This document shows positions 1 through 64,000 of a stretch of DNA of 64,000 bases, piece by piece; the first letter of the stretch is position 1; each line of letters begins with the position of its first letter. Under the pieces are notes generated by a model, which searched no databases, was not told the DNA's origin, and saw only the letters and a list, made by a program, of their open reading frames with translations. Both the position numbers and the translations under genes were made by a program. Source of the DNA: Phyllobates terribilis (lineage: Eukaryota); assembly GCF_046119375.1 (NCBI RefSeq), contig NW_027362761.1, forward strand, positions 1,140,800,001 through 1,140,864,000, written 5' to 3'.

Positions 1-534
1 GCTGCAGTGAGTGATTCTCCTCTGCTTCTCAGCCTGTGCAGTCATCTTAAGCCACCGCGCACGCTAATGAAGAAATGTCGGTCAGATGGATTATGGCGTG
101 GGACACTAGATTATTTCATCTTCGGACAGGTGAGGGATATTGTTCTTTTAAATTTTTGGTTTGTTTACAGGGGACAATGGCTTCAGGGAATTAGGTGTAA
201 AAATGAGTATAAGGTGTTTTTTATTTTATTCTTATTTTTACACTTGTTGGAGACAGCGGGGGCAGAATACTACTCTCAACATTGTCTCTTGCTCGCGCTG
301 ATTGCAGCACAAGCAGGCGACAATGATGAGAGCTGCCTCCAGCACCCGGCACTTGGGAACAGCGTTAACTGTAAAGCTGATTCCCAGACGCCGGTACGTG
401 TAATTCTGATGCAGTACACGGTTGCCACAGGTACACACGGACATTGCCGGTACTGGAAAAATCAGTGTGGAAAAAAACTATATCAGGATGTGTGGAAGAG
501 GCCTTAGTAGGGGTCTTGGTCCTGTTCGGCCCTT

Positions 535-660
535 ATTCATATTTATGCAATTTGACATATGGTAAGGTTTTAATACTAGTGGTTAGGACCATCCCGAATA
601 GGGTCACCATGACGTAGTGGGATGGCTTTCACATCTTTTTGATCAAAAATATGTTAACCA
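535..660 (+). repeat. Unclassified interspersed repeat; second copy at about 57848-57955
   Basis: Shared ATGGTAAGGTTTTAATA...GGGATGGCTTT...TTTGATCAAAA. Confidence 0.65.
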
Positions 661-3333
661 AATATCCTATATTATTTTCATGCACTGTTGCTATTTAGTC
701 ATTTACTGCAGGCTCATTTTGTTTTTCTCTTGGGTTTTGTCTATTTAGTGGCCAGTGTGAACATGCACTTAAATGCTGCATGCACACCAACTTATATTCC
801 AGTTCATTGCTTTTGCTTTCTGTGTTATACACAGCAGAGCTTCAGCACAGCTCAATACAAATAGGAGATATAAAGGGGATAGGGAATAATAAATGCCTAA
901 ATCTAATTTTGGTGTGCTGCTGGATTGCTTAAAAACATTGAAAATGAAAGTGGCAGTCACAGTCTGGGAATAATAATAATATAAAGATTCAAGTGATAGG
1001 GAAGTGCAGGACCTGCAGAGTCAGTGTGACTGTGAGATGATTGATCTGTGATATACAGCAGTACAGCATCTTAACACGATTTTTTTTTATTCTTGACGTA
1101 CTGCAAACAAAGAAAGAAGTTTAATACCCCTCTAGTTTTGCTACTGAAGAAAAATCCTGAAACCAAGACTTGTGTGACAGAGAGTGTGATTCCTGGGCTT
1201 GTGAGATGAACCTTAAGCAATATTTCTTTGTGGCTTTTTTGGTAATTTTTTGTTTTAAGAAAAATCTCCACATTGCAGAAATGTAAACACAACTGTCTAC
1301 TTCAAGTGTACAAGTTGTATAAACAAAACGTAAATTTTTTTGCACATTTCCGTGGTGTAATAGTCCAATATTACACCTGTACACATCAACGGAATACACT
1401 GGTCTGTTGCACGTGCTGGCTTTTGTGAAGTAAAACTACCTAACTTTTCCCTTTTTTCTAGTGAAGGATCAGGAGTGATGTTATCGGTTTTAAAAAAATC
1501 TTTAACAATAATTACAAATTTTAATTTTTTAATACCTGTTTTAAGAGTCCAATTTAGCAACCACACACCCCAGGCCCATTCTGCACGCTGTTGCTGCATG
1601 TTTTTTTTTCCATGAATGTATATGTAGCCACTTAGCAATGAATCATATTTAGACTTTGGAGCATCTTGGTCAAGCGGGAGATAATTTAACCCCCCTCCCC
1701 TCAAAGAATACACAAAAATAAATGATAAAATACACAAAAAACGACTACATTTTTGCATTATTGTTTTGCTGGTCCAATTTAACTGTAAATGCCACAACCA
1801 GACTGCTGAATGTTGCCACAACCACTGTAGTATTCTTGGTCAGATATTTTTGTCAACCAAAAGGGGGGGGGGGGGGTAATGACGAAAAATATATATTATT
1901 TTAAAATATTTTACACACATTTTACTTTTTTCATGGCAGTTTTATCAGCAGGATGATGTTACCTCTGACAGTGACACGGTCAGTTAGAGTGTTTTGTATA
2001 GTCAATCTCCTAAACTGCAAAAACATCTAATCCTTTACACGCAGATTTTCAGGTCCATCAATGAAACTTCTATTCATTCAGCTCTTTAGTCCACTAAACA
2101 ATAGCTCCCTGGTGCTCAGGAAGATATTTCACAAGAACAACTTCTTTCTGTTGATTTACTGGATGAGATGGAAAGTTAGCCAATGACATTGGGTACGAAA
2201 TGAAGGAGACAAATGACATGCCTGTGTTGCAGTCTAGAGAAGCTGTCGTAGTACGGGTACTTTGAGTCAAGGCAAATATCAATGTGTGAATGAAATAGGG
2301 TCAACGAGCTCTAAACATTTCCAACACTGCCTAGTCATGGATAATGCTTTTGATAATGAACCAAATTGGGGAGCCGAGGAGGTTAAGTCATCAGAGGGTG
2401 GAAGCTGGTGGAGTCGGCGTTAAAGAGCAGAGCCGATGTTCCACAGATGATCTACTTTTTCCGCGAAGCTCGGTAACAGGTGATGTTGGTATAAGAAGAT
2501 CACCAGTGCCTGAAAGCTCTGTGGGTGGTCGTGGCCAGTCCTAGGTGCGAGCGGATGGGAATTCTTGCTCAAATGGGAAAAGCAAGTGGACCAGCAAGAT
2601 GAGCAAGACTCAAGTTGACCTTTTTCTCCACGCAATCATCTTTCTGGTGACCAGTCCTCATCAGCAAGTAATGCCTTGTTGTGATCATCAGCCCTGTCAT
2701 CATCTTCATCCACTACTTTCCATACTTTTCCTCCTTCCTATACATTGCATCACCAGTTCATATTTTGTGTGCCCAAGAAACATGCGTTCAGTCATCTGCT
2801 TGTGTGGAAACTGAACTCCCACATGTCCATGTTCACTACAATCGACTCCAAGTCACCTGGATTCCACTGCCTTTTGCTAAAGAATTGTGAATGCTCGGCC
2901 TCAGTGCCAGACACGAAGCCATCATTATTTATTAAAAACAGCCGTCCCTGCCAGGTCTGGGCACAAAACGCAAACATTTTTCAAAAACAAAAAGTTATTG
3001 TGTTCTGTGCATCAAATTTTTGTTACGTCTCAGCTTCTTTAATATGTTTGGTGAATCATTTTTTTGTGACTGCACCGGTGGTGAACTCCACAGATCGGAC
3101 ACTGCGCAGGATTGACCCCCCTGCGAAAAGATGGCCACAAATGGAAAAACTGATAAAAAAAAATAAAAAAAATGCTTGGTTTCGATGTACATTTTTTGTA
3201 TTCGATACACAAAAGGTTACAAGGCTTAATATGTCTAAAAAAAAATAGGAAAATAACAGACATACATAAAAGGTGCAAAAACAGGAAAGTTCTATACTAA
3301 GCACTCCCCTGCTCCCAGGGACATGGGTTACAT

Positions 3334-3460
3334 CAGTGTTACCCAAATTCAAGAGTCACCGACAGATCATGTTTTCTTAAGTCCATCACTATCAATATTA
3401 AGGAAATCCTGAAAACATGATCTGTTGGTGACTCTTGAGGACTGGAGTTGGGGACCACTG
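3334..3460. mobile_element. Small hAT-type MITE
   Basis: CAGTG / CACTG ends; internal inverted repeat; degenerate 8-bp TSD GGTTACAT / GGTTAGAA. Confidence 0.68.
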
Positions 3461-4832
3461 GGTTAGAATGTGCACAAGTCCAATTTGGGTCCCCAACTAG
3501 GTTACTAATTGTACCCACATTGCAAAAAGTTTAGGCAAAGTGAGAGATAACAGCAATGCTTTTGGGCTGTGTAACGGCCATACAGCTATTAAAAGACAGT
3601 ATTTTTCAGACCACAAGACACAATCTTAAGCAATAAAAACAAAATTCCAAAGTTAGAATATCTCTCCGGTTGTAGTGGACGATCATGGAAGATAAGACAT
3701 GTCTATTTTAGTAAGTCCAGGAGGAACAACAGAGCAACACGATAATGGAAAGTATTGTCCTCTTACTGGGGTTCTTCGAGTGGAACCCAAATTTCTGCAG
3801 CGTCACCAGCACAATACAGATTGTCGAATCCGGAAAAGGATTCTGCTCTGTTGTCAGCTCTAGTGGTTGACGGGTGACGAGACCCCCAAAGCCGGCGTCG
3901 GGTGAGGAGTCCCCAAGAGCTGGCAGAGGCACTGCAGAAATTTAGCCCGGAAAACCCCATTAAAAAAAAATAGGGTGGGTACCTAGAGTGTCTGACATTG
4001 TCCAATCAGCAAAAAAAATTATGGAAAAGGATTTTTTTTTTTTTTTTTTTAGCATCGCCGAATTAAAGGATTAAAAGCTGAATAATTGAAATCGGATTTA
4101 AAATCAACAGGGTGATCATCCATATACAAATATCATGGGTTTTGGAATACAATGATCCTTATTCAGAGCATTACTATCCAATCAATATTCAAGGACAGAC
4201 ATTATTGATCAGGTAAAGACCCAGTTTTCAATTTAGTAATACATTTCCAGGAGGAATAACAGAGGACAATCAGAATTATGAAAACTAGCTCCTTATTGAA
4301 AAAATAAATGCTTTGTAGGACCGTTATTGCATAGAACTTGTCTAGTAACATGAATAAAACCAATCCGAGGTATAAAAGACATCCCGACATGGACATCTGG
4401 AAGTGCTCAGGTAAAGCGTGCAGAAGAAAGTGCGTCAGTGCGAAATGAAGGTTAAATGCTCAGATTGTTCCAGTGTTCTAGTCACCAGCCTAATTGTTTA
4501 AATGCGGCTTCTCGCAGGGTTCAGTAGGCAATAATTCACCCCGCACCTTATTGTTCTTCGACAATAGACATAAGAATTTAATATCCGCCAGCCACTTTTT
4601 CCTCATACTTCAACCAAAAAACAATTATAACATAAAGATCCTAATTATAAGAAAATCAAAGTCATTCACTTCTATTGAGTTTCGACGGAAAAAGAGCAAA
4701 AAGAATGAAAAAAAGGCAAAAAAAAAAAAAATAGAATTAACATAAATAAAAAACAGACAATAAATTACAGCAATAGAGAATTGATCGGAACAGAACATTT
4801 AATTAAAAAAACAACAAAATATAGATGGATCG

Positions 4833-5065
4833 TCATTGTCTATGTTTTTTGGGAAAAGAAGACGGCCGTAGTTCTTCAGCTCCGTGTGCGTAAGGGCAAT
4901 GGATGGCGGCGCGCGGGCAGCCACCGGGGTGGTTGATATAGAACCAGCAGAGTCGTGTCTTTACTGCGTCGGCTGACAGTTTGCGTTTGGCTTCTGTCCT
5001 GTGCTTATCGGAAGCGGTTTGTGTCTCTTGGGCCCAATCACGAATGGAAACCATTGAATTCATCA
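4833..5065 (-). CDS. TRMT44: TRMT44 last coding exon 11 with CCCH zinc finger (KTRLCWFYINHPGGCPRAAIHCPYAHG) and TGA stop
   Basis: Acceptor ttcttctaag at 5066; phase 1 matches exon 10; exon lengths total 1914 nt in one frame. Confidence 0.93.
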
Positions 5066-5460
5066 CTTAGAAGAAAAAAAAAGGAGAAGAGATCAATATC
5101 TAGCAAGGAAAAGGATTTGGAGAGATCAGTGGATGGTAAACTTAAAAGTTATAGACACCTGGCGGGAAGATGTTTTTTCTTAAATGTATGAATTTAGGGA
5201 TAAAAAATAATTTTTGCAATTAGGTTACATTAAAAAAATGTTGCATCGTTTGGCTTTTACAGACTCTTTACTTCCCTGCACATCGCTGGCTGCAGAATGA
5301 GTTAACCGAAAATCAGTCAGTGACCTTAAAGAGCAGTGCGCAACTCTTATTAGTCTTTTTCTTAAAGGGAAATTCAGCCCAGAATGACTGTTCAAACCAA
5401 GCACAGACACTCAGTGCGCCCTTGGTGTGGCCAAACAGTTCAAAGCAGCCAAAGCAGCTG

Positions 5461-5730
5461 GGGCAGCCATCACACTGCGTAGGGGGGCTGGGGCAGCCAT
5501 CACACTGCGTAGGGGGGCTGGGGCAGCCATCACACTGCGTAGGGGGGCTGGGGCAGCCATCACACTGCGTAGGGGGGCTGGGGCAGCCATCACACTGCGT
5601 AGGGGGGCTGGGGCAGCCATCACACTGCGTAGGGGGGCTGGGGCAGCCATCACACTGCGTAGGGGGGCTGGGGCAGCCATCACACTGCGTAGGGGGGCTG
5701 GGGCAGCCATCACACTGCGTAGGGGGGCTG
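5461..5730. repeat. 30-bp minisatellite, 9 identical copies
   Basis: Unit GGGCAGCCATCACACTGCGTAGGGGGGCTG. Confidence 0.97.
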
Positions 5731-5955
5731 GAGAAAAAAAAAAAAAAAATCACAGTGTGGGGGAGGGTGGGTGCCCACCATACTCTGTGGGGTTTTTGGG
5801 ACCATCATGTTATGTATGAAGAAAAATGTGAGGGGGATTTTTGAAATACCATACTCTATGGAAGCCATGGAAGTCGTATTATAGTGGGTGAGAACACCAA
5901 GGGGCTACAGTAGGGGCAAAAGTGCTGCAATACATCCCACTCCCCATGTCTTTAA

Positions 5956-6164
5956 CCCCTTCACGACATATTACGTATAAAACACGTCATATGTAGTGTT
6001 TCCCACTTTGATGCGGGCTCTGGCATTTTTTTTTTTTTTTTTTTTTACAAACTTTGGATTTTATTTTCACCACGTAAATAAAAAAGAACATATACATGCT
6101 TATTATCTACAAACTCAATGACCTGAAGAATCATAATGGCAGGTCAGTTTTAGCCTTTAGTGAA

Positions 6165-6198
<34 letters not shown>

Positions 6199-6435
6199 TT
6201 GTTGAATTGCACTTTTTTTTTAAATTTCACCACACCGATTTTTTTTCCTGTTTCCAGTACATGATATGGTAAAACCAATGGTGTCATTCAAAAGTACAAC
6301 TCGTCCTGCACGAAAACAAGGCCTCACACGGCCATATTGACCGAAAGAAAAAAAAAAAAAAAAGTTATGGCTCTGGGAAGAAGGTAAGCAAAAGACTGAA
6401 GTGCAAAAACTGAAAAAGGCCCGGGGGTGAAGGGG
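5956..6435. mobile_element. piggyBac-like non-autonomous element
   Basis: TTAA|CCCCTTCAC ... GTGAAGGGG|TTGA; related A/T-rich interiors near 33.0, 34.3-35.0 and 60.9-61.7 kb. Confidence 0.6.
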
Positions 6436-6535
6436 TTGAATGTTGTGAGGTACGCCCCTCTGTGACTGCGCCTGTGTACCGTGATAGGGCTTTGGCTATG
6501 GGGTTCCAGGATTTTGGAGTACGTCTGTGCTCAGA

Positions 6536-9060
6536 GGCATTATTATATGGAGGCACAATAGAGGGGAGGGGGCATTATTATATGGAGGCACAATAGAGGG
6601 GAGGGGGCATTATTATATGGAGGCACAATAGAGGGGAGTGGGCATTATTATATGGAGGCACAATAGAGGGGAGGGGGCGTTTTTATATGGAGGCACAATA
6701 GAGGGGAGTGGGCATTATTATATGGAGGCACAATAGAGGGGAGGGGGCGTTTTTATATGGAGGCACAATAGAGGGGAGGGGGCATTATTATATGGAGGCA
6801 CAATAGAAGGGAGGGGGAGTTTTTATATGGAGGCACAATAGAAGGGAGGGGGAGTTTTTATATGGAGGCACAATAGGGGGAGGGGGCATTATTATATGGA
6901 GGCACAATAGAGGGGAGGGGGCATTATTATATGGAGGCACAATAGAGGGGAGGGGGCATTATTATATGGAGGCACAATAGAGGGGAGGGGACATTATTAT
7001 ATGGAGGCACAATAGAGGGGAGGGGGCATTATTATATGGAGGCACAATAGAAGGGAAGGGGCATTACTATATGGAGGCACAATAGAGGGGAGGGGGCATT
7101 ATTATATGGAGGCACAATAGAGGGGAGTGGGCATTATATGGAGGCACAATAGAGGGGAGGGGGAATTATTATATGGAGGCACAATAGAGGGGAGGGGGCA
7201 TTATTATATGGAGGCACAATAGAGGGGAGGGGGCATTATTATATGGAGGCACAACACGGGGAGGGGGCATTATTATATGGAGGCACAATAGAGGGGAGGG
7301 GGCAATATTATATGGAGGCACAATAGGGGGGAGGGGGCAATATTATATGGAGGCACAATAGGGGGGAGGGGGCATTATTATATGGAGGCACAATAGAAGG
7401 GAAGGGGCATTATTATATGGAGGCACAATAGGGGGAGAGGGGGCATTATTATATGGAGGCACAATAGAGGGGAGGGGGCATTATTATATGGAGGCACAAT
7501 AGAAGGGAAGGGGCATTATTATATGGAGGCACAATAGAGGGGAGGGGGCATTATTATATGGAGGCACAATAGGGGGAGAGGGGGCATTATTATATGGAGG
7601 CACAATAGAGGGGAGGGGGAATTATTATACGGAGGCACAATAGAGGGGAGGGGAAATTATTATACGGAGGCACAATAGAGGGGAGGGGAAATTATTATAC
7701 GGAGGCACAATAGAAGGGAGGGGGCATTATTATACGGAGGCACAATAGAAGGGAGGGGGCATTATTATACGGAGGCACAATAGAGGGGAGGGGGCATTAT
7801 TATATGGAGGCACAATACAGGGGAGGGGGCATTATTATATGGAGGCACAATACAGGGGAGGGTGCATTATTATATGGAGGCACAATAGAAGGGAGGGGGC
7901 ATTATTATATGGAGGCACAATAGAAGGGAGGGGGCATTATTATATGGAGGCACAATAGAAGGGAGGGGGCATTATTATATGGAGGCACAATAGGGGGGAG
8001 GGGGCATTATTATAAAGAGGTACAATATGGGGAGGGGGCATTATTATAAAGAGGCACAATATGGGGAGGGGGCATTATTATATGGAGGCACAATAGGGTG
8101 GGTGGGGGTATTATATGGAGGCACAATAGTGGGGAGGGGACATTATTATATGGAGGCACAATAGAAGGGAGGGAGCATTATTATATGGAGGCACAATAGA
8201 AGGGAGGGGGCATTATTATATGGAGGCACAACAGAACGGAGGGGGCATTATTATATGGAGGCACAATAGGGGGGAGGGGGCATTATTATAAAGAGGTACA
8301 ATATGGGGAGGGGGGCATTATTATAAAGAGGCACAATATGGGGAGGGGGCATTATTATATGGAGGCACAATAGGGTGGGTGGGGGTATTATATGGAGGCA
8401 CAATAGTGGGGAGGGGACATTATTATATGGAGGCACAATAGAAGGGAGGGAGCATTATTATATGGAGGCACAATAGAACGGAGGGGGCATTATTATATGG
8501 AGGCACAATAGGGGGGAGGGGGCATTATTATAAAGAGGTACAATATGGGGAGGGGGCATTATTATAAAGAGGCACAATATGGGGAGGGGGCATTATTATA
8601 TGTAGGCACAATAGGGTGGGTGGGGGTATTATATGGAGGCACAATAGTGGGGAGGGGACATTATTATAAAGAGGCACAATAAGGGGGGAGGGGGCATTAT
8701 TATATGGAGGCACAATAGAGGGGAGGGGGCATTATTATATGGAGGCACAATAGAAGGGGAGGGGGCATTATTATATGGAGGCACAATAGAGGGGAGGGGG
8801 CATTATTATATGGAGGCACAATAGAAGGGGAGGGGGCATTATTATATGGAGGCACAATAGAGGGGAGGGGGCATTATTATATGGAGGCACAACACGGGGA
8901 GGGGGCATTATTATATGGAGGCACAATAGAGGGGAGGGGGAATTATTATATGGAGGCACAATAGGGGGGAGGGGGCATTATTATAAACAGGTACAATAGG
9001 GGGGAGTGGGCATTATTATAGAGGCACAACAGGGGGAGGGGGCATTATTATAAAGAGGCA
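6536..9060. repeat. 35-bp G-rich minisatellite, about 70 copies
   Basis: Unit GGCATTATTATATGGAGGCACAATAGAGGGGAGGG. Confidence 0.97.
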
Positions 9061-10174
9061 CAAGTTATCATTATAGGAGAGCACAGGAGGCATTATGGTT
9101 ATTATAAGGAAGCACAGGGAGGGGTTGTATTATTAGAAGGAGGTGCAGGGTCATTATTAATATAATAAAGGGTCCAGGGGAGTTAATACTAAAGGCGGCA
9201 CAGGGGAGATTATTTCACGACCATTTGTTATGCTTGGCTCCTGCCGTGGTGTCCCTGGTGCAGTCGCTGTCACATTCACGCGCTTCTGACATTCTCTTCC
9301 CACATGGACGTTGTGTCTATTCCCAGCCGCATTACACAGGACGGTCAGACCCAGCTGACGGCACCCGACGTTCTGTTCCGCACCGGATGATCGTTATTGC
9401 ATTTTTTTATTGTGTTTTTCTGGCTTTCTCGCTCTCCGGCCTTTTTCTCAGACAGAGGTTATTACATTTAGTAAGGTCGTAGTTTACATTTTTGAAGAAA
9501 TTGCATTTCTGTTCCCCTTTCCGGTTTACATTTAGCCCCAGGGTCCGTCCACCTGGCGGAGGAGCGGAGGTCAGAACAGCAATTTATTCTGACCCAGAAA
9601 TGTACTGATGGCTCAAACAGAAGGTGCTCCTCCGAATGCGGAGAACGTCTTTATCATCTTATGTATCGTCAAAAAAAAGTCAGGCGGATGAGAGGTTAAG
9701 CCACGTGGACAACAGTGATTAACACAGTCTATGGTCGTGGCGTGAAGAACCCAGCGTCAGTGATAGATCCGTATTACCTGGTTATTTTCATTAGTTTCTT
9801 CTCTGCAGTGTAGGAAACAACATTCTTGCTACCTGGAACCTGTCAGCAAGCAGGGAATCTGCCTCTTACAGATTTAATGATGCCCTTCATTATTAATTAT
9901 ATTCATTTTGGTTCCGAATGTGGTCATTTACTCTAGTTATTGTTCTGCATCTTAATGCAGCTTTACTTACACTGCCGATTTTGTACGTTTTCCCACCTAC
10001 AAAGAATGGAGAGGTCTGTAATTTTTATCGTAGGTACACTTCACCTGTGAGAGACAGAATCTAAAAAAATCCAGAAAATCACATTGTACGATTTTTACAT
10101 ATTTCATACAATAAAATGCTAATCAATTAAGTATTTGATACAATAGTAAATCAGAACTTAATATTTGGTACAGA

Positions 10175-10508
10175 CAGGGCTGTGGAATCGGAGTCATGGA
10201 GTCGGAGCCCATTTTGGTGGAATTGGAGTTGGTATAAAATGGACCGACTCCAACTCCTAAAATATATAATAAATTGGGTACAGTAGTTCAATGCAGTTTG
10301 TGGGGAATATTTTATTCATAAGAATTTGGGAACGTTATGAAATGTCCTATAAATGTCTGTCCTATTCCTGATCTAAGGGTCTAGAGTTTTAGCTGAGATG
10401 AATCTGTGCTACAGTAAATTTATCACTTAAACATGAGCCGTGTATGAGGGAGTCGCAGTCGTGGAAATTGAGGAGTCGGAGGTTTGGCTTACCAACTCCA
10501 CAGCCCTG
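10175..10508. mobile_element. hAT-type MITE inside the Tc1
   Basis: TIR CAGGGCTGTGG / CCACAGCCCTG; perfect 8-bp TSD GGTACAGA (10167-10174, 10509-10516). Confidence 0.88.
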
Positions 10509-11994
10509 GGTACAGAAACTTTTGTTTGAAATTATAGAGGTCAGACGTTTCCTGTAGTTCTTGACCAGGTTTGCACACACTGCAGCAGGGATTTTGGCCC
10601 ACTCCTCCATACAGATTTTCTACAGATCTTTCAGGTTTCGGGGCTGTCGCTGGGCAACATTAAGTTTCAGCTCCCTCCAAAGATTTTCTATTGGGCTCAG
10701 GTCTGGAGACTGACTAGGCCACTCCAGGACCTTGAAATGCTTCTTACGGAGCCACTCCTTAATTGCCCTAGCTGTGTTTCGAGTCATTGTCATGCTGGAA
10801 GCCACAACCCATCTTCAATGCTCTTACTGATGGAAGGAGGTTGTTGGCCAAAATCTCAAGAAACATGATCCCACCCATCTTCCCTTCAATATGGTGCAGT
10901 CATTTTGTCCCTCTTTACAGAAAAGCACCCCCAAAGCATGATGTTTTCCCCACCATGCTTCACGGTTGGGATGGTGTTCTTGGGGTTGTACTCATCCTTC
11001 TCCCTCCAAACAGGGCGAGTGGAGTTGATACCAAAAAGTTCTATTTCCGTTTCATCTGACCACATGATCTTCTCCCATGCCTCCTCTGGATCATCCAGAT
11101 GGTCATTGGCGCACTTCAAAAGGGCCTGGACATGTGCTGACGTGAGTAGGGGGACCTTGCGTGCCCTGCAGGGATTTTAATCCATGACGGTGTAGGGTAT
11201 TACTAACAGTAATGTCTGAGACTGTGGTCCCAGCTCTCTTCAGGTCATTGACCAGGTCCTCCCGTATAGTTCTGCGCTGATTCCGGACCTTTCTCAGAAT
11301 CATCCTTGCATCACGAGGCGAGATCTTGCATGGAGCCGCAGACTAAGGAAGATTGAAATTCATCTTGTGTTTCTTCCATTTTCCATTCACCCATGACAGC
11401 ACACCTGAGAGGATTCACCCATCGAGGACAGGAAACCATCTGAAATAAAAGGGTGGCACCTCTCCCCCACTTCAGTTGGTTTCCTGTCCTTGATGGGAAT
11501 CCTCATGAAGTAATCGGCAGCGGTCATGCTAAGAAGATTTAGCCAGGCCTGTCCCGGCACTGGAACAGCAGGCTCTTGTCCGTGGCACCGGCCTTCAGGT
11601 GCTGGTAGCGCCGTCTGCAGGTTTCCCGGGGACCTGTTGCATGTGCGGGCAGTGCAGAGGTCCTGGGCTTCTGTACACCGCCGCGCCACCCTCCCCCTGC
11701 CTCCCATGTGACCGGAAGTGGCCGCGGTCATGTGCCTCCGACGTCGTGGTGCAGGGCACGCTGGGTAGGGCGTGCCTCGATGACGTCGGGGGCGGCGCCG
11801 GAAAAAAGATGGTGGCGCCCTGTGCAATGCCGGCCGGCATGGCAAAATGCTGGCGGCGGCTGCTGAAAAGGCGGGCAGGGGGAGGGGGCAAATCACTGGA
11901 AGGAGACCATAGGGATCTGGAGGTGGCTGACCCCACTCATCTCCCTATATAAAGGAGCACTTGGGGTCAGAACGCTGCTCAAAGTCTTGTCATA

Positions 11995-13520
11995 ATGTCT
12001 GACACAGAGCAGCAGCAGCTGACGCCACGGCCACAGTCGCTACCACCTTCACTACCACCTCAGTCTGCTCGCCGGTCTAGAGGGTCCAGTGGAAGGAGCA
12101 GCAGTCGTCCCAGTCAGAAGGGTAAAGCTTCTCAGGACTCCACGGTCCAGGAGGGATGAGTTGCGTATCCTGAAACAGTCTTCAATTCCGGTATCCGCGG
12201 TAGCGGGGTGAGTGATCTTCATGAATGTCACTAGATATATTTGCTAATGGGACTCCTATTGGGTGTTTAAATCACCAGGAGGAACCCAGGAAAGTTACCG
12301 CCAAGAAGCGGAACAGGGAATGTGCGAAATGCAAATACCCCCTAGCAATAGACTGGCAGAAGGAGCTCTGCTCGGACTGCATTCAGAGAACCATTTGGGA
12401 GGGTTCCCCGGATTTTGCAGCTAGCCTCAGGTCTGTCATCAGATCGGAGGTAGAGGGTTCCCTTAAAACAATTTTGAGGAAAATTTTAGAAAAATCATAT
12501 CTGATCCTTCTTCTGACTCCTCTGTTATCAGATGGACAGAGTCGTAGTGGGGCCTCATCCTCTTCAGACAGTGATAGAGGGGGGGAGACCATGCTTCCCT
12601 TTGGAAGACACAGATAGATTGGTGAAAGCTGTCAGAACCACTATGGGGCTAAAGGAAGATTAATCTGTTAAGTCCCTAAAAGACATCATATGTTTGGAGG
12701 GTTGGAAGAGAAGAAAAAACGCATCTTTCCGGTGAACGCTAAGGTCCAGGCACTTATCAATAGGGAATGGAGGAAGCCTGAGAAAGTAGGGGCCTTGCCT
12801 TCATCCTCAAAAAGGAAATATCACTTTGGCCAAAAGGACTCTGAAAACTGGAATAAGGTGCCAAAAATTGACGCTGCTGTATCTAGATCAAAGAGATCGG
12901 CACTCCCTCTTGAGGACTTAGGGGTACTTAGAGACCTGTTAGACAAGAAGGCAGATGCCTTCTTAAAGCATACTTGGGAATCAGCAGCAGGAGGTCTAAA
13001 ACCAGCCATTGCAGGATCGTGTACCGCTCGTTCCTTTATGGTATGGTTACAGCAGTTGGAAAATCAGCTGAAAGATAAAAAGACCTCAAGGGAAAAAATT
13101 CTAGCCAACCTTCCCCTATTGCATGGTGCGTCCGCCTTCCTAGCAGATACCTCTGTGGACTCTGTAAAACTGGCAGCTAGGTCGGCTGGTCTATCAAACT
13201 CGGCAAGACGAGCTCTGTGGCTCAAGGGATGTCCTGGGGACTTACAATCAAAGTCTAGATTGTGTTCTATCCCGTGATGGACAATTTCTCTTTGGCAAAA
13301 AATTGTAAGATGTCCTTGAGAAAGCGAGCGACAAAAAAGGAAGATTCCCTGGGTTTTCGGCGGACGCCAGGGAGACCTATTTTCGGAGGGGGAAATTTAG
13401 TAGAGGTCGCCCCCATGGGAGAAAAAAGAAAGTGGGATTTGAAGAACAAGAAAGAGTCTGGATATATGTTCGGAGGTCCCTCCGCCGCCTCCAAAAAACC
13501 TCCACAATGACGCCAGGCCA
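11995..13520 (+). pseudogene. DIRS ORF1 gag-like (CxxC...CxxC motif, LAP2alpha-like domain), broken by stops and frameshifts
   Basis: CAKC...CSDC; EWRKPEK...WNKVPKIDAAV...LPLED...DKKAD resembles DIRS gag/LAP2alpha domain. Confidence 0.75.
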
Positions 13521-13539
13521 CAAGTAGGAGGAAGACTGT

Positions 13540-15315
13540 CTCATTTTGTTCAGGCCTGGGAAAACATTTCCTCCAGTCCCTGGGTCCTCAACATAGTGTG
13601 GGATGGATTAAGGATTCAATTCCTTCAGCGACCAAGGCGCTCGTTTGTGATGACCACTGTAAGAAAATCCCCAGACGAACAGCTGGCCCTAGAATCAGAG
13701 ATCTTGAGCCTCTTGAACAAACGAGTGCTATGCGAGGTTCTGGTCAGTCAAAAAGGAAGGGGATTTTATTCCCCTCTCTTTCTAATAAAAAAACCCAGAC
13801 GGTTCATTCAGAACTATTATAAATCTAAAAGGCCTCAACCGATTTGTAGACAACCATATATTCAAAATGGAATCGATAAATTCAACAATAAAGCTTCTTT
13901 TTCACAATTGCTTTATGGCGGTGATAGAGCTCAAAAACGCGTATTATCACGTCCCAATTCACTCAGACCATCTGAAGTATCTAAGGGTTGCTCTTTACAT
14001 CCAAGGAAGTTGCAGACACTTCCAATTCCAAGCTCTTCCCTTCGGGTTATCGATTGCTCCAAGGGTATTCACCAAGCCAATAGCCGAGGTGACGTCCTTT
14101 CTCCGCATTCAAAACACAGTCATAATACCATATCTGGACGACTTCCTTATAGTGGGGAATTCAGAGAGCCACTGTATTTCACAACTGAAACAAGTCATGG
14201 TTGTCTTGCAGAACTTAGGCTGGTTGGTCAACACCCAAAAATCAAGACTAGAACCCGTAAGGGTCCAGGCCTTTCTGGGATTTAGTCTAAACTCCGAGTG
14301 TCAGACTTGTCTTCTACCCGACAGCAAAATAGACAGTCACAAATTTGGTCTCGGCAGCCATACACACCCCAGACACGTCCTTGAGGAAGGCTATGTCCCT
14401 GCTAGGTACTCTAACATCATGCATTCCGGCGGTCAAGTCGGCCCAAGTTCACACAAGAAACCTTCAGTGGGAAATCTTGTCAGCACAAAAATTGTTAAAA
14501 GGGTATTTAGAAGGAAAGGTACATCTCTCCTTGCGAACCAGGAAATCCCTCTTGTGGTGGACAGACAGGTCAAATTTAACTTTAGGGGTCCAGTGGGACC
14601 CACCAGTACAAAACATCATCACGACCAAGTCTCTTGGTCATTTCTAGAGAAAGAGGGGTCGTCAAATCTAAAAGAGCTATGGGCAGTGAGGAACGCTTTA
14701 AAAGGCTTCCTCCCTTTACTCCAGGGTCGTCATGTTTGGGTTGTCAGACAACATAACCACCATGGCTTACATAAACCACCAGGGGGGAACAAGATCTCAT
14801 TCTCTTCTGGAAGCAGTAGGCAGGCTTTTTCAAATAGCGGAGCAAAATCTCCTATCTCTTATGGCGCTACACATTAGAGGCATAGAAAACACGAGAGCAG
14901 ACTTCCTAAGCCGCAACAAGTTGAGACAAGGGGAATGGGCCCTGAATCTCAGAGTATTCTGACAGATAGTACAGCTATGGCGTCTACCAGCGATAGATTG
15001 GTTCGCAGACAAAAACAACAGGAAAGTGGAAAAGTTCTGCTCACTAGACCAAAGGGGAAACCCATTGGTAATAGATGCTCTCCAGATTCCTTGGCGTTTC
15101 CTCCAATAGCTATGATACATCTGGTAGTGAGGAATATCAGGAAGGATCAAGTGAGAGTGATTCTCATAGCCCCCTTTTGGCCAAAGAGACCATGGTTCTC
15201 CCTCCTGAGAATTATGTCACTATCATACCCATGGATTCTACCAGAGACCTTGGACCTTCTGGCACAGGGACCAATATTCCACTCTCAAGTGAAGGGTTTC
15301 CACCTAGCAGCGTAG
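13540..15315 (+). pseudogene. DIRS ORF2: reverse transcriptase, RNase H, adenine-methyltransferase-like domain, frameshifted
   Basis: LPFGLSIAPRVFTK and YLDD (14131-14142); LKELWAV, DNITTMAYINHQGG, HIRGIENTRADFLSR; AFPP...LIAPFWPKRPWF. Confidence 0.9.
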
Positions 15316-16332
15316 AATTTGAGAGGGCAATATTGAGGGGCAAAGGTTTTTCAACAGGTTTAGTGTCTACTCTATTAAGAAGTAGAAAGCCCATAACCAG
15401 CAAAATCTATGCTATGGTAAAATTTTTAGATTTCCTAGGAAAGCAGTTAAGCCAAAAACCTTCAATTAATTCCATCCTGGAGTTTTTACAGAAGGGGTTT
15501 GAGTTAGGTCTGGCTACCAGTACGTATAAGGTCCAGGTTTCTGCCTTGGGTGCGCTATATAACCGTAATCTCGCAGCCAATAAATGGATTACAAGGTTCA
15601 TTAATTCTTGCGGTAGATCTAGGCCAGTCTCAATACCCAAAGTTCCCCCATGGAACCTGAATTTAGTGCTTGACGCCCTAACTATAAAACCCTTTGAACC
15701 AGTTCCAGTTCAGGAGTTGTCTGCAAAATACATAACTCTCAAAACAATTATTTTGGTGGCTTTAACATCAGCCCGTACAGTAAGTGATTTGCAGGCCCTA
15801 TCCATAAATCCTCCATATACACAATATTTGAGGATAGAATAGTATTGAGGCCTGATCCAGCCTACCTTCCCAAGGTTGCGCTCAAGTTTCATAGATCTCA
15901 GGAAATTGTTCTGCCCTCCTTTTGTAACAACCCGAACAAAAGTTTCATAACCTTGATGTTAGAAGGGCTTTTTTACAATACATAAATGTAACTAGCCAGT
16001 GGAGGCGCAGCCAATCCCTGTTTGTAGCCTTCCAGGGGAGTAGGAAGTGTTATGGTGTGACAAAAGCAACTATATCCAGATGGATTAGGGAGGCCATTTG
16101 CTTAGCCTACTCTACTAGTAACACCCCGATCCCTGACAGCATCAAGGCGCACTCCACCAGAGCCGTGGCTACCTCCTAGGCAGAGAAGACAGAGGTATCG
16201 ATATATCAGATCTGTAAGGCCGCTACCCGGTCATCACCATCTACCTTTTTCAAACCCTATCGTTTGGATCTATCCTGCCTATCTGACTTAACCTTTGGTA
16301 GAAGGGTGCTGCAAGCGGTGGTCCCTCCCTAA
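15310..16332 (+). pseudogene. DIRS ORF3 tyrosine recombinase, disrupted
   Basis: LALTSAR(T)VSDLQAL; HSTR (16150-16161) followed by a premature TAG, then ICKAAT...TFFKPYRLD. Confidence 0.88.
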
Positions 16333-17284
16333 GGTGTTTCTTTCTCCAAAATTCTCTCAGGTGTGCTGTCATGGGTGACGGGAAAACACCAAGGAAACTT
16401 ACTGATAGCCGGTTTTTCCAGAACCCATGACAGCACCCATATATCCCCCCCCCTTCTTTCTTTATCACCATATGGGTGTGCACGTTTGTTGGGTGCTATA
16501 TGATGTGGTGTTGGATTTTGTATATAACTTTTTTATGGAGGTCCTCTCAATGCACTGTAACCAACTGAAGTGGGGGAGAGGTGCCGCCCTTTTATTTCAG
16601 ATGGTTTCCTGTCCTCGATGGGTGGATTCTCTCAGGTGTGCTGTCATGGGTTCTGGAAAAACCGGCTATCGGTAAGTAATCTTGGTGTTTTCAACAGCTG
16701 TTGACTTCTCACCAAGCTGCTTGCCTATCGTCCTGTAGCCCATCCTAGCCTTGTGCAAGTCTACAATTTTGTCTCTGGTATCCTTAGACAGCTCTTTGGT
16801 CTTGGCCATGGTGGAGAGGTTGGAGTGTGATTGATTGAGTGTGTAGACAAATGTTCAAACAGATGGAATTAATACAGGTAATGAGTGCAGAGTAGGAGGG
16901 CTTCTGAAGAAAAACTAACAGGTCTGTGAGAGCCAGAATTCTTGCTGGTTGGTAGGTGATCAAATACTTATTTCATGCAATAAAATACAATTTTATTATG
17001 TAAAAATCATACAATGTGATTTTCTGGTTTTTATTTTTAGATTCAGCCTCTCACAGGAGACGTCTCCATTCTTTGTAGGTGGAAAAATTTGCAAATTTGG
17101 CAGTGTATCAAATACTTATTTTCCCCACATTTTCCAGATTATCATATGCTACAAGTTTAGAAAATCCGAAAACAAGTAAATAAAAACATGTCAAATCACG
17201 TAAAACCTGGCTGGTGGTCTGAGGTAGTGTAAAGGGTTAATGGCACCAGGTTTGGAGGTCTATAGTGAAAAGCTTAATATTCTA

Positions 17285-18035
17285 ATCCCTGGTGGTATAG
17301 GATAGGAGAAGGGCTATTATTGTATGCCCTGGTGGTATAAGTAAAGAAAGGGTTAATACTGTATTCCAAAGTTGACTTGGATAGAGGGCTAATAATGCAC
17401 TCTTTGGTGGACTAGAATAGTTGAGGGTTATTATACCCGTTTTACGCTAGACCACCATTAATATTTTATTTCTTTGTAGTCTACGTTAGAATGGGGGTGG
17501 ACGCGTAGGTTAATATTGTATTTCCTGGTGGTCTAGAATAGGAGTTAATATTATATTCTCTGGTGGTCTAGGGTGAAATAGAGGTTTATATGATAATGTA
17601 TGTAGAGCGCTGAGGAATATGTTGGCGATATATAAAAATAAAGATTATTATTATTATAATCCATGGTGCTCTAGGAAAGCAGAAAGATTTATATTATAAT
17701 CCCTGGTGGTCTAGGGTAGAAGAAAAGTTTATAGTATATTCCCTGGTGGTCTAGGGTAGCAGAGAGATTTATATTATATTCTGTGGTGGTCTAGTGTAGA
17801 ATAGAGGTTTATATTATATTCCCTGGTGGTCTAGGGTAGAATAGAGGTTTATATTATATTCCCTGGTCCTCTAGGGTAGAAGAAGTGTTATTATTGTATT
17901 CCATGGTGGGCTAGAGAAGAACAAGGGATAATACTTTATTAGCTGGCAGACTAGGGAAGGACAGGGATAATATGGTATTCTATATAATGGGCTAAGACAG
18001 AAGGGTTAACAGTGTATTCCCTGGTGGCGTAGGGT
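17285..18035. repeat. Degenerate approx. 40-bp minisatellite
   Basis: Recurring TATTATATTCCCTGGTGGTCTAGGGTAGAA. Confidence 0.75.
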
Positions 18036-18123
18036 AGAAGAGGGAGGTTGCTACCTGGCGCTCTTGTGGTCTTTACACGCCTCCTGCTTAGTCCTGTCTT
18101 TCACAGAAACTTGAATGCTATAT

Positions 18124-19240
18124 TGTGACGAGACAGAATTTAATCTTAAATATCCAGATGTCTATTTTCAGTAGGACAGGAGACATGGGGTATTGACTGA
18201 ATGTTGACTATTGAATTTGTGCGTTTTTCTTCGGTTGGTCAAGAAACATGGCCTATTGTCATAAAAGTGAATTTTGACACTAGAATTAATGTTTGTGAAA
18301 TTTCAGAATGGTTGCTGTGTACCTCTTGTAACAGCTCCTACAGGTTAGTGTCTGCTATTTTTGCAAAACAGGGATGCAGGGTCATTGAACAATCGATATT
18401 TGCTAATATGCTGATTAGCCATTGGGTAAGTCCATGTAGTTTGTTGACCTGCAAAACGGTGGAGGACAATCTAAATACACAAACAATGAGAAACTAGCCT
18501 CTCTCACCTTCCCCCTGACCTGTGGATGATGGCTTGAAGGACAGATCTGAACTATAACAGGGGGATCTGCCTCTGTTCCAAGAGAGATACAAATTTGGGA
18601 CATTACAAAACCACAACCAGAGAGACTCTACAAAAGCAACTGTCAGGACACCATGGCTCTATCAAGGGGACTTTACAAAACCAGAGCCAGGAACCCTCTG
18701 CAGGACAGCTGCCAAAACACCATGGCTCCATCAAGAGGGACACAGATTTGACATTCTATAGGATGCCAGCTTAAGGACCAATGTCCTAACTGCAAGAAAA
18801 TAGATCTGCTCCATTTACCATCACGGAAGCCATGGAGACGTTTGGGGAAGCCAAGTTGGGACCCTCCGGACACCTAGTCACGTACCTCAATTGTCAGCTT
18901 GCTAAGCTTGTCATTACCTCCTCTCTGTGGGTGCACACCAAAAGCAGGGTGCCAATGGTGGGGGTAGTTGACCTTCGAAGGCCCAAGGTCGCAGCTGCAC
19001 TGAATCCCCGCGAGTCACAGAAGGGTGAGACTGTCATTTTGCACCATCTTGTGTATTTTCTGGGACTGTACTACATGTTTTATTGTATGTTGGTGGTTGA
19101 ATAAAGTATTGCCATACTGTTGTCTGAATAGTTTTCTGCCCACGGGAAAGGAGTGTGGGCATTCAGTGGGATGAGCCCTTGTCCATGCGGTCTAGGGCTA
19201 GCGGACGAGAGCACCCACTGACTCCCCCCGTGTCTCCACA
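18124..19240 (+). mobile_element. Solo LTR
   Basis: TG...CA termini with short inverted ends (TGTGACGAGACA / TGTCTCCACA); 5-bp TSD TATAT (18119-18123, 19241-19245); AATAAA at 19100-19105. Confidence 0.7.
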
Positions 19241-19784
19241 TATATACATACCACGTTCCACTGAGCTCAATGATTGGCTGCAGTGCTGTCGACTTGACGT
19301 CAACATTGCAGGCAAACAACAGAAACCGAAGCAGCGGCAGAGACACAGCTCTGGACCCGGGGAGGGCGAGTAACACTTTTTTTTATATTGTTACAGCAAC
19401 CTATTACAATAAGTTTTCTGAAAAGGGCAACACCTTTAACATTAATGAGCAGGGACGCTTCATGCTAAAGGGGGAAACCGCTTTATTGCAAAGCACCGTG
19501 GTCCGATATATACAGTCACATTGGATTTCGCCACCATGTAACAAAAACCAGGTCCTGATATGTATGTTAATGTGAAGGTTTAAAGGACACCTAACATTGG
19601 TCATCCATAGGAATATTTGTGATCCACTTAAAGTGGTTCTCCACCCTGTACACTGCCAGGACACACAATATCTGCCAATTGCGCAGCGTCTCAGCAGTTG
19701 TGTGCAGAAACCCAGGGACGAGGGGACGCCGGCCCCCAACCCAGGGACGAGAGGATGCCGGCGGTGGTAATGTATTAACGTTAC

Positions 19785-19901
19785 CTTGAAACACCTGATG
19801 ATTGTTCCTGAGCAGGGTCTGCAGACCTCCGCACTCCTTCTTCAGTCTCTGTAATGTTTCCTTTTCAAGGACTTCAGCTACTTCCCGCAATGGAAGACTT
19901 C
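19785..19901 (-). CDS. TRMT44: TRMT44 coding exon 10 (SLPLREVAEVLEKETLQRLKKECGGLQTLLRNNHQVFQ)
   Basis: 117 nt, ttatag / gtaacg; conserved LKxECGGLQTLLRN. Confidence 0.94.
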
Positions 19902-20237
19902 CTATAATGGATATGAAAAAACATCAAAACTGGCATCCTCGTGCTCCAAGTAAGACACATAAGTGTCCTCTACACGTGCCTTGTTGCTGCCATATACTAG
20001 AACACACACCGCACCGCAAAAACCTCAGGTACTAGTCCTAGATAACAAGGCAGAATTTACAGGGTATCAATCTAGGTCGACTATTTCCTAAGGAGCCTCC
20101 AATGTATGTAACCGCCAGATGCGACTTTAATACTAATGCCTCTCCTGTACAGCATTATTATTTGGCATCGTGTGACTGTATTGGGCTCCACTTACATCAT
20201 CTTAGAGCTCCATGTTTGTTTTTTACACTAGAAAAAG

Positions 20238-20692
20238 CCTAGGCCCCTTCCAGTAATAATGTCCCCTATTCCGGGCTCTTTCCTGTAATGGGCTCCTTCC
20301 TGCAATAATTGTTCCTCGATCTGGGCTCCTTCCTGTAATAATCCGTCCCGTCCCCCTTCTGGGCTCCTTCCTGTAATAATCCCCCCCCCCCCCTTGTTCT
20401 GGGCTCCTTCCAGTACTAATGTCCCACATTCTGGGCTCCTTCCAGTAATGGGCTCCTTCCTGCAATAATATCCCTCGTTTTGGGCTCCTTCAGTAATAAT
20501 GTCCCCCCCTGTTCTGGACTCCTTCCTGCAATAATGTTCCCCGTTCTGGACTCCTTCCTGCAATAACGTCCCCTGTTCTAGGCCCCTTCCAGTAATAATG
20601 TCCCCCGTTCTGGGCTCCTTCCTGTCTTATTGTCCCCTGTTCTGGGCCGCTTCCAGTAATGTCCCCTGTTCTGGGCTTCTTCCTGTGTTAAT
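20238..20692. repeat. Degenerate approx. 30-36-bp minisatellite
   Basis: Recurring CTGGGCTCCTTCCTGTAATAATGTCCCC. Confidence 0.85.
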
Positions 20693-21074
20693 GTCCACCA
20701 TCAAGTGTATTCATAGGGCTAAGAAACTGAAACTATCCTTGAGCGTGTGTGCTTCTTGTAGTCCGGAGACAGCTTCTTGTGATGCAGGAGAACGCTGAAA
20801 CCACCCCCCTCCCAATCAGAGAGAGCTGCTGTCTCTCCTCCTGTCTGACATGGATCTATGTGATCAGTGCAGAGCAGGAGACGAAGCTGCTGGGACTGAA
20901 CGGAGGCAGCAGGACCTTATGCAATTGTAATTGCAGGACCTTTCAGGTCATGTGACTGATTTAAGACTTGAAATGTGCTTGAGTTAATCATGTGGACGGT
21001 ACTGCAACTGCTCAACTCCTACAGCCTCCGTACAGGTCCTGATCAGGAACTGCAGGAAGTAATATATAGTGTAA

Positions 21075-21605
21075 TGTGAATATGTAGCAGAGCTGTGTGT
21101 GTGTTTTTTTAGGTGCATATGTAGCAGAGCTGTGTGTGTGTGCGCATTTATAGGTGCATATGTAGCAAAGCCGTGTGTGTGCGCATTTATAGGTGCATNN
21201 NNNNNNNNNNNNNNNNNNNNNNNNNNNNNNNNNNNNNNNNNNNNNNNNNNNNNNNNNNNNNNNNNNNNNNNNNNNNNNNNNNNNNNNNNNNNNNNNNNNN
21301 NNNNNNNNNNNNNNNNNNNNNNNNNNNNGTGTGTGCGCATTTATATGTGCATATGTAGCAGAGCTATGTGTGTGCGTCTATATGTGCATATGTAGCAGAG
21401 CTGTGTGTGCGCGCGTCTATATGTGAATATGTAGCAGAGCTCTGTGTGTGTGTGTGTATGTGNNNNNNNNNNNNNNNNNNNNNNNNNNNNNNNNNNNNNN
21501 NNNNNNNNNNNNNNNNNNNNNNNNNNNNNNNNNNNNNNNNNNNNNNNNNNNNNNNNNNNNNNNNNNNNNNNNNNNNNNNNNNNNNNNNNNNGCTGTGTGT
21601 GTGCA
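21075..21605. repeat. GT-rich minisatellite with two assembly gaps
   Basis: Recurring GTGCATATGTAGCAGAGCTGTGTGTG; N runs at 21199-21328 and 21463-21591. Confidence 0.85.
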
Positions 21606-21873
21606 TAACACTGCAGAGAAACACTAACAACAGATTTATTACCTCCATATTCTCCCCTAGTACAATAAAATGAGTGATAATGACCCCTGTACTTTACATG
21701 GCCAGGGAAGTTTTAATTAACAGGAAAAACTGTTTTTTTCCTCTTTTCTACTGTCTAAACCTGGGGTGCGTCTTACGGTAAGAAGTGTCTTATAATCCGA
21801 AAAATAAGATATTCAGTGAGGGGTGCCGGACAACCCTCAACAAAGGGTTAAAAAGAAAAATGCCGATGCTTAC

Positions 21874-22249
21874 TGCCATTGTTCCAGGTTTGCTGGGCTC
21901 CTCCGTCTGTAGAGCGGTCGTACTTCTCTTCTAGTAATAGCTGTGCGACCTGCAGCACCACCTTATCAGTGAAGTCCCTGGGCAGTAAGGCGCAGTTCCT
22001 GACTTGTTCCACTTTGTCTCTGGGCCTGAACCCCAATATCCAGTTTGCAGGTTCTGGCTTTAGGCAATGGTTAGTGCCATCCGAGGTGACATCGGTGGCA
22101 TCGTGTGCAGAGTCTGTGTTATGTCCACAGGTCCCAGAAGCATGTGTTATAGGGTCAGCGGCATGACTGGATATGTACTGAGACCTCCGGGCATCGGCCT
22201 GTGGCTCCTCTGCAGGAGAGTAACCCCGCGACTTCCCTATAAGGCACAC
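21874..22249 (-). CDS. TRMT44: TRMT44 coding exon 9 (VCLIGKSRGY...GFRPRDKVEQVRNCALLPRDF...TWNNG)
   Basis: 376 nt, ttgcag / gtaagc; conserved VCLxG and GFxPR...VRNC. Confidence 0.93.
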
Positions 22250-22297
22250 CTGCAAATAGGTGATCAGAAAGGAAATTATATTATTTATCTTGTACTC

Positions 22298-23363
22298 TTA
22301 CATCCTGTATTATACTCCAGAGCTGCACTCACTATTCTGCTGGTGGGGTCACTGTGTACATACATTACATTACTGATCCTGTACTGATCCACAGTTACAT
22401 CCTGTATTATACTCCAGAGCTGCACTCACTATTCTGCTGGTGGGGTCATTGTGTACATATGTTACATTACTTATCCTGTACTGATCCAGAGTTACATCTT
22501 GTATTATACTCCAGAGCTGAACTCTCTATTCTGCTGGTGCAGTCACTGTGTACATTACATTACTGATCCTGTACTGATCCTGAGTCCTGTATTATACTCC
22601 AGAGTTGCACTCACTATTCTGCTGGTGCAGTCACTGTATACATACATTACATTACTTATCCTGTACTGATCCAGAGTTACATCTTGTATTATACTCCAGA
22701 GCTGAACTCTCTATTCTGCTGGTGCAGTCACTGTGTACATTACATTACTGATCCTGTACTGATCCTGAGTCCTGTATTATACTCCAGAGCTGCACTCACT
22801 ATTCTGCTGGTGCAGTCACTGTATACATACATTACATTACTTATCCTGTACTGATCCTGAGTTACATCCTGTATTATACTCCAGAGCTGCACTCACTATT
22901 CTGCTGGTGCAGTCACTGTATACATACATTACATTACTTATCCTGTGCTGATCTTGAGTTACGTCTTCTTATATTATACTCCAGAGCTGAACTCTCTATT
23001 CTGCTGGTGCAGTCACTGTGTACATTACATTACTGATCCTGTACTGATCCTGAGTTACATCCTGTATTATATTCCAGAGCTGATGATCAGTACAGGATAA
23101 GTAATGTAATGTATGTACACAGTGACTGCACCAGCAGAATAGTGAGTGCAGCTCTGGAGTATAATACACGATATAACTCAGGATCAGTGCAGGATAAGTA
23201 ATGTAATGTATGTACACAGTGACTGCACCAGCAGAATAGTGAGCGCAGCTCTGGAGTATAATACAGGATGTAGCTCAGGATCAGTGCAGGATAAGTAATG
23301 TAATGTATGTACACAGTGACTGCACCAGCAGAATAGTAAGTGCAGCTCTGGAGTATAATACAG
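22298..23363. repeat. Approx. 97-bp satellite, about 8 forward and 3 inverted units
   Basis: Unit GTGCAGTCACTGTGTACATACATTAC...TCCAGAGCTGCACTCACTATTCTGCTG; orientation switch at 23083-23084. Confidence 0.95.
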
Positions 23364-23413
23364 AATCAGCACGGAATGTGCTAAAATATCAGAGAGAGGA
23401 GGGGGGCACTTAC

Positions 23414-23597
23414 CCTTTTAGTGGATGGAATTCTCAGACAATCCTCTTCCACAATGAATCCGCATTGAACGCCAACTTCAGTGACAAAATCAAGGTATTC
23501 TCGGTACTGAGTCTTTTTACTGGATTTCCGGTTGTATTTTCCATAGAAGTTGAAGAAGCAGCACGGCAACACAAAGAAGCGGCAAGAATAAGATGAC
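23414..23597 (-). CDS. TRMT44: TRMT44 coding exon 8 (SSYSCRFFVLPCCFFNF...EDCLRIPSTKR)
   Basis: 184 nt, ctccag / gtaagt; conserved LPCCF and LRIPSTKR. Confidence 0.95.
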
Positions 23598-24314
23598 CTG
23601 GAGGAGAAGACGTCGTTCAAGGCAAGAAACAAGCAGGCGCCCTATCCACTCACTTACTACTGTAGAGGGACCCTGCGCTGTCATCACACACAGCGAGCGG
23701 CTCCTCCTTGTATGAGGGATTGTTTTTTGTGAGACAAACAATCCTCAGACAGTTCTCTTCTCCTCTTTCTGTTCTCCATGCTTAGTGTGGCACACACTGC
23801 AAAGATTTTTTTTAACTGGTTTCAGGTGTGATTTTCATATTGCCTCCACCTTTTACTTGCCATGGGTGCGTTTGAATGAGCATCACATGCTTGAAACAAA
23901 GTTGTTTACCCACAATTTTGGACAGGTGCAAGCAATTTTGTCCGGCCCATTTTTGAGGTTTTGTGTGAAATTATGTCCAATTGAGAAATACTTAATGTTC
24001 TATGTAATGAGATTAAGGTGTTGGGATGGGAGCTAGCTCTGGTTGCAGCAGTTACTGCTAGGTGCCTGCTGTGTTGCACTGCCGACACCTGTGCTGAAGG
24101 GAGCAGGCTCAGCTACTGAGCCCGGTCCATACAAGCAATATTTACATCTGTTCTACATATACAGCGGATGTCACTAAGGGTTTAAAGACACACATCAGGG
24201 GCACCCAGAGTCTCGGAGGCCCATACAGTCAGGTATGAATGGCTGATTACAGAGAACAGTAGCTGCACAGCCTATATGCAGAAGATAGGCCAGACATGAC
24301 GCTTGTTTCATTAC

Positions 24315-24421
24315 CGAGCAGCGATTACAGGAAGCCACGGTGTGAGCTCATCAGAATGGTTACCAATTATCCAATCCGTGTCTGGAAATAAGTCATTATC
24401 ACTGGGCGTAATGGCAGATTC
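24315..24421 (-). CDS. TRMT44: TRMT44 coding exon 7 (ESAITPSDNDLFPDTDWIIGNHSDELTPWLPVIAAR)
   Basis: 107 nt, ccccag / gtaatg; conserved IGNHSDELTPW. Confidence 0.95.
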
Positions 24422-25290
24422 CTGGGGAAAGAAATAAATCAATGTTATTTGCTATGGGATATTAGAAAAGAACAAAGCAAGAATCCAGTTTCTGCACAAA
24501 AAAAAGAAAAAAAAAAAAAAAAAAAAAAGGAACAAGGACTTAATAAAAAGTAGATTGATAATGAGTATTATGCTGGGGACACCCGCAATATCTGGGCCTT
24601 TATGCAGTCTGGAGACTAGTGCAGTCAGTGACGGAGTAAAGAAGCATGGATAATACAACAGCTACAGTTTAGTTTCTCGTGGGCGAGTAATTTTGATTAT
24701 TTTAGAATTTTTTTTTTATGTATGCACAGATTAATTAAAGAGGTTAAAACAAGCTTTCGCTAGGACCAATACAACGATAGTTTAAAAACCCCTTTAAAAA
24801 AGGAAATGTCACAATATGTATTTTTTTTTTTTTACCTGGTGTAAATGCCGATGTTTTCCTGAATCCGGCGCTGTTTTTCTTTTGTTCCTGCGCCTCTCTG
24901 TTCCGGAGATATGGCCTCCTGTATAAATCATAAATCTGGCCTTGTTAGCTAAATGGGCGTGATCCTATAGATGACGACTCCCACTTGGATAACAAGACTA
25001 GATTTATGTATAGGGTAAAAAAGGTCATAACTCCGGAATGGAGAGGCGCAGGAACAAAAGATAAACAGCTCCGGATTCAGGAAAACATCGGCATTTACAC
25101 CAGGTAAAAAATAATTACATATTTATGGAAAATAACAGGTCCCATTTAAGGGTAGAGACTGATTGTCACCGGGAATCTCTGTGACATGATCAGAGCTCCA
25201 GGGCAGTTTGACCATATTCCTGTGGTTAGAACATAAATATGACCTTATAACTATGTGTACTAGGAGTATTCAGCCTTATATTCAGATATA

Positions 25291-26884
25291 CAGTGAAGGA
25301 AATAAGTATTTGATCCCTTGCTGTTTTTGTAAGTTTGCCCACTGACAAAGACATGAACAGTCTATAATTTTAAGGGTAGATTAATTTTAACATTGAGATA
25401 GAATATTCCCCCAAAAAATCATGAAAATCACATTGTATAAATTAGATAAATTTATTAGCATTTTGCAGTGAGAAATAAGTATTTGATCCCTCTGGCAAAC
25501 AACACTTAATACTTGGTGGCGAACCCCTTGTTGGCAAGCACAGCAGTCAGACGTTTCTTGTAGTTGATGATGAGGGTTGCGCACATGTCAGGAGGAGTTT
25601 TGGTCCACTCCTCTTTGCAGATCATCTCTAAATCATTCAGATTTTGAGGCTGTCACCTGGCAACTCAGAGCTTCAACTCCCTCCATAAGTTTTCTATGAG
25701 ATTAAGGTCTGGAGACTGGCTAGGCCACTCCATAACCTTAATGTGCTTCTTTTTGAGCCACTCCTTTGTTGCCTTGGCTGTATGTTTTGGGTCATTGTCT
25801 TGCTGGAAGACCCAGCCACAACCCATCTCCAATGCTCTTACTGAGGGAAGGAGGTTGTTGGCCAAAATCTCGCCATACATGACCCCATCCATCTTCCCTT
25901 CAGTGCGGTGCAGTCGCCATGTCCCCTTTTCAGAAAAGCACCCCCAAAGTATAATGTTTCCCCCACCATGCTTCACGGTTGGGACGATGTTCTTAGGGTT
26001 GTACTCATCCTTCTTCTTCCTCCAAACATGGCGAGTTGAGTTAATGCCAAAGAGCTCAATTTTTGTCTCATTTGACCACAGCACCTTCTCCCAATAACTC
26101 ACAGAATCATCCAGGTGTTCATTGGGAAACTTCAGACGGGCCTGCACATGTGCCTTCTTGAGCAGGGGGACCTTTCGGGCACTGCAGAATGTTAAACCTT
26201 TAAGACGTAATGTGTTACCAATGGTTTTCTTGGTGACTGAGGTCCCAGCTGCCTTGAGATCATTAACAAGTTCCCATCGTGTAATTTTAGGCTGATCTCT
26301 CACTTTCCTCATGATCAAGGATACCCCATGAGGTGAGATTTTGCATGGTGCCCCAGATTGATGTCGATTGACAGTCATTTTGTATTTCTTCCATTTTCTT
26401 ACTATTGCACCAACAGTTGTCTCCTTCTCACCCAGCGTCTTACTTATGGTTTTGTAGCCCATCCCAGCTTTGTGCAGGTCTATGATCTTGTCCCTGACAT
26501 CCTTAGAAAGCTCTTTGGTCTTGCCCATGTTGTAGAGGTTAGAGTCTGACTGATTAATTGAGTCTGTGGACAGGTTTCTTTTATACAGGTGACTATGGAA
26601 GACAGCTGTCTTTAATACAGGTAACGAGTTGATTAGGAGCATCTAACTGGTCTGTAGGAGCCAGAACTCATAATGGTTTGTAGGGGATCAAATACTTATT
26701 TCTCACTGCAAAATGCTAATAAATTTATCCAATTTATACAATGTGATTTTCTTGATTATTTTTTGGATATTCTATCTCTCAATGTTAAAATTAACCTACC
26801 CTTAAAATTATAGACTGTTCATGTCTTTGTCAGTGGGCAAACTTACAAAAACAGCAAGGGATCAAATACTTATTTCCCCCCCTG
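25291..26884 (-). mobile_element. Near full-length Tc1 (DD34E), inactive
   Basis: TA flanks; long TIRs; [17 protein letters not shown]...QDNDPKH...SPDLNLIE with 34 residues D to E; first D changed to N (WSNETK); TGA stops near the C-terminus. Confidence 0.95.
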
Positions 26885-27629
26885 TATATATACATACTGT
26901 ATGCTGGTAAATAACAGCTGAAAAATAAAAAAGAAATTCAACAAGGGATTAAAAAAAACACAATACCTTAGTAAATATTAGTCCCAAATCATTACATACA
27001 GTCCATATGATACCAAATGTGCGTGGAACAGTCTGTTCTGTAAATGTATAATGGCCAAGTTTATATGTATCAAAAATTGGCACCTACATAAAAGTACAAG
27101 TCTAGAATAATAAAAAAATAAAAAAATAAAATAAAATACAGCCCCAAAAAGCAAAGAGGAAAAATCAGGTGAAAAAAGCTCTGATCCTCAAGACTAAAAT
27201 TGGCCCGTCCCTCAAGGGGTTACGCGGATTTTCCCTTGAAAGCAAATATACATTAAAATAATAATACGTTTTGTGTTTAAGAGAGAAGCGGGGGTCTCGT
27301 CATGCGTTGGCGCATGTGAAGGTCCCCGGCCATCATGTGCCTACTACTCATGGAAATAATACCCCACCCAACGGCGCCCGCCACCGTCACCCCCGGGGTC
27401 ACTGCTGATTGCTACAGTAAAAGGTTTTAAGAGGTAAATGTAATTGATGTAATCGCTCTCACCAGAGACAAATGTCCCTGATCTATCGGGGTGCGGGTTT
27501 TGGAGAATTAGCCGGAGGTAAATTAAAAAGGGGAAAATAAGAAGCGGAGCTCTTCTAGGCAACAAAAGCTGAAATATAAAGCCGCGCACATCTCCTGTAT
27601 AAATATCACAAGCAGCAGATACTGCTTAC

Positions 27630-27701
27630 CTCTAAAATTGTTTGTGGCCCGTACATATCCCAGATTTTTCTCCTGCGGACATCTATGCCTCGACCTGGGT
27701 A
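27630..27701 (-). CDS. TRMT44: TRMT44 coding exon 6 (YPGRGIDVRRRKIWDMYGPQTILE)
   Basis: 72 nt, donor gtaagc; conserved GRGIDVRRRKIWDMY; atypical acceptor (see findings). Confidence 0.92.
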
Positions 27702-27747
27702 CTTTTTTTTGTAAAAATATAAAATAGACAAAAAAATATTATGTAAT

Positions 27748-28258
27748 CTCCACCTGCTAGCCTAGTTTACAGCTCCTCAGCGTCCCTCCTCCCTGCTGTT
27801 GCAGAAGGTCTACCTGCTAGCCTTGTGTACAGCTCCATCAGTGTCCCTCCTCCTTGCAACAGTTTCCACATGCTAGCCTAGTTTACAGATCCTCAGTGTC
27901 CCTCCTCCCTGCTGCTGCAGAATCTCCACCTGCTAACCTTGTTTACTACTACATCAGTGTCCCTCCTCCCCTGTTGCTGCAGAATGTCCACCTGCTAGCC
28001 TTGTTCACAGCTCCATCAGTGTCCCTCCTCCCTGCTGTTGCAGAATCTCCACCTGCTAGCCTAGTTTACAGCTCCATCAGTGTCCCTCCTCCCAGCTGTT
28101 GCAGAATCTCCACCTACCAGCCTTGTTTACAACTCCATTAGTGTCCCTCCTCCCTGCAGCAGAATCTGCACCTGCTAGCCTAGTTTACAGTTCCTCAGTG
28201 TCCCACCTCCCTGCTGCTGCAGAATCTCCACCTGCTAGCCTAGTTTAAAGCTCCTCAG
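27748..28258. repeat. Approx. 60-bp minisatellite
   Basis: Recurring CTCCACCTGCTAGCCTAGTTTACAGCTCCATCAGTGTCCCTCCTCCCTGC. Confidence 0.9.
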
Positions 28259-29052
28259 CTGTCAGGTTGTGTAGGCTGAATACATTTGGACTTATGAGCT
28301 CTCACTCTAACTGAATTTATAAAACATTCATTTATAGATCAGTATTATGCAGTAGAGATGAGGGAATATATTTACAGGATTCTGGTCCAGCGACTGCATC
28401 AGTATTCTGTTGGCGCCAGATGAGAGCCCTGTGAGCGGCCTTCTACCTGCCGGCATCCCCCGATTACCTAGTCTGGTGCAACATCCTTGTAGCGGTGTGG
28501 CGCATGACGTAGTGCTGGGCCAGCAAATCAAAACAGGATCCGGGGATGGTGACAGGTAGGAGGCAGCTAACAAGGCACCTAGCAGCCAGAGAACACTGGA
28601 GCAGTCGCAGGACTGGGGTCCTGGTATTCAATTCGATCATCTCCATTAGTGCGATATTTATTAACTAAGTTTCAGTCTGCAGTTATCATTCATTCTCAGG
28701 CCCCCAATATACAGTTTGCAGACTGATCCAAATTTCAGATTTTTCTCTTGTGGGATTGTCTCTCCGAGTAATATAGGCTGGACGTGAGCTCTGTGTGCTG
28801 CTAGCTTCACTGCTCATATCAGCACAGCTTCTATCCTGCACTTATTTCCTCCTTGTCTATAGCCTGTTTTCTCTGCCTTTCCTGAAACTGTACAGGCTTT
28901 CTTCTCTCTTTACCAGCCTCTCCCTTCTGCTATTAACTATTAATTACTAAATACAAGATAACAGAACATGTACAATAAAAGACAAAACACGGGGATTTGG
29001 AAGGAGAGACCTGAATACCCACAAAATCATAAAAACACAAATTTATATTTAC

Positions 29053-29160
29053 CCCTTCATTGCTTAAAATATGCACCAGGAGCCCATTTCCACATCCCAG
29101 GTCCACAAAGGATTGCTTCTCAGCAAGTTGGTTTTGTAATCGCTCTTCTTCCCAAAGAAC
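29053..29160 (-). CDS. TRMT44: TRMT44 coding exon 5 (VLWEEERLQNQLAEKQSFVDLGCGNGLLVHILSNEG)
   Basis: 108 nt, ttttag / gtaaat boundaries; SAM-binding motif I FVDLGCGNG. Confidence 0.95.
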
Positions 29161-29619
29161 CTAAAATCAGCACAAATAATCAAAAAAAAAATCCTTGAAC
29201 GTAAAAACAAACCTGATTATAAACTATATTCATATTTCTATAATCCCAACCCGCTTGAAAAAACACTCATATGAGTATCGCAGTGTTATATATCTCCGTG
29301 TGCTTTCCTCCTTGTCTACGACCTGTTTTCTCTGCCTTCCCTGATACTGTAAATGCTTTCTTCCCTCTTCACCAGAAGTCTGTGTACAACCCCTTTCCAT
29401 GCTGCTATCTCTAATACTGAGAAAAGGGAATTTAAGAACAGAGAGCACATCAGAACCAGGACCCAAAGTCATCTCTGGCGAAAAAGAGGGCATCAGTACG
29501 GGAATAAACTACAGAAGACTGGGTGGTATACTGAACAGAGGCATAACACCGCGATCGGAAAGTTCTCACGATGCCCCTAGTGGTGGACATTATTTGCCCC
29601 CTAGGGGTGGATGGAAAAT

Positions 29620-31022
29620 GAAATATCCCTAGTGGTGGCTACAGGTATTATTTTTAATATACACCCATTTCCCCCTAGTGGTGGCTGCAGGTATTGTTTT
29701 TAATATATACCCATTTCCCCCTAGTGGTGGCTGCAGGTATCATTTTTAATATATACCCATTTCCCCCTAGTGGTGGCTGCAAGTATCATTTTTAATATAT
29801 ACCCATTTCCCCCTAGTGGTGGCTGCAGGTATTATTTTTAATATATACCTATTTCCCCCTAGTGGTGGCTGCAGGTATCATTTTTAATATATACCCATTT
29901 CCCCCTAGTGGTGGCTGCAGGTATTATTTTAATATACACCCATTTCCCCCTAGTGGTGGCTGCAGGTATTATTTTTAATATATACCCATTTCCCCCTAGT
30001 GGTGGCTGCAGGTACTGTTTTTAATATATACCCATTTCCCCCTAGTGGTGGCTGCAGGTATTGTTTTTAATATATACCTATTTCCCCTTAGTGGTGGCTG
30101 CAAGTATCATTTTTAATATATACCCATTTCCCCCTAGTGGTGGCTGCAGGTATTATTTTTAATATATACCCATTTCCCCCTAGTGGTGGCTGCAAGTATC
30201 ATTTTTAATATATACCCATTTCCCCCTAGTGGTGGCTGCAAGTATCATTTTTAATATATACCCATTTCCCCCTAGTGGTGGCTGCAAGTATTATTTTTAA
30301 TATATACCTATTTCCCCCTAGTGGTGGCTGCAGGTATCGTTTTTAATATACACCCATTTCCCCCTAGTGGTGGCTGCAGGTATCATTTTTAATATATACC
30401 TATTTCCCCCTAGTGGTGGCTGCAGGTATTATTTTTAATATATACCTATTTCCCCCTAGTGGTGGCTGCAGGTATTATTTTTAATATATACCTATTTCCC
30501 CCTAGTGGTGGCTGCAGGTATTGTTTTTAATATACACCCATTTCCCCCTAGTGGTGGCTGCAGGTATCATTTTTAATATATACCTATTTCCCCCTAGTGG
30601 TGGCTGCAGGTATTATTTTTAATATACACCCATTTCCCCCTAGTGGTGGCTGCAGGTATCATTTTTAATATATACCTATTTCCCCCTAGTGGTGGCTGCA
30701 GGTATTATTTTTAATATATACCCATTTCCCCTTAGTGGTGGCTGCAGGTATTATTTTTAATATATACCTATTTCCCCCTAGTGGTGGCTGCAGGTATTAT
30801 TTTTAATATACACCCATTTCCCCCTAGTGGTGGCTGCAGGTATCATTTTTAATATATACCTATTTCCCCCTAGTGGTGGCTGCAGGTATTATTTTTAATA
30901 TATACCTATTTCCCCCTAGTGGTGGCTGCAGGTATCATTTTTAATATATACCTATTTCCCCCTAGTGGTGGCTGCAGGTATTATTTTTAATATATACCCA
31001 TTTCCCCTTAGTGGTGGCTGCA
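29620..31022. repeat. 46-bp minisatellite, about 30 copies
   Basis: Unit CCCATTTCCCCCTAGTGGTGGCTGCAGGTATTATTTTTAATATATA. Confidence 0.97.
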
Positions 31023-31394
31023 TAAAACATTTAAGCTCCAACCATTATAATGAGAATGAAGAAATTAATCGGCACATCATTTTGGCAGGGATTATAAAAG
31101 GTGAGGATTCCCTTTAAGTTTCTTGACATATTATCTGGCCAGATGAGCAGCTCTTGTCACTTTTTGTTCCCAGAGCTCAGTAATGATTCCTACAGAACAA
31201 CGTTTAATATTTTTATTGCCAGCTGCAGACTCATTTCATTCTTGTGCTCGATACAAGTTTCCCACGTGTCGCTCATTGAAAGCCGACGCGATTCTGGCAA
31301 AGAAATTGGCCACTCGAGACCAAAAAAAGTCGGGTCACGTCCTGGGCAAAGTGTAAAAGCCGGGAGAATCATTTGTCCAAACACAAAGACTTAC

Positions 31395-31463
31395 TAACAG
31401 GTACGTTGCAATAGCGACATCTTCATATACAAACTTCTCTGGATCTGTCACTTCAGGCCAGAC
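31395..31463 (-). CDS. TRMT44: TRMT44 coding exon 4 (VWPEVTDPEKFVYEDVAIATYLL)
   Basis: 69 nt, AG acceptor and gtaagt donor; Trm44 signature TDPEKFVYEDVAIA. Confidence 0.95.
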
Positions 31464-32096
31464 CTTCGGGTGGAAGAAAAAACAAAAACAAAAAAATGGA
31501 TATATTAATTAAAAAACTACATTTTCATCGCTCCTTTCCTGACAAATAATCAAAGAAAATATATATAATATAATAAAAATATATAAATTATAAAAATAAT
31601 ATACACACACAAAAAAAGCAAAATAAACAAAAAAAAACGAAATAATTATAATATAAATATAGAAAATAATGGCATTGCAGTTGCAACCTCTTTTCTCCCC
31701 ATAAGAGCTAGAGGAACCTTTGGGCTGTGCTCAGTTACAAGAGAGAATGTCTGTACCCTCCACGGCTACTGTAGATACATTTAGGTGGCATATCAAAAAC
31801 ATAGGCAGAGGGGCTCCAGTACCCCCACCCACAAAATGATCCCAAATCTATGTATTGTTCCATGTAACATGAAAATTACTCTAGCTATAACCTTTGGCCA
31901 ATCAGATGTGGCGAAAGAGATCACATGGTACAAAATTCCGCCCATGAGGATCCAGCCAGAAACAGATGTAAATAGAAAATGGGTCCAGGGGGGTAAAAAT
32001 CTGCCCCTCTTTAGCAGAGATGGTTTGGAGGTTAATTTTGGATGTCCTGGAGCAGAAGATGGCGGACTGTGAGGTCGGGAAACAATTCCCTGCTCT

Positions 32097-32697
32097 GATA
32101 TAACGTGTGTGGCGCAGTGACGGATATAACGTGTGTGGCGCAGTGACGGATATAACGTGTGTGGCGCAGTGACGGATATAACGTGTGTGGCGCAGTGACG
32201 GATATAACGTGTGTGGCGCAGTGACGGATATAACGTGTGTGGCGCAGTGACGGATATAACGTGTGTGGCGCAGTGACGGATATAACGTGTGTGGCGCAGT
32301 GACGGATATAACGTGTGTGGCGCAGTGACGGATATAACGTGTGTGGCGCAGTGACGGATATAACGTGTGTGGCGCAGTGACGGATATAACGTGTGTGGCG
32401 CAGTGACGGATATAACGTGTGTGGCGCAGTGACGGATATAACGTGTGTGGCGCAGTGACGGATATAACGTGTGTGGCGCAGTGACGGATATAACGTGTGT
32501 GGCGCAGTGACGGATATAACGTGTGTGGCGCAGTGACGGATATAACGTGTGTGGCGCAGTGACGGATATAACGTGTGTGGCGCAGTGACGGATATAACGT
32601 GTGTGGCGCAGTGATGGATATAACGTGTGTGGCGCAGTGATGGATATAATGTGTGTGGCGCAGTGATGGATATAATGTGTGTGGCGCAGTGACGGAT
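32097..32697. repeat. 26-bp CpG-rich minisatellite, about 23 copies
   Basis: Unit TGACGGATATAACGTGTGTGGCGCAG. Confidence 0.97.
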
Positions 32698-32708
32698 GAG
32701 GCGGGTAC

Positions 32709-32928
32709 CTTCACCATATCTCTGTACTTCTCCTTCAGGCTCTGATACCGCTTGCCATATTGATCCACGGCAATGAGGGACAGGGTGCTCTTAAAGTCGC
32801 TCCTCTTGTCCTCCGTGCACCACTTCGCCAGCCGAGACAGCAGCTCATTTTTCATCCAGGAGATTTTAGGATATAGAACGCCATCCGATTCCCAGCCGTC
32901 CGCGTATAGGGTGTACAGGGAGAGCGAC
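32709..32928 (-). CDS. TRMT44: TRMT44 coding exon 3 (...DGVLYPKISWMKNELLSRLAKW...DFKSTLSL...YQSLKEKYRDMVK)
   Basis: Acceptor ttttccag, donor gtaccc, phase 2 to 0; conserved DFKSTLSL and LKEKY motifs. Confidence 0.93.
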
Positions 32929-33281
32929 CTGGAAAACAGGGACTATGACTGGGACCAATCCTGCGGGAAATGCTTTCAGGGACTTTAACCCCTTAATGAC
33001 GCAGCCAATTTAAATTTCTGCAGTTTTTTTCCCCTCGCTATCTTGTAAAAGCCAAACTTTGTTTATTTTACCGTCATTTTTGGGGGGATTTGTTTGAACG
33101 GCAGCACAGTAACAATGACCTGGAAGCAGGATTATCTAGGGCAGGAGAATTACCGGTGATACCAAACTTGTATTTTATTATTATTACTTATCATCATCAT
33201 CATTTTTCTGCTGCTTAACATAAATGTGTAACTTGGCAAAAAAATAAAAAAATACCAGTATATACACCCACTATTTATATA

Positions 33282-34190
33282 CAGGTGCATCTCACTAAAT
33301 TCAAATATCCTAATAAAGTGAATTTATTTCAGTTCTTCAATACAAAAAGTGAAACTCATATTATATAGAGTCATTACAAACAGAGTGATCTATTCCAAGT
33401 GTTTATTTCTGTTAATGTTGATGATTATGGCTTACAGCCAATGGAAACACAAAAGTCACTATCTCAGTAAATTAGAATAATTAACAAAAAACACCTGCAA
33501 AGGCTTCCTAAGCATTTAAAAAGGTCCCTTAGTCTGTTTCAGTAGACTCCACAATCATGGGGAAGACTGCTGACTTGACAGATGTCCAGAAGGCAGTCAT
33601 TGACACACTCCACAAGGTCCCACACTGCCAAACGTACCAATACCTGGTTTACACACAACAGTACCACTGTGCTTGATTGGCAGCAAACTTGCCTGACCTT
33701 AACCCCAGAGAGGATCTATTATAGAGAATCTATGGGGTATTGTCAAGAGGAAGATGAGAGACACCAGACCCAACAATGCAGACGAGCTGAAAGCAGCTAT
33801 CAAAGCAACCTGGGCTTCCATAACACCTCAGCAGGGCCACAGGCTGATCGCCTCCATGACACATTGCCGCATTGATGCAGTAATTGATGCAAAAGGAGCC
33901 CCGACCAAGTATTGAGGGCATTTACTGAACATACATTTCAGTAGGCCAACATTTCAGATTTTAAAAACATTTTTTCAAGCTGTTATAAAGTATTCTAATT
34001 TACTGAGATAATGACTTTTGTGCTTTCATTGGCTGTAAGCCATAATCATCAACATTAACAGAAATAAACACTTGAAATAGATCACTCTGTTTGTAATGAC
34101 TCTATATAATATATGAGTTTCACTTTTTGTATTGAAGAACTGAAATAAATTAACTTTTTGATGATATTCTAATTTAGTGAGATGCACCTG
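33282..34190 (+). mobile_element. Internally deleted Tc1-family element
   Basis: TIRs CAGGTGCATCTCACTAAATT / AATTTAGTGAGATGCACCTG; MGKTADLTDVQKAVIDTLHK joined to C-terminal PDLNP remnants. Confidence 0.88.
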
Positions 34191-35191
34191 CATATAAACA
34201 TACACACAATTATATATCTATATATAAATAACACATGCTCAATCTCCATTAATGGAGCAGTGAACACTTGTGTTTTAAGTGCCAAACTATAGAATATGCT
34301 CAATTTTAAAGATTTTTTTAATATTTATAAAAAAAAAAAAAAATTAAAAATGTAAATTACTTTTCACAGGGACTTGAACCTGCGATCGGTTGACTGCCTG
34401 TACTACTATATAAACAAGGGCCTTCTGCAGGCAATCGTTATGACACCGCAAAAGCTTTTATTGCATCGTGCCACTTCAATTCCATTGTCAGAGATATCCT
34501 GCAGCATTTAAGTGGTTAACAGCAGTGATCAGAGTTGGCTCTGATTGCTGCTGTTACAGGGCAGGTGCCGGCTGGATAAAACAATCAGCACCTGCATTGT
34601 ATGGCGCAGGATCACCTACACCCTCAATAAGATGTACTACAGACTCCTGGAAAGGGACTAACAATGGTGACCGTGCCTTACAATAGGACATATTCGATCA
34701 GTGGCAGCTGATCAGCTTGTAGATGGACCAGTGATTGCAGCCTCCTCTTCACCAGTTACCATACACAGCGCCATACATTCTGTAGTGGTTGACGCAGGTA
34801 CTGCAGCTCTTTGCAACTCTGTTCCATTCAAACATAACAGGGCCGCAGTACCAGAAACAGCCACTACAAAACATAAGGCGCTGTGCCAGGTAAGCAATGA
34901 AAATTTACGCAGCATTGCGCCCCCCCGCTGCCCCTCTATCAGCTGATCAGCAGTGGTGCAAGAAGTCGGCCTTCCACCAATGCGATTTTTATGACCCTCA
35001 CCAATTTTAATGACTCAGAAAAACAATTTAATACATCTCTAAAATCGGGGTGCCAAGAACCCCTTTGTCCTGACACGGAAGGTGGCCGCATTCCCGTCTC
35101 AGACATTTACAGCATTCTCGCACCCGATCTGCACGGTTCTGTGCGCTGTATAGTGGCCATTCTTGGGTACTACAGCTCAGTTCCTATTTAA

Positions 35192-35393
35192 AGGGGTTGT
35201 CCACCTTTGGGGACTTTTTACTTAAATGCATGGAATTGGGGCTAAAAATAATTTTTGCAATTGGGCTTCATGAAAAATTTCACCCCGTTTGACTCCTATA
35301 GCCGCTGTATTGAAGGAATAAGAAGCTAGCTGCAATACCACATGCAGCCTGTAGAAAGGGGTGGCACTGTTTTTTTCAATCTGGTGAACCCCT
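35192..35393. mobile_element. T2/Kolobok-type MITE
   Basis: TTAA TSDs; TIR AGGGGTTGTCCACC / GGTGAACCCCT. Confidence 0.75.
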
Positions 35394-37317
35394 TTAATTA
35401 GGTTTTGAAAAGGTTCACACAGGAGGATGGAAGGAAATCAGGGCCCAGATCAGCTGTAAATCCACAGAAGAAGCGATTCCATAGATGCCACATTGATTTG
35501 TGCCGTCACTTGCTATTTAGCCGGCGACAAATGTCCTGACCGCGCGGCTCTATATCGATAAAGGGCGGCTGACATAACGAGGCGTCCGTCTTGTAGCGCA
35601 CATCCAGGGGGTTAATGAGAAAAAGCACAACCTGTCTGGCAGAGCCTTATTAATCAACAGCCGGTAAATAATAGAGGAGACGCGGAGAATTAGCAATGCT
35701 CCTGCTGACGCTGACGCGCGCCAAGGAGAACAAAGAGCCCAGAGACTTAAGCAGAGAAGAGAAAATATGGAGGCGCGAGCCGGAACAAAAGAACAGGATC
35801 TTCATTAACATTTTAACAAACTGACGAGGAGCCGCAGACTAATGTGCCGATGCCCCGGGAGATAAATGTGCTGGCGGATTATCCTACATGAAGACGGCAC
35901 GCGAAACCAGGAATAGAGGTCACCAGGAATAGTAGGGTATAGGGGCGTCCTACAACTGGGGACCCCTATCTATGAACCACTAACCAGCGGCATCTCCAGC
36001 TCCAGTGGGCTCTTATCTAACTGCCATTTAATAATACTTTCCCCCCAAAAAACTAACTGATTGACACTCAACCCTGAAACAGCGCCACTCTTGTCCATTG
36101 GTTGCATCTGGTATTGCATCTCAGACCAAACAGTCAAAAGGACAAGAGAGCTCTAATCATATCTTATATAGTGATGGGGTATCGCCGATTTTAGTGCTGC
36201 GGTCGTCTTCACCATTTACCTCCCACCATCACCATGGGTCCCGACCACCTACCTGTGCGGTGGAAATGCAGGACAGTCTCATCTAAGGGACCACCCTGAA
36301 GCCGCCCGCACAGATGGTCACCCAGGAACGCTGCAATGCAGGGAAAAGTCAGTGCTGAAGCCCCTTCGTTTTTAGGATTGTTGGGGGTCCAAAAATCAGA
36401 CCCTGAACCGATATCATATCCAGACCCCCACCACATAATTTCCAACGTTCCCTTACTTAGATTTAATGTCTGATTTACTAATAAATGGCTGTTTTTTGGT
36501 AGAAATGTTTTTACTCCATAGAGAGGGCTCAGTAAGTAAGAGCGCTACAGGCCAGGGAGGTGTCTGCTAGCTCTGATCGCTGCTATTTAACCACCTAAAT
36601 GCCGCTGTCAATCCCTGCCCGCGGCATTTCAGTGGTGCGATGACGGCTGCTGAAGTCCTCAATCATCGTCATCATAGTGTATTGCGGTACTTGATACTTC
36701 AAGTCCCTTAGGGGGGGGAACTAAACAAATAAAAGTAAAAAGTAATTAAAAAAAGTTTTTCAAACTATAATAAAAAAAAAAAGTTTAAGACTACACAATT
36801 TAACCTATCCAAAAATAAATAGATAAAATAAAAAAAAATGTTCACTATGACTAAAGGTCCGATCAAAATGAAAAAAAAAAATAAAAGTTCACAAAGAAGT
36901 CGATTGATGGGCAAAGAAAAAACAGAGCAAAATGACAACTGGCTGCGGCATTAAAGGGTCATTGGGGGATTTGTTAGATTGAAGCAGACACGGAGGGTCG
37001 GGCTCCTGCTGATTTGGAAATGGGAACATATTAAAATATCGCCACCAAATGTCTCCTGTGTAGTAATGGCAGGTGCTGAACATCGCAGGCGCCGCCACCT
37101 CCTGTTTATCTGCTGATCCCTGGCACAAAATCAATGCAAAACAGAGAGAAAACAGGGGGCAAAATGAAGAAGTGGATGCAGAGACGTGAGCGCCGCCGGA
37201 CCGCCCGTAGAATAAACCCGCGCCATTAATAAGTGATAGGGTCTCGCCGGTCACTGGAGGCGTACATCACCGCCGAGGGACCCAACGCTAATGTATGCAG
37301 CGCAGAGAAGCGCTCAC

Positions 37318-37435
37318 CATTCATCATCCTCCACGTGTGCCAGACGGATCTGATAGATGTTATTTCTCCTGACCTGGAAGTGTCCGCGGCTCGGCTCCTC
37401 CAAAGGCACAAATGTCGCCACGCTGCCGGAGACGT
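37318..37435 (-). CDS. TRMT44: TRMT44 coding exon 2 (DVSGSVATFVPLEEPSRGHFQVRRNNIYQIRLAHVEDDEW)
   Basis: Not in ORF track. Acceptor tttccag, donor gtgagc, phase 1 to 2; aligns with human DVLNGTITFLPLEE...NVYQIQLSH. Confidence 0.88.
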
Positions 37436-38030
37436 CTGGAAAGGGACGTAGGAAACAGGGAGCGTTACTCATCTGTCATCACAGACAGTGGATCAAAACA
37501 TTGTCAGATACACTTTGTATGAACTGGTTTTCAAAGCTTCTCGTTCCATAGGAATCGTCATTGGTTACTTTTAAAGGTAAAATAAAAAAAAAATCAGAGG
37601 TGGTCCTGTGAGGGTGGACAGCGCGTCCCCTACAGAGATCTGAGATTACCTGCGAGTCCATCACACAGAGTTGTGTCTAAACTTTGCGACTTTTCAAAAC
37701 TTTTTGAGCCAGAATTCCGGTGTGAAAGTTTTGATGAATCGGACCCAAAAATCTTTGTAGTCCCTTGAAGCAACCACAGGTCAGGCTTCATTTTTACTAT
37801 AAACGGCAATACTAAAAGTATCACGACCGCAGGTTTATAGGCCCCTAAGGGGACATTAAGAAAAAAAGTTTTCAAAAGATATTAGAAAAAAAAAAAAATT
37901 AAAAAGGTTTAGGCTCACCCTCCTTTTCTCAAATGAAGAAAAAAAAAATAATAATAATCATCTTTCGCCCTGTCCATATCAGACTGATTTATCAAAACAT
38001 AAATTTAATTAACTCATATGGTAAAGAAAA

Positions 38031-38084
<54 letters not shown>

Positions 38085-38450
38085 AAACGTTGAATGTGCC
38101 CCAAAATGGTATTAAATAAGACTACAACGTTATTGGAAAAATGAAAAATTTACGGCAGAAGAGAATGGCAGCACATACCCAACTTTTTTTTTTATTCTTC
38201 TTTTTCTTTATTATTTTCAAAAAAGTTCAACATTTTTCACTGGCTTCAAAAAGCGAGTAAGTAGTCCACCAAAAGTACAGTGAACGCCCTATATTAAAGC
38301 GTGGGAGAAGGCGGAAAAAGAATTCACACCATTAGAAATATGTGGAATTAATGTGATGCCCATTGATGTCAATGGAGCTCCTGCCTTCTGTTCACCCATT
38401 ATATTGTTTTGTAGTCCTGCATGTGAATGATGTTTATGTCCATTCATGAC

Positions 38451-38978
38451 TAGTGTTGAGCATTCCGATACTGAAATATCGGGTATCGACCGATATTCGC
38501 GGTATCGGAGTTCAGATACTGAGTTCCGATACTTTTACAATATCGAATACCGGAATCGGAAGTTCCCATAATGCCTGCGCTCTGCAGTGTCTCTGAAGGA
38601 TGACAAGCTGGATGGCAGCGCTCAGCTGCGATCCAGCCTGTCATCAGAATGCCATCCCAGCGTGGGAGAATTCTCCTGCTCAAGCGCTGACATTACATTA
38701 TCTCCCTTACATTACAATTAAATAGAATAGCAGGAATTAATATTTTTTTAAGACGTTAATGCCACAGCCATGGTGGTTGTGGCATTACAGTGATTGCCCA
38801 AATCGATGGATCAAGGAATCAAGGAAAGAAAGGGTTTATTTTCATTACGATATTTGTGTCCCATTGACTTGCATTGGTTTCCGGTATCGGAATCGGCGAT
38901 ATCCGATACTCAAAAAGTATCGGCCCGATCCAATCCGATCCGATATTTCCTGATATCGGAAGGTATCGCTCAACACTA
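38451..38978. mobile_element. hAT-type non-autonomous element (MITE)
   Basis: Terminal inverted repeats (TIRs) TAGTGTTGAGC / GCTCAACACTA; perfect 8-bp TSD TTCATGAC (38443-38450, 38979-38986); subterminal CCGATAY repeats. Confidence 0.85.
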
Positions 38979-38992
38979 TTCATGACCCTATA

Positions 38993-40198
38993 GCGCGGTG
39001 TGGAGAGCAGCCCGATACCTGGAGCTAGAGAGCTGAGCGCGGCCAGTCCCGCACCGCCTGCCGCCGCTGACTGCATGTATTTACTGTCTAGTGGCTCCCA
39101 CTTATCCCGCCGCCGCCGCCAGCAGCAGCACCCAGGCCCGGAAGGACCGCGACAAGAGAAGCGCCTGAGCCCGGGCTGTGAGGTGCTGAATGCAGATTAA
39201 CAGGGATGCCCAAAGAAAAATATGACCCTCCTGATCCTCGTAGAATATATACAATCATGTCAGCAGAAGAGGTGGCCAACGGCAAGAAGTCTCACTGGGA
39301 TGAATTGGAAATTTCTGGGAGGGTGCACAGTTTAAGCACATCGCTTTGGTCATTGACTCACTTAACTGTGTTGCACCTCAGTGATAACAACCTCTCTCGT
39401 ATTCCACCTGATATTGCCAAGCTCCACAATCTGGTTTATTTGGACCTCTCTTCCAATAAGCTCAGAAGTTTACCAGCAGAGCTAGGGAACGTTGTGTCTC
39501 TCAGGGAATTGCTTTTAAATAACAATCTGTTACGGGTTTTACCTTATGAGCTGGGGCGACTGTTCAGGCTTCAGACCCTGGGGTTAAAAGGCAATCCTTT
39601 ATCACAGGATATTCTCAGTCTGTACCAGGAACCAGATGGGATCAGAAAGCTACTTAACTACATGCTTGACAATCTAGCAGTTCATCCAGAACAGCTTCCT
39701 CAGAGGCCGTGGATAACGTTAAAAGAACGAGACCAAATTCTCCCCTCAGTTTCCTTCACAGTTATGTGCTACAATGTCCTTTGTGATAAATATGCTACAA
39801 GGCAGCTTTATGGCTATTGCCCTTCCTGGGCATTAAATTGGGAGTACCGGAAGAAAGGAATCATGGAAGAGATTGTCAGCTGTGATGCGGATATCATCAG
39901 CCTTCAGGAAGTTGAAACCGAGCAATATTTTACCCTTTTCCTGCCAGCATTAAAAGAACGTGGATATGATGGTTTTTTTTCTCCAAAGTCACGTGCCAAA
40001 ATAATGTCAGAGCAAGAGAAGAAGCACGTGGATGGATGTGCAATATTTTTCAGAACAGAAAAATTTTCCTTGGTGGCAAAACACACTGTGGAATTCAACC
40101 AGGTAGCGATGGCAAATTCCGAGGGGTCAGAAGCTATGCTGAATAGAGTTATGACAAAGGATAATATTGGCGTATCTGTTTTGTTAGAAGTTTCATGA
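38993..40198 (+). pseudogene. CNOT6L: Processed, 3'-truncated CNOT6L retrocopy with GC-rich 5' UTR and open 330-aa ORF (39206-40198), antisense in TRMT44 intron 1
   Basis: Intronless MPKEKYDPPDPRRIYTIMS...LRRs...YNVLCDKYAT...IISLQEVE...LLEV; 14-bp direct repeat TTCATGACCCTATA at 38979-38992 and 40192-40205; no poly(A). Confidence 0.93.
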
Positions 40199-40604
40199 CC
40201 CTATATGTAGATTTTGCATTTTATAATCTGCCATTGTTACTGCCATTTCAATTGGCTGATCATATGAGGTTTACAGAAATATGTGGGGGTGTACTCTGTT
40301 TTCTAGGGCTTGATAAAGACCTATCCAATATGTAAGGTTGAAACATTGCCGTCTCCCTGTATTATGTGATGTACTAATAAAAAAGAAGATCCTTTTTGCT
40401 ATTGTGGAAGCTGTTGTCGCTCTCTTCCCCTTTGGATCTTACGGAGGATTGGGATCATCCTCTTTTTCGCATACTTGCAACCACTACCTACATATCAATG
40501 TATTTGTGCTGAGGTACAGCCTTACACTTGTATTTTTCTAAATGTGCTACCATAGCCTGCAGCATCTCTGGACTTGTCTCCCATCGAGCACACTTGGGTC
40601 ATCA

Positions 40605-41040
40605 TTGCAGAGGGAGCTGCCTGCAGCGGATCTTGATGATTTGTCCAATTGCACAGGGAGCTGCCAGCAGCGGATTTTGAGGATTTGTCCAAAAGCACAG
40701 GGAGCAGCCAGCAGCGGATTTTGAGGATTTGTCCAAATGCACAGGGAGCTGCCAGCAGTGGATCTTGATGATTTGTCCAATTGCACAGGGAGCGGCCATC
40801 AGTGGATTTTGAGGATTTGTCCAAATGCACAGGGAGCTGCCAGCAGCAGATCTTGATGATTTGCCCAATTGCACAGGGAGCTGCCAGCAGCGGATTTTGA
40901 GGATTTGTCCAAATGCACAGGGAGCTGCCAGCAGCGGATCTTGAGGATTTGTCCAATTGCACAGGGAGCTGCCAGCAGCAGATTTTGAGGATTTGTCCAA
41001 ATGCACAGGGAGCTGCCAGCAGCGGATCTTGAGGATTTGT
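40605..41040. repeat. 44-bp minisatellite, about 10 copies
   Basis: Unit GCACAGGGAGCTGCCAGCAGCGGATTTTGAGGATTTGTCCAAAT with alternating variants. Confidence 0.93.
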
Positions 41041-41534
41041 GCATTCGGCGTAGCAGAATGTTCCTCAGATGACGATTAATGACCTCGCTGATAGCAGCCG
41101 AGACTGTAGGTGCGGGGATTTCTGCACATGGCGCTCATACTCCGTACATCGAGATGTTTTGAAAATGTTGTTTCTTTTTTTTCACCATTTGCAGATCAGT
41201 ATCGTCTGCATCCTGTGATTTCCGTAATTCCACGACTTTTCCTTCTTGGTGTTTCAGTGTTAATCTTGAGGAGTGTGACATACAACGACATAATAGTATA
41301 CGGTGTCCGCCCCGCTACTCATCACATCTTACACTATGTTAATGAACCTCCGTCTTGCTCCTCGCTCTGTATACTGAATCAATGCAGCGCGCGGCCATCA
41401 ATTCTCTCCAGGACGGCACTTTGTGGAATTACTATTGATTTCCGTCACTACAAATCTGCTAACAACACAATGGAAATAAGGAAAGCAGGAATTACTGCAA
41501 CACAAGAATGGCAAAGAGCCCCTCGGGAATCCAA

Positions 41535-41980
41535 AGGGAATCTGTCAGCAACTCTTGCTATATAATCTGAGGGCAGCATGATGTAGGGGCAGAGAGCCTG
41601 AATCCAGCGATGTGTCACTTACTGGGCTGTGTGCTGTATCTTTACTACAATCAGTGTTTTATCAGCAGCAGATTATCACTGCAGGACTGGCGTCATGTGT
41701 GGACCAGTCCAGGTAATCTGCATAACTCTTGCCCTCATCACAGATCAGCAGCTTGCTGACAATGCACAGTGTACACCGGAAGCTGCCAATCAGTGGTGTG
41801 GACGGGGTTATACACAGCTCTGCATTCAGAGCTCTGCTACATCTACAGCAGAGAAAACAGGTATTTCATTAAAACTGCACCAACCAGACCAGTAAGTGAA
41901 ACATCACTGGAATCAGGGTCTCTGCCCCTACATTATGCTGCTCTCGTGTTACATAGCAAAGACCTAGTGACAGATTCCCT
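41535..41980. mobile_element. T2/Kolobok-type MITE; reverse-oriented relative at 48585-48990
   Basis: TIR AGGGAATCTGTCA / TGACAGATTCCCT followed by TTAA; interior matches 48585-48990, which has TTAA on both sides. Confidence 0.78.
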
Positions 41981-42246
41981 TTAAACCAGGGATCACTTGA
42001 TCGCCCATATAACACTGTAATAGTCACTCTATTGTATAATTACCAGTCCTCTATAAGGCGCAGCTAACATGACAGACATGGGGGCCATGGCATCCCATCA
42101 GCAAACTATGTCGCAGGGGAGAGGTGGTGTTGAGGGACCTCAAAAGAATGGCCCCGCTTCAAACTGCCTAATTGCTACTTTTACAATTGAAAGCGGCATC
42201 TAAAAGGTTAAACTGCTGTGATCGGAGCTAGCTCTAATCACTCTTA

Positions 42247-42787
42247 GGTGGGTTTCGCATTTCCGGATATTTCCGGTACCGGAGATATCCGTGTCTGTGT
42301 GGAGCACACGTACCGGCGCCTGGGAATCAGCAGTACAGTTAGCGCTGTTCCCAAGTGCCGGGTGCTGAACGCTGCCCTCATCATTGTCCCCTGCCATCTC
42401 TGCGATCAGCACCAGCAGGGAACCATGATGAGAGTCGTAGTGTCTGCTCCTGCAGTGTCCACCTGGAAAAATAAGAATACAATTAGAGAGCGGCCCCGGA
42501 CCTCCGCTGCGCTGTGAGTGACAGGACACCGCTCGCTGCAGGAGTTATTAGTTGGGAACAGCGCTAACTGTACCGCTGATTCTCAGGCGCAGGTCCGTGT
42601 CACACGGATGGCATCTGTGTGCGCTACGTGTTTACATGGAGCCATTGACTTGAATGGGTGTGATCTGTGCCAAAACCCACGGTCCGTGGAGACACACTGA
42701 CATGTGCACAGACCCATAGATATGAATGGGTTTACGTGTGGAAACTGTCACTACACGTACCAGAAATACTGTCGTGTGAAAGAAGCC
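42247..42787. mobile_element. Harbinger-like MITE; related copy in opposite orientation at about 240-504
   Basis: TTA flanks, GG...CC ends; 42300-42420 is reverse-complement-similar to 290-420. Confidence 0.6.
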
Positions 42788-43002
42788 TTAGGTGCCTGCT
42801 GTATAACACAGCCAGCACCCACTCCACGGACTGATGGTGCTATTCTGCTGCACCTGGGGCACTACACAGCCAGCCTTAGAGGATTTTCAACAGAGCGGAG
42901 GGACAGATTTCAACACTAAAAGTAAGATTTTTGCAGGGGCCGAGTATGAGGTTCCTTTAAAAGTGGGCAACTCGATGGCTCAGTGGTCATCATATATAAG
43001 TA

Positions 43003-43355
43003 TAGTACAGACCAAAAGTTTGGACACACCTTCTCATTTAGAGATTTGAAAATTGTACATTCACACTGAAGGCATCAAAACTATGAATTAACACATGTGG
43101 AATTATATACTTAACAAAAAAGTGTGAAACAACTGAAAATATGTCTTATATTCTAGGTTCTTCAAAGTAGCCACCTTTTGCTTTGTGACTGCTTTGCACA
43201 CTCTTGGCATTCTCTTGATGAGCTTCAAGAAGTAGTCACCGGAAATGGTTTTCACTTCACAGGTGTGCACTGTCAGGTTTAATAAGTGGGATTTCTTGCC
43301 TTATAAATGGGGTTGGGACCATCAGTTGTGTTGTGCAGAAGTCAGGTGGATACAG
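43003..43355 (+). mobile_element. 5' fragment of the same DD38E Tc1 family as 50885-52458
   Basis: Near-identical to 50885-51205, including the TIR. Confidence 0.88.
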
Positions 43356-43530
43356 ATATGTTTACAGAAAATTGTGGGAAAGTTATGAAATGTCTGTCCT
43401 GTTCCTGATCTAAGGATGAATCAGTGCTGCACTTTATGTACACGCTCAGTAGCGAGGCAGTGAGGAGGAGTCAGGGAAATTGAGCAGTTAGCGGTTAAAA
43501 ACTTATATTTTTGGCAATATTTTTTTTTAA

Positions 43531-43588
<58 letters not shown>

Positions 43589-44075
43589 TAATAAACTTGC
43601 AATTTTCACATTGGGGTTTTTTTCGACTCATACTTAGTCTTTAGCAGTCTCCTTATCATCACAGACAGGATTACAAGTAACACCTCTATACACAGCTGAT
43701 AACACAGGGTCCACCAATCACAACAAGCAATGTCACATCTCACCTCCTCCTCCTCCCATCACAATGACTTTTCCACGCCCATTAGATGCTTCAATACAAA
43801 ACTTAAGGTCTGTGCATCTGACCCCTGTGTCTAATGCGCGTGTGCAGACAGAGGCCGTACGGCCTATAGTGATTGGTGGATCCTGTGTTATCTGCTGTGC
43901 ATAGAGGTGTCACCTGTCTGTGATGATAATGAGACTGCTGAAAAGTCTTCCTGATCGGACAGGAGTATGGACACGCCCCGGCTGCTGGAGTGAAAATTGA
44001 AAGATTTACATCAAACATTTTACAATAGAAAAAGTGATAAAAAAATACAGGAAACCCAGAATCCTCTGCGATCAC

Positions 44076-44385
44076 CTGTGAGGAGCAGCTCGGTGCCGGG
44101 TTCGCCGCTCTTGGGGATGAGGCTCCGCAGTGTGACCTCCCTGTCTCCGCCGTCCTCACAGCCCCTGATCCGGGCCAGCACCTCCTCATCTCCTCCCGGG
44201 CACTCCAGCCCTGACAGCAGCCTCCGCACAGCTGCCGCCTCCTCTTGGCCCCTCTTCACACAGGATCCGCACAGTCTCTTATTCAGCACCTGCGGTTTCT
44301 CCCACCACACCGCCACCGCAGCCCAGAACCCCGAGGGCAGCAGGGAGCCCGGATCCCGCACACCGATCCTCCCCAGCTCCGGCAT
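44076..44385 (-). CDS. TRMT44: TRMT44 coding exon 1 (MPELGRIGVRDPGSLLPSGFWAAVAVWWEKPQVLNKRLCG...ELLLT, ends phase 1)
   Basis: N-terminus matches recalled vertebrate TRMT44 (FWAAVxVWxExPQVxNKRLCG); donor CAG|GTGATC at 44075; GC-rich; phase fits exon 2. Confidence 0.92.
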
Positions 44386-44900
44386 CTCTCAGCTACCACG
44401 TGTGTGCGGCGCCTAGTAGTGACGTCACCATCTCAACTGTCAAACCAGATGTCCCCTTTGCATCGGCTATTGTACATGAGACTACTTCCCTCTTTTTCCC
44501 AATATTATCGGTCTTCATAAAATAGCGACCAAATGGATCCAATAATTTGTCCTCTAGGTTCAATCATGAGTGTTTCCGTAAATCCGTACGGCGCATGAGG
44601 ATGACGCAATAATGGTGCCATTACTAGCCGCCATATTGTTTACTGGCAATGCGTGACTAGACTAGGTAAGACCGTGATTTATTATTAAAATCCTCAATGG
44701 CGGCCATCTTGGTTGTGGGCAAACAGTTTGATTCGTCCTATATAAACCATATATTATATACAGGAACTTACATAATCGTTTCCACCTTTCCCCCCGATTA
44801 ATATATGTTGTGTGTACCCCGCACCACACCTCTCCACGAAATTAGAAAATCACAATCATAAATTTTGCCCATAACAAATATGGCGGAAGAGACTTCCTTT
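44386..44900. promoter_or_regulatory. Bidirectional TRMT44/ACOX3 promoter region
   Basis: Directly upstream of the TRMT44 ATG and facing ACOX3. TGACGTCA at 44420-44427, ATGACGCAAT at 44601-44610, YY1-like CCGCCATATT at 44628-44637, AATGGCGGCCATCTT near 44696 and ATATGGCGG near 44878. Head-to-head order matches recalled human 4p16. Confidence 0.7.
44560..44665 (+). other. ACOX3: Putative non-coding first exon of ACOX3 (5' end uncertain)
   Basis: Strong donor AG|GTAAGA at 44666 within the promoter; the first coding exon has an acceptor upstream of its ATG, so an upstream exon is needed. Confidence 0.45.
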
Positions 44901-45448
44901 TCTTAGATTAGAGCTGTGCCTGCTGGGAGTGGAGCCAGTTTCTGGCTGTCAATTGTGGACTCTGCTCTGTACAATCTGGGAGGTCGTGGCTGGTAAAGGT
45001 GAGCTGTGAGGGGCTTAATATGGCTGCAGGGAGGGGGGCATCATCATCATCCCATTGAGCTCTGATGTGTTCAGCTGTGGTTGTACCACAAGTCTCAGCA
45101 TGTCACAGGGGGAGATCTCACTTGTCCAATTGAAAAATGACCAATCACACCGCAGTTTTCTGGCGCTAGGTTGCTATGGGCAACAAGGCCTGCCTTACTC
45201 AGTTTTAATGCATGTGAGGCAATGTCGCAGAAAATAGCTGGGAAATTATTGGAGAGACTGTAAGACGGCCAATGGCTGATTACAGGAGGATCCGCTGTAC
45301 AGTGTCCATTTTAGGACATGATCAGATATCAAAATCAAACATCAGAATGATGTCAGTTTGAGGCTAAATACCCTGTCTGAGAACTGATTCTGACGAGTGA
45401 CTTTTACAACTGTAATAATAATAGTTAAAAAAAAAAAAAAAAGTAACT

Positions 45449-45518
45449 GTTCGCTGAGGGGACTTGAACGCAAAATTCCGTGTCCCAAAGCCGGTGCACT
45501 AACCACTAAGCTATTAAC
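45449..45518 (-). mobile_element. tRNA-derived SINE head or degenerate tRNA-like sequence
   Basis: Minus strand A-box TAGCTTAGTGG and B-box GTTCAAGTC; no intact cloverleaf seen. Confidence 0.4.
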
Positions 45519-45760
45519 TTGGTTGTAAAAACCTTGGAGTTATATTTGGTTATATGATTTTCAGTGCAAACTTGTCTAAAACTCATTGGGACTTATGCAC
45601 AGACTGCAAGCAAGCCAAATTCAAATGATGTTTGGACAGTTCAGCCAAAATGACCGGAATAATAATTTTTATTTTTATAGCGCCAACATATTCCGCAACA
45701 CTTTACAATAACATTTTTGGCGAGGCGCACACCACTGTTAAGATGCAACAAAATCATTAT

Positions 45761-46065
45761 AGGGGTTGTCCAGGTTTGGGCTCTGTAGTCATTCACACTC
45801 TGAGAGCAGACAGGCATGTGTCCATAAGTATGTGATTTGAATACATGCGGTCACATGCCGACTAAACGTGTCAGGCCTCACTCAGTACAAGCGTATTGAA
45901 CAAGGCCGGACACATCTAGTCGGAATGTGGCCAGAAGGATGCAAATCACATGACTGCCGGCACTGGAGAATCCTAACAGCGCGCACTCTGCAAGCTGTGA
46001 GGATACACTGGTCTGTTATCACATAGAGTGACTGCGGACTTGAACCCCAAGCCTGGACAACCTTT
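45761..46065. mobile_element. T2/Kolobok-type MITE; relative at about 58340-58572
   Basis: TIR AGGGGTTGTCCAGG / CCTGGACAACCTTT; shared internal TCTAGTCGGAATGTGGCC. Confidence 0.7.
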
Positions 46066-46251
46066 TTAGACTCCTGCACATCGTTATTGCCACCCATGAA
46101 GGATAAGTACATAACGGGAAATATCTCCTGAAAAAAATGAATCAAGTGAAACAGCTTTTTGGATACAGCACTCGTGTTAAGTACAAAAGAGCAAATGATA
46201 AGCAATAATTTAAAATAAAAAAACAATAAGAGGGAAAAATAGAAAACCTAA

Positions 46252-47140
46252 GGCTGCGTGCCCACTATGCGTTTTTCAAGTGTTTTTGCCTCGGAATTTC
46301 CGCAATGAAAACGCTTAAAAAACGCTTGGTAATTTGTGCCCCATGGTCCCCAATGATAATCCGCATGTGCTGTGCACATGCTGCGGAAATTTCCGCTGCG
46401 GATTATCATTGCGGAAAAATACTCAGCATGTCCATTAATTTTGCGGACACTCAGCGTAATCGCTGCCATTGACTTGCATTGAATCGCTTAATATCCGGAG
46501 CACTACATGTGCACATGCGGATGTTAAGCGATTCAATGTGCAGATGAGGAGGAGAAGAGGAGACTCTCATCCAGACCCAGGTACCATAGTACCTGTTAAA
46601 AAAAGAATTTAAAATAAAAAATGAACATATACTCACCTTCCGATGTCCCCCGGTCTCCATAGCGATGCGTCCGGTGTGTTGGGCGGCTCATGGTGGTCTA
46701 AAAGGACCTTCCATGACGTCATTTAGTCATGTGACAGGTCACGCGACCGCTGACGTCGGGAGTCGCGTGACCTGTCACATGACTAAATGACGTCATGAAA
46801 GGTCCTTTCACACCACCGCGAGCCGTACAAGAGACCGGACGGAGCGGAGAAAAGACCGGGGGCCATCAGAAGGTGAGTATAATGTTTTTTTTTTTATTTT
46901 TTACCATTTTTTTATTCTTTTTTTCAACTATTAACTTGACCAAGTTGTCTAGCACTTTTCCAAGTGATGCTAAAATCGCTTGGAAAAGCGCTTGATAACC
47001 CGCATGCAGAAATGCATGCAAAAACGCTTGACAAACGCTTCTACCTGGCAGGGAAAATGCATGTAAAATCCGCATGCGTTTTTCCTGCCAGGGAGAGGCG
47101 GAAAAAATCTGAAGCATTTTTGCATCGTGGGCACATAGCC
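46252..47140. mobile_element. PIF/Harbinger-type palindromic MITE
   Basis: TAA TSD on both sides; TIR GGCTGCGTGCCCAC / GTGGGCACATAGCC; nested inverted repeats centred on 46754. Confidence 0.82.
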
Positions 47141-47159
47141 TAAAGCTTACTGTGACACT

Positions 47160-48564
<1,405 letters not shown>

Positions 48565-49455
48565 TAGCAGCGTATGGTTCTTAAATGGAATACGTCAGCA
48601 GGGTTTTGCTGTGTAATCTGAGAGCAGCAGGAGGTAGGGGCCGATGTGTCACTTGCTGGGCTGCTTTCTGTCATTTTGATACAATCACGGTTTTCTCTGC
48701 TGCAGATCTAGCAGAGCTCTGAATGCTGAGCCCTGTATAACCCCGCCCACATCACTGATTAGCAGCTTCCTGTGTACACTGTGTATTGACAGAAAGCTGC
48801 TAATCAGTGGTAGGGGCATGGTTGGACCAGGAGGCATGAGACACCTAGTCCTGGAATCTCCTGGTGATAAAACACTGTGTTCAAACAGCAACGTACAGCC
48901 TAGTAAGTGACACATCGCTGGAATCGGGGTCTCTGTCCCTACATTATGCTGCTCTCCGATTGATATCCAAAACCTGCTGTCAGATTCCTTTTAATGATTC
49001 GGACACCAGTGTTCAGTGCATTCCCTCCACGTGGAATTATAAGCATTACATCGGTTGGATTAAAACTGATGATTTGTCTGTGTAATACAGGATCGATTCT
49101 CCGGACAGGAGACACTTTTTATTACTCCTCTCCAACCCCCATCACTGAAAGAATCTTACTATAAACTTTTATTAATACGCAATAAATAAATACGCAAACT
49201 GTGCACGGCCATTAAAATCAGACAAGACAACTGTTCCCCTTCAAAATCCCCCCCGGCCTTCACCCTACACCTTATAGTCTTCTCACAGCTTTGTGCATTG
49301 TATTTCTTGCTAGCTTAGCAGAAGAATACTTACTGCAAATGTGTAGATTTCCTTTAGTACGTTGCTGTACCCCTGATGTGTGAGGTTTACACAAATGTAT
49401 CCTGTGTCGCCACCGTAATGGGCAGCACGGGATGTCGGTAGTGTTTCATTGGGCA

Positions 49456-49601
49456 GTGCGTATGCCCAGCCGTGGGGCGGCGCGCATGCCCAGCCGTGGG
49501 GCGGCGCGCATGCCCAGCCGTTGGGTGGCGCGCATGCACAGACGTGGGGCGGCGCGCATGCCCAGCCGTTGGGTGGCGCGCATGCACAGACGTGGGGCGG
49601 C
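49456..49601. repeat. 22-bp GC-rich minisatellite
   Basis: Recurring GCGCATGCCCAGCCGTGGGGCG, about 6 copies. Confidence 0.85.
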
Positions 49602-49852
49602 ACAATCTCGGCAAGTTACGCTGAGAGCTGATGATGACTGCCACACCGGTTACATTTGCTCAGATACATCCTATATACGTCTCGCTTTTGCCAAATATTC
49701 CCCCATATTGTGTTTGGGTGAAACTGAACTTAAAGGTATTGTCTAGTTTTCACCAAAGGTGATAACCGATTGGCAGAACGGCAAATTTTTATTCCAGACG
49801 GGGAAATTTGATTCTTGTTACCAAGTATAGCAGCAGGTGAGATTGTTTTTCT

Positions 49853-50725
49853 TATTATTATTTATATAGCACAGTTGATTCCATGGTGCTGTACATGAGG
49901 AGGGGTTACATACAAAATACAGATATCAATTACAGACGGGTGCAGAGGGAGGAGGACCCTGCCCTTGCGGGCTTGCATTCTACAGGATGATGGGGAAGGA
50001 GACAGTAGGTTGGGGGTGGCGGCAGCTCCGCTGTTGGTGAGGCGGCAGCTCCGCTGTTGGTGAGGCGGCAGCTCCGCTGTTGGTGAGGCGGCAGCTCCGC
50101 TGTTGGTGAGACGGCAGCTCCGCTGTTGGTGAGGCGGCAGCTCCGGTGTTGGTGAGGCGGCAGCAACTAAGCTGGTGGTGAGGAGGCAGCCGGGTCATTG
50201 CATGTTGTAGGCTTTCTTGAAGAGATGGGTTTTCAAACTCCATCTGAAGGATCCGAACGTGGCAGATTAGCGTATGTGTTGGGGCACAGAATTCCAGAGG
50301 ATGGGGGATATTCAGGAGAAATTTTGGAGGCGATTGGGTGAGGAACGAATAATTGAGGAGGAAAGAAGGAGATTTTGAGAGGAGCGGAAATTGCGTGAGG
50401 GGGGATTAGTTCTGAGATATACAGAGGAGAAAGGTTATGGATGACTTTTTAGTTCAGTATTAGTAGTTTAAACTGGATACTCTGGGGAATTGGGAGCCAG
50501 TGAAGGGATTTGCAGAGGGGAGAAGCCGAGGAATAGCGAGTAGAGAGGAGGAATAGTCAGGCAACAGAATTAAGGATGGACTGGAGGGGTACGAGAGTCT
50601 TAGCAGATAGGCCACAGAGGAGGACATTGCAGTAGTCAGAGCGGGAGATGATGAGGGCATGCACTAGTATTTTAGTAGATTGAAGGTTGATGAAAGGACG
50701 GATTCTGGAAATATTTTTGAGCTCT
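49853..50725 (-). mobile_element. L2 (CR1-clade) LINE 3' fragment with (TAA)n tail
   Basis: Minus-strand RIRPFI...LVHALIISR.DYCN..L.G...SLHWLP; L2-like 3' end at 49853-49895. Similar 3' ends at 17602-17660 (+) and 45660-45706 (-). Confidence 0.8.
50020..50165. repeat. 22-bp minisatellite inside the L2 fragment
   Basis: GGCGGCAGCTCCGCTGTTGGTGA-type unit, about 6 copies. Confidence 0.88.
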
Positions 50726-50855
50726 TTTATTCATTCTCTATGGGGCTGATGAAAAAAGCCATCAATTTCTAGTTAATTTTTTCAAATGAAAAGAAAAAAT
50801 GTACATTTTTCCCCTTCTGATCTGTGTCCTATGTTCCTTTGTGAATAAAATATGG

Positions 50856-50884
<29 letters not shown>

Positions 50885-50887
<3 letters not shown>

Positions 50888-52458
50888 TACAGGCCAAAAG
50901 TTTGGACACACCTTCCACTGAAGCATCAAAACTATGAATTAACACATGTGGAATTATATACTTAACAAAAAAGTGTGAAACAACTGAAAATATGTCTTAT
51001 ATTCTAGGTTCTTCAAAGTAGCCACCTTTTGCTTTGATGACTGCTTTGCACACTCTTGGCATTCTCTTGATGAGCTTCAAGAGGTAGTCACCGGAAATTG
51101 TTTTCACTTCACAGGTGTGCCCTGTCAGGTTTAATAAGTGGGATTTCTTGCCTTATAAATGGGGTTGGGACCATCAGTTGTGTTGTGCAGAAGTCTGGTG
51201 GATACACAGCTGATAGTCCTACTGAATACACTGTTAGCTGCTTTTTTCTTGCCATAATACATATTCTAAGTAAAGAAAAACGAGTGGCCATCATTACTTT
51301 AAGAAATGAAGGTCAGTCAGTGCGAAAAATTGGGCAAACTTTGAAAGTGTCCCCAAGTGCAGTTGCAAAAACCATCAAGCGCTACAAAGAAACTGGCTCA
51401 CATGTGGACCGCCCCAGGAAAGGAAGACCAAGAGTCACCTCTGCTTCTGAGGATAAGTTTATCCGAGTCACCAGCCTCAGAAATCGCAGGTTAACAGCAA
51501 CTCAGATTAGAGACCAGGTCAATGCCACACAGAGTTCTAGCAGCAGACACATCTCTACAACAACTGTTAAGAGGAGACTTTGTGCAGCAGGCCTTCATGG
51601 TAAAATAGCTGCTAGGAAACCACTGCTAAGGACAGGCAACAAGCAGAAGAGACTTGTTTGGGCTAAAGAACACAAGGAATGGACATTAGACCAGTGGAAA
51701 TCTGTGCTTTGGTCTGATGAGTCCAAATTTGAGATCTTTGTTTCCAACCACCGTGTCTTTGTGCGACGCAGAAAAGGTGAACGGATGGACTCTACATGCC
51801 TGGTTCCTACCATGAAGCATGGAGGAGGAGGTGTGATGGTGCGGGGGTGCTTTGCTGGTGACACTGTTGGGGATTTATTCAAAATTGAAGGCATACTGAA
51901 CCAGCATGACTACCACAGCATCTTGCAGCGGCATGCTATTCCATCCGGTTTGCGTTTAGTTGGACCATCATTTATTTTTCAACAGGACAGTGACCCCAAA
52001 CACACCTCCAGGCTGTGTAAGGGCTATCTGACCAAGGAGGAGAGTGATGGGGTGCTACGCCAGATGACCTGGCCTCCACAGTCACCAGACCTGAACCCAA
52101 TCGAGATGGTTTGGGGTGAGCTGGACCGCAGTGAAGGCAAAAGGGCCAACTAGTGCTAAGCATCTCTGGGAACTCCTTCAAGATTGTTGGAAGACCATTT
52201 CCAGTGACTACCTCTTGAAGCTCATCAAAAGAATGCCAAGAGTGTGCAAAGCAGTCATCAAAGCAAAAGGTGGCTACTTTGAAGAACCTAGAATATAAGA
52301 CATATTTTCAGTTGTTTCACACTTTTTTGTTAAGTATATAATTCCACATGTGTTAATTCATAGTTTTGATGCCTTCAGTGTGAATGTACAATTTTCATAG
52401 TCAAGAAAACACAGAAAAATCTTTAAATGAGGTGTGTCCAAACTTTTGGTCTGTACTG
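50885..52458 (+). mobile_element. Full-length Tc1-like element with DD38E spacing (Intruder-type), inactive
   Basis: TIRs CAGTACAGGCCAAAAGTTTGGACAC / GTGTCCAAACTTTTGGTCTGTACTG; TA flanks; SDESK, QQDSDPKH, NPIE with 38 residues D to E; start codon inverted; frameshift near 52130. Confidence 0.93.
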
Positions 52459-52466
52459 TATATATA

Positions 52467-54041
52467 CAAACTGCTCAAAAAAATAAAGGGAACACTTAAA
52501 CAACAGAATATAACTCCAAGTAAATCAAACTTCTGTGAAATCAAACTGTCCACTTAGGAAGCAACACTGATTGACAATCAATTTCACATGATTTTGTGCA
52601 AATGGAATAGACAATAGATGGAAATTATTGGCAATTATCAAGACACACTCAATAAAGGAGTGGTTCTGCAGGTGGGGACCACAGACCACATCTCAGTACC
52701 AATGCTTTCTGGCTGATGTTTTGGTCACTTTTGAATGTTGGTTGTACTTTCACACTCGTGGTAGCATGAGACGGACTCTACAACCCACAGAAGTTGCTCA
52801 GGTAGTGCAGCTCATCCAGGATGGCACATCTATGCGAGCTGTGGAAAGAAGGTTTGCTGTGTCTGTCAGCGTAGTGTCCAGAGGCTGGAGGCGCTACCAG
52901 GAGACAGGCCAGTACACCAGGAGATGTGGAGGGGGGCCATAGGAGGGCAACAACCCAGCAGCAGGACCGCTACCTCCGCCTTTGTGCAAGGAGGAACAGG
53001 AGGAGCACTGCCAGAGCCCTTCAAAATGACCTCCGGCAGGCCACAAATGTGCATGTGTCTGTACAAATGGTTAGAAACCGACTCCATGAGGGTGGTATGA
53101 GGGCCCGACGTCCACAGATGGGGGTTGTGCACACAGCCCAACACCGTGCAGGACGCTTGGCATTTGCCACAGAACACCAGGATTGGCAAAGTCGCCACTG
53201 GCGCCCTGTGCTCTTCACAGATGAAAGCAGGTTCACACTGAGCACATGTGACAGACGTGACAGAGTCTGGAGATGCCGTGAAGAGCGATCTGCTGCCTGT
53301 AACATCCTTCAGCATGACTGGTTTGGCAGTGGGTCAGTAATGGTGTGGGGTGGCATTTCTTTGGAGGGCCGCACAGCTCTCCATGTGCTCGCCAGAGGTA
53401 GACTGACTGCCATTAGGTACCGAGATGAGATCCTCATACCCCTTGTGAGACCATATGCTGGTGTGGTTGGCCCTGGGTTCCTCCTAATGTAGGACAATGC
53501 CAGGCCTCATGTGGCTGGAGCGTGTCAGCAGTTCCTGCAAGATGAAGGCATTGAAGCTATGGACTGACCCGCCCGTTCCCCAGACCTGAATCTGATTGAG
53601 CACATCTGGGACATCATGACTCGCTCCATCCACCAACGTCACGTTGCACCACAGACTGTCCAGGAGTTGGCGGATGCTTTAGGCCAGGTCTGGGAGGAGA
53701 TCCCATAGGAGACCATCCGCAACCTCATCAGGAGCATGCCCAGGCGTTGTAGGGAGGTCATACAGGCATGTGGAGGCCACACACAATACTGAGCCTCATT
53801 TTGACTTGTTTTAAGGACATTACATCAAAGTTGGATCAGCCTGTAGTGTGCTTTTCCACTTTAATTTTGGGGGTGACTCCAAATCCAGGCCTCCATTGGT
53901 TAATAAATTTGATTTCCATTGATGATTTTTGTGTGATTTTGTTGTCAGCACATTCAACTTTGTACAGAACAAAGTATTCAATGAGAATATTTCATTCATT
54001 CAGATCTAGGATGTGTTATTTGAGAGTTCCCTTTATTTTTT
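52467..54041 (+). mobile_element. Degenerate Tc1 (DD34E) adjacent to the DD38E element
   Basis: Left end CAAACTGCTCAAAAAAATAAAGGGAAC, right end GTTCCCTTTATTTTTT; [14 protein letters not shown] at 52766; [21 protein letters not shown] with stops. Confidence 0.9.
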
Positions 54042-56100
54042 ATATATATATACTGTATATTGTATTGTGTCTTAAAGTGGACGACCCAACCGGATTACCC
54101 TAAACCCACTGTATGCTTTCCTCCATGAGTGTCACAGCCCAAGGTCCGATAAAAGACAGAGAAGGACTTTCATACCTCCACACTGCAGAGTCCCAAGTCC
54201 GGATATCTTATCGATGCGATCAGGAAAGTCAGCAAATATTACCTTAGTAATGTGTTACAGCGCTGTGGTTACATAGGATCCGAGCTGGAGACGTCGCCTC
54301 CTCCATTATCTGCTGCTCGTAGTCTGCGGGGTCCGGATTAGTCTCCTCTTATTAGTAAGTGTGATGCTGCCTGTAGCTAAGGGTTGAAATGGCTTTAATA
54401 TTTCTAAGAATAGTGGAAACTAGTTATGGGGGTGATCCAGGACTCATTGAGCTTTTGGGGATGTCATTAAAAGGCTGTGTCCACTGATCGTATGGATAGA
54501 CAAAATATGGACAAGCAAAGACCCTCCCAAACCCCTATAGTAGCCGGGACAAGGCTCCATTCACAACCTCTGTTACATTTTAGGAACAGAGAGATGAAGT
54601 TCATGCCGGGGATTGACTTTAACGGGATCTGTTGGCTTTTCTATCATGGTGCTGTCATTTTATTGGGGGTGAATACATATTAAAGCATTTAAGAAGCTTC
54701 TTAGAGGAGGCCGTCTCTATCTGTCGGTCGGTGCCCCAGGGTGCGATCGTGGGCTTGACAAACACGCTGATGTGTGCCGGAAACATCGGGCTCGGATGTG
54801 GTGAACAGGCGACAGGAAAAGTTCTGGCTTCTTACATAACATGTAAATGGCCTCGTAGGAGAGGAAGAATTCTTGAACTCTAGTGTCACCTAATGGAAGC
54901 AGCGATTCTATAAATCATTATCGACCCTTTAACGAGCCTTGCCACATGACTTACGATAAAAGCCAAACCAGAATCTCAAGTTGCAGACAAATTTTTTGGT
55001 GTGTTGCCCCTCCTCAGTGCAAAGCAATAGATCTTATTTGGCTGTATGAGAGGCATCTGACTAGGATCTAAGGGGAAACTTCTCTCCTTGTGGAGAGTGA
55101 CATGCCGGTGTAAAGAGACTTATAGGCCATGTCATGCTCTTCTAACTTGGAAGAGAAGGAGAGAAATAGTAACTTGTATTATTACTGATCACTGCACTGT
55201 GCGATGTCACTCCGGCCACCTGGAGACCTGAGACTCCTTAGGGTGTTCCCATTTTCTAAAATGATGGTGTATCGCTAGGATGTGCCGTCACTCCATGGTC
55301 AATGTAGCCCGACTTCTGTATACCCGGTGATCCTGAAAAAAATGAATTTCAGCACTAATTTAGCTCTGCGCCCCCTTCACTTTATTTCTCTGCGCAGTGG
55401 TGCTCCTGCAGGGTAAACAGGACGCAGCACATAATCTCACGACTGATTGGGCCAGACGGGTCGGAAGCCCACCAATCGTAATATAAAGGCGTATGCTAGC
55501 AGAACTCAAATAGCAATGAATGGAGAGAGCTGGCACATGTGCGGCCATCTCTGCTTGTCGGATGTCAGCCGGAACAAATGATTAGGTGACCCCGGTACTG
55601 GACATAGATGAGGGTCCCACCTTTAGGACACGACCCCCTAAAACAATTATGGCATATTTTATGGATATGCCATAAATATTTGATGGGATCAGGTGAGACG
55701 GGTCTCTCCCTTTAACCGCACGGTCGTAATGAATCATGTGAATGTATACTTTGGCGGCTGAGACTATCCGGTTATCTTCACATTATAACCACATATTGTT
55801 TTTTAGGGGTGACATGAATGCGGGCTCCAAAGCTAGTTTTTATAGATTTGTATCTCCATGATTGAGGCGCCTGTCTCCCAAATAAATGAGCGGGCCACAG
55901 CTGGAATAGTATAAGATTTCAATAATCCAGAATTTCTGATATTCTAGCATCTGATTAGATTAAGGGAGTATTACTGCATTGTTCTTCTGATGTGGGATAC
56001 GGCCGGTGACGACAGACATGTTTGTTCGGCTTTTCTATCATATTACTCCATGGTATGATACATGGTTTTATCCAGCAGAATTAGTACGATTACTGCCAAG

Positions 56101-56247
56101 ATGACAGATGCCAATGAGGCCACCTCCCGGATTGAACTGCTGCCTGATTTACCCTATGGACCACTTGCTGAATACCGCAGGAAGGCGTCCTTCAGCTGGA
56201 AGGACATGGTGATATTTCTGGATGATGAAGACATTGTCGCTTTTAAG
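56101..56247 (+). CDS. ACOX3: ACOX3 first coding exon (MTDANEATSRIELLPDLPYGPLAEYRRKASFSWKDM...FK)
   Basis: Matches recalled human [23 protein letters not shown]; acceptor CAGCAG at 56073-56078; donor gtacga at 56248. Confidence 0.92.
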
Positions 56248-57218
56248 GTACGAGTACTATCGACCTCCAAGCTGCGGGGCTTCAGAGACACAGGCTGAGG
56301 AACCTTGTAAATTAATGTGTAATCAAGCCAACTCCTGTCCAGAACTGGTACGGCAGGTCCAGGATGAGACTGTATGTCTGCACTGAGTACACTAAAGAGG
56401 ACCTTGCTAGTATAACTTACTTGGCGCATTCTTGAGAAATCTACTCTTGAAGTCTTATTCTCAAGTGCAGCGGGGCAGGCACCTCACTCCTCTGTAATTT
56501 GCGGGTGGCCTCTGGTCATTGTCCAACAAGTCACCCTTCCCTCAGTGACCTGTCTTCTCTGTGCAGTTGCCGTCATTGCCCAGGTTTGTTTCATCAGAAG
56601 AGGCGGCACCGGCCCAATGAGCTCCTGTTGATATTGTAGTTGCTGCCGCAATGTCATTCAGGGCAATGATGGCTCCTGCTGGAAGAGAGACCTGTCAATC
56701 AACAACCGGTGGTGGGAAGAGCTGAGGAGCGAAGTGGACCACCCCAGTGCACTTGAGAATAAAACTTTAAGAATAGATTTCTCAAAAATACCCCAAATAA
56801 ATTCTACTAGCAAGGTATAAATGGAATAACAATAAAAGGGCTTTACGCTTTAATGTCCTCTTTTGTCAAGTTGTAAAAAAAAAAAAATGTAAAATTGAAT
56901 AATTGGATTTTTTTGGGAAATTTGTAAACCTGTCGTCCATTGCTCTAGGGTCCTACTTATAGAAATGTTATAAAGTTATGTCATATTGGTAGGATGGGCC
57001 TTTTTCTTGCTATCAGTGAATGGTCTCATCTGTGGGATCCTCACAACACTGAAAATAGAGAAGTTGCAGCTCTGTTTTAGTTCTGCGCCCCCTTCAGCGC
57101 AGCGTGGCGCCCACTACCAGGCCGTGGTGTCCCCAATATGCCATACCCATACTCAAAGCTCCAGTAGCAGAGATATAGAGAAATTTTGACAGCCTCTTCT
57201 TTTTTTTTTCCGTTTCAG

Positions 57219-57452
57219 AAAAAGATCTTCTCCACTCTAGAGAATGATCCGCTGTTCTACCGCCAACCCGGGGAGGATCTGCCCCTGGAGAAGTACAGAG
57301 AGCTGACGTTTCTACGATGCAAGAAGATATTTGAATACGACTTCCTGACTTTCGATGCCACCATGGAAAAGCCTCAGAAGCTACTAATCCTTATTAACTG
57401 CCTGGGCATGTATGACTGGTCCCTGGCTGCTAAATATTTCCTGAACACGCAG
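57219..57452 (+). CDS. ACOX3: ACOX3 coding exon 2 ([13 protein letters not shown]...[18 protein letters not shown])
   Basis: 234 nt, tttcag / gttagt; conserved LENDPLF, FLRCK, CLGMYD. Confidence 0.95.
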
Positions 57453-58992
57453 GTTAGTCCAAAGACTTCTCCACTAAATGATGAGAGGTGAGAAAAGAGC
57501 AAATCTCGGGAGTGACAAAACCTGGGAGTCTGAACTGAAACGTAAATTGATGTGCATGCAAAATGTAAATGCATGTTCACATAAGGCCATTAGACAGAAA
57601 AAAAACAAAGACAAAAGCGAAATACACAAATAACTAAAAGTAAATGGATAAATCGCACAGTGCATAAAAATAATGATAAATAATAAAAGGTATTTAGTTA
57701 ACACAAATTTTGATTGTAGTCTAATGTGCAGTAGTGCATATAAGGGTGTGGCCGCCCTTTGCCTGAGCTGAAAGGTTCATTCTGCCTCTCAGGTCCATGC
57801 TTCTACTAAGGGTTCAGTCTCTCTGCCCTCATCCATATGTATGTCACTTGACAAATGGTAAGGTTTTAATATTAGAGTTAGGACTGTCCCATAAGGGTTG
57901 CCGTGACGTGGCGGGATGGCTTTTACATTATTTTGATCAAAATTTATGTTAACTGTGCGATTTATCCAAATCTAGGGAGTGAGTCTAGTTATGGACAGTG
58001 TGAGGCCAACGTACACACTTTGACACTTTTCACTCCCTCCTCAGTCCTAAAGTGAAGGTCTTGACCACCACTCTCGATGGTGACGATCTGGCCACCTATT
58101 TAACCCCTTTCTGATGTGAGACGTATCTATATATCCCCGTGGCCTGGGCCTTAACAACCAGGTACTTATAGATACGCACAGCCTCTGTGACAGCCGACAC
58201 CCGGCACTCAGTACCAGGAGCGGTGCCTGCACCGCTCCCAGCACTTTAACCCCTTATATGGTGCACTTCATGTAGCCTTGCGGCTGAGCGTTACCAGGGT
58301 GGCTCAGGTCTCACATATTGAAGTGGTTTTCTGGCTTTAGGGTACATGTCTGCAGTCACGTTTGCTTGCTGTGAAGATTCTCCAGGCGCCTGACCGCAAG
58401 TATGTGATTTGCATACATGCAGTCACATGCCAACTAGACTTGCTTAGCCTGGATACGTCTAGTCGGAATGTGGCCGGAAGTATGCAAATCGCATAAAAAG
58501 CGGTTACACTCGCGCTGTGAGGATTCACATACAGTGACTACAGACTTGTACCCTAATGCTTGACAACCCTTTTAACGATCTATCTGTAGCATAAGATTGG
58601 TGGGGTTCTGATACCCATCACCCCCAACAATCAGCTGTTATCAGCTCCGGTGGCAGCCGGATGTAAACATTGTACAGCTCTATTATGTTCTAACCGTCAA
58701 GTCATCGCCTCTCTCCTGCACAAATGAAGAAGAAATCAGTCTGGACAGTAGAAGGTATTTGAGTTTGGGAACATGAAGCAATTCAGCAAAGATAGAATCC
58801 AACTCCTACACTAATGTATTTAGAAGGGTCGGTCCCTGATGCCGTATTGGTACGAGTGCACCTGATGCCTATATATACGGGCTGTGCCAGGAACACGGCC
58901 ATAACGTTCCTCGTGTATCGGAGGCTGTTGCGTGTATATATAACTATGCAGCTCTGCTCCTATCGCCACATAAATGTTTTTCCATTTCCCAG

Positions 58993-59067
58993 GTCTTCGC
59001 CGGCGCCGTGGGAAATGCGGGCTCAGAGAGGCACGAGACGTTTCTAAATCAGACGCGAAGCATGGAG
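58993..59067 (+). CDS. ACOX3: ACOX3 coding exon 3 (VFAGAVGNAGSERHETFLNQTRSME)
   Basis: 75 nt, ttcccag / gtaggt; not in ORF track; aligns with human VFGSAVYSSGSERH...ME. Confidence 0.9.
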
Positions 59068-59833
59068 GTAGGTCCATGATGTATGTCCTCGTCACAGGAA
59101 ATATCTCACATCCGCTTCTATTAATAATGGACCTCACTATCTAATGTCCCCATCACACATCAGGACCAGATTCATAGAAAGAGGCTGTACCGAGCTCCTC
59201 TTACTGTAAGAGGCCGAACGGATCGCGATTATTATACCTTTACTTTATTGGGTTCCATGGAATTCAAGAAACATCACAGAAAAAGACTCCCGAATTTACC
59301 AACACCGGGTCCCAATATTAATGCACTGCAGTCCAGTATTACACATGCACAGGGATGAGGCACGTACCGCCGGGGTGCTCCGCAGATCACAGATGATCAC
59401 TAAGGTTTCCCAACAGCAAAACAACCTGTGATCATCATCTTAAATCAGATCCGTCACCAAATTTCACAATACATTGTTCAAAAGATTTCTTCGATCTGAT
59501 GAGGCTGGTGAACTTATTTTGAAAATTAATGACAGTCCTTTGGGAAAGTTTTCCCTGTTCACTGCGTGGTCCGGATGGGCATTTGTTCGCCACACCTCAT
59601 TGTCACAGACTTCTACATGTCCTCTTGGATGGAGCAGGAAGGGCAGAGACCAGAGAAGGGGAGGGGGGGTGGTCCCGGGAAGCGTTGCATCAAGAGTAGC
59701 AGAAGACTAAAGTAATTTAAGTTTTTTTTCTTATAAAAAAAAAAAAAACGTTTTAAGTGGCCGGACAATCCCTTTAAATTTTGGGGGCCTCGGTTGGTGT
59801 TATGTGCGCTGTTACAATGTTTTCTTCCTGCAG

Positions 59834-59923
59834 ATTTTCGGCTGCTTTGCACTCACAGAACTAAGTCACGGCAGTAATACAAAGGCGGTTCGGACAACTG
59901 CGACCTTCGATGCTTCCACCAAG
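59834..59923 (+). CDS. ACOX3: ACOX3 coding exon 4 ([30 protein letters not shown])
   Basis: 90 nt, ctgcag / gtaaga; acyl-CoA oxidase motif [13 protein letters not shown]. Confidence 0.96.
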
Positions 59924-59978
59924 GTAAGAAGAGAGCGGACGGCATCCGATTACTGCAGTTCTGTTGTATGTAATATAA

Positions 59979-60331
59979 AGAGGTTGCCCACTACTTTTTT
60001 TAGGTTAGGTCATCAATGTCTGATCGCCCGGGGTCCGACACCTGGCACCCCCTCCAATCCAGCCGCCTGCCAAAATTGCTTGATTGCAAAGGTGCTCCGT
60101 CTTCTGATTGATCTTATTGATTTGAATAGGAGGCAGATGTGCAGTATCTGCCGCGGCCACTATCAGAAGATGGGTCAGCTTCTCCATCGCGCAGCTTTGG
60201 CCAGTGGCAGTCGCCATCTGCACCAGTAACAGCTGATCGGCCAGGTTTCCAGGTATCTGACTCTGACCGATCATACATTGATGACCTATCCTAAGGATAG
60301 ATTAGCAATGATAAAGTAGTGGACAACCTCT
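59979..60331. mobile_element. T2/Kolobok-type MITE
   Basis: TIR AGAGGTTGCCCACTAC / GTAGTGGACAACCTCT with degenerate TTAA flanks. Confidence 0.7.
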
Positions 60332-61899
60332 TTAGGAAAACTCTGTCTCTTTCTCCGTTAAAACCTAAGATTTCCGGTGTCTGATATTTACACTGTAGGA
60401 AACAGTTTTATGTGTGTTCATTCCTCGCTAGGATGTCGAAATGAACCCAGTTAGTTTCAGACTCAACTGATAAAATATGGTAACATAGGCCAACTAACCC
60501 TTGCTCGTACCCTTCCTATCATAGGATGCACCGGTACATACAGTGTCAAGTCACCTTCTTTGATACAGGCTCAGGAGTTGAGTCTGCGCCATTCCCGGCA
60601 GATGATGGATTTGTTACATAGCCATCATCTGCCTTGAATTGTAGCAAGTGCAGCTGAACTCTGCTTTCTGCTGTTAACCACTTACATGCTGCTGTGAGTC
60701 TCTGACAGAGGCATTTAAAACAGGCGGTTGGGGGCCACGCGATGACGGTATTACGGTGTACCGATTGTTTTCCATAATAATCTGAAGGCCGCCATGCCTA
60801 CCATTATAGTGCTCTTGTTAAGACGAGTCTGCGCCTGGCGTTCATAAGAGACTATGATTTTTTAAAATATATAGTAAACTGTGGTATAGCAGTATATAGT
60901 ATAAGCGATCGGAGGATTGCAGGTTCAGGTCCCTTAAGGGGACTAAAATATACAACAAAAAAATAAAGAAATGTTTTTAAGAATTTGAATCACCCCTCTT
61001 CCCACCGCCCCCCAATAAAAATAAAGAAATTTATAGTAAAATTTAAAAGAAGTAAACTTCTTTGGTATTGCTGTGTCCATAACAGTCTGATCTGTCAAAA
61101 TGTTAAATTATTAAACTTGATCAGTAAATCAGTTAAAAAAAAAAAAAAAAAGCGCCAGAATTGCAGTTTTTCGGTTGCTGCAAAAAACAAAACAGATAAG
61201 CAATCAAATGATCGTATCTACCCCAAAGTGCTATCGTAAAAAAAGAATCTTGCCACACAAAAGAACAAGCCCCCACCTAGCTTTATCTACGGAGAGATGA
61301 AAGCTATTCAGGCATCAAAAAATTGGCGACACAAACTTTTTTTTTTTTTTTCCATGAATTTCTCCATTTTCTTTCACCATTTAAAAAAGAAAAAATTAAA
61401 ACTACACACGTTTGTTATCTTCATAATCGTACTGACCTGGAGAATCAGGTTGTTGGGTCATTTTTTGCTGCACAATGAATGTTGTATAAAAAAGGTAAAA
61501 TTAAACCATTGCGGAATTGCTTTTTTTTGCACACTTTTTTTTTTTCCTGTTTTCCAAAACTACATCTCATCCCACAAATAACAAGCCTTCATATGGCTAT
61601 GTCAATGGAAAAAATATACAAGTTACAGCTCTTGGACGACGGAAAGGGAAAAAAAAGCAAAGGCTCAGATATGGAAAGGTCACCAGGTCAGAAAGGGATT
61701 AAACTGTCTCAGTACTTTTGACACAAGTTGACCTCATTTTATGGATAAGATGATGAATAAATAATCTGCAAATCACTTTATTTATAAATTACATTGTCTT
61801 ACCCCAAAAATGTCACGGTAGAGTACCGGCCGCTGGGTGTCTCCTTTCTGTGTAACTTGCAGTCCGCTGCCTGTTGTCAGGTGTCATCCTTCTCCAGCA

Positions 61900-62460
61900 G
61901 CAGAGACACCGGGAAGGATCACACGACTTAAGGTAGCGCTCACCGTTTCTTCTCCATAAAATCGTTCTTCCAGATGTCCAAAACAGTTTAAAGGAGGCTT
62001 CATCAGAGAAAAGAGCTTTATCCAATTTTGCAGTCCAATTCTTATACTTTCTGCAAAATTATTTTCTGTGATGAAGCCCCCTTCAGACTTTTTAGGACAT
62101 CTGGAAGAATGATTGTCTGGAGAAGAAAAGGTGAGCACTACGATGAGTTCTGGGTTTGCCAACAGTAAAGCCTCCTGAGACCATTCATGTGTGGGGGCTT
62201 TTCATCCATGGAGGGGGTTTTCTTCACAATTTTGCCATGAATAGAGAATGGGATCTAAACGTCCTCCAAGAACAACTTCGCCCAACGATCCAGGAGCAAT
62301 TTAGTGATGTTCCCAGCATGATGGAGACCATATCACAAGCTAAAAGCGATAACTAAGTGGCTCAATGAGCAAAACATTGACATTTTGGGTCCATGGTCAG
62401 GAAACTCCCCAGATCATAATCCCGTTGAGAACCTGTTGTCAATCCTCAAAAAGCTGGCAT
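61900..62460. mobile_element. Two divergently oriented Tc1 transposase fragments
   Basis: FSDEAS/FCDEAP...TSG...WRR.GE on both strands around 62037; plus arm continues to ETIHVWG and a WP.NSP-like motif. Confidence 0.7.
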
Positions 62461-63652
62461 CACGCCAGGTGTGGTAAAGACTTAGTGCAACACAGAGGGA
62501 AAGGGAGCCCAGACACTAGGGAATGGGGGGAGTGGAGACCTCCTAGTCTGGTCTAGTGACACCCTGTCTCAACTACTGTCTCTATATTCGCTCTTCAGCA
62601 ATAGCCGCACGCATGCCTCGCCCTGACTTTCCCTGGCGTATGGCTGAGGCTAGGGAAGGAAGGAGATGAGCACTAGTCGATCTCCACTAAACACTATAGA
62701 CAACAAGGGTAGACAAACAGGGGGAAATTGCTTAGCTTTAGACGACTCCAAACAAATATGCACACGTCCTCAAGCTCCTGAGAGGACGGAGTACTGCTCT
62801 TGCTAAAGTCTCACAAGTAGAAATTAATATCGCTGGCACCTCCCTCTCAGACACACCAGGTATTTATACACCCAGGCCAGGGTGCTAATTAGCCAGAGGG
62901 AGGTAGCCGCTGGGTCCTAGAGACCCTAAGAAGATGTCTGTAATACCAAACGTAGAGATCTCCTGCAACCAACTGCAGGCGACTGTCTGTCACCTCTGAC
63001 ACACCCGAGACAGCGGGAGGACAAACAAAAACACAGGCATTGTGAAGAATTCCAAGCACTGATTAGAATGGGCGGTCATCAGTTAGTTTTTTTTTTATGT
63101 TTTTTTCATTGATCTTTTTAATAAATGTTATTTTTATATATTGAAGATTATTTTTATTCGGTGCTGGATTCACAACCCCTTCTCCCCAATCCCCTATCTT
63201 GCCTATGTAACTATTGAGTCTTTACATAAACTTGATGTATTTGTCAATAAAAGTTTAAAAGATTCTGAAATGCCGGTAATTGTACTGCAGTAACCGTAGA
63301 AACATCCGTCAAAAAGATCAAAAAACACCGAAGCGGAAAATATGTGAAAACCAAAATTTATGTCAGTCTGAAGCCTTTTGGGTCAATCGTGTTACACTTC
63401 TCTAAAATAAAAACTGCTGGAGTATACAACAGCTTCAGGCTTATGCGACAGGCACCGTGCTGAGCAGACAGCAGATGGCGCTGTGTTCAGTGTTACAGCT
63501 CAGTCTTTTCTATACTGTAGACTGTACTGTATGACCTCTGTCATTGTGTGCACTTCTCTTCCTATGACGATGATTGATCGATGATTCTGTTCTGCTCCTG
63601 AGCGCCGGTGTAGGCTATAGTCATTTTAATGGGATTGTACGTTTATTTCCAG

Positions 63653-63796
63653 GAATTCATCCTCAACTCTCCAGACTTCGAGGCCGCAAAATTCTGGGTG
63701 GGTAACATGGGAAAAAACGCCACCCACGCCGTTGTGTACGCCCAGCTGTACTCTACGGACGGACGGTGTCACGGACTGCACTCCTTCGTGGTACAG
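63653..63796 (+). CDS. ACOX3: ACOX3 coding exon 5 ([32 protein letters not shown]...HGLHSFVVQ); gene continues beyond the window
   Basis: 144 nt, ttccag / gtaaga; conserved [11 protein letters not shown] and HGLH. Confidence 0.96.
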
Positions 63797-63968
63797 GTAA
63801 GAAAGGTTTAGTATGGACAGGTGAGCTAGAAATCATGAAAAGATGACAAATAAAGCAAAGCATAAAAATAGTATTGATTTGCTTTAATTTAGTATATGGT
63901 AAGTTACACATATACATCGCTTCCTAGTTATTCCTTCAATTGAAAATGTAACATTTTGACATATAAAA

Positions 63969-64000
<32 letters not shown>

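What the first reader, a model, noticed from the sequence alone, without database searches (positions are those of the whole stretch)
38993..40205. CNOT6L retrocopy with an open 330-aa ORF encoding LRR plus half a deadenylase: candidate dominant-negative CCR4 variant
Seen: intronless copy with 5' UTR, no stop or frameshift over 330 codons, cut off at ...LLEV, with in-frame TCA TGA supplied by the 14-bp TSD. Established: the CCR4/CNOT6L LRR docks on CAF1 (CNOT7/8), and the EEP nuclease needs C-terminal motifs (ADLN, IDY, SDH). These are absent here, while YNVL and LQEV are kept. Inference: if translated, it could occupy CAF1 without deadenylating. It may equally be a young, unexpressed copy.
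Basis: partly seen in the sequence, partly recalled or inferred. Interest (0 to 1): 0.75.

Follow-up and report, generated by a model that had tools for sequence, protein, structure and literature searches.

The report
Young truncated CNOT6L retrocopy in frog
A poison-frog genome holds a very recent, intron-free, half-length copy of the mRNA-decay gene CNOT6L; its open reading frame is what such a young copy shows by chance, so it is most likely an ordinary new pseudogene, pasted in by an unusual route.

Summary
Window 38993-40191 (+) is a spliced copy of CNOT6L mRNA: a 5' leader plus codons 1-329. It is flanked by a perfect 14-bp duplication, and the duplication supplies the last base of Val329, Ser330 and the TGA.

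The 330-aa ORF keeps the LRR and 2 of the 5 catalytic residues (Asn195 and Glu240, human numbering), so it cannot be a nuclease.

The copy is very young. Only one residue (R41H, a CpG transition) departs from the frog consensus. Its lineage carries 6 synonymous and 1 non-synonymous unique changes, like the working genes of Dendrobates (5+0) and Ranitomeya (6+2). At this age a neutral ORF stays open with probability 0.3-0.8, so openness says nothing about function.

Expression, selection and presence in other frogs could not be tested. 

The insertion is non-canonical. It has no poly(A), it ends inside an exon, and its duplication starts at the same base as the 8-bp duplication of an adjoining hAT MITE. 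The scan noted this same stretch before (s1-205011), and it noted other poly(A)-less retrocopies elsewhere in this genome.

Verdict: an ordinary young retrocopy. The dominant-negative idea is unsupported.

The parts
38443..38450 (.). Left 8-bp target-site duplication (TTCATGAC) of the hAT-type MITE
   Evidence: Direct repeat D12. It fits the hAT target pattern nTnnnnAn (own knowledge of the pattern).
38451..38978 (.). hAT-type MITE, 528 bp. It has 11-bp perfect terminal inverted repeats (TAGTGTTGAGC / GCTCAACACTA) and many subterminal CCGATA/TATCGG repeats.
   Evidence: Termini fit YARNG. CpG o/e is 1.17. A related copy sits in the first intron after the start-codon exon of R. variabilis CNOT6L.
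38979..38992 (.). Left copy of the 14-bp duplication of the retrocopy. Its first 8 bases are also the right duplication of the MITE.
38993..40191 (+). Processed (spliced) copy of CNOT6L mRNA, complete at the 5' side and cut at the 3' side inside an exon, with no poly(A)
38993..39195 (+). Presumed 5'-leader exon (GC 0.66, CpG o/e 0.78 over 38993-39205). It is joined where the orthologues have an AG acceptor before ATTAACAGGGATG.
   Evidence: The exon itself was not found within 10 kb upstream in three orthologous loci, so its parental origin is inferred.
39206..40198 (+). Open reading frame of 330 codons plus TGA: CNOT6L residues 1-329, then Ser, then stop
39326..39328 (+). Codon 41, CAC (His) where all four frog genes compared read CGC (Arg). 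This is the only amino-acid change and is a CpG transition.
39356..39601 (+). Leucine-rich repeats (residues about 51-132), the Caf1/CNOT7-docking part. Places 39492-39549 inside it were left out of all work.
   Evidence: PMC3057700.
39767..40191 (+). N-terminal 44% of the EEP nuclease domain. It keeps the equivalents of Asn195 and Glu240 and lacks Asp410, Asp489 and His529.
   Evidence: residues 153-329 cover 177 of 398 residues of chain 3ngn_A; PMC10590902.
40192..40205 (.). Right copy of the 14-bp duplication. It supplies the third base of the Val329 codon, Ser330 (TCA) and the stop (TGA, 40196-40198).
40376..40381 (+). AATAAA, 178 nt after the stop. It is a possible poly(A) signal present by chance in the target DNA.
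   Evidence: Read. No test of use.

Best explanation
This is a very recent processed retrocopy of the frog's own CNOT6L mRNA. An RNA molecule that was already spliced but lacked its 3' half was reverse-transcribed directly at a nick in the chromosome and sealed in, with a 14-bp target-site duplication. It has no poly(A), because priming was not on the tail. It ends 24 nt before an exon end, because the template or the priming site was internal.

It sits in transposon-rich DNA, directly against the end of a hAT MITE. The copy is evolving, or about to evolve, as a pseudogene. Its 330-codon frame is open only because too little time has passed for a disabling mutation. If any protein were made, it would be a catalytically dead LRR plus half an EEP domain.

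Shown here: the anatomy, the RNA origin, the loss of catalytic residues, and the lack of any excess change. Inferred: neutrality, the lack of meaningful expression, and the priming route.
For: - RNA origin: at least seven exon joints outside the left-out stretch coincide with exon borders of the D. tinctorius, R. variabilis, A. baeobatrachus and E. coqui genes.
- True insertion: a perfect 14-bp duplication flanks exactly the homologous part.
- Internal 3' end: the three dendrobatoid orthologues read on past GAAGT as CCACAAAGATCTCCC(T/C)GGGGGAG|GTAGGT and E. coqui reads ACAC... there, so the cut is 24 nt inside the exon with no microhomology to the target.
- Youth: unique changes over 309 codons are 6 synonymous + 1 non-synonymous on the retrocopy lineage, against 5+0 (Dendrobates) and 6+2 (Ranitomeya). 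Pairwise distances are 2.6-2.8% among all three.
- Age bound: one non-synonymous change bounds neutral divergence since insertion at about 0.14%, with a 95% upper limit of 0.65%.
- Same-species runs: runs guessed to be RNA hold 0.55-0.62 of the sampled 31-letter words of 38700-40500, of which the copy can give at most about 0.66. That implies at most about 0.2-0.6% difference from what is transcribed.
- Open frame by chance: P(frame still open | neutral) is 0.3-0.8 at these ages.
- The one amino-acid change is CGC>CAC at a residue identical in all ten frog proteins aligned.
- Catalytically dead: only profile positions 2-101 of 225 of Exo_endo_phos remain.
- Surroundings are transposons, with no host exon seen.
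Against: - The 6:1 ratio of synonymous to non-synonymous changes would also fit an older copy under purifying selection (P = 0.0006 if all seven changes were neutral and post-insertion). Only the same-species parent sequence can separate the two, and I could not reach it.
- The copy carries a CpG-rich leader (o/e 0.78) that could have some promoter activity, and an AATAAA lies 178 nt after the stop.
- The word-share argument is indirect. Missing words may reflect coverage, and the kind of each run is only a guess.
Confidence: 0.75

Rival explanations
1. The copy is an expressed retrogene whose truncated protein (LRR plus half an EEP domain) occupies the Caf1 (CNOT7/8) docking site without deadenylating. 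On this reading it acts as a decoy or dominant-negative CCR4.
For: - The LRR is intact, with one substitution.
- The LRR is required for Caf1 binding and for entry into CCR4-NOT (PMC3057700).
- A module holding inactive Ccr4b has no detectable activity in vitro (PMC4613498).
- The start context and leader are inherited, and an AATAAA lies downstream.
- Truncated retrocopy proteins have a precedent in the elephant TP53 copies cited in PMC5470649.
- The syn:nonsyn ratio of 6:1 is compatible with constraint.
Against: - There is no evidence of transcription or translation.
- The open frame is expected by chance.
- The retained 44% of the EEP domain leaves a partial domain that, by inference, is likely to misfold and be degraded.
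- Overexpressed full-length inactive Ccr4b did not change proliferation or viability in MCF7 cells (PMC3057700), so a low-level decoy would have little effect.
- The only amino-acid change is at a residue identical in all ten frog proteins aligned, which points towards relaxed constraint rather than maintained constraint.
- Two upstream ATGs in the leader (39075, 39190) would damp translation.
Confidence: 0.06
2. Origin variant: the first nick was not made by a LINE endonuclease. It was made by a hAT transposase acting on the adjoining MITE end, or arose as a break at that hairpin-prone end. The exposed 3'-OH of the flanking DNA then primed reverse transcription of a CNOT6L RNA fragment.
For: - For a sense-strand insert, target-primed synthesis needs a bottom-strand 3'-OH exactly at the MITE-end/flank border (38978|38979). 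Within 1 nt, that is the bond a hAT transposase cuts first, leaving a 3'-OH on the flank (own knowledge of Hermes chemistry).
- The two duplications start at the same base.
- This MITE family occurs once in the 64 kb window, so an exact hit on one of its ends is unlikely by chance.
- The nick site (GAA/TAG) is unlike the L1 TTTT/AA site.
- No poly(A), and no microhomology.
- Earlier notes list other poly(A)-less retrocopies tied to hAT or MITE DNA in this genome. These are leads only.
Against: - This is a single case noticed after the fact.
- The reverse order gives the same structure: the retrocopy lands first, and the MITE later lands in the left copy of the duplication. TTCATGAC is also the only 8-mer within the 14-mer that fits the hAT target pattern.
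- Endonuclease-independent insertions described in mammals usually lack duplications, whereas this one has a clean 14-bp one.
- An RT source is still needed.
- No orthologous empty or half-filled site could be examined.
Confidence: 0.13
3. The copy matters as RNA, not protein. It might be a source of antisense, siRNA or piRNA against the parental CNOT6L message, or a decoy for its regulators.
For: The near-identity to the parental message inferred would allow cross-targeting. Retrocopy-derived small RNAs are known in other animals (reviewed in PMC5470649).
Against: No transcript was shown on either strand, no inverted duplicate or convergent promoter was seen, and the copy is a single young one.
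Confidence: 0.04
4. It is an assembly or library artefact: cDNA or a chimeric read joined into the contig.
For: The junctions could not be checked against reads here.
Against: A perfect 14-bp duplication of the target flanks exactly the insert, which chimeras do not make. Four DNA runs of one sample hold 0.82-0.86 of the sampled words of the stretch with its flanks, though that sample may be the assembly's source.
Confidence: 0.02

Closest known systems
LINE-1-type processed pseudogenes / retrocopies (target-primed reverse transcription)
   Same: It is an intron-free copy of a spliced mRNA. It is flanked by a target-site duplication whose length (14 bp) lies in the usual 7-20 bp range, and it sits in transposon-rich DNA.
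   Different: There is no poly(A) remnant, and the 3' half is missing while the 5' end looks complete, the opposite of the usual 5' truncation (hallmarks as listed in PMC5470649). The inferred nick site is not TTTT/AA.
Endonuclease-independent LINE insertions at pre-existing DNA lesions (own knowledge: Morrish et al. 2002; Sen et al. 2007)
   Same: 3' truncation, absence of poly(A), and use of a non-consensus site. Here that site may be a break at a MITE end.
   Different: Those events typically lack target-site duplications and often delete target DNA. This one has a clean 14-bp duplication and no deletion.
CNOT6L / CCR4b deadenylase (human structures 7voi, 3ngq)
   Same: Residues 1-329 are collinear and about 94% identical to human CNOT6L. 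The LRR and the first two catalytic residues are present.
   Different: It stops after 44% of the nuclease domain, lacks Asp410, Asp489 and His529, and adds one foreign residue (Ser) before the stop.
Truncated proteins from retrocopies, e.g. elephant TP53 retrogenes (cited in PMC5470649)
   Same: It is a retrocopy whose frame encodes only the N-terminal, partner-binding part of a regulator.
   Different: The TP53 copies are reported there as expressed. No expression, conservation or effect is shown here.

Membership tests
Processed retrocopy of a host mRNA | Introns absent at the positions where the parental gene has them | tested here: met
   Blocks of the copy map to successive exons of four frog CNOT6L genes, separated there by about 70 nt to 11.6 kb.
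Processed retrocopy of a host mRNA | Target-site duplication flanking exactly the copied part | tested here: met
   14/14 identical at 38979-38992 and 40192-40205.
L1-type (poly(A)-primed) retrocopy | Poly(A) remnant at the 3' end and a complete 3' UTR | tested here: not met
   The copy ends at GAAGT, inside a coding exon, and abuts the duplication directly.
L1-type (poly(A)-primed) retrocopy | First-strand nick at a TTTT/AA-like site | tested here: not met
   The inferred bottom-strand site is ...CATGAA/TAGTG if the MITE came first, or ...CATGAA/TGGAC if the retrocopy came first. Read.
Endonuclease-independent retro-insertion | 3' truncation and no poly(A) | tested here: met
Endonuclease-independent retro-insertion | Usually no target-site duplication, often a target deletion | tested here: not met
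   A clean 14-bp duplication is present.
Active CCR4-type (EEP) deadenylase | Five catalytic residues: Asn195, Glu240, Asp410, Asp489, His529 (PMC10590902) | tested here: not met
   Only the first two are encoded (N190, E235 of the ORF). The frame stops at residue 330.
Active CCR4-type (EEP) deadenylase | N-terminal LRR that docks on Caf1/CNOT7 | tested here: met
   LRR_4/LRR_8 hits. The sequence is identical to the frog consensus except R41H. Binding itself was not tested.
Functional retrogene | Purifying selection on the copy's own branch | tested here: inconclusive
   The 6 syn: 1 nonsyn count covers a branch that also includes the parental lineage.
Functional retrogene | Transcription and translation of the copy | not tested
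An exact look-up of the 330-aa product was not sent, because it contains those places.
Functional retrogene | Retention at the orthologous site in related species | not testable with these tools
   No tool here searches frog genomes by DNA.
hAT-superfamily MITE (the neighbour) | 8-bp duplication, YARNG termini, terminal inverted repeats | tested here: met
   TTCATGAC on both sides, TAGTG...CACTA termini, 11-bp perfect inverted repeats.

The most novel reading that the evidence does not exclude
The CNOT6L cDNA was primed from the 3'-OH that a hAT transposase (or a break at the hairpin-prone MITE end) left on the flanking DNA. This would be a hand-over from a cut-and-paste transposon to a reverse transcriptase. 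It would explain retrocopies without poly(A), with internal 3' ends and with clean duplications in this frog genome.
Probability: 0.12. Interest if true: 0.65.

Novelty: new member of a known kind. Interest (0 to 1): 0.25.

Why it matters
As a gene, it matters little. It is one more lineage-specific retrocopy, caught so early that its frame is still open, and it shows why an open frame alone should not be read as function. If it were expressed, it would be a natural LRR-only decoy for the CCR4-NOT nuclease module, which would be worth a co-IP. The more useful lead is mechanistic. The insertion has a duplication but no poly(A), an internal 3' end and a junction flush with a hAT MITE end. Together with other poly(A)-less retrocopies noted in this genome, this makes a genome-wide census of how retrocopies are primed in dendrobatid frogs worthwhile.

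Tried and rejected
- **Reads:** Junction support, presence or absence in another individual, and expression therefore all stayed untested.
- **Same-species parent:** the frog CNOT6L cluster lists 15 of its 36 members and none is from this species. Look-ups gave D. tinctorius, E. coqui, A. baeobatrachus and R. variabilis genes at 97.0, 94.4, 95.7 and about 97% identity, none of which is the parent.
- **5' leader exon:** it was not found within 10 kb upstream in three orthologous loci.
- **Shorter relatives:** a search with residues 116-330 for annotated or assembled 330-aa proteins ending in LLEVS found none among cluster representatives. Such a protein could be hidden inside the 90% cluster of the full-length gene, so this blank means little. 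It did show fish CNOT6 models that stop 10-30 residues after the same LLE[VL]. These look like incomplete gene models, not evidence for a natural isoform.
- **Rfam on 38300-39491:** nothing above noise, and no snRNA chimera at the 5' end.
- **Rejected readings:**
  - An end at a splice site, as a free 5' exon or an intronic poly(A) isoform would give. The cut is 24 nt inside the exon.
  - Microhomology priming. The next base expected in the mRNA, C in the three dendrobatoid orthologues, differs from the target's T.
  - LTR-mediated retroposition. There are no LTR flanks, and the duplication is 14 bp.
  - Later deletion of a full-length copy. That would not leave a perfect duplication flush with the cut.

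Full report
**What is there**

- The + strand holds an ATG-started frame of 330 codons at 39206-40198.
- Its product aligns without a gap to residues 6-334 of human CNOT6L (7voi_C, E = 6.5e-211). Residues 153-329 align to the first 177 of the 398 residues of the crystallised nuclease domain (3ngn_A).
- Pfam sees LRR_4/LRR_8 at residues 51-109. It sees Exo_endo_phos at residues 188-306, matching only profile positions 2-101 of 225.
- A perfect 14-bp direct repeat, TTCATGACCCTATA, lies at 38979-38992 and 40192-40205. There is no A-run between the copy and the right repeat.

**It came from spliced RNA**

I fetched the CNOT6L genes of four frogs: Dendrobates tinctorius (L001/L005), Eleutherodactylus coqui (L002/L006), Anomaloglossus baeobatrachus (L003/L007) and Ranitomeya variabilis (L004).

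- Blocks of the window copy map to successive exons. In D. tinctorius these are spread over 34 kb: L001 1489-1618, 9082-9256, 10334-10375, 10445-10536, 13901-13972, 25564-25726, 27919-28078 and 35551-35682.
- The same pattern holds in the other three species.
- Upstream of ATTAACAGGGATG the orthologues have a polypyrimidine tract and an AG acceptor. The window instead continues with 203 nt of GC-rich sequence ending in CAG (38993-39195; the 213 nt up to the ATG have GC 0.66 and CpG o/e 0.78).
- I read those 203 nt as the spliced 5' leader exon. This is an inference, because the exon was not within 10 kb upstream in three orthologous loci.

**Where it ends**

- Homology stops at 40191, after GAAGT.
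- The three dendrobatoid orthologues read on as CCACAAAGATCTCCC(T/C)GGGGGAG and then GTAGGT, and E. coqui differs only in starting ACAC.
- The cut is therefore 24 nt inside the exon, not at a splice site.
- The next base expected in the mRNA (C in the three dendrobatoids) differs from the target's T, so there is no microhomology.
- The third base of the Val329 codon, Ser330 and the TGA all come from the duplication.

**Which frog**

- The copy is 97.0% identical to D. tinctorius exons, about 97% to R. variabilis, 95.7% to Anomaloglossus and 94.4% to E. coqui.
- Over 927 coding sites the three dendrobatid sequences are mutually 2.6-2.8% apart.
- The window therefore comes from a dendrobatid that is none of these.
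- Earlier notes of this scan call the genome the golden poison frog. I did not verify the name.

**Age and selection**

The same-species parent could not be reached, so I polarised changes with the four orthologues over 309 codons, leaving out codons 96-115.

| Lineage | Unique synonymous | Unique non-synonymous |
|---|---|---|
| Retrocopy | 6 | 1 |
| D. tinctorius | 5 | 0 |
| R. variabilis | 6 | 2 |

- The retrocopy lineage is not accelerated, and its mix of changes is that of a working gene. Almost all of that branch was therefore spent as the parental gene.
- The one amino-acid change is R41H (CGC>CAC, base 39327). It is a CpG transition at a residue identical in all ten frog proteins aligned and in human CNOT6 and CNOT6L.
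- With 726 non-synonymous sites, one such change puts neutral divergence since insertion at about 0.14%, with a 95% upper bound of 0.65%.
- Independently, same-organism runs guessed to be RNA hold 0.55-0.62 of the sampled 31-letter words of 38700-40500. The copy can contribute at most about 0.66 of those words. If every missing word is due to a substitution, the transcribed parent differs by only 0.2-0.6%.
- In this frame 4.4% of substitutions create a stop. With 0.1-0.15 indels per substitution, a neutral copy of this age keeps its frame with probability 0.3-0.8.

The open frame carries no weight as evidence of function. An older, constrained copy is not excluded: if all seven changes were post-insertion and neutral, P(at most 1 non-synonymous) = 0.0006. 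That reading needs the parent sequence to be shown.

**What the protein could do**

- Human CNOT6L has five catalytic residues: Asn195, Glu240, Asp410, Asp489 and His529. E240A abolishes activity (PMC10590902).
- The frame encodes only the first two (N190 and E235 in its own numbering), so it cannot deadenylate.
- The LRR is required for binding Caf1 and for joining CCR4-NOT (PMC3057700).
- A BTG2-Caf1-Ccr4b module with inactive Ccr4b shows no activity in vitro (PMC4613498). The decoy idea is therefore biochemically coherent.
- Against it, overexpressed inactive full-length Ccr4b did not alter proliferation or viability (PMC3057700).
- Only 44% of the EEP domain is retained. By inference, that partial domain is likely to misfold.
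- The leader has two upstream ATGs, at 39075 (41 codons) and at 39190 (overlapping the main ATG), read.
- No promoter is evident. Upstream lies a MITE, and the rest of the window is DIRS and Tc1/mariner debris with no host exon. An AATAAA at 40376-40381 is available by chance.

**Expression**

Expression was not tested. For the same reason I did not look up the full 330-aa product in transcriptome assemblies.

**How it got there**

- Immediately upstream lies a 528-bp hAT-type MITE (38451-38978). It has 11-bp perfect inverted termini (TAGTGTTGAGC) that fit YARNG, many subterminal CCGATA/TATCGG repeats, and an 8-bp duplication, TTCATGAC, at 38443-38450 and 38979-38986.
- The MITE's right duplication is the first 8 bases of the retrocopy's 14-bp duplication.
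- For a sense-strand insert, target-primed reverse transcription requires a bottom-strand 3'-OH exactly at the MITE/flank border. From my own knowledge of hAT chemistry, that is within 1 nt of the first transposase nick, which leaves a 3'-OH on the flank.
- This family occurs once in the window, so the coincidence is notable. It was, however, noticed after the fact.
- The reverse order gives the same structure: the retrocopy lands first, and the MITE later enters the left repeat. TTCATGAC is also the only 8-mer in the 14-mer that fits the hAT target pattern.
- Canonical L1 hallmarks are a poly(A) remnant, an intact 3' end and frequent 5' truncation (PMC5470649). The first two are absent and the truncation is at the opposite end.
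- The event resembles endonuclease-independent insertion in its 3' truncation, but unlike such insertions it has a clean duplication.

I rate a generic LINE-type reverse transcriptase acting on a 3'-shortened mRNA as most likely, and the transposase-nick hand-over at about 0.12-0.13.

**Verdict**

This is a real, very young and non-canonical CNOT6L retrocopy, most probably a nascent pseudogene. The dominant-negative reading is coherent but unsupported. The scan had already noted this same stretch from the junction angle (s1-205011). It had also noted other poly(A)-less retrocopies elsewhere in this genome, but no other CNOT6L copy.

Noticed in passing
window 38443-38992: A hAT-type MITE (38451-38978) has an 8-bp duplication (TTCATGAC) nested at the start of the retrocopy's 14-bp duplication. 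The MITE keeps a CpG o/e of 1.17 and many CCGATA/TATCGG subterminal repeats, so it also looks young.
   Followed up: partly
L004:5506-6546: A related copy of the same MITE family (79-88% identity at its arms) sits in the first intron after the start-codon exon of Ranitomeya variabilis CNOT6L. The family is therefore shared among dendrobatids.
   Followed up: no
window 39075-39225: The leader has two upstream ATGs: a 41-codon uORF (39075-39200) that ends 6 nt before the main ATG, and an 11-codon out-of-frame uORF (39190-39225) that overlaps it. They are presumably inherited from the parental mRNA.
   Followed up: no
window 40606-41040: A tandem array of 9.9 copies of a 44-bp unit at 90% match, 400 nt downstream of the insertion. 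It gives long spurious ORFs on the minus strand.
   Followed up: no
L001:10375-10445 (also L002 4332-4409, L003 12018-12100, L004 13544-13611): A conserved mini-intron of about 70 nt lies between two CNOT6L coding exons in all four frog genes.
   Followed up: no
proteins P0135, P0078, P0090, P0114: Fish CNOT6 gene models of 330-359 aa stop 10-30 residues after the same LLE[VL] position. They are probably incomplete models ending at the next exon border, not proof of a natural half-nuclease isoform.
   Followed up: partly
window 12690-15842, 25665-26642 (-), 51098-53492: Neighbouring transposon ORFs: a reverse transcriptase (RVT_1) and a LAP2alpha-like domain in a DIRS-like element, and Tc1/mariner transposases with HTH_SB/DDE_3 domains.
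   Followed up: no
run X14 (organism B): A run labelled as a different organism still holds 0.51 of the sampled words. That organism's CNOT6L message is therefore within about 1% of this copy, making it a very close sister species or a labelling issue.
   Followed up: no
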